Positions 1 through 32,000 of a stretch of 32,000 bases of DNA are shown in pieces. The DNA is from Corynebacterium glutamicum ATCC 13032 (GTDB lineage: Bacteria > Actinomycetota > Actinomycetes > Mycobacteriales > Mycobacteriaceae): contig NC_003450.3 in assembly GCF_000011325.1 (NCBI RefSeq), positions 2,850,001 to 2,882,000 on the forward strand, written 5' to 3'. Positions within the stretch are counted from its first letter, which is position 1, and every line of letters starts with the position of its first letter. The position numbers and the translations under genes are program-made. The notes beneath the pieces were generated by a model. The model ran no database searches and was not told where the DNA came from. It worked only from the letters and a program-made list of their open reading frames with translations.

Positions 1-31
1 AATCAACCGCCCGGACGATCTCCCCGAGGTC

Positions 32-1819
32 ATGGATGTTCTCATCGTTGGTGCAGGTCCGGCTGGCACCATCGCAGCGGCTCAGCTTTCCCGATTCCCC
101 AATGTGACCACCCGCCTCGTAGAGAGAAGCGACCGTCGCCTCGAACTAGCCAATGCAGATGGCGTGCACTCCCGAACCATTGAAACTTTCCAGGCATTTG
201 GTTTCGCCCACGAGATCCTCGCCGAAGCTCATGAAATCACCGACATGGCGTTCTGGAAGCCGGACCCGCAAAACCCTCGTGAGATCATTCGCGACAACAG
301 CACCCGCGAGCTGCCACAGCACATCAGTGAATTTCCGATGGCGTTGCTCACCCAGACCCGCATCATCGACCACTTCAACCGGTTCATGAAGAACTCCCCA
401 ACCAGGATGAAGCCTGACTATGGATACGAGTTCGTGGACTTTGAAGTAGAAGAAGACGCAGAATATCCGGTAATTGTCACCCTCCGCCGCACCAGTGGCG
501 AGCAAACTGGCGAATTGGTCACCGTCCGCACCAAGTACCTGGTCGGTGCCGATGGTGCACGAAGCCAAGTGCGCAAATCACTGGGATACCGACTCCAAGG
601 TAAGCAGGCTAACCACGCTTGGGGTGTGATGGATATTCACGCGAACACCGAGTTCCCCGACGTGCGCAAGAAGTGCACCATCAAATCTGATTCGGGTCGC
701 ACCATCTTGCTCATCCCACGTGAGGGTGGCTTCCTCTTCCGTCTCTACGTTGACCTGGGCGAAGTACCTGATGATGGCAGCAAGGCTGTTCGTGATACCC
801 CACTCCAGGATGTCATCGACACCGCGAACCAGATCATGGCTCCATTCACCCTCGACGTGAAAAACGTTGTGTGGAACTCCATCTACGAGGTAGGCCACCG
901 CGTCGCAGACCATTTCGATGACCGTGTTTCAGAAAAAACCTCGAGCGAACACCCACGCATTTTCATTGCTGGCGACGCCTGCCACACCCACAGCGCTAAG
1001 GCTGGCCAGGGCATGAACGTGTCCATGCAGGACGGATTCAACCTTGGCTGGAAGCTTGGACATGTGGCCAGCGGAAATAGCCCACGCGAACTACTTCAGA
1101 CCTACGCTGAAGAGCGCGAAGACATTGCCTACAAGCTCATCGAGTACGACAAGAACTGGTCAACACTCATGGCAAAGCCAAGCAGCGAAATGGGCAGTGC
1201 CCAAGACCTTGAGGATTTCTACCGCGCGAACTCTGAGTTCAATGCCGGCTACATGACCCACTATCCTCCTTCTTCCATCACAATGGATGGCAGCAACCAA
1301 GATCTGGCAAAGGGCTACCCAATTGGCCGACGCTTCAAGTCAGCGATGGTTGGTCGAGTCTGCGACTTCACCGAAACACACCTCGGTCACCAAGCAACAG
1401 CCGACGGACGCATGCGCGCATACGTCTTCGCAGGATCCGATGCACTTAACGGCGAGGGTTCTGAGCTAGACCGCTGGGCAGAATGGGCAGAGGCGAACCT
1501 TGACCCCACGCTTGTCGACGCCAAGGTGATTTACCAAAGCCCTTATACCGAGCTCGACACCCGCCAGGTTCCATCCGTGTTCAAACCTGCAGTCGGGATC
1601 TTCGAACTGACCAATGTGGAAAACTCCTTCGGTATCACCACGGACTCCGACATCTTTGATAGTCGCGAGATCTCCCGCGATGGTGTCGTGGTGGTAGTCC
1701 GACCAGACCAATACGTTTCCGGAATCTTCCCACTCACTGATACCCAAGGGCTTGGCGAATTCCTCACCGGATACTTCCCCAAAATGAAAGGCGCACATCA
1801 GCTAATCAACGCGAACTAA
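32..1819 (+). CDS. FAD-dependent aromatic-ring hydroxylase, phenol 2-monooxygenase (PheA/TfdB-type) family; true N-terminus may lie upstream of the window
   Basis: 595-aa ORF with the VLIVGAGPAG dinucleotide-binding fold at the N-terminus. It also has LVGADGARSQVR, the IFIAGDACHTHSAKAGQGMNVSMQD FAD-contact motif, and a C-terminal extension with VVVVRPDQY as in long phenol hydroxylases. The frame is open from base 2 (INRPDDLPEV precedes the ATG), so the start is uncertain. Confidence 0.85.
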   Translation: MDVLIVGAGPAGTIAAAQLSRFPNVTTRLVERSDRRLELANADGVHSRTIETFQAFGFAHEILAEAHEITDMAFWKPDPQNPREIIRDNSTRELPQHISEFPMALLTQTRIIDHFNRFMKNSPTRMKPDYGYEFVDFEVEEDAEYPVIVTLRRTSGEQTGELVTVRTKYLVGADGARSQVRKSLGYRLQGKQANHAWGVMDIHANTEFPDVRKKCTIKSDSGRTILLIPREGGFLFRLYVDLGEVPDDGSKAVRDTPLQDVIDTANQIMAPFTLDVKNVVWNSIYEVGHRVADHFDDRVSEKTSSEHPRIFIAGDACHTHSAKAGQGMNVSMQDGFNLGWKLGHVASGNSPRELLQTYAEEREDIAYKLIEYDKNWSTLMAKPSSEMGSAQDLEDFYRANSEFNAGYMTHYPPSSITMDGSNQDLAKGYPIGRRFKSAMVGRVCDFTETHLGHQATADGRMRAYVFAGSDALNGEGSELDRWAEWAEANLDPTLVDAKVIYQSPYTELDTRQVPSVFKPAVGIFELTNVENSFGITTDSDIFDSREISRDGVVVVVRPDQYVSGIFPLTDTQGLGEFLTGYFPKMKGAHQLINAN

Positions 1820-1836
1820 GGCACAGCTGTTAAAAC

Positions 1837-1880
1837 AGTGGACGTTCTGCTCAAATTAAGCAGAATGTCCACTTCTGTCT
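1837..1880 (+). terminator. Probable intrinsic terminator of the monooxygenase gene
   Basis: 15-nt arms agtggacgttctgct (1837-1851) and agcagaatgtccact (1859-1873) with one G-U pair and a 7-nt loop caaatta. They are followed by a weak T-rich tail tctgtct, 18 nt after the stop codon. Confidence 0.55.
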
Positions 1881-1960
1881 AGCCGCGTACAGCTCGAAGG
1901 ACTCGAAGAGTCTTAAGACTGTCCCTCACTCTGCGAGCAGCCATTGCGCTATCGGCAGCT

Positions 1961-2017
1961 ACCTGCAAGGTGCGCTGGTGGGAAGCGTCGACAAGCATCT
2001 TTAAGTAGCGTTGATGT
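1961..2017 (+). promoter_or_regulatory. Leader/promoter copy 1 of the paralog genes (57 bp, repeated at 5739-5795)
   Basis: 51/57 positions are identical to 5739-5795 by hand alignment, and the element ends exactly at the ATG. It contains an acc-tgcaa-ggt dyad, a GTCGAC site and a TAAGTA -10-like hexamer 12 nt before the ATG. No Shine-Dalgarno sequence is visible. Confidence 0.5.
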
Positions 2018-3736
2018 ATGCGCTCACTTCAATCGGTCCTTGACCTGCTGACTTCTAAGTCCAAAGTGGCTACCAAAATTGTGGTGGAACGAATTGAAAA
2101 GCATCCTGTTCATGGATTGGGATGGATGATGTATCCGCCATTTCATCCATGGACTGATGCTTCGACCTTGACGATTGAGCGAAACGGAACCAGTCGGCGC
2201 GCGAGTCAGAATGGCGTTGCGGTTCTTCATCAGCATGAGCAAGTTCAAACTATCGGTCTAGCCAGCTATTTTATCGACTCCAAGATTTGGGTAAACGAGC
2301 TGGCTGGCCTTGATCGTATCAACATTTCTGAGAGTGAAGTTGCTGGTCGTGACGTATTAGTTCTGCCGTTATCTGATCTGACTTTAAGCATCGATGCGAA
2401 ATACGGCGTGGTTTTGGCTGCGGAAGACAGCGATGAATCAGTGCGCGCGGTATCCGTGGAGTTCCTGGACCAGTGGGTAGATGAAGAAGAACCCCCAGCG
2501 GAAGAAGTGCCTAAATATACGGAAACCAGGGAGGAACTTCCTCCACTTGAGATTCCTCCGGCTCCTTCCGGAAATCGTAATCTCCGAGTTCTGTGCACGT
2601 GGGGAGCGATGGAAGGAATTATTCCTGAGTGGAAACCCGGCGATCAAGTTTCACTGTTTTTGTCTTTCGACCTCGACGATCCGCCGTTCGAACAGCTCAA
2701 AACCACTCGTCGCGGGTACACCGAACCTGGCGAGATTTATGGAAACCAGCGCAGCTATAAATTTCACGCTGATGGTTGGAACGCTGTTATTTCCGCCAAA
2801 GTGCCACTGCGCACCGAAGAAAACCTCACCGGCTACTTCACCCACAGCTCCTACGCGGACACGAGCCGCCGCACGTCAGCGGTCATCACCGCAGTCTACC
2901 GCCACGGTAAGGACGCAATTATCGACGTGACCCTCGACGGTGCGAAACCTCCTAGATATCAAGAATCCTTGGATTGGAGCAGCACCAGTACCTGTGACGG
3001 TGAAACAATCTGGCTGTCCGATAAGAGCTTGCCCTTCGTCCGCGGTTTCAATGTCTCCACAGGCAAGCTAGTACACGAGATCTCCATACCCACCTTCAAT
3101 GAGATCGCCCTCGAATCCGGCAATAGAGCCCGCGCAGCGAAAAAACTTTGGGAACTTCCAGATCTTAAAGAGGCAACCGACCCTGTCCCAGCGATCCCCG
3201 CGGGCTGGAAACTACACAAAAGATTCGGGAAAAACTTCCATATCGTAAGCGCTGACAACGGAACCTGGAAACAAACCATCCTTAGGATCAAACCCTTCAA
3301 AGCAATTGAGCTTGATCTTGGATACGCCAAGATTTCGACGATTTACCAATACGGTGAACGAATTTATCTGCGTTCCGATCTTCACCAGATCACGTTTAAT
3401 CAGGATCTTGAAATCCTCAGTGTAGAGGTCCACGGAAATCCCGATGCAGGTTATTGGCCACTTTCCGATCTTCCACCAGGGGATTCTCCAACGCTGGGAT
3501 TTCCTATCGGATCACTCATGATGTTCCACGAACAACAAGATATCTACGCTTTCCACGATCCTAAAACAACAAAGCAACTAACAACTGTGAACTTGCCCAA
3601 AAGGCAGTTTGAAGTGGAATATGCTTCTCAGAACAGAATTGTTATTTCGCTGAAAAATCCAGAAAGCCGCCTCATTGACAAACTGTTGGTGTGGGAACCA
3701 CAAACCAGGTGGCGGGAACAAAACCTGGAGAGCTGA
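2018..3736 (+). CDS. Uncharacterised protein, paralog A of a tandem triplet (572 aa)
   Basis: Long ATG-initiated ORF that aligns end to end with ORF 5796-7520. It shares an ordered motif series with ORF 3770-5713. No signal peptide, TM segment or known catalytic motif was recognised. Confidence 0.85.
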   Translation: MRSLQSVLDLLTSKSKVATKIVVERIEKHPVHGLGWMMYPPFHPWTDASTLTIERNGTSRRASQNGVAVLHQHEQVQTIGLASYFIDSKIWVNELAGLDRINISESEVAGRDVLVLPLSDLTLSIDAKYGVVLAAEDSDESVRAVSVEFLDQWVDEEEPPAEEVPKYTETREELPPLEIPPAPSGNRNLRVLCTWGAMEGIIPEWKPGDQVSLFLSFDLDDPPFEQLKTTRRGYTEPGEIYGNQRSYKFHADGWNAVISAKVPLRTEENLTGYFTHSSYADTSRRTSAVITAVYRHGKDAIIDVTLDGAKPPRYQESLDWSSTSTCDGETIWLSDKSLPFVRGFNVSTGKLVHEISIPTFNEIALESGNRARAAKKLWELPDLKEATDPVPAIPAGWKLHKRFGKNFHIVSADNGTWKQTILRIKPFKAIELDLGYAKISTIYQYGERIYLRSDLHQITFNQDLEILSVEVHGNPDAGYWPLSDLPPGDSPTLGFPIGSLMMFHEQQDIYAFHDPKTTKQLTTVNLPKRQFEVEYASQNRIVISLKNPESRLIDKLLVWEPQTRWREQNLES

Positions 3737-3769
3737 GCACGGTTTGATTAACGTCGATAGGCTTGAGAA

Positions 3770-5713
3770 ATGGAATCCGTTGATGAACTCCTGAGTCTGA
3801 TCCGCCGAGGTGCAGCCACCACCGTGAGTATGAAACTTCAGGTGACCCGAGCTCCGAGCTCCCTTCACTTCGAGGGTGGGATGAGACCAACACAGCTCTT
3901 GAAGTACGTGAATCTAGATGGTCTAAACATCGATCGCAGCCACAGTACCTTCCACGTGCAGCAAGATGGGGCCGATGTATTACGCGGATCGGGAAACATA
4001 CGGTGGTGCTTCGAAGAAGACGATATCCCCTACGAAGTCGACGTGGATGACTTATTTATCCTCGGTGGCTTAGACAACTTCATAAATCCCCTTGGAGTGA
4101 TTGAGATAATGAATCTCCACTCCTTAGAGATTCGCCAAATTTCATCCGGCACAATTTCAGAACGAAAAACTTGGATCTTTCCCACTGCTGCTCGCTCATT
4201 CAATCAAAATCTAGTACACCCGCAAAGCATTGAAATCGATGCACAAACCGGCGTTATTTTGGCTATGGAAAACCGACTACAACGTACCGAAGTTGAATCA
4301 GTAGAGTACCCAACGGATCTTCCTAATCCTGCATGGACAGGTCCAGCCATTTCTTGGCCACTAAAAGACCCATCAATCGATTTCCCTGACCCGCTCCCCC
4401 ACAGCATTTCCGAATTACCACCTCAATCCGATAATCCTCGGCATTTGCGAGTATCCATCAGCTTAGATGCAGTGGAAGGTGCTTTTCCGCGCTACCGGAT
4501 CGGAGATTCAATACGTATTCCGCTTGTCTTTGCCCGGGACACGCCCTTCATGTCCGGCTTAGAAACAACACGTCGCGCCTGGATTGAGGCGGCCACGGAA
4601 ATGGACATCCATAACACATGGCCCATAATCCTCACCGGTGACGGCTGGACTGCACTCTCTCATTCAGACAAACCAATACGCCACGAAGCCGAGTTAAAGG
4701 GATGGTTTTTCCACAGTTTGTTCGGCAGTGAAATGCCCTTGACTGATCTGAAGATTGAACGAATCTACGGAGGCCTGGGTACTTTCGACAGCGGAGCCAC
4801 CCGGTGGCAAGAACTCACAGACACAGATGATGCCTACACAGAAAATGGCAGCTGGCTGTTGGAAGTTATCGTCGATGCCACCCTTGACGGTGCAATTCCA
4901 CCACCACTTCAGCCACAACAGTTTGAAGCATCCATCACTCACATCGTCGATGAGCAACTATGGGTCCTTGGGCAGATGCTTCCAGTTCTACGATGCTGGG
5001 ATCTTGAAACCGGAAAATACCTGGGGCAAACCTATGTACCTATTTCGGTTTCTCATAGTTCTCGGCTTCAGTTTTCGGAAGGGTTGATTCACGATTATGA
5101 AAATGCCTGGTCGCTGAATCCTGGGGTGCGCATGCTTGCGGAGCCACAGCCGTGGATAGAGCCTGTCATAGAACTCGACGTTCCAGCGCCATGGGAATTA
5201 CAAGAAAGCTTCCCCGATGGGCTTTACTCCCTAACTGATGGAGAGCAAACAGCACTGGGTCGAAGCACTCCAGCAGGACAATTGGAAATCTGTGTAATCA
5301 GCAATGACGGATCCAGGATCTTAAACGCAGGCCGAGTAGAAGACCTGTACTTTGTGCAATTCTGGGGCATGACCGTCTTTTTGAATTCCAACTTTCAAGT
5401 GCAAAGTGCCGAAGAACATCAGCTTGGTGCGAAACGTGAACGCTGGATTACACAAGAAGGCGTAGCTGCCAAGTTCACCGAAGAAGATGAAATCGTATTC
5501 CTCGATCAGATATCTGGAAGCGAAATAACCAGGTGGAAAACACCAGAAGGATACTTCACTGAGGTCAGAATTCTGTCACCAAACCACTTCAACATACTGG
5601 TTACTCCGCCTACTGGTTCTGACTATCTCAAACCAGTACCTTCCTCTGTCTCAGTGTTTAGAGACGGTCAATGGAGCAACATTAAATTCGAGGACGTCTC
5701 TGTAGAAATCTAG
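3770..5713 (+). CDS. Uncharacterised protein, diverged paralog B of the triplet (647 aa)
   Basis: Begins 33 nt after paralog A. Shared collinear motifs include IEIDAQTGVILAMEN, NPRHLRVSI, LETTRRAWIE, GDGWTAL, LKGWFFH and IVDATLDGAIPPP. Confidence 0.8.
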   Translation: MESVDELLSLIRRGAATTVSMKLQVTRAPSSLHFEGGMRPTQLLKYVNLDGLNIDRSHSTFHVQQDGADVLRGSGNIRWCFEEDDIPYEVDVDDLFILGGLDNFINPLGVIEIMNLHSLEIRQISSGTISERKTWIFPTAARSFNQNLVHPQSIEIDAQTGVILAMENRLQRTEVESVEYPTDLPNPAWTGPAISWPLKDPSIDFPDPLPHSISELPPQSDNPRHLRVSISLDAVEGAFPRYRIGDSIRIPLVFARDTPFMSGLETTRRAWIEAATEMDIHNTWPIILTGDGWTALSHSDKPIRHEAELKGWFFHSLFGSEMPLTDLKIERIYGGLGTFDSGATRWQELTDTDDAYTENGSWLLEVIVDATLDGAIPPPLQPQQFEASITHIVDEQLWVLGQMLPVLRCWDLETGKYLGQTYVPISVSHSSRLQFSEGLIHDYENAWSLNPGVRMLAEPQPWIEPVIELDVPAPWELQESFPDGLYSLTDGEQTALGRSTPAGQLEICVISNDGSRILNAGRVEDLYFVQFWGMTVFLNSNFQVQSAEEHQLGAKRERWITQEGVAAKFTEEDEIVFLDQISGSEITRWKTPEGYFTEVRILSPNHFNILVTPPTGSDYLKPVPSSVSVFRDGQWSNIKFEDVSVEI

Positions 5714-5738
5714 GGCTTTCGACGCTTGAGCCCCGCGC

Positions 5739-5795
5739 ACCTGCAAGGTGCGCTGTAGGGAGGCGTCGACAAGCATCTTTAAGTAGCTTTGAAGC
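5739..5795 (+). promoter_or_regulatory. Leader/promoter copy 2 (upstream of paralog C)
   Basis: 89% identical to 1961-2017. It is preceded by and overlaps a perfect 7-5-7 palindrome gcgcacc-tgcaa-ggtgcgc (5735-5753). Confidence 0.5.
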
Positions 5796-7520
5796 ATGCG
5801 TTCCTTTCAATCGATCCTTGACCTGGTAAATTCAGCATCCGAGGTGGCTACCAAAATTGTGTTGAAGCGCTTCGAAAAACGGATAACCAGCGAAACTGAC
5901 TGGGTACCGTATCAGCGGTTTAGTCTTTGGTCGGTTGGTTCTCCGCTAACGATCGAACGCAAAGGCCCCGATGTGCGTGTGAGCAAGGACAACACTGCCG
6001 TTCTTCAGCGCTATCAAAGACCGGAAGCAGAAGGACTGATCAGCTACTTCATGGATCCAAAGCCATGGATAACTGAATTGGCAGGCCTGAATCTGGACGA
6101 TGTTTCCGAAGATACAGTTGCAGGTCGGACAGTATTAGTGGTTCCCCTATCCAATGTCATTCTCAGCATCGATGCGGAATTTGGGATGATTCTAACTGCG
6201 GAAAACGACATAGAAAAGATCCACGCAATATCTGTCGAACTCTTAGAAAAATGGAGATCATCCCATTACCCTGAGCCGCATTTTCCTGCAGCGGTTCTCC
6301 CACCTGCGTCGACTGGAAACCGCAACCTCCGAGTTCTATGCCCTGAGTTTTCCATTCCAAGTGTCAACGTTGGTGATCAGGTTTTACTATTTTTAACATT
6401 TGATCAAACCCTGCCACCAGTAGATCAGCTTGAAACTACTCGCCGCGGATACACTGATCCAATCCAGCTTGACTACGACCACCGCCAATACAGGTTTCAC
6501 GCCGACGGTTGGGATGCCATCATCTCCACGGTGGAGCCACTACACGACGAAGAAGAACTCACAGGTTACTTCCTGCACCGCCTTGACCCAGATAGCGCGT
6601 ACCCAACCATTGCAGTCGTTACAGCAGCGCACTACCACGGTACGGACGCAATTATCGACGTGACCCTAGATGGTGTGCATCCACCCAAAAACCAAGAAAC
6701 TCTTGAAGGCATCAGCACTAGTACCAGTGACGGTGACATATTTTGGCTCTCCGATGAAAGCTTGCCTTTCGTCCGTGGATTCAGCGTGTCAACAGGCGAA
6801 CTATTACACGAGATCTCCATCCCCACGTTCCAAGAGATCGTCCTCGATTCCGCTAATAGAGCCCGCGTAAAACAAAAGCAATGGCCTCACGATTTCAGTG
6901 ATTGCAAGGGAAAAACATGGGAGCTTCCGGATCTTAAAGAAGTATTCGAAGCTGTCCCTTCGATTCCAGCAGGTTGGAGATTGTTAGACAGCTTCGGGAA
7001 AAACTTGCACAATGTCACACGCGAAAACCCTCGTCTTAATGACAACTTTTGGCTTCAAACAATCCTTAGGCTTAAACCATTTAAAGCAGTAGATCTTGAT
7101 ATCGGCCGATCGATAATCACAGCAATTTACCCATACGGTGATCGAATTTACTTACGCGCTAGTAACCACCACATCACGTTTAACCAGGACCTCGAGATTC
7201 TCAACGTAGAAGTCTTTGGCGACCCTGAGGTTCCCGAATCTGGTCTAATTTATCTTCCACCTGGGGATTCTCCAACACTCGGTTTTCCCACCGGAACACT
7301 CATGATGTTTCATGAGCAAGAAGGCACATATGCTTTCCACGACCCTGAAACAACAGAACAAATAACAACTGTGAACTTAGACAGGAATAGTTTTTCAGTG
7401 GCATATTCTTCCCGAACCAAAATTGTTATTTCACTGAAAAACCCAGAAAGCCGACCTACCAACAAGCTGTTGGTGTGGGAACCACAAACCGGGTGGCGAG
7501 AACAGAACCTGGAGCGCTGA
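5796..7520 (+). CDS. Uncharacterised protein, paralog C of the triplet (574 aa)
   Basis: Long ATG ORF that is collinear with paralog A over its full length. Both end in KLLVWEPQT.WREQNLE. Confidence 0.85.
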   Translation: MRSFQSILDLVNSASEVATKIVLKRFEKRITSETDWVPYQRFSLWSVGSPLTIERKGPDVRVSKDNTAVLQRYQRPEAEGLISYFMDPKPWITELAGLNLDDVSEDTVAGRTVLVVPLSNVILSIDAEFGMILTAENDIEKIHAISVELLEKWRSSHYPEPHFPAAVLPPASTGNRNLRVLCPEFSIPSVNVGDQVLLFLTFDQTLPPVDQLETTRRGYTDPIQLDYDHRQYRFHADGWDAIISTVEPLHDEEELTGYFLHRLDPDSAYPTIAVVTAAHYHGTDAIIDVTLDGVHPPKNQETLEGISTSTSDGDIFWLSDESLPFVRGFSVSTGELLHEISIPTFQEIVLDSANRARVKQKQWPHDFSDCKGKTWELPDLKEVFEAVPSIPAGWRLLDSFGKNLHNVTRENPRLNDNFWLQTILRLKPFKAVDLDIGRSIITAIYPYGDRIYLRASNHHITFNQDLEILNVEVFGDPEVPESGLIYLPPGDSPTLGFPTGTLMMFHEQEGTYAFHDPETTEQITTVNLDRNSFSVAYSSRTKIVISLKNPESRPTNKLLVWEPQTGWREQNLER

Positions 7521-7528
7521 GCACGCTT

Positions 7529-7562
7529 AAGGTGAGGTGGCGGCGGGAGGCGTCGAGAAGCA
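7529..7562 (+). repeat. Third, partial copy of the paralog leader (orphan, downstream of paralog C)
   Basis: The segment starts with aaggtg and ends with gggaggcgtcgagaagca. The 18-mer 7545-7562 matches gggaggcgtcgacaagca of copy 2 at 17/18 positions. The element then runs into the terminator instead of a gene. Confidence 0.6.
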
Positions 7563-7606
7563 AAAAAATGGGGCAGAAAGTCAATGACCTTCTGCCCCAT
7601 TTTTTG
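7562..7606. terminator. Bidirectional intrinsic terminator between paralog C (+) and the MFS gene (-)
   Basis: Perfect 11-bp stem atggggcagaa (7568-7578) / ttctgccccat (7590-7600) with an 11-nt loop. It is flanked by A7 on the left and T5-6 on the right, so it reads as hairpin plus U-tract on both strands. Confidence 0.85.
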
Positions 7607-7610
7607 GTAT

Positions 7611-9056
7611 TTAGTGAGCTTCTTCCTCGACGCGAGTGACGAAGAGGGAAACAACCAAAGCGATCACCGCGATGATTGCGCCTGCGATGAACGCAACCTT
7701 GGTACCAGCGGCAACAGCTTCAGCATGCGCAGATCCCGAAGACGCTGCAATGGAAGTGCCGAAGGAAAGTGCTGCAATCATGATCGCTGTTCCGGCTGCG
7801 CCTGCGAGCTGTTGGAACGTGTTCAAAATTGCGGAGCCGTGACCATAGAGGTGCTTCGGAAGGGCGCCGAGAGCGGTGGTCATGAGAGGGGTCATCATCA
7901 AACACATGCCGATGCTGAACACAACGTGCATGACCACGACCATCCACACGGGTGAATTCTCATTGAGGAAAGTCATCGAGGATGCCGCGATAGCCAGCGC
8001 AATTGCTCCGGGAATCAGCAGCGGACGTGGACCGACCTTGTCGTAGAAACGTCCGATGAATGGGCTGATCAGACCCTGGAGGAGGCCGCCGGGCATAACA
8101 ACCAAACCGGTCACCAAAGCAGTAACTCCGAGGGAAGTCTGCAGGTAGATTGGCAAAACCATGACGGTTCCGAGCATCGCGCCGAACGCCAAAAGGATGG
8201 TGGTCAAGGAGAAGCTGAAGTTCCTCACCTTGAAGGCTCGGAGATCCATCAGTGCTTTGTCTTGCTTGCCGAGTTGGTGCTGTCGCAAAGCAAAGATGAG
8301 GAGTGCGATGGCGCCAACGACGATCGCGAAGATACCTACGGTGCCTTCGCCCTCCAGGATTGCTCCGAAGGAACTGAAGCCGTACACCAAACCACCGAAG
8401 GCAAACACCGAAAGGATGACAGACAGAACATCCAGTGGGGTGATCTTGGTTTCGCCGATATTTTTGATCAAGAAGAAACCAATTACCAAAGCGATAACAA
8501 CGATCGGAAGCATCATCCAAAACAACCAGTGCCAGGTCAAAGAGTTAAGAATGACACCAGACAACGTAGGACCAAGCGCCGGCGCAACAGAAATCACGAT
8601 GGAAATAATGCCCATCATCGAACCACGACGCTCCGCAGGAACCACCGTCAACGTAACCGTCATCAGCAAAGGCATCACCAGCGCAGTACCAACCGCCTGA
8701 ACGATACGAGCACCAAGCAGCACCGCAAACGTTGGAGCCAACGCCGCAGTCAACGTACCAACCGTAAAGAACAACAACGCAGTAACAAAGATCGTCTTAG
8801 TGGAAAAACGATCAAGCAGATAACCAGTAGTTGGAATCACCACTGCCATCGTCAACATAAAGCCAGTGGTCAACCACTGTGCAGTAGTTTCAGGCACGGA
8901 GAAATCTTCCATGATGGAAGGCAACGCAACCGACAGAATGGTTTCATTAAGAATCATGATCATCGCGGAAACCACGAGGATCGAAAGAACAACAACGACC
9001 TCCCTAGGCAGCTTCGCAGCTGCCGGAGAGGTCTGAGTATTAATTTGGGAATCCAT
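7611..9056 (-). CDS. lmrB: MFS drug:H+ antiporter, DHA2 (EmrB/QacA, 14-TMS type) family; resembles the lincomycin-resistance pump LmrB of C. glutamicum
   Basis: 481-aa polytopic protein, hydrophobic throughout, with an MFS motif-A-like GYLLDRFSTKTIF after TM2. The size and N-terminus fit the corynebacterial LmrB as I recall it. The symbol is tentative. Confidence 0.8.
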   Translation of the reverse strand: MDSQINTQTSPAAAKLPREVVVVLSILVVSAMIMILNETILSVALPSIMEDFSVPETTAQWLTTGFMLTMAVVIPTTGYLLDRFSTKTIFVTALLFFTVGTLTAALAPTFAVLLGARIVQAVGTALVMPLLMTVTLTVVPAERRGSMMGIISIVISVAPALGPTLSGVILNSLTWHWLFWMMLPIVVIALVIGFFLIKNIGETKITPLDVLSVILSVFAFGGLVYGFSSFGAILEGEGTVGIFAIVVGAIALLIFALRQHQLGKQDKALMDLRAFKVRNFSFSLTTILLAFGAMLGTVMVLPIYLQTSLGVTALVTGLVVMPGGLLQGLISPFIGRFYDKVGPRPLLIPGAIALAIAASSMTFLNENSPVWMVVVMHVVFSIGMCLMMTPLMTTALGALPKHLYGHGSAILNTFQQLAGAAGTAIMIAALSFGTSIAASSGSAHAEAVAAGTKVAFIAGAIIAVIALVVSLFVTRVEEEAH

Positions 9057-9085
9057 GAATGGAGAAAAGGCCTTTCACAGCATGA

Positions 9086-9126
9086 AGCTCAGTTTCTAGA
9101 GTTCTCTAAAGTTGCGAAACTGAGCT
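9086..9126. promoter_or_regulatory. 11-bp perfect inverted repeat upstream of the MFS gene (candidate operator or 5'-UTR hairpin)
   Basis: agctcagtttc (9086-9096) and gaaactgagct (9116-9126) are separated by 19 bp. The spacer itself contains the tagag-tt-ctcta dyad. The repeat lies 30-70 nt upstream of the ATG at 9056. Confidence 0.4.
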
Positions 9127-9192
9127 ATGAGAAAAAACTACTAAAGAGTGCCACAAGCAAGTGCATTGTGCAAATGGTGGTTCTTGGAGTGT

Positions 9193-10146
9193 TTAGGCGG
9201 CTTGCTTGAGGTGCTCAGGTGGGGTCTTCTGCAAAGTGTTTTTGAGGATTCCGATGAACTCACACTCCCCATCTTGGTTGAGGTCTAACTGTTTCGGATC
9301 GATTCTTAAGACCGCATAGCCCTGATTGAGGAAGAATTTCTCCCGATCGCGTTCAGCCATGAGCACCTCATTGAGCTCCGGGGAATCATATTTCGAACGT
9401 CCATCAATCTCCACGATGATCCACTCATTGATCAAGAAATCGACGAGGAAATACTTGTTGTGCGATTGATCGAAACGGGCCTGCACCTTCACTGACTGGA
9501 TTTCCGGGAGCTTGGCCTCCCGAAGGATTAACCGAGCCCTCGTCTCCTGAGCACTATCCGAATTGGGAATCGACAACTCAATCGCCTGCCGATACGCCTT
9601 CACACCCCGATGCCTCGGGAAACTTTCCGCACTGTGCATTAACTTCTCACGCGTAAGCGATGGATTCTGTCTTCGAGCTGAATCAATAGTGACCACAGCC
9701 GCCACCACCCCATCATCCAAAGCGATGTCCAAAAATGTGCGGAACGCTCCCGTAACTCGGATCCCATGAACCTCTCGAATATCACGCGACGAGAGGTAAC
9801 GATCTTTATATCGCATCCCGGACGGCCAATGCTTGGAGGATTTTGAACGTAGCCTTTCCGGCAACAGACACAACACGGTTTTCTCAACAGTCAAAGTTTG
9901 GTATCCCCATAACCTCGCCGCAGACTGCCCCGCTACCACTGCTTTGTCCACAGTCATACCCACTGCAAAAGCTCGGGCGGCTGCTTTATCCCATGCAGGA
10001 AGGCTTCGGTACTTTTCAGCATTGATTGCGACTTCATGAGTGAGTTTAATCATTTGACCATTACTGATTGCCGCAGAAGTCTCGGTATCGCTATGCAGAA
10101 GTTTCGTGAGATTGACTAGTTGGAATTCTTCTTGCCAGTTTTTCAT
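9193..10146 (-). CDS. Hypothetical protein with C-terminal DUF559 / Vsr-like endonuclease-fold domain
   Basis: 317-aa ATG ORF. The C-terminal pattern FLVDFLINEWIIVEIDGRSKYD...ERDREKFFLNQGYAVLRI is typical of DUF559-type domains that are common as paralogs in Corynebacteriales. The N-terminal part is of the AbiEi/HTH-like type (weak call). Confidence 0.7.
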   Translation of the reverse strand: MKNWQEEFQLVNLTKLLHSDTETSAAISNGQMIKLTHEVAINAEKYRSLPAWDKAAARAFAVGMTVDKAVVAGQSAARLWGYQTLTVEKTVLCLLPERLRSKSSKHWPSGMRYKDRYLSSRDIREVHGIRVTGAFRTFLDIALDDGVVAAVVTIDSARRQNPSLTREKLMHSAESFPRHRGVKAYRQAIELSIPNSDSAQETRARLILREAKLPEIQSVKVQARFDQSHNKYFLVDFLINEWIIVEIDGRSKYDSPELNEVLMAERDREKFFLNQGYAVLRIDPKQLDLNQDGECEFIGILKNTLQKTPPEHLKQAA

Positions 10147-10192
10147 GACCCCACTATGGATCCGAAGGCATAAGAAGCCAAGGATGAACTTT

Positions 10193-10238
10193 GCAGAAAA
10201 CTGAAAACCTGTGGATAGATTGTTCTATCCACAGGTTT
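10193..10238 (-). terminator. Intrinsic terminator ending the lysS transcript (about 265 nt after the lysS stop)
   Basis: Perfect 15-bp stem aaacctgtggataga (10205-10219) / tctatccacaggttt (10224-10238) with a 4-nt loop. On the minus strand it is followed by UUUUCAGUUUUCU. Confidence 0.7.
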
Positions 10239-10283
10239 GGAGGATTCAAAATGCTGTTGGTAGCTGGAGTGTGCTAATAGGCG

Positions 10284-10406
10284 ACTTCACGTACTCGACT
10301 TCGCGTGCTCAACTTCACGTGTGCTGACTTCAGTGGGCGATGTCAGGATTTTCTACCGAAGTCGTGTGGTGAGAAGTTGAGTATGAGAAGTCAGCACACG
10401 TGATGT
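10284..10406. repeat. Dyad-symmetric array of phased ACTTC / GAAGT pentamers, including a 16-bp perfect inverted repeat
   Basis: ACTTC occurs at 10284, 10298, 10312 and 10327. GAAGT occurs at 10358, 10373 and 10387, so spacing is 14-15 bp throughout. cacgtgtgctgacttc (10316-10331) is the exact reverse complement of gaagtcagcacacgtg (10387-10402). Confidence 0.8.
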
Positions 10407-10502
10407 CGCCCCTTCAGCCACTAAAAGATCCCCGGCAAGCCGGAGGTCCTTGGAGTCAAACAGCTCAAACTCCAGTCCATCCCAAGCACAAAGAGCAAAA
10501 AC

Positions 10503-12083
10503 CTACTTTTGTTCTGGTTTCACCATTGGGAAGAGTACGGTTTCGCGGATTCCGAGGCCGGTGAGGGCCATGAGGAGGCGGTCGATTCCCATGCCGTTGC
10601 CGGAGGTTGGTGGCATGCCTTGTTCCATTGCGGTGAGGAAGTCTTCGTCGAGGACCATGGCTTCGTCGTCTCCGTCGGCGGCGAGGCGGGCTTGGTCTTC
10701 GAAGCGTTCGCGTTGGATGACTGGGTCGATGAGTTCGGAGTATCCGGTTGCTAGTTCAAATCCGCGGACGTAGAGGTCCCACTTTTCGGTGACGCCTGGC
10801 TTGGTGCGGTGTTGGCGTGTGAGTGGGGAGGTTTCTACTGGGAAGTCTTTGACAAAGATTGGTCCGTAGAGTTGGTCTTCGCAGAGGAGTTCCCAGATTT
10901 CTTCGACGAGTTTGCCGTGTCCCCAGCCGCCGTTTTCGGGGACGGAGAGGCCGATTACCTTGGCGATTTCGCGGAGTTCTTCGACGGTGGAGTCGATGGT
11001 TACTTCTGGTTGTCCTGGGAATTTGCGTGCGAGGGCTTCGTTGAGGGAAGGGTACATCTCGATGACTTTCCACTCGCCGCCGAGGTCGTATTCGGTGCCG
11101 TCTGCGAGGGTGACCAGGGTGGTTCCGAAGACTTCTTGGGCGACGGATTGGACGAGACCCTTGATCAGTTTCGCGCCGGTTTCGTAGGTTCCCCAGGCTT
11201 CGTAGGTTTCGAGCATGGCGAATTCTGGGGAGTGGGAGGAGTCGACGCCTTCGTTGCGGAAGTTGCGGTTGACTTCGAAGACGCGCTCGATGCCGCCGAC
11301 AACGCAGCGCTTGAGGTAAAGCTCTGGTGCGATGCGCAGGTAGAGGTCAATGTCGAGGGCGTTGGAGTGGGTTTCGAATGGTCGTGCTGCTGCGCCACCG
11401 TGGAGGGTTTGCAGCATGGGGGTTTCTACCTCAAGGAAGTCTTGGTCTTCGAGGTAGTGGCGGAGTGCACGCATGACCTTGATGCGGGTGAGCGCGTTGG
11501 TGCGGGCTTGTTCGCGCATGATGAGGTCGGTGTAGCGGTGGCGGACGCGGGTGTCTTCGCTGAGGTCCGCGAATGCGACTGGCAGTGGGCGCAGGGACTT
11601 GGAGGCCATGTGCCAGGAGTCAGCCATCACGGAGAGTTCGCCACGCTTGGAGGAGATTACTTTGCCGCGGACGGAAACGATGTCACCCATGTCCACATCG
11701 GCTTTCCAGGCCTTGAGGGATTCTTCACCGACTGCTGCCAGGGACAGCATTGCTTGGACGGTGGTGCCGTTTCCTTCTTGGATGGATGCGAAGCAGAGCT
11801 TGCCGGTGTTGCGAACGAACATGACGCGGCCAGCGATTGCGACCTCAACGTCGGTTTCTTCGCCTACTTCGAGGTAGGTTACGCCTTCTTCGCGCTCTTG
11901 GAGGTCTTCTGTAATGACAACAAATTGGGAGCGCAGGTCAGAGATTGAGATGGTGCGATCAACCTCGACTGGGTAGGCGTCCAATCCACTGTCCAGAATG
12001 CGCTCGCGCTTTTCGCGACGAATTCGCAGCTGCTCAGGCAAATCGGCGGAATTGTTCTTGGAAGTGGGATTGGAATTAGTCAC
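10503..12083 (-). CDS. lysS: Lysine--tRNA ligase, class II
   Basis: 526 aa with a GTG start preceded by AGGAAA. It has an N-terminal OB-fold region and class II motifs ([16 protein letters not shown]). Confidence 0.95.
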
Positions 12084-12129
12084 GATTTCCTAGGGTAGTC
12101 GAAAGGTATGCGAACTGGGTAAACCGGGA

Positions 12130-12954
12130 TCAGCCTTCGATGTTTTTGAAGCCGATTCCAAGGGGTAGGCCGACGTTGTCGTGGAGTTGGACATCGCCAA
12201 GCGTGATGGCTGCGAAGAGTCGGGCGTCTCCGATTTCGGGGGCTGGTCCAAGATCCAGGCCACGGATTTCTACATAATCGGGGGTCACGCCTGCGGCTTT
12301 GAGCACTTGCGTGACTGTTTCTTTAACCACTGCCTCGCCGTGTTCTGCCGAATGCGCACCGGCGGTGAGGGCTGCTGCCAGGCTCAATGCCGTTTCGCGG
12401 GAGTCTTCGGGCACTGAAATATTACGCAGGGAAATGGCTAGTCCATCTGGCATGCGCACGGTTGGAACAGAATGCAGTTTTACTGGAATATGCAGATCAT
12501 TAAGGGCGCGCTGGACTAGAACCACCAGCTCATAGTCCTTTTCACCGAGCACCACATCAGTTGCTCCGGTGATTCCCAACAGCCCCAGCACCTTGGTTAC
12601 TTCCGCACCTTGTGGGGTAAGTGTTGGGCCACCTGTAACTTCCACCCGGATGCCGTGAGGCCATAGCGTTTCGGGATTGAACGGGAAGATCGCGTCGATA
12701 AGCTCTTCCCTTAAACGTGCGTGATCCGATTCCGGGCCGGCATAGGCGACGACGACCACCGCACCGGGGATGCGTTTTGCTGCGCGGATGAGCGCAATAT
12801 GGCCTGCGTGGAGGCCATTTCCCAAGGGTACGAGCACCACTGGTTTGCCGGTTTTGCGCAGGGCGCTGCCGAACATGCGGATCTGCTCGACGGTATCAAA
12901 AACTCTGCCCTGACCATGCGTGAAACTCAACGGTCCTCCTTCTGAATTGCCCAC
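12130..12954 (-). CDS. Pantoate--beta-alanine ligase (PanC)-like protein with degenerate active-site motifs
   Basis: 274 aa in the syntenic position of actinobacterial panC. It keeps LVPLGNGLHAGH (HxGH), GEKDYEL and SLRN. It lacks the NPxQF segment and the RPxHFxGV motif. The GTG start overlaps the upstream gene by 28 nt, so the start is uncertain. Confidence 0.7.
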   Translation of the reverse strand: MGNSEGGPLSFTHGQGRVFDTVEQIRMFGSALRKTGKPVVLVPLGNGLHAGHIALIRAAKRIPGAVVVVAYAGPESDHARLREELIDAIFPFNPETLWPHGIRVEVTGGPTLTPQGAEVTKVLGLLGITGATDVVLGEKDYELVVLVQRALNDLHIPVKLHSVPTVRMPDGLAISLRNISVPEDSRETALSLAAALTAGAHSAEHGEAVVKETVTQVLKAAGVTPDYVEIRGLDLGPAPEIGDARLFAAITLGDVQLHDNVGLPLGIGFKNIEG

Positions 12955-13622
12955 AGCTCAATATCTTGCGCGCGGGAAATCTCTGCCTGCCTGCGCGCCA
13001 AATCCCGGAAAAGGCGTTGCCTGCCGGGGTTGTTAATCGAATCGTACTGGGCAATGACCTCATCCAACGAAGGCAGTGCCTGGAATTGCTGTGCGGAATC
13101 CATAACGATGTCAGAGGTCACATCGGGATCGCCAAGAAATTCATCCAGGAAATACGACGCATCGCGCTGCAAGGTGCTTAAAAATCCGGCATAGGTCAGC
13201 GCTGCAGCCAACTGTGCGCGCTTGTCATCGGCGATCTCGACAATCGAGCCACCGAGCTCCCCCACCAAAAGCCCCACGATGGTCTCCCCCAACTCATCCA
13301 ACGCGGACGCCACCCACCGGTCCTGACCAATCGGGTGCGCAGACATCACGATGCCGCCGGACGTCTCCAGCGGATCCATCACAGTGATGCCGTGCGTGAG
13401 CGAGGTATGCAGGAACATCTGGCCACGGCGCGCAAAAGCAGAAAGCTTTTCGACGTACCCCTCCACCCCGTGGGCATCAATCACGACAAGCTCAAAGTCA
13501 CGAATATCTTCGGGCGCGTGAAGCACAGTCACGTAGTGCCCGACAGAATCTAATTTCTCCGCCATGTTGACGGTGGATGATCCATCATCAAAAATTCCAA
13601 CGCGAAGGCGAGGAGCCTGCAT
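12927..13622 (-). CDS. Conserved hypothetical protein, Rossmann-like/DUF2520-type (Rv3603c-like position)
   Basis: 231-aa ATG ORF whose start shares one base with the upstream stop (TAATG). Its position between the membrane proteins and the panC-like gene matches mycobacterial synteny as I recall it. Confidence 0.7.
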   Translation of the reverse strand: MQAPRLRVGIFDDGSSTVNMAEKLDSVGHYVTVLHAPEDIRDFELVVIDAHGVEGYVEKLSAFARRGQMFLHTSLTHGITVMDPLETSGGIVMSAHPIGQDRWVASALDELGETIVGLLVGELGGSIVEIADDKRAQLAAALTYAGFLSTLQRDASYFLDEFLGDPDVTSDIVMDSAQQFQALPSLDEVIAQYDSINNPGRQRLFRDLARRQAEISRAQDIELWAIQKEDR

Positions 13623-14371
13623 TAGTTGTTTTCCTTTTTCCTTGCTGCTGCCAGAAGATCAGCCACGCTCAAACCGCCTTGGCGTTCATCTTTGCGTCGG
13701 CGTCCGCCAGTTTCTTCGGGAGCTGCGTGCCTACGCCTTCTGCGACCTGGTGCTGGTTCTTCCTCAGCTTCGACAGCAACTTCAACTGGCTCAGGTTCTG
13801 GTACTGGTTCCGGCACCGGTGCAGGTTCCGGCATTGGCTCTGGAACTGCAACAGGCTCCGGGACTTCTGGCTGCGGTGCCTGGAACTGCTGGGAAAGCTG
13901 CTGGGATTCCAACTCAAGGATTCGTCGGGCTTCGGCACGCAGCATGGTTGGCTCATAGCCCCATTCACGGCCAGAAAGCTCAGACAGCTGGGTGCGCATT
14001 TCCTCCAGTTGAAGTTTGATTTCCTCAAGGGTTTCCTGATCGCGTGCACGACGGGATTCAGAAATCTCCATTTTTTCTTGGACGAGTTCAGCTTCTAGTC
14101 GGTTGAGTTCAGATTGGTGTGCGTATTCGAGGGTTTCCTTCTCCCGCGCAGCAGCTTCGACTTGTTTGCGGGACCGATAAACAAGGAAGAATCCGATGAT
14201 TGCCGCCCACAGCGCTGCAAGAAGTGCTATTTTCATGGCGCCGTCACTGTTGGCCAGCAGCATGATGACGCTGGCAATCAGGGCAAGTCCAATGAGTACT
14301 GCTAGCAGAATCTGTCCACGGTCGACAGAATTGCCGTCGCCGGAATCCTCGTGTGACAGGTCTTGATTCAT
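13622..14371 (-). CDS. Membrane protein with coiled-coil segment and PEP-repeat, basic C-terminus (Rv3604c-like position)
   Basis: Two hydrophobic helices (ILLAVLIGLALIASVIMLLA, IALLAALWAAIIGFFLVY) are followed by an E/Q/R-rich helical stretch. Then comes PEVPEPVAVPEPMPEPAPVPEPVPEPEPVEV and an RRRRR-rich tail. The ATG at 14371 is preferred; an alternative GTG at 14422 would overlap the upstream gene by 41 nt. Confidence 0.75.
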   Translation of the reverse strand: MNQDLSHEDSGDGNSVDRGQILLAVLIGLALIASVIMLLANSDGAMKIALLAALWAAIIGFFLVYRSRKQVEAAAREKETLEYAHQSELNRLEAELVQEKMEISESRRARDQETLEEIKLQLEEMRTQLSELSGREWGYEPTMLRAEARRILELESQQLSQQFQAPQPEVPEPVAVPEPMPEPAPVPEPVPEPEPVEVAVEAEEEPAPGRRRRRHAAPEETGGRRRKDERQGGLSVADLLAAARKKENN

Positions 14372-14381
14372 GAATTCCAAT

Positions 14382-14849
14382 CTAGCTGATCGCTTCGCCA
14401 GATTGGGGAGGCGGAGCCTCACAGCTTCGCTCTAAATAAAGTCCGGCAGCTGAGAGTGCGATTCCGCCCAGCGCACAGGCAATAACTCCCGGAAGATCAT
14501 TCGATGCTGCGGACAACTCACCGGCGCGTGGGATTACATAACTGCCAATTCCCACATAAACGCCGCCGAAAATTGCGCCACCCCACGCACACGCTCGACC
14601 CAGCATGGCCAGATAGGCAATGGTCACGGGGTTCATTTGGGATTTGTCCTGGCCGATCAGCCCCTCATCGAGGCGACCTTGGACCTTCACACCTGCGAAA
14701 CCACACACCACGGCCAACAACCAAAAAGTGATGGATACCGTGATGGAAATAGAGGTCATGGATCCATAAAAACGCCACGTCAAAATGGCGGACACAGCGG
14801 CGAGGAAACCTCCCGTTGCGATCAACCAACCCGCTGACGTTTTCTGCAT
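14382..14849 (-). CDS. DUF3180-like integral membrane protein (Rv3605c-like position)
   Basis: About 155 aa with four hydrophobic segments, immediately downstream of folK. AGGAG lies 11 nt before the ATG at 14849, whereas the ORF-track GTG at 14858 is too close to that SD. Confidence 0.75.
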   Translation of the reverse strand: MQKTSAGWLIATGGFLAAVSAILTWRFYGSMTSISITVSITFWLLAVVCGFAGVKVQGRLDEGLIGQDKSQMNPVTIAYLAMLGRACAWGGAIFGGVYVGIGSYVIPRAGELSAASNDLPGVIACALGGIALSAAGLYLERSCEAPPPQSGEAIS

Positions 14850-14864
14850 GAAAGCCACGACTCC

Positions 14865-15344
14865 TTAAATCTTGGTGACACCTTCAATGTCTGTGGGATC
14901 AAGATTATCCACATGTTCTGCAATGGTCGTGCCGTGCAGGACGGCATCAGGTTCTGCTTCCAACCAAGGGATCAACACGAAGGCACGCTGCCAAGCCCAA
15001 GGGTGTGGCAAGGTCAGTTCGGGATCCTCAGAAAGGATCTCTTCCCCATCTTTAATGATCTGCACGATATCCACATCGAGGGTGCGTGGCCCCCATTTGC
15101 GGACGCGGACCCGCTCGGCGGCTTCTTCGAGTTTTTGGCCACGGCGCAGCAACTCGATGGGGGTTTCTTCAACCTCAACAACGAGCACTGCGTTGAGGAA
15201 TTCATCCTGATCCTCAATGCCCCACGGTGGGGTTGAGTAGATCGCAGACTGCGCCACGATCTCATCTTTGAATTCCTCGATCACTGTGTTGAGCAGCGCG
15301 TAGCGATCATCCATGTTGGAACCGATGGACAAAACTGCATGCAT
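14865..15344 (-). CDS. folK: 2-amino-4-hydroxy-6-hydroxymethyldihydropteridine diphosphokinase (HPPK)
   Basis: 159 aa with the motifs LSIGSN, STPPWG, DQDEFLNAV, PRTLDVDIV and LTLPHPWAWQRAFVLIPW. It has a TAATG overlap with folB. Confidence 0.93.
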   Translation of the reverse strand: MHAVLSIGSNMDDRYALLNTVIEEFKDEIVAQSAIYSTPPWGIEDQDEFLNAVLVVEVEETPIELLRRGQKLEEAAERVRVRKWGPRTLDVDIVQIIKDGEEILSEDPELTLPHPWAWQRAFVLIPWLEAEPDAVLHGTTIAEHVDNLDPTDIEGVTKI

Positions 15345-15736
15345 TAGGCGTTGCTCCTTCCAGCAGCCATGGATTTCCTGGAACGTCGGGCAACCACCGC
15401 GACGTCAGCAAAAGTACGTGGGATCGGTGCTTTGGGCTTATGGATGGTTACTTCCACCGCATGAAGCGCATCAAATTTAGCCATCACAGCATCCGCAGAT
15501 TCCGTGGCCACCGTCTCGATCAAATCCCTGGATGGGCCTTCCACGATTTCAGCAACCAACAATGCCAACGCGCCGTAATCTACGGTGTCGGAAAGGTCAT
15601 CGCTGGCACCTGCGGCATCGAAATCCATCCAGCAGGTGACATCCACAATGAAGGGCTGGCCTTGCTCTTTTTCAAAGTCGAACACACCGTGGTGTCCGAA
15701 GCATTCAAGGCCTTTAAGTTCAATACGATCAGCCAT
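15344..15736 (-). CDS. folB: Dihydroneopterin aldolase
   Basis: The [29 protein letters not shown] start at 15736 overlaps the folP stop by 8 nt. The longer ORF-track start at 15814 would lie inside folP. Confidence 0.9.
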
Positions 15737-16583
15737 GGTGAGTTCCTCCACTTCGCCACAATGCGGCAACATCAACAGCGTCCCTTGATACTGGGACATC
15801 GTGCACGCGCACACCCCATGCTCCCATATGTGCAGACACTGCGGTCACCGCTGCGGTTGCTGGGTCGGCATCAATGGGGGTGACATCTAGGCCACGGTCT
15901 TTGCGCACGCCAGCCAGGAATCGCTTCCGGGATGCTCCCACCAGGATGGGGAAAGGTCCAGAAATAAACTCGGGCAGTGCTTGCAGCAAACGCCAGTTGT
16001 CTTCACGTGATTTGGCAAAACCCAAACCTGGATCAAGCACGATCTGGTTTTCGGCCACACCAGCAGCGGTGGCGCGGGCGACAAGATCATCAAGCACTGC
16101 GTGCACATCGGCTACAACGTCTCCACCGTGATCTGCCTGACCTGCGGCATCACCGAATTGGAGGGTGCGCCAGTGCATCAAACACACGGGAATTTGCGCT
16201 TCCGCCATGACAGAAAACATCTCAGGATCAGCCAAACCGCCAGAGACGTCGTTGATCATGGAGACGCCAGCGCCCGCGGCAGCCTGCGCCACGGAGGCCC
16301 GCATGGTGTCTACGGAAGTGTGGATGCCGGCGTCGTGAAGCGCCTTAATGACCGGCACAACCCGGTCCCGTTCCACGGACGCGTCGACGCGCACTGCCCC
16401 AGGCCGGGTGGACTCGCCGCCGACATCAATCATGTCGGCGCCAGCAGCCACCAATTCCTTGGCATGCGCGATCGCCTGATCAACGTCAATGTACTTGCCA
16501 CCGTCCGAAAAGGAATCCTCAGTGACATTGACAATTCCCATGACCAAACAGCGTCCCGGGATGGTCAAAGAGGATACGTTCAT
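15729..16583 (-). CDS. folP: Dihydropteroate synthase
   Basis: 284 aa with the motifs [29 protein letters not shown] and DPGLGFAK. Its ATG directly abuts the folE stop. Confidence 0.95.
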
Positions 16584-17189
16584 TTAGTGCCCCCGAATCA
16601 GGGAGAACACCTCAGCGCGGGAGGCAGCGTTGTTCTTAAAACCGCCGCGCACCGCAGACGTCGTGGTCACAGCACCAGGCTTACGGATTCCGCGCATGGC
16701 CATGCACAGGTGCTCAGCTTCAATCACCACGGCCACGGCCTGGGCATCAAGCTTTTCGACGAGAGCATCCGCAATTTGGGAGGTCAAGCGCTCCTGAACC
16801 TGAGGTCGCTTAGCAAACATATCCGCTAAACGCGCCAGCTTGGACAGGCCAGTCACCTTGCCGGACTTACCCGGAATGTAACCAATGTGCGCCACGCCAA
16901 AGAACGGCACCAAGTGGTGCTCACACATGGAGTAAATCGGGATCTCACGAACCAGAACCAACTCTTCATGGCCCTCAGAGAACGTCTTCTCCAGCACAGT
17001 GGTGGGATCCTCATGCAGACCCGCGAAAGTTTCCTTGTACGCCCTAGCCACTCGAGCTGGGGTTTCCAACAGGCCTTCGCGATCTGGATCCTCACCCACA
17101 GCGATGAGCAACTCACGAATCGCAGCTGTTGCGCGCTCCTCATCGAACTCGCGAACTGCAGCGTGGTTATCCACGGTTGTCTCCTTCAT
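16584..17189 (-). CDS. folE: GTP cyclohydrolase I
   Basis: About 201 aa starting at [12 protein letters not shown]. It has the conserved [13 protein letters not shown] and HLCMAMRG. The start at 17189 overlaps the ftsH 3' end by 23 nt, and the ORF-track N-terminal extension is rejected. Confidence 0.93.
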
Positions 17190-19728
17190 TTTCCGGATTC
17201 TCCTGTGTGCCCTCAGCGGACTTCCCGGAATCACCATCGATGGGCTGATCTGGAACGACAGGCATTTCTGTGGTTTCAGAAGCATCCAGCACCGACTCTT
17301 TTTGCGCCTTTTCTGGGTAGTCCGAACGTTCATGATCCGGCAAACGGAACCCGATCATTTCGGTTGGGGATTCCTGTGAAACGTTACCTGGGGTATGTTC
17401 CGCACCTGTTGATTGGTCCATGAGTTCGGAATCGCCGAAGCCATAGGCCTTCATACCAGGGTGCTCACCGGATGCGGTTGGAGTCGCGTAAGGGTTGGGG
17501 CGGCCGCCACTTGAATCAGGGGACTGCTCAGGAGCTTGTGCCGGGGTCTGAGCCGGGAAGCCCTGCTCAGCTGGCTGTTCTTCTGCACGTGAGCGGTGCT
17601 TTCCAGCGGAACCGGGCACGCTCCAATCAGCTGGAGGTGGGGTGCCATAGGATCCGGCAGCTGCTCCGGCCGCAGGTGCCACGCCGGCAGAAGACGCAGG
17701 CTGCACCGGCAACTTACCCTGAGCTTCCAATTCCTTGCGACGGCGTTCGCGGGTTGCGCGGGAGGCCTCAAGAATGGAGAACTTCTTTGGTGGTTCTTCG
17801 CCACGTTCCAGTGCGAGCTCCACTGGGGTTTTTACTGGTTCGCGGTTTTCTTGGCGAGGGAATCGTGTGGACTCGTCGGGGAAGACTTCGGCGACCTTGC
17901 GTGGGACGATGTCGTCGAAAAGCGCTTCGAGGTCTGGGCGTCGCAGGGTTTCCTTTTCCAGGAGTTTTTCCGCGAGGCGGTCCAGGTGGTCGCGGTATTC
18001 AGCCAGGATGGAGTAGGACACTTCATGGGCTTTGTCCAGGAGGAACTGGACTTCGGTGTCGATGGTTGCTGCGACTTCTTGGGAGTGGTCCAAGTTTCCA
18101 CCGCCACCGCGTCCGGAGAATGGGTCGCCCTGTTCTTGGCCGTATTTCACCATGCCGACAGCTGGGGACATGCCATATTCGGTCACCATGGATCGGGCGA
18201 TCTTGGTGGCCATTTCAATATCGGCGGAGGCGCCGGTGGTGGGTTCGCCGAAGACTAGTTCTTCCGCGGAGCGTCCACCCATGGCAAAGACCAGGCGGGC
18301 GAACAATTCGTTGCGGTTGTACATGCCCTTGTCATCTTCTTGGGCAGTCATGGCGTGACCGCCGGTGCGACCGCGGGCCAAGATGGTGACCTTGTAGACG
18401 CGCTCGATGTCTTCCAACGCCCATGCGGACAGGGTGTGTCCACCTTCGTGGTAGGCGGTGACCTTCTTTTCCTTCTCGGAAATCACCTTGCCGGAGCGAC
18501 GTGGTCCACCGACAACGCGGTCGGTTGCTTCTTCCAGAGCGTCGGCGGTGATCACGTTGCCACCCACGCGGGCGGTTAGCAGCGCGGCTTCGTTAAGCAC
18601 GTTTGCCAGGTCAGCGCCGGACATGCCGGCGGTGCGCTTTGCCAATGCCTTGATATCTGCATCGGGTGCGAAAGGCTTACCCTTGGCGTGAACTTCCAGG
18701 ATCTGTTCACGGCCGCGTAGGTCAGGGTTGGTGACTGGGATCTGGCGGTCGAAACGGCCAGGACGCAGCAGCGCTGGGTCAAGAACATCTGGGCGGTTGG
18801 TAGCAGCCATCAGAATGACGCCTTGACGATCACCAAAGCCATCCATCTCAACGAGCAACTGGTTCAGGGTCTGTTCACGCTCATCGTGTCCGCCACCCAT
18901 TCCTGAGCCACGGGCGCGACCAACCGCATCGATCTCATCGACGAAGATGATGCAGGGACTGTTTTCCTTGGCCTGCTTAAACAGATCACGCACACGCGAG
19001 GCACCAACACCGACGAACATTTCCACAAAGTCAGAACCGGAAATTGAGTAGAACGGCACGCCAGCCTCACCAGCTACGGCACGAGCCAGCAGGGTTTTAC
19101 CAGTACCGGGAGGGCCGTAAAGCAGCACACCACGAGGGATTTTCGCTCCGAGGGCTTCGTAGCGGGTGGGGTCTTCCAGGAAGTCCTTGATCTCATGGAG
19201 TTCATCCACTGCTTCTTCAGCGCCAGCAACATCCGCGAAGGTGTTGGTGGGCATATCCTTGGTCAGCTGCTTGGCCTTGGATCCACCGATGCCAAACATG
19301 CCACCACCCTGCATGCGGGTGAGGAAGAACATCAGCAAACCGAAGATGATCACCATCGGCAGGATGAAGCTCAGCATGGACATCAGGAAGCTCTCCTGCG
19401 TCACATTGGTGGTATAGGAATCAGTGTTGGATGCTTCCACCTTCTCAAAGATCGCTGGCGCGGTACGAGCTGGGTACTGCGCGAGGATCTCTTCAACGCC
19501 TTCGCGTTCATCCACCGTGATGGGTTCACGCAAGGTCAGTCGGACGCGCTGTTCCCTGTCATCGATTTGAGCTTCGGCGACGTTTCCGGCGTCAAGCTGT
19601 GCCATCGCAACAGAGGTATCGACCTCCTGGAAGTTCCTGGTGTCACTGCTAAACAGGGACACCAAGAACAGAACGATGAGGATTACGGCTGCGATACCGC
19701 CGAACTGCAGGTATTTCTTGTTTTTCAT
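17167..19728 (-). CDS. ftsH: ATP-dependent zinc metalloprotease FtsH
   Basis: It has two N-terminal TM helices, Walker A GPPGTGKT, Walker B IIFVDEID and the zinc site HEGGH. A low-complexity C-terminal tail of about 200 aa follows. The ATG at 19728 (MKNKKYLQ) is preferred over the TTG at 19749. Confidence 0.95.
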
Positions 19729-19860
19729 ACGCAGTGGCAACCGGCTCAACTAAGGCCGTTTTGCCCGTGCCTTTCTCGGAATCGAATAAAAGGGATCTAC
19801 TAGACAACTAATCAAACGAAGTTGAGGGCCAAAACGTTCCCTCTTTCGCACTTTTGATTA

Positions 19861-20463
19861 CTAGTCGGAGTACACGTGAGGCTCGAGGGTGCCCACATAT
19901 GGCAGGTCGCGGTAGCGTTCTGCGAAATCAAGTCCGTAGCCCACAACAAACTCATTTGGAATATCAAATCCAATGTCGAACATGTCGATGTTGGTGGTCA
20001 GGCGCTCTGGCTTACGCAGCAAGGTGATCACGTTGAGGGACTTAGGGTTGCGGTTTTTCAGGTTGCGCATCAGCCAGGACAGGGTCAGTCCGGAATCGAT
20101 GATGTCTTCCACGATCAAAACGTCGCGGCCTTCAATTTCCTTGTCCAGGTCCTTGAGGATGCGCACCACGCCTGAAGAGGAGGTGGAGTTTCCGTAAGAG
20201 GACACCGCCATGAACTCGGACTGGGTGGGGATGTCGAGCATGCGGGAGAAATCTGCCAGGAAGTAGAACGCGCCCTTGAGCACGCACACCAGGATGAGGT
20301 CTTCTTCGGCGTCTTTGAACTCTTCGGAGACGCGCTTGGCCATTTCGGCGATGCGCTGCTTGAGCTTCTCTTCGCTGATCAATACTGATTCAATGTCGGT
20401 GCCGTATGGGTTGGCTGGAACATTGAGATCTTTGTGGTCGGCCATTTCTACGTTGTTGCTCAT
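19861..20463 (-). CDS. hpt: Hypoxanthine-guanine phosphoribosyltransferase
   Basis: 200 aa with the PRPP-binding loop [13 protein letters not shown]. The RBS AAGGGGA lies upstream. Confidence 0.93.
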
Positions 20464-20496
20464 CGTCGCGTTCCCCTTGTGTTGTAGATTCAGGTG

Positions 20497-21441
20497 TCAA
20501 TCAGTGATCTTAAGCTTGCCACTTTGCCGCACCACTTCCAACCTTCCATTATCGCTTTTACCCACGGCTACGCCACCCTGTCCGCGCCAATCGGTGAGCA
20601 ATCGGTCAATGGCGTCGAGTTTCCTCGAGGTCACAGCGATGCCTTCCCCACGCAAAAAATCCGCCAACATGCGTCGCCTAAGGCCCGTAGGTTCCCCGGC
20701 CAACGTCACAGGAAAACCGTCCTGCCACTCTAAACGCCGCTTCTCGACGTCGCCCTCCACCACTTCGGCATCCTCCACAGCGCGTCGCGCCGCAAGTGCC
20801 AAACCAGGTACAGGGTCTCCCCCGTGCACCTGCGCAAGAAGAGGAATCACCTGGTTTCGGATGGCTACCCGCCGAAAGGCATCGTCAAAATTTTGCGGAT
20901 CGTGCCACGGTTTCAACCCCAACTCCACGCACGCCCCGTGCGTGTGCGCACGCCGAGCCCCCAGAAGGGGTCGAATAATGGATAGCTCGGGGCGTCGAGA
21001 AGCATCTTTCATGCCCGCGGGATTCCCCCGCAAACCGCCAAGGAGATAGGTCTCGGCTTGATCATCCATGGTGTGCGCCACCCAAATCTCATCGGTGAGC
21101 TGCGCAAAAGCCGCGTACCGAGCCTCCCTGGCGGCGGCCTCCATCCCCTCCCCCGGCGCGACCTCGATGCTCTTCACGATCGCCTGTGCGCCCATGTGGC
21201 GCGCCATCGCAGCAGCGTTGTGCGTGACTTCAGCAGAACCGGTCTGCAGATTATGATCGATACAAATCGCCGTTACCTGGGATTTCTCCGCGAGCACAGC
21301 AGCCACCAGCGCCAATGAATCCGGCCCGCCCGACAACCCAATGTGCACATGCTCTTTCAGGTAAGGGCGCACCGCCTTGCGTAATTCCAAGAAATTAGGG
21401 CTTACCCTAGGCAGCTCAAGATTCCCGATGAGGGATGCCAC
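20497..21441 (-). CDS. tilS: tRNA(Ile)-lysidine synthase
   Basis: 314 aa with the PP-loop GLSGGPDSLAL. The GTG start comes one base after the stop of the upstream gene. Confidence 0.88.
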   Translation of the reverse strand: MASLIGNLELPRVSPNFLELRKAVRPYLKEHVHIGLSGGPDSLALVAAVLAEKSQVTAICIDHNLQTGSAEVTHNAAAMARHMGAQAIVKSIEVAPGEGMEAAAREARYAAFAQLTDEIWVAHTMDDQAETYLLGGLRGNPAGMKDASRRPELSIIRPLLGARRAHTHGACVELGLKPWHDPQNFDDAFRRVAIRNQVIPLLAQVHGGDPVPGLALAARRAVEDAEVVEGDVEKRRLEWQDGFPVTLAGEPTGLRRRMLADFLRGEGIAVTSRKLDAIDRLLTDWRGQGGVAVGKSDNGRLEVVRQSGKLKITD

Positions 21442-21442
21442 C

Positions 21443-22726
21443 TTAAAAGTCCCTCAGAATCGACGCCATCTCATCCAAAGCCTCACGCGCCGGCACAATC
21501 GCGGAACCATTAGACACAAAAGCAAAGGTAAACACACGCCCCGACTCCGAGGTCACCACCCCTGCCAATGCCGATGTATCCGTCAGAGTGCCAGTTTTCG
21601 CCCGCACCCAACCCGCACCTGAGAGTCCGTCGTAGCGATCCTCCAAGGTTCCGGTTCCATGCGCGATAGGCAGCGATGTCAATAGTGAACTCAACTCAGG
21701 TTCCGTGGCGGCGCGGGTCAAAATATCATCAAGCAGGCGGGGCGTGATGAGGTTGTCAAAGCTCAAACCCGAATTATCCACAATGGACACGCCACTCAAA
21801 TCGAAGCCCTTGTCCTTGAGAATCTCCAACGTCATCTTCGAGGTACTCGCCGAATCGGTAGCCAAATCCTTCGACGCGGCCACTTCCTTAGCGATACCCT
21901 CTGCCATCACATTGTCAGAATCCTTCATCATCCGAGCAAGACGCTGATCCAACGTGTCAGACTCCACGGATGCCAGCACGGTTTTGTCCGGAGCGCTGCC
22001 CTCATCTACGGTGTCCGCGCCGACACGATCCGCCAACGCCTGCGCAACATCTAACGCCGGAGTATGAGACCTCGGCAGATCCCCCTCCGACCCACCAATG
22101 CGGGCAGCCTCAATCATCGCGGGCTCCACATCAGCGATATAACCAGCATCAACATCCACTGGATCCCACGTACTAGCAAAGCCCTCATCAGGCCAAATAG
22201 ACGTATCGATCAACACAGTGCCAATATCTTGCCCCTCAAGCTGGGTGGCCAAATCATCGAGCATCTCCTCACTCAACGTGACATCACCACCCGCCTTAAT
22301 CACCACCGTTCCCGGCTGCTCCCCCTCAACAACCTTCGTTGTGATGGTGTCCTCACGGCCAAGCTCATACAACGCCACCGCCGCCGTCAAAATCTTCGTC
22401 GCCGACGCCGGCCTCACCGCAGTCCCCTGATTCTGCTCCCACACCACCTCACCAGATTCCACATCCCTGGCAACACCGACAAAAGTGCCCAACCGAGAAT
22501 CCGCAGCCTGCGAGGTCAAATCCTTCTCCAAAGTGGCAAAATCTGGGGCTTCCAAAGCATCCGGATCAATCGCAGAAGAAAACAGCTGCTCAGGCATCTC
22601 CACCGACATGGGCTCCGGGTGATCCAAACCAAAACCAGAATGATTCACCCACACGCCACCACCGATGACAGCCCCCACTGCAATCAGTACACCAACCGAT
22701 GAGCCAACCCACCACGCATTTTTCAT
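21443..22726 (-). CDS. D-alanyl-D-alanine carboxypeptidase/endopeptidase, PBP4 (DacB) family
   Basis: 427 aa with an N-terminal membrane anchor/signal. It has SxxK (ASATKIL), SxN (DSDNVMAE) and KTG (AKTGTL) motifs, and a strong AAGGAG RBS. Confidence 0.88.
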   Translation of the reverse strand: MKNAWWVGSSVGVLIAVGAVIGGGVWVNHSGFGLDHPEPMSVEMPEQLFSSAIDPDALEAPDFATLEKDLTSQAADSRLGTFVGVARDVESGEVVWEQNQGTAVRPASATKILTAAVALYELGREDTITTKVVEGEQPGTVVIKAGGDVTLSEEMLDDLATQLEGQDIGTVLIDTSIWPDEGFASTWDPVDVDAGYIADVEPAMIEAARIGGSEGDLPRSHTPALDVAQALADRVGADTVDEGSAPDKTVLASVESDTLDQRLARMMKDSDNVMAEGIAKEVAASKDLATDSASTSKMTLEILKDKGFDLSGVSIVDNSGLSFDNLITPRLLDDILTRAATEPELSSLLTSLPIAHGTGTLEDRYDGLSGAGWVRAKTGTLTDTSALAGVVTSESGRVFTFAFVSNGSAIVPAREALDEMASILRDF

Positions 22727-22881
22727 GGGCGCTCCTTCTCCTGCAAATTTTCTTGCGATTCTTCTTGCGATATCAGGACTCCAACCTTATATCGACCGTC
22801 GTCTCACGCACGAACCATACGCGCGGTTCCAAAATTTTCGAGGATTTCCTTGCCCCGGGTCTCGTTTATTTTTGAACACGC

Positions 22882-22887
22882 TAGAAT
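22882..22887 (+). promoter_or_regulatory. Candidate -10 hexamer (TAGAAT) of the ppa promoter
   Basis: TAGAAT matches the corynebacterial TAnaaT -10 consensus and lies 40 nt upstream of the ppa ATG. No good -35 was found. Confidence 0.35.
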
Positions 22888-22926
22888 TCAAGGGCAGTAA
22901 CTAATTTCAACCCGGGAGAAATACCT

Positions 22927-23403
22927 ATGAGCATCGAAGTAACCGTCGAAATCCCTAAGGGATCACGCAACAAGTACGAAATCGACCACGAGACCGGAAA
23001 GGTCTACCTCGACCGCTACCTGTTCACTCCAATGGCATACCCACTGGACTACGGCTACATCGACCACACCCTCGGCGAAGACGGCGACCCATTGGATGCA
23101 CTGGTCATCCTCCCCGAGTCCGTTTTTCCAGCAGTTGTGGTTAAGTCCCGAATCATCGGTGTTTTCAAGATGACCGACGAAGCCGGCGGCGACGACAAGC
23201 TGCTCTCCGTTCTCGACGACCCACGCTACGACCACATCCAGGACATCTCCGACGTGTCCGATTTCCTCAAGGATGAGATCGAGCACTTCTTCGTCCACTA
23301 CAAGGACCTGGAAAAGGGCAAGCACGTTGACGGTTCCGGCTGGGGCGACAAGGCTGAGGCTGAAAAGATCCACGCTGAGGCAATCGACCGCTACAAGGCA
23401 TAA
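22927..23403 (+). CDS. ppa: Inorganic pyrophosphatase (family I)
   Basis: 158 aa with the motifs [24 protein letters not shown] and [10 protein letters not shown]. The RBS GGGAG lies 9 nt upstream. Confidence 0.96.
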
Positions 23404-23420
23404 GTCTTTTGTAAATTAAG

Positions 23421-23480
23421 AGCTGCGCATCCCTGCGATTCCGGTTTTCCGGTTTGTTTAGGTGGGGTGCGCAGCTTTTT
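23421..23480 (+). terminator. Probable intrinsic terminator of ppa
   Basis: agctgcgca+tccc (23421-23433) pairs with gggg+tgcgcagct (23464-23476), giving 13 bp including one G-U pair. A T5 run follows. The 30-nt loop is unusually large. Confidence 0.55.
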
Positions 23481-23544
23481 GCATGCTCGCTTGGGCTGGG
23501 AGGGGTGTCCGCGGCTCTTCAACTCCGCAAAACCTGGCACATGT

Positions 23545-23773
23545 GACAAAGATGTCGGATTTTCAGATTCTTTGTCCCACTGGTCTGGCCCGAGCCCCGC
23601 CTGATTCAGCATTCGAGTGCCGCGATCAAACCACGGTGCCCACCAAATCCATTTTCATGATTCGTGGGCATCGTGGTTTGGTTTCAAGACCTCGAAACCA
23701 GTCACAGATGCCCACGAAACTCATTTTGGACCTTCGTGGGCACGCCTGTCTGGCTTTCCAAAAGTCAGCCAGA
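23545..23773. repeat. Degenerate tandem units of paired hairpins in the ppa/speE-like convergent spacer
   Basis: The hairpins are gacaaaga/tctttgtc (23545-23576), ccacggtgcccac/gtgggcatcgtgg (23631-23676), tggtttc/gaaacca (23679-23700), tgcccac/gtgggca (23709-23742) and tctggct/agccaga (23749-23773). The tgcccac..cattttc..cgtgggca core recurs with a 72-bp period. Confidence 0.7.
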
Positions 23774-23902
23774 ATTCCAGCTCAAACCCCAAAAATCACA
23801 CCATCACAGAATGCGATTTAAGGGACTTTCACACCCATCCCGATACAAATACTCATTCGAAGATACCGATCGCTTACATCGCCACACAGCGCATCGTTGC
23901 AG

Positions 23903-25444
23903 CTAGTCGCCTGATTCGCGGTATCCCTTGCGCAGATCCTCCACCACGCGGGGATGATCCAGCGTGGAAGGTTCCAATTCACGAGGCTGATTATCCAACC
24001 CAAACACCCCAGCAGCCACCAGAACTTCATCATTAAGGAAAGTCAGTGGCGGGGTGTCTTCCCGAAGCTCTAATTCCATGTCGGCAGGGCCACACAGTTG
24101 GAAGCCCCAGTCGCCAAATGTGGGAACATGCACGTGATATGGGATGACTTGTTCACAGCCCGCCGATTTCAAGGTTGCTCCAACTCGCCAGAACACATCT
24201 GGAGTGGTGTAGGCGCTGGAGGATTGCACCACCATGCGGCCTTGTTCGTTCAGTCGTGCTCGGGCCAAGGTGTAGAACTCTTCTGAATACAGCCTGGCCA
24301 TGGTGTCGTTGTTTGGGTCGGGAAGATCGATGATGATGGAATCGTAAGTTTCGCCATTATTTCCGCCGGAGCGCAGCCAGGTGAAAGCGTCGTCAACGAT
24401 GATGGAGACGCGGGGATCTTCCATCGCTCCCCCATTGTCAGAGCGCAGCACTGTGTTGGCTACTTCGATGACTTCTGGGTCTAATTCAACTTGGGTGATC
24501 TGCATTGATGGGAATCGGAGGAGTTCCCGTGCTGCGAGGCCATCGCCACCGCCGATGATTAACACCGATTCTGCCTCTGGATTAAGGCTTGGATACACCA
24601 GTGATTCTGTATATCTATGCTGGTCACGAGTGGAATACTGCAAACCGCCATTGAGGTAGAGGCGTCGGTCTTTGCCTCGTTCTGTCACTACGATGTCTTG
24701 GTAGTCAGATTGGTGTGAATAGATCACGGGGTCGCGGTAGAGCTGTGCGCGGGCGGTGGCAACGATCCCGTCGGATTTCACCAACACGGTGGCTAGCGCT
24801 GCGATCGCGAGAAGAAGCGCCACCACGGATACGAAGAAGTGGGTGCGCGGAAGCAAATGTCGCAGCAGCACACAGCCCACGAATAGTGCTGCAACGAGGT
24901 TGATCATTCCGGCTGCTGCGGCACCGCGCATCATGCCAAGCCACGGCAGCAACACAAAAGGCCAGGCCAGGCCACCTAAAAGTGCGCCAAGGTAATCAGC
25001 AGCATTCAAGGTGGCAACCAGAGATCCTGTGGTTTTGGCGTCGGCGAGGCGGCCTTGCTGGATCATGGTCATCAGCAGTGGAAGTTCAGCGCCGACCAGG
25101 ATGCCAATTGCAGCGGTGGCAATCACCAGAATCCACAGGGATTGGCCGATGGTCGCGAAGGTGAAATACAGCACCAGCGCGGAACAACCACCAATAAGTC
25201 CAAGGAGGGTTTCCACACCGAGGAAGGTTTGCGCAGGCCAGTTGAGAAACGGCTTGACCAGCAGTGCACCAAGTCCAAGGGCAGCTACATAACCTGCGAC
25301 GATGAGGGAGGTTTCTACAATTCCGCCACCGTTCAAGCTGGTGGAAAGCGATACCAGGGCTAGCTCATAGACCAGCCCCGATGCCGCACAAATGGAGACG
25401 GAAACTAATAACAGCCAGCGCCAGATGGGTCCTAAATCAGACAT
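23903..25444 (-). CDS. speE: Polyamine aminopropyltransferase (spermidine-synthase-like) fused to an N-terminal polytopic membrane domain
   Basis: 513 aa. The first 200 or so residues form multiple hydrophobic helices. The C-terminal half carries VLIIGGGDGLAARELL and IIIDLPDP, the spermidine synthase signatures. The symbol reflects family membership, not proven activity. Confidence 0.85.
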   Translation of the reverse strand: MSDLGPIWRWLLLVSVSICAASGLVYELALVSLSTSLNGGGIVETSLIVAGYVAALGLGALLVKPFLNWPAQTFLGVETLLGLIGGCSALVLYFTFATIGQSLWILVIATAAIGILVGAELPLLMTMIQQGRLADAKTTGSLVATLNAADYLGALLGGLAWPFVLLPWLGMMRGAAAAGMINLVAALFVGCVLLRHLLPRTHFFVSVVALLLAIAALATVLVKSDGIVATARAQLYRDPVIYSHQSDYQDIVVTERGKDRRLYLNGGLQYSTRDQHRYTESLVYPSLNPEAESVLIIGGGDGLAARELLRFPSMQITQVELDPEVIEVANTVLRSDNGGAMEDPRVSIIVDDAFTWLRSGGNNGETYDSIIIDLPDPNNDTMARLYSEEFYTLARARLNEQGRMVVQSSSAYTTPDVFWRVGATLKSAGCEQVIPYHVHVPTFGDWGFQLCGPADMELELREDTPPLTFLNDEVLVAAGVFGLDNQPRELEPSTLDHPRVVEDLRKGYRESGD

Positions 25445-25857
25445 GCAGCGTTTACGGTTCCCACCACGATCAAGATGACGGCGGCCACGACGGCACCGGA
25501 ACGGAGTTTGGGATCTTCCACGAGATCACGGAAACGTCCCGGAATGACAGCTTCCAACACCGCCATGACCACCACTTGGATAACCAGACCAAGGGCACCG
25601 AACACTGCAGTCTCCAGCAAACCTTCACTCAAAATATCTGAGGAGGTCAGCACAGCAGTGACCACGATGATTCCGATGGAAACCTGCTGCGCCACGGTGA
25701 TCACAGCGGCGTTGGGCAGATGGTGCACAAACACGAGTTCATGCAGTTTACCTGGGGTGATCAAGTCCAAAATCACAAAACCGACCACGAGGATCACTGC
25801 GGCCAACACGAAATATGAAAGGGTGCCGAGCACTCCGTCGACAAGATATTGACTCAT
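25432..25857 (-). CDS. DUF350-family small integral membrane protein
   Basis: 141 aa with four hydrophobic helices and a duplicated ..D...G..ELV/RDLVED.. pattern typical of DUF350 (YjfL-like). The stop overlaps the speE-like start by 13 nt. Confidence 0.8.
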   Translation of the reverse strand: MSQYLVDGVLGTLSYFVLAAVILVVGFVILDLITPGKLHELVFVHHLPNAAVITVAQQVSIGIIVVTAVLTSSDILSEGLLETAVFGALGLVIQVVVMAVLEAVIPGRFRDLVEDPKLRSGAVVAAVILIVVGTVNAACLI

Positions 25858-25867
25858 AGTGTTCTTT

Positions 25868-26281
25868 CTATTTCACGCCACCGCCGGAACCGGAGGATCC
25901 GCCGCTGGAACTGCTTGGTGAGGATGGGCCGAAACCGCCGCCGAGCCAGATGAACGCACCACTGTTGACGCGGTCAAGGCCTTCGACGGTGATGGTGCAT
26001 TCCGGCGTGCCTTCACCTGAGATGATGATCAGGTTTTTGCTGTATCGCAGGTAAGTATCGCCAGTTGCGGGGTCGGTGGCGCGGTCGGTTGGGGTGGACA
26101 TGTTCACGATTTCATCCACCACCCCACTTTCGCCAGCGCATGAGTAGGTGCCGTTGTTTCCGGGCCAGCGGTCGGAGACTTGGCTTCCCACCGCAGGCTT
26201 GGCAAAAACCGCAGCGAACAGGCACAACACTGCTAAAAACAGCAGGATGAATCCTATGCTTCGGTAGTTTCGGGAGCTCAT
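25868..26281 (-). CDS. Small membrane-anchored/exported protein with Gly/Ser-rich C-terminus (DUF4247-like)
   Basis: 137 aa with an N-terminal hydrophobic anchor IGFILLFLAVLCLFAAVFA and a C-terminal GGGFGPSSPSSSSGGSSGSGGGVK. It has an ATGA overlap with the upstream gene. The family name comes from memory of the conserved actinobacterial cluster. Confidence 0.75.
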   Translation of the reverse strand: MSSRNYRSIGFILLFLAVLCLFAAVFAKPAVGSQVSDRWPGNNGTYSCAGESGVVDEIVNMSTPTDRATDPATGDTYLRYSKNLIIISGEGTPECTITVEGLDRVNSGAFIWLGGGFGPSSPSSSSGGSSGSGGGVK

Positions 26282-26778
26282 GGTTTGTAAATGCTCCTCG
26301 TGCTCACGATGGTGAGCTCTTCTGGGTAGAGGTGGTGGCTAAACCATTCCCATACGTCTTCCAGAAATTCTGCGGTCAGCGCGGTGAGGTGGTGTTCGCC
26401 GGCGCCGGGGAAACTGGCGATCAACCAGTCGTCGTCGCCGTTGGAGATTTCTTCGGCTGCGCGGGCAAAATCTTCCTCAGACAGCACGGCGACGTTGGTT
26501 TGCAGCAGGTAGTTTTCCCGCGTGATGCTGTCGGGCAGCGGCCAGCGGGAATCTTCCGCTTCTTGTGCATGGCAGGAAATTTCTTCCCGGAAACGCCCAT
26601 CGGGCGTTTCAACGGTAACCACATGCGAGCCGCCAATCACCGCTAAATGGCAGGTGCTGGGGTGTGGGGATGCGTCGATAAGCTTATCGACGAGCACCTC
26701 CGGCGATTCCCCATTCCAGCTCACGCCGAGCGCTTCGGCGGAGACATCTGTAGGCATGCAATCGATGTGATGAATCAT
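26278..26778 (-). CDS. Conserved hypothetical cytoplasmic protein (possibly DUF2617-like)
   Basis: 166 aa starting at MIHHIDCM. There are ATGA overlaps at both ends (26775-26778 and 26278-26281). The ORF-track extension to 26829 is rejected. Confidence 0.7.
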   Translation of the reverse strand: MIHHIDCMPTDVSAEALGVSWNGESPEVLVDKLIDASPHPSTCHLAVIGGSHVVTVETPDGRFREEISCHAQEAEDSRWPLPDSITRENYLLQTNVAVLSEEDFARAAEEISNGDDDWLIASFPGAGEHHLTALTAEFLEDVWEWFSHHLYPEELTIVSTRSIYKP

Positions 26779-27386
26779 GAGGCCTCTGGTGCTGGGTAAA
26801 CGGTGAGTTCGCCGGGCAGCACCGTCCACCCGAGCGATACTTCAAATGGACTGTCTTTGCCGTAGCGTTCAAAACTGAGCAACCTGTTTCCGCCAACTTC
26901 GGCGAGATCCCAGTATTCAAATTCACCTTGATCAGCCACGCCGGTGGTGCCTTCGGAGGTGAAGGTGCCCACGCCAGATTCGGTTTTACGGTAGCGAACG
27001 CCCTCCACGGTGACATCATGTGCGGGCTGTTGTGCCAGGTCAGGGCGGGTAATCCACCATCCGAGGTTGAGTTGGCCCTCATCGTATTCCACGCTCAGGT
27101 ACTCACTGCCTTTGCCACCGTCGAGTAGATACTCGTGCCAAATGTATTGGCCTTGACGGAACTGGATGGCTCCGCGGCAGACATAATCCACGCCACCGCG
27201 GGAAATAATTGCTCCAGGACCCAAAATGCGGGCATTAAAAGTGTCGGATCCGTCGGCAAATTTCAGAGGATCTTGACGCTGACGAGGAGGCTGCGGTTCG
27301 CTCTTTTTCTTCTGTGCTGAAAGATAAAAGAACACGACAGCGATGATGGCTAAAACACCGGCCAGGATAAGCCACGTGATATTCAT
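26775..27386 (-). CDS. DUF4178-domain protein with N-terminal TM helix
   Basis: 203 aa with the TM helix ITWLILAGVLAIIAVVFFYL. This is followed by a GG.DY.C.G...F..G.Y.WHEYLL.....EYLSVEYDEG pattern typical of DUF4178. The RBS GGGAG lies upstream. Confidence 0.8.
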   Translation of the reverse strand: MNITWLILAGVLAIIAVVFFYLSAQKKKSEPQPPRQRQDPLKFADGSDTFNARILGPGAIISRGGVDYVCRGAIQFRQGQYIWHEYLLDGGKGSEYLSVEYDEGQLNLGWWITRPDLAQQPAHDVTVEGVRYRKTESGVGTFTSEGTTGVADQGEFEYWDLAEVGGNRLLSFERYGKDSPFEVSLGWTVLPGELTVYPAPEAS

Positions 27387-27452
27387 GCGAAACTCCCATG
27401 AGTTTTCTAAGTTCGGTACGAGCCAATCCTACAGACCGACACGCCCCTCCTC

Positions 27453-28170
<718 letters not shown>

Positions 28171-28222
28171 GATGGACCTCCCTAAAAACCTTTAAGGACT
28201 GCTTTCCATCTGTTTCTGAAAT

Positions 28223-28299
28223 GCAAAAAACCTGGCCACCGTTGGCTAAAACGCATCCTCAAAAAAGGAGGCAGATTCAGCATTTGAAGACCAGGTTTT
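28223..28299 (-). terminator. Leader terminator of the bgl-type operon, overlapping the RAT
   Basis: On the minus strand AAAACCTGGTC (28299-28289) pairs with GGCCAGGTTTT (28237-28227) and is followed by TTTTGC. Inner pairings AAATGC/GCGTTT and CCTC/GAGG extend the stem. The 5' arm is shared with the 3' end of the RAT. Confidence 0.55.
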
Positions 28300-28325
28300 G
28301 CTTCCAGTGCCTGGAATAACAACCC
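28291..28325 (-). promoter_or_regulatory. Ribonucleic antiterminator (RAT) target of BglG/SacY/LicT-family antiterminators
   Basis: The minus strand reads GGGTTGTTATTCCAGGCACTGGAAGCAAAACCTGG. This compares with the remembered RAT consensus GGATTGTTACTGC....GCAGGCAAAACCT. An internal hairpin TTCCAG-GCA-CTGGAA is present, and the element lies 120-155 nt upstream of the pseudogene ATG. Confidence 0.7.
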
Positions 28326-28416
28326 TGATGGACTATTGCTTATGCAACTGAAATTTGCTCTAGATCAATTCTTTCAAAAAATGCAAGAGTGATTTCCAAC
28401 CCACTCCGCCCCAGAC

Positions 28417-28461
28417 AAGAAAAGGCCACGCCTCCCCTCTTTGCAAAAGGGCAGCGCGGCC
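28417..28461 (-). terminator. Intrinsic terminator of the ferredoxin-reductase-type gene
   Basis: On the minus strand GGCCGCGC pairs with GCGTGGCC (one G-U pair), with inner CCC/GGG pairing. UUUUCUU follows, and the hairpin starts 15 nt after the stop. Confidence 0.7.
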
Positions 28462-28475
28462 ATCAAACACACTGC

Positions 28476-29711
28476 TTAGAGCTCTGAATACGGAACTTCT
28501 GGATCCACTAGCTTCTCGGTGTCAACGCTCTTTCCTGATGCGATGAGAGGCTTGATTTGATCAGGAACATCCCACACATTCACGTTCATTGCGGCGAGAA
28601 TTCGGTTTTCAGTATCAACCCAGAAGGCGACAAATTCTCGTGTTTCAAGGTTTCCACGGATGAATACCTTCTCCTGCGAACCGGTGGCGTGGCCGACGTA
28701 TTCACAACCCAGATCGAATTGATCTGTAAAGAAGTACGGAAGGTTGGTAAACTCGGCGTCTTTGCCAAGTAGGGATTTCACCGCAGCCGCAGGTTGATTC
28801 AACGCGGTGGCCCAGTGCTCCACGCGGATGCGGTGTCCTAGAACTGGGTGATCGTGGTTCGCAATGTCTCCAACTGCGTAGATATCCGGGTCGCTGGTAC
28901 GCAGTGCTGCGTCCACCAAAACACCATTGTCGATTTCCAGTCCAGCAGTTTCCGCTAGGTCAATCACTGGGGTGACACCGATGCCAATGACTACTGCGTC
29001 TGCGGGAACCACTTCGCCGTCATCAAGTCGCACGCCAACTGCACGTCCATCTTCGGTGACGATGTCCGTAATTTTCACTTCGGTGCGCAGGTCAACGCCG
29101 TTTGCCACATGCAGATCGGCAAAGACTTGCGCGACCGTTTCACCAAGGACTTTCAAAAGTGGGAGCTTTCCACCTTCCAAAACAGTGACGTCAGTGCCAG
29201 CTCCTCGTGCCGCTGATGCGACTTCGAGTCCGATCCAGCCACCACCGATGAGGACCAGCTTTTTACCTTCACCGAAGGTTGCCTTGATCGCGTCAGAGTC
29301 TTCCACGGTGCGCAGGTAGTGCACATTAGAGGCGTCGGCTCCCGGAATTGGAAGTTTGCGCACTGCTGATCCAGTAGCAAGAACTAGTTTGTCGTAGTTA
29401 ATGGTCTCAGTGTTTCCGCCATCATCAACGGTGACTTGGCGTGAACCCGCATCAATTGCCGTTGCACGCACACCTTGACGCAGCGTGACATTGTTTTCTT
29501 TGTACCACTCCGCCGGGTGAACAATCGCCTTGTCAAAGCCCACTTTTCCAGCCATGTACTCCTTTGACAGCGGTGGGCGCTCATATGGCAGATAATCCTC
29601 TGCTGCGATGAGCGTGATGGAGCCTTCATACCCGTTTACACGTAGTGCCTCTGCGGTTTTCGCTCCGGCTAAACCGCCGCCGATAATGACGATGCTTTGT
29701 GGTGTGCTCAT
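28476..29711 (-). CDS. FAD/NAD(P)-dependent ferredoxin (rubredoxin/putidaredoxin)-reductase-type oxidoreductase
   Basis: 411 aa with IVIIGGGLAGAKTAE (FAD), LVLIGGGWIGLEVA (NAD) and IYAVGDIA. A C-terminal dimerisation domain is present, and the RBS AGGAG lies upstream. Confidence 0.88.
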   Translation of the reverse strand: MSTPQSIVIIGGGLAGAKTAEALRVNGYEGSITLIAAEDYLPYERPPLSKEYMAGKVGFDKAIVHPAEWYKENNVTLRQGVRATAIDAGSRQVTVDDGGNTETINYDKLVLATGSAVRKLPIPGADASNVHYLRTVEDSDAIKATFGEGKKLVLIGGGWIGLEVASAARGAGTDVTVLEGGKLPLLKVLGETVAQVFADLHVANGVDLRTEVKITDIVTEDGRAVGVRLDDGEVVPADAVVIGIGVTPVIDLAETAGLEIDNGVLVDAALRTSDPDIYAVGDIANHDHPVLGHRIRVEHWATALNQPAAAVKSLLGKDAEFTNLPYFFTDQFDLGCEYVGHATGSQEKVFIRGNLETREFVAFWVDTENRILAAMNVNVWDVPDQIKPLIASGKSVDTEKLVDPEVPYSEL

Positions 29712-29965
29712 GCTGTACTCCTAGTCCCTAAAAAAGTGGACGGTCAGGCGCAAGGTCGACCGCATGGATCTATACACCATGCTAGTTAAAAGGCCGAAAC
29801 CCTCGGCGAGCGCGCTAAATACCCGGCCCTAATTGGGGGTGTGAGGCAGCACACAAGACCAAACTCTAACGAAATCGCCGGACTCCTCGCAATCACAAGA
29901 AGCGACGACTAGCCTGTGGGGACAAACTATTTCAAGAATTTATTCAACAAAGGAGTTCTTCACAA

Positions 29966-30256
29966 ATGAAGGAAGTAGCAGTCAACGAAGTCCCAGCAGG
30001 CGCACAGTTGATCGATGTCCGCGAGACCGATGAATACGCAGAGGTTCGAGCACAGGGTGCCGTCAACATTCCTATGAGCGAGTTCGTTGGCCGCATCGAT
30101 GAGATCGATCTGGACCGCGACATTTATGTCATTTGCAAGCTGGGTGGACGCTCAGCTCAGGTTGCCGAATACCTTGAGCAGCGCGGAATTGAAGCCATCA
30201 ACGTAAACGGTGGCACCGACGGCTGGGTTGCTGCAGGATTGCCAACCGAGGCATAA
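29966..30256 (+). CDS. Single-domain rhodanese-like sulfurtransferase
   Basis: 96 aa with the active-site loop ICKLGGRSAQ. The RBS AAAGGAG lies 10 nt upstream. Confidence 0.88.
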   Translation: MKEVAVNEVPAGAQLIDVRETDEYAEVRAQGAVNIPMSEFVGRIDEIDLDRDIYVICKLGGRSAQVAEYLEQRGIEAINVNGGTDGWVAAGLPTEA

Positions 30257-30272
30257 GAACCCGCCGCAAAAG

Positions 30273-30312
30273 ATCCCGGCATCTGAATTCACGTCAGATA
30301 CCGGGATTTTTC
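30273..30312 (+). terminator. Intrinsic terminator of the rhodanese gene
   Basis: 14-nt arms atcccggcatctga / tcagataccgggat with one mismatch and a 7-nt loop, followed by TTTTTC. Confidence 0.75.
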
Positions 30313-30314
30313 AC

Positions 30315-30354
30315 GCCCTACAAAGCCCCTACATGCCCTACAAAGCCCCCAACA
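30315..30354. repeat. Four tandem 10-bp units (gccctacaaa gcccctacat gccctacaaa gcccccaaca)
   Basis: The 15-mer gccctacaaagcccc is a perfect direct repeat at 30315 and 30335. The underlying period is 10 bp. Confidence 0.8.
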
Positions 30355-30544
30355 CACCAACCCAGATACCTCCACCCTCAAGTAGAAGTCGAGATTTTTC
30401 ATTTCACTGCAAACATAGTTCTAGATCAGACCATTTAAAAAATTACACCCTCACCTGGAATTTTGCAGAAATAGGGCAAGAATCAAAATAGTGGGAAATC
30501 CCCATGTTTCGCGAAGTCCCATTGTTGGAGTTAGGCTTATACCC

Positions 30545-30991
30545 ATGGCTACGCATCCAGATATTCCCACAGAGTTGCTTGAATCTCCGAGCTATCAACT
30601 TGAACGACTTCGACGACGCACTCGTGACCATGTTGAGGCCGAATTGGCCAAGCATGAGACCACGATGAGGGAATTCTGGACGCTTACATGTCTGGTTCAT
30701 TCCGACGCTGCAAGCCAGTCAGTTCTGTGTGAGCTGCTGGCCATTGATGCATCGGATATGGTCAGACTCGTTGACTCACTTGAGGTACGCGGCTGGGCGA
30801 AAAGGGAACGTGATCCCAAAGACCGTCGTCGCCAAATTGTTGCGTCAACGAAGAAGGGAAAAAACGCCCAGGCGGATCTGCACAAAGTTGTGCTTGAGGC
30901 AGAGGATGCTGCGTTGGATGAGTCTACGTCCAAGCAGTTGAAGCACCTTCGTAAATTGGCCGCAGCAATTATCTCCACCGAAGAGGACTAA
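30545..30991 (+). CDS. MarR-family transcriptional regulator
   Basis: 148 aa starting at MATHPDIP. The winged-HTH region is LAIDASDMVRLVDSLEVRGWAKRERDPKDRRRQIV. The ORF-track GTG at 30491 is judged an N-terminal over-extension. Confidence 0.85.
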   Translation: MATHPDIPTELLESPSYQLERLRRRTRDHVEAELAKHETTMREFWTLTCLVHSDAASQSVLCELLAIDASDMVRLVDSLEVRGWAKRERDPKDRRRQIVASTKKGKNAQADLHKVVLEAEDAALDESTSKQLKHLRKLAAAIISTEED

Positions 30992-30998
30992 ATATAAC

Positions 30999-32000
30999 GT
31001 GGCATTGAGCAGTGTTCCAGCACAGTTCCTGAGATCCGCCCAGGCGCCCCCGAAGCGTACTTTGTGGGACGTCTTAGAATCCGTCGCCTCTACTTATCCT
31101 GAGGCAGCAGCTATTGACGATGGCCAGGTGTTGACCTACGCAGAGTTGATGGAAGAAGTCACCGCGTTGGCTGATTCCATTCATGCACAGGGCATTCGCC
31201 GTGGTGATCGCATCGGTATTCGCATGCCGTCTGGTACGCGTGACCTTTACATCGCTATTTTGGCCACTCTCGCTGCTGGTGCTGCTTACGTGCCAGTTGA
31301 TGCAGATGATCCTGAAGAGCGCGCCGAGATGGTGTTTGGTGAAGCAAATATTAATGCGCTTTTCGACGCCACCGGCTTCCATATGCTTCGCCCGACCGCG
31401 GGCGGCGATACCCGTAGACCACGCTTGGATGATACGGCGTGGATTATCTTTACTTCCGGTTCCACCGGCAAGCCTAAGGGTGTGGCTGTGTCCCACCGTT
31501 CAGCTGCGGCTTTCGTGGATGCCGAAGCACAAATGTTCCTTGTCGATCACCCTTCCGGCCCCCTTGGCCCAGAAGACCGAGTCCTTGCGGGATTGTCTGT
31601 AGCCTTTGACGCATCTTGTGAGGAAATGTGGTTGGCCTGGGGCCACGGCGCCTGCTTGGTGCCAGCACCACGCTCCCTAGTCCGTTCCGGTATGGACTTG
31701 GGCCCATGGCTGATTCGCCGCGACATCAGTGTCGTCTCCACCGTCCCAACTCTGGCTGGTCTGTGGCCAGCAGAAGCATTGTCACAGGTCCGCTTGCTCA
31801 TCGTCGGCGGCGAGGCTTGCTCGCAGGAGCTCGTTGAACGCTTATCGACGCCTGACCGCGAGGTGTGGAACACTTACGGCCCCACCGAAGCAACGGTGGT
31901 TGCCTGTGGCACTCAACTCTATGCTGGTCAGCCAGTGGGCATTGGTTTGCCACTTGCTGGTTGGGATCTTGTTGTTGTCGACGATGCCGGCGAACCTGTC
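30999..32000 (+). CDS. NRPS-type adenylation (AMP-binding) enzyme, 5' part only (continues past the window end)
   Basis: This frame-3 ORF is open from the GTG at 30999 to base 32000 (334 codons) and is not in the ORF track because it has no stop. It has adenylation core motifs LATLAAGAAYVPVD (A2), WIIFTSGSTGKPKGV (A3) and NTYGPTEATV (A5). It starts 7 nt after the MarR stop. Confidence 0.85.
   Translation, partial: MALSSVPAQFLRSAQAPPKRTLWDVLESVASTYPEAAAIDDGQVLTYAELMEEVTALADSIHAQGIRRGDRIGIRMPSGTRDLYIAILATLAAGAAYVPVDADDPEERAEMVFGEANINALFDATGFHMLRPTAGGDTRRPRLDDTAWIIFTSGSTGKPKGVAVSHRSAAAFVDAEAQMFLVDHPSGPLGPEDRVLAGLSVAFDASCEEMWLAWGHGACLVPAPRSLVRSGMDLGPWLIRRDISVVSTVPTLAGLWPAEALSQVRLLIVGGEACSQELVERLSTPDREVWNTYGPTEATVVACGTQLYAGQPVGIGLPLAGWDLVVVDDAGEPV

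What the first reader, a model, noticed from the sequence alone, without database searches (positions are those of the whole stretch)
2018..7520. Three tandem, collinear paralogs (572/647/574 aa) of no family I can recognise: the best candidate for an undescribed system
Seen: ORFs A (2018-3736), B (3770-5713) and C (5796-7520) lie on the same strand with gaps of 33 and 82 nt. A and C align end to end, roughly 60% identical by eye (MRSLQSVLDLL / MRSFQSILDLV at the start, KLLVWEPQTRWREQNLES / KLLVWEPQTGWREQNLER at the end). B is far more diverged and about 75 aa longer but keeps the same ordered motif series (A / C / B): LSIDAKYGVVLAAED / LSIDAEFGMILTAEN / IEIDAQTGVILAMEN; GNRNLRVLC / GNRNLRVLC / NPRHLRVSI; GDQVSLFLSF / GDQVLLFLTF / GDSIRIPLVF; LKTTRRGYTEP / LETTRRGYTDP / LETTRRAWIEA; HADGWNAVIS / HADGWDAIIS / TGDGWTALSH; LTGYFTH / LTGYFLH / LKGWFFH; IIDVTLDGAKPP / IIDVTLDGVHPP / IVDATLDGAIPPP; IWLSDKSLPFVRGFNVSTGKLVHEISIP / FWLSDESLPFVRGFSVSTGELLHEISIP / LWVLGQMLPVLRCWDLETGKYLGQTYVP. 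None of the three shows a signal peptide, TM helix, P-loop, HTH or catalytic signature that I recognise. Hand GC counts on single 60-nt lines give 24/60 (4081-4140) and 27/60 (4141-4200), against 34/60 inside lysS (11161-11220). The block therefore looks AT-richer than the housekeeping genes, although these are spot counts only. Inference: this is a multi-domain cytoplasmic protein family that expanded locally (an old A/B split and a younger A/C duplication). Such a pattern is typical of accessory, conflict-type or niche-specific functions rather than core metabolism. I cannot assign a function.
Basis: partly seen in the sequence, partly recalled or inferred. Interest (0 to 1): 0.75.

Follow-up and report, generated by a model that had tools for sequence, protein, structure and literature searches.

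The report
Three paralogs of an orphan protein family
Three neighbouring Corynebacterium glutamicum genes encode related soluble proteins from a tiny, unnamed family found only in Corynebacterium and its close relatives; their predicted shape hints at a lipid-sensor-like module joined to a propeller-shaped docking domain, but their function is unknown.

Summary
ORFs A (2018-3736), B (3770-5713) and C (5796-7520) are intact, co-oriented paralogs: A/C 56% identical, A/B and C/B 24%. A/C dN/dS is about 0.24, and RNA-seq shows two cg-tagged genes mapping to this block are transcribed. GC3 is 0.47-0.51, against 0.55-0.75 in most neighbours. No Pfam, NCBIfam, PADLOC, PHROGs or PDB sequence match exists. 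An exhaustive HMMER scan of 1.84 billion representatives found 68 relatives; all those with names are Mycobacteriales.

AlphaFold models (pLDDT 75-78) give three all-beta domains. Residues 1-322 match only RseB/MucB significantly (Foldseek E 1e-7, TM about 0.3), then weaker LolA-fold proteins. The C-terminus is a generic beta-propeller. The middle domain holds most invariant residues and is a sub-threshold DUF6578 relative. No signal peptide, TM segment or catalytic motif is present.

The "conflict system" reading is not supported. There are no defence or phage matches. The locus is syntenic beside lysS in several species, with one to three (four counting a second site) copies, and GC3 tracks each host genome.

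My best guess, at low confidence, is a non-catalytic cytoplasmic ligand-sensing adaptor. It is a real, undescribed family of moderate interest.

The parts
2018..3736 (+). Paralog A (572 aa, A-type). From AlphaFold secondary structure the domains are: N domain aa 1-150 (nt 2018-2467), Pro/Glu-rich low-confidence linker aa 151-185, middle domain aa 186-310 (nt 2573-2947), propeller about aa 320-572 (nt 2975-3733).
   Evidence: ORF; family HMM 629 bits; models m1c5149957c01 and me72e52ea5215; exact protein present in many C. glutamicum assemblies.
3770..5713 (+). Paralog B (647 aa, B-type, ancestral form). It has extra segments in the N domain and a roughly 40-aa insertion in the middle domain. 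It starts 33 nt after A and is probably co-transcribed with it.
   Evidence: 821 bits; insertion shared with distant short forms.
5796..7520 (+). Paralog C (574 aa, A-type), 56% identical to A.
   Evidence: dN/dS 0.24; 551 bits.
1961..2017 (+). Conserved upstream element of A, containing the exact blocks CCTGCAAGGTGCGCTG (1962-1977) and GCGTCGACAAGCATCTTTAAGTAGC (1985-2009). It ends 8 nt before the ATG and no obvious Shine-Dalgarno sequence is visible.
   Evidence: 89% identical over 57 nt to the element before C, while synonymous sites differ at 61%. The 25-mer recurs with 3 mismatches at the same spacing before the A-type gene of C. crudilactis.
5739..5795 (+). Second copy of the upstream element, before C. 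It includes the perfect palindrome GCGCACCTGCAAGGTGCGC.
1837..1873 (+). Strong hairpin after the phe (phenol 2-monooxygenase) stop codon. It is the likely terminator separating phe from A.
   Evidence: RNAfold gives -29.1 kcal/mol for 1820-1885. RNA-seq shows phe is induced by indole but cg2968 and cg2969 are not.
7563..7605 (.). Bidirectional intrinsic terminator between the convergent genes C and lmrB: 21-nt arms flanked by an A-run and a T-run.
   Evidence: Inverted repeat I1, 95% complementary; fold -39 kcal/mol for 7521-7612.

Best explanation
A, B and C are three functional, vertically inherited paralogs of a small unnamed protein family restricted to Mycobacteriales.

Shown: each encodes a soluble, acidic (pI 4.6-5.4), 65-73 kDa, almost entirely beta protein with three domains. 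(1) An N-terminal helix-plus-sheet domain. (2) After a Pro/Glu-rich linker, a small beta domain that carries most of the family's invariant residues: RxLR, TTRRG, DGW, GxF and DxTLDG. (3) A C-terminal beta-propeller, of about six blades by my count of the predicted strands. Domains 1 and 2 together resemble the two-domain lipid-sensing regulators RseB/MucB, which combine a LolA-fold domain with a small partner-binding domain. Domain 2 is a remote, sub-threshold relative of DUF6578.

Inferred mechanism: these are non-catalytic cytoplasmic adaptors or sensors. The LolA-like half-barrel binds a hydrophobic ligand. The conserved Arg/Asp-rich middle domain and the propeller hold one or more partner proteins. 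A-type and B-type copies either have different ligand or partner specificities or assemble with each other. A and C each carry their own copy of a conserved upstream element, B probably rides on A's transcript, and the block is transcriptionally separate from phe and lmrB.
For: Intact and constrained: complete ORFs; A/C dN/dS 0.24 with dS 1.27. cg2968 and cg2969, two of the cg2967-cg2970 tags that cover this block (my mapping, from phe=cg2966 and lmrB=cg2971), are transcribed, with RNA-seq base means of about 820 and 1130.

Family size and range: only 68 hits at E<=1e-3 among 1.84e9 representatives. Named members are Corynebacterium, Dietzia and Rhodococcus.

Fold: models with pLDDT 77.5 and 75.4. 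For residues 1-322, the only PDB matches at E<=1e-3 are 8 RseB/MucB chains (1.2e-7 to 9.4e-6, aligned over 316-355 columns, essentially the whole target). VioE, LolA and EPDR1, all LolA-fold, follow at weaker E-values. The full-length model hits hundreds of beta-propellers plus RseB.

Invariant residues: in the propeller they are all W, P, G or F, with no polar catalytic candidates. The invariant charged residues R187, R190, R231, R232, D252 and D303 cluster in the middle domain.

Short relatives lacking the N domain are homologous over the middle domain and propeller (hhalign 99.5%). Seven of 23 of them hit DUF6578 below threshold.

No signal peptide, TM segment or catalytic motif.

A-type and B-type genes co-occur in C. 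glutamicum, C. crudilactis, C. gallinarum and a MAG. Regulatory layout.
Against: The RseB/MucB similarity is at fold level only. TM-scores are about 0.3 and RMSD 15-17 A, because the two domains are oriented differently. No sequence or profile method links any domain to a known family. RseB/MucB and LolA are exported proteins, whereas this family has no export signal. No sigma or anti-sigma gene lies nearby. No partner gene is conserved across lineages; contexts differ. No ligand, partner or phenotype is known, and no paper in the library discusses these genes. The absence of recognised catalytic motifs does not exclude an unrecognised enzyme.
Confidence: 0.35

Rival explanations
1. The proteins are beta-propeller enzymes (a lyase, hydrolase or lactonase of the Vgb, phytase-like or SMP30 kind) that modify a xenobiotic or antibiotic, working alongside the neighbouring efflux pumps and oxygenases.
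For: UniRef names one Rhodococcus member 'Streptogramin lyase'. C has a weak Phytase-like PF13449 hit (E 0.012, 16 bits against a cut-off of 27.6). Neighbours are often MFS transporters (lmrB, MFS-CBS), phe, or an alkB-rubredoxin cluster.
Against: No propeller enzyme family reaches threshold. Invariant propeller residues are only W, P, G and F. cg2968 and cg2969 change by log2 +0.34 and +0.41 when phe rises by 6.1 on indole. The neighbour sets differ between lineages. The most conserved part of the protein is the middle domain, not the propeller.
Confidence: 0.12
2. The block is a conflict system: an anti-phage defence locus, or an array of immunity-type proteins, diversifying by duplication and recombination.
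For: Tandem paralogs with low GC3. Copy number varies from 1 to 4 between species and strains. Alleles are mosaic: P0006 is 100% identical to A for residues 1-200 and then 64-78%. The C-termini of the A orthologs P0004 and P0005 are closer to C than to A. The Rhodococcus copy lies among IS elements and hypothetical genes.
Against: No PADLOC or PHROGs match. Absent from phage and viral collections. No nuclease, NTPase, protease, TIR, sirtuin or toxin domain in or beside the block. The position next to lysS is syntenic across species and GC3 is ameliorated to each host. Purifying selection, with no window of dN/dS above 0.35. At 570-650 aa the proteins are much larger than typical immunity proteins.
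Confidence: 0.1
3. The proteins are cell-envelope (mycomembrane) factors exported by a non-classical route. They would act like the envelope proteins they resemble: LolA/RseB for lipid or lipoprotein handling and BamB for assembly scaffolding.
For: The best structural analogues (RseB, MucB, LolA, BamB) are all envelope proteins of diderm bacteria. The family occurs only in mycolate-containing Mycobacteriales. A transposon in the promoter of the adjacent lmrB (cg2971) gave an envelope phenotype.
Against: None of about 96 relatives has a Sec, Tat or lipoprotein signal or a TM segment. The N-terminus is fixed by in-frame stops. BamB ranks high for any propeller query. The lmrB insertion does not touch A, B or C.
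Confidence: 0.07
4. The proteins are AMP-forming acyl-CoA synthetases or ATP-binding proteins, as some database records label them, or else they are decaying pseudogene relics.
For: cg2969 is annotated 'similar to acyl-CoA synthetases'. P0015 and P0018 are labelled 'acyl-CoA synthetase' and P0031 'ATP-binding protein'.
Against: No AMP-binding or any other Pfam or NCBIfam domain. No Walker A motif. The predicted fold is all-beta, which to my knowledge is incompatible with the alpha/beta adenylate-forming fold. The ORFs are intact, under purifying selection and transcribed.
Confidence: 0.02

Closest known systems
RseB / MucB (periplasmic sigma-E pathway regulators; Pfam MucB_RseB and MucB_RseB_C)
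   Same: A two-domain layout: a larger LolA-fold beta domain with an N-terminal helix, a linker, then a smaller beta domain. These are the only significant PDB fold matches for A residues 1-322 (E 1e-7 to 1e-5, whole-target alignments).
   Different: No sequence or profile similarity. TM-scores only about 0.3. No signal peptide. No adjacent sigma or anti-sigma genes. A roughly 250-aa beta-propeller is fused at the C-terminus. Found in Mycobacteriales rather than Proteobacteria.
LolA-fold superfamily (LolA, LolB, VioE, EPDR1; from memory also the mycobacterial lipoproteins LppX and LprG)
   Same: The N domain is predicted as a helix plus an antiparallel sheet of about 10 strands. VioE, LolA and EPDR1 appear as secondary fold hits (E 2e-3 to 3e-2). 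VioE shows that the fold can work in the cytoplasm (my recollection).
   Different: The hits are weak and no hydrophobic cavity could be verified. There is no lipobox or signal peptide, unlike LolA and, to my knowledge, LppX and LprG.
DUF6578 (PF20218), an actinobacterial domain of unknown function
   Same: The middle domain of distant relatives matches most of the 122-position model (positions 26-121). Seven of 23 members and P0141 score 15-24 bits.
   Different: Every match is below the 27.8-bit gathering score. A, B, C and their close relatives give no hit at all. DUF6578 itself has no known function, so the link adds no mechanism.
Generic bacterial beta-propellers (BamB, PQQ-like, WD40-like; Vgb streptogramin lyase)
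   Same: The C-terminal 250 aa are predicted as about 23 short strands in four-strand groups. Hundreds of propeller structures match.
   Different: No repeat family is detectable by sequence. TM-scores are low. The catalytic residues of propeller enzymes were not identifiable, and the invariant residues are purely structural.

Membership tests
MucB/RseB family | Sequence match to the family profiles or to solved RseB/MucB chains | tested here: not met
   No Pfam or NCBIfam hit for the full proteins or for isolated domains, even at E<=10. Profile searches of PDB sequences found nothing at E<=10.
MucB/RseB family | Two-domain fold: LolA-like N domain plus a small C domain | tested here: inconclusive
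   Foldseek E 1.2e-7 to 9.4e-6, probability 1.00, for 8 RseB/MucB chains with whole-target alignments. However TM is 0.24-0.34 and RMSD 15-20 A, and no per-domain superposition was possible.
MucB/RseB family | Exported to the periplasm or envelope (signal peptide) | tested here: not met
   No hydrophobic N-terminus, lipobox or Tat motif in A, B, C or about 96 relatives. In-frame stops lie one codon upstream of each start.
MucB/RseB family | Genomic linkage to an ECF sigma / anti-sigma pair | tested here: not met
   No sigma or anti-sigma Pfam family within 10 kb on either side in the source genome type, or in eight other contexts.
LolA-fold superfamily | Half-barrel with a hydrophobic ligand cavity | tested here: inconclusive
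   VioE 2.3e-3, LolA 8e-3 and 1.4e-2, EPDR1 2e-2. The cavity was not inspectable because coordinates are not exposed.
DUF6578 (PF20218) | Score at or above the Pfam gathering threshold (27.8 bits) | tested here: not met
   A, B and C give no hit. The best distant relatives score 24.2 and 23.8 bits.
Beta-propeller fold | Circular arrangement of four-stranded blades | tested here: inconclusive
   817 PDB hits at E<=1e-3; of the 50 listed, nearly all are propellers (BamB, WD40), and BFVD returns WD40 proteins. DSSP shows about 23 strands between residues 323 and 569. TM-scores are only 0.2-0.35, and ring closure and blade number were not verified in 3D.
Known anti-phage defence systems (PADLOC-DB) | Match to any defence-protein model | tested here: not met
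   No families at E<=1 for A, B or C.
AMP-forming acyl-CoA synthetase (database label on cg2969 and its homologues) | AMP-binding domain and an alpha/beta adenylate-forming fold | tested here: not met
   No AMP-binding Pfam hit and an all-beta predicted structure.
Vgb-type streptogramin lyase (UniRef label on a Rhodococcus relative) | Seven-bladed propeller with conserved His/Glu/Tyr catalytic residues and a Mg site (recalled from memory) | not tested
   No profile hit to any propeller enzyme family, and the invariant propeller residues are W, P, G and F only. No direct structural comparison with Vgb was made.

The most novel reading that the evidence does not exclude
The family is a lipid-handling or lipid-sensing device specific to mycolate-containing bacteria. 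An RseB/LolA-like module binds a mycomembrane lipid precursor or a hydrophobic xenobiotic, and a BamB-like propeller docks onto envelope-biogenesis or efflux machinery. It would act on the cytoplasmic side or after non-classical export. That would make it an unrecognised component of envelope homeostasis in Corynebacterium, Dietzia and Rhodococcus, with A-type and B-type subunits forming a hetero-complex.
Probability: 0.07. Interest if true: 0.8.

Novelty: new variant of a known kind. Interest (0 to 1): 0.4.

Why it matters
C. glutamicum is a major industrial organism and the standard model for the Corynebacteriales envelope. Even so, about 5.5 kb of its chromosome encodes three expressed, constrained 65-73 kDa proteins with no family assignment, and some records carry misleading labels ('acyl-CoA synthetase', 'ATP-binding protein'). 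This work defines the family: three domains, a restricted lineage range, an ancestral B-type and a derived A-type, and a conserved upstream element. That corrects the annotation and gives a concrete, testable hypothesis of a cytoplasmic RseB/LolA-like ligand sensor fused to a propeller. If the lipid or hydrophobic-ligand idea holds, it would extend the LolA/RseB sensing principle to a cytoplasmic, actinobacterial setting. If it does not hold, this remains one of many lineage-specific orphan families.

Tried and rejected
1. Profile libraries (Pfam, NCBIfam, PADLOC, PHROGs), on full proteins, isolated domains and all alignment members. Nothing was found above threshold.
2. PDB sequence searches with profiles of the whole family and of the N-plus-middle region. 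No hits at E<=10.
3. Phage, viral and plasmid association. No phage or viral relatives, and two weak hits on large Rhodococcus plasmids. Recent mobile origin rejected.
4. Recent horizontal transfer as the cause of low GC. Rejected, because GC3 of family members tracks each host genome and the locus is syntenic.
5. Pseudogene relics. Rejected.
6. Co-regulation with phe or the AraC regulator. The RNA-seq supplement shows no co-induction, and a strong hairpin separates phe from A.
7. A conserved functional partner gene. Eight contexts were examined. The MFS-CBS transporter recurs only within the lysS-syntenic clade. The ABC ATPase plus S26-like gene recurs only in the C. variabile clade. Nothing is universal.
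8. Other unannotated genes of about 620-650 aa near family members. They are not family members, and the 647- and 643-aa neighbours are MFS-CBS transporters.
9. A profile search with the middle domain alone, intended to bridge to DUF6578. It returned only two proteins and no Pfam-annotated hits.
10. Literature search on cg2967-cg2970, NCgl2587-2592 and DUF6578. Nothing functional was found.
11. Promoter and terminator consensus scan of the block. Counts did not differ from shuffled sequence.
12. Rfam and tRNA scans of the window. Nothing found.


Full report
**1. Observation**

The window is Corynebacterium glutamicum chromosome. The exact A protein occurs in many C. glutamicum assemblies, for example CP115148.1. 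ORFs A (2018-3736, 572 aa), B (3770-5713, 647 aa) and C (5796-7520, 574 aa) are on the + strand with gaps of 33 and 82 nt.

- A and C are 56% identical end to end.
- Windowed GC is 0.48-0.51 in the block, against 0.55-0.60 in the lysS-ftsH region.
- GC3 is 0.51, 0.48 and 0.47 for A, B and C, against 0.55-0.75 for most other genes in the window.
- The negative claims hold. There is no Walker A, lipobox, Tat, HExxH, GxSxG or CxxC motif.
- There is no TM-grade hydrophobic segment in these proteins or in about 96 relatives.
- Each ATG is preceded one codon upstream by an in-frame stop, so the N-termini are fixed.

**2. The genes are real and functional**

Between A and C, dN/dS is 0.24 (dS 1.27, dN 0.30), and no 60-codon window exceeds 0.35.

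In the C. glutamicum literature cg2966 is phe and cg2971 is lmrB. That places A, B and C among cg2967-cg2970. A published RNA-seq supplement lists two of these:
- cg2968, 'conserved hypothetical protein', base mean about 820.
- cg2969, 'similar to acyl-CoA synthetases', base mean about 1130.

Both change by only log2 +0.34 and +0.41 on indole, while phe rises by 6.1. So the genes are transcribed but not co-regulated with phe.

A strong hairpin follows phe (-29 kcal/mol). A 21-nt-arm bidirectional terminator lies between C and the convergent lmrB.

The 57 nt upstream of A and of C are 89% identical. They contain two perfectly conserved blocks of 16 and 25 nt. Synonymous sites in the coding regions differ at 61%. 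The 25-mer recurs with 3 mismatches, at the same spacing, before the A-type gene of C. crudilactis. This indicates a constrained cis element and separate control of A(+B) and C.

**3. Family size and distribution**

No Pfam, NCBIfam, PADLOC or PHROGs family matches. No solved structure matches by sequence.

A profile search that read all 1.84 billion cluster representatives found only 68 proteins at E<=1e-3 and 20 at E<=1e-30. All named relatives are from Corynebacterium (glutamicum, suranareeae, crudilactis, gallinarum, hylobatis, lemuris, variabile, glyciniphilum), Dietzia or Rhodococcus.

The distant forms of about 500 aa, including the Rhodococcus members, lack the N domain. They are still homologous over the middle domain and propeller (hhalign 99.5%).

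**4. Locus evolution**

Source genome type: clpC, guaB1, AraC regulator, phe, A, B, C, lmrB(-), DUF559-like(-), lysS(-), panC and so on.

| Species | Order of genes at the locus |
|---|---|
| C. crudilactis | guaB1, a further B-type paralog, AraC, phe, MFS-CBS, A-type, B-type, lmrB, DUF559-like, lysS |
| C. gallinarum | MFS-CBS, B-type, an N-domain-less A-type, a full A-type, DUF559-like, lysS |
| C. hylobatis, C. lemuris | a single B-type next to MFS-CBS and lysS |

The B-type paralog between guaB1 and AraC is also present in another assembly. It is cleanly absent from the source genome.

The family is therefore an old resident of this lysS-adjacent locus, with one to three tandem copies (four counting the guaB1-AraC site). 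B-type is ancestral and A-type derived. A and C lack a roughly 40-aa middle-domain insertion that B-type and the Rhodococcus forms share.

GC3 of family members follows each host (0.40-0.48 in C. crudilactis, 0.61-0.66 in C. gallinarum, 0.81-0.84 in high-GC species). It always stays 0.1-0.2 below housekeeping neighbours. This argues for weak codon bias rather than recent transfer.

No relatives were found in phage or viral collections, and only two weak hits on large Rhodococcus plasmids.

**5. Structure**

AlphaFold2 with the family alignment gives pLDDT 77.5 for A and 75.4 for residues 1-322 modelled alone. The two models have the same secondary structure:
- Helix 4-16 plus about ten strands and two short helices (residues 1-150).
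- A low-confidence Pro/Glu-rich linker (151-185).
- A nine-strand beta domain (186-310).
- About 23 short strands (323-569), consistent with roughly six four-stranded blades. The blade count is my inference from the DSSP string.

The full model hits hundreds of beta-propellers (BamB, WD40) plus RseB.

With the propeller removed, the only matches at E<=1e-3 are eight RseB/MucB chains. Their E-values run from 1.2e-7 to 9.4e-6, and they align over essentially their whole two-domain length. The LolA-fold proteins VioE, LolA and EPDR1 follow at weaker E-values. TM-scores are only about 0.3 and RMSD 15-20 A. That is expected if the inter-domain angle differs, but it leaves the assignment at fold-resemblance level.

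Invariant residues across 26 members split by domain:
- Middle domain: R187, L189, R190, G208, L215, R231, R232, D252, G253, W254, P263, G272, F274, D303, T305.
- Propeller: only W, P, G and F.

Distant relatives give recurrent sub-threshold matches of the middle domain to DUF6578 (best 24.2 bits against a cut-off of 27.8).

**6. Interpretation**

What is shown: three functional paralogs of an undescribed, lineage-restricted, soluble, three-domain all-beta protein family.

What is inferred: an RseB/MucB-like ligand-sensing module fused to a propeller docking platform, acting non-catalytically in the cytoplasm. A-type and B-type copies would either be specialised or work together. I give this about 0.35.

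Rivals:
- A propeller enzyme acting on xenobiotics (0.12). Supported only by a database label, a 16-bit Phytase-like hit and transporter or oxygenase neighbours that differ between lineages.
- A conflict or immunity array (0.10). Supported by copy-number variation and mosaic alleles. Contradicted by synteny, ameliorated composition, purifying selection and the absence of any defence, toxin or mobile-element signature.
- A non-classically exported envelope factor (0.07).
- The database labels 'acyl-CoA synthetase' and 'ATP-binding protein', or decaying pseudogene relics (0.02). These are effectively refuted.

**7. Novelty and score**

The family has no name, no profile and no literature. Its architecture, an RseB-like module plus a propeller without an export signal, is not one I could match to any described family.

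The folds themselves are known, no function is demonstrated, and orphan lineage-specific families are common. I therefore classify it as a new variant of known kinds and score interest at 0.4.

Noticed in passing
window 1961-2017 and 5739-5795; L006 8127-8151: A duplicated 57-nt upstream element precedes A and C. It is 89% identical between the two copies and contains exact 16-nt and 25-nt blocks plus a perfect 19-nt palindrome before C. It is far better conserved than synonymous sites and is also present before the C. crudilactis A-type gene. No Shine-Dalgarno sequence is visible, so it could be a promoter for a short-leader transcript, an operator or a 5'-UTR structure.
   Followed up: partly
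protein P0006 (582 aa, Logan assemblies) versus window A: This is a mosaic allele. Residues 1-200 (N domain plus linker) are 100% identical to A, and the rest is 38-78% identical to A and matches neither A nor C. The breakpoint falls at the domain boundary. It could be real recombination or an assembly chimera.
   Followed up: partly
proteins P0004, P0005 (A orthologs) versus window C: The C-terminal 20-70 residues of some A orthologs are closer to C (88-94%) than to A (70-82%). This suggests gene conversion between the tandem paralogs.
   Followed up: partly
L006 814-2784; L018 2697-4658; absent in L016 6646-6834: A further B-type paralog (653-656 aa) sits between guaB1 and the AraC regulator in C. 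crudilactis and in another assembly. It is cleanly absent from the source genome type, so its presence is polymorphic. This site lies just upstream of the window start.
   Followed up: yes
L001 8727-9989; L002 9974-11173; Rhodococcus L008, L009: Naturally N-domain-less forms (middle domain plus propeller only) occur as tandem partners of full-length copies in C. gallinarum and a MAG. In Rhodococcus they are the only form present.
   Followed up: partly
L010, L011, L015 (C. variabile, C. glyciniphilum, Corynebacterium sp.): In this clade the family gene is followed on the same strand, after gaps of 11-28 nt (about 256 nt in C. variabile), by an ABC ATPase and a Peptidase_S26-like gene. An alkB-rubredoxin-reductase cluster lies divergently upstream. 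In Dietzia (L012) an ABC ATPase plus permease lie divergently upstream.
   Followed up: no
window 9193-10146 (-): A 317-aa DUF559-like gene lies between lmrB and lysS. It is conserved at this position in C. crudilactis and C. gallinarum and also has low GC3 (0.55 here, 0.41 in C. crudilactis).
   Followed up: no
database records for cg2969, P0015, P0018, P0031, P0114: The labels 'acyl-CoA synthetase', 'ATP-binding protein' and 'Streptogramin lyase' have no support from any domain or motif search here.
   Followed up: yes
window 1-1819: The phe (phenol 2-monooxygenase) gene is cut by the window start. The ORF listed from position 32 is 595 aa, but the gene call held for the source genome type is 627 aa.
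   Followed up: yes
L010 5862-6956 and L009 12745-13434: Short proteins of 364 and 229 aa near family members in C. variabile and Rhodococcus weakly match the middle-domain part of the family HMM (E 2e-6 and 6e-5). This hints at stand-alone middle-domain paralogs.
   Followed up: no
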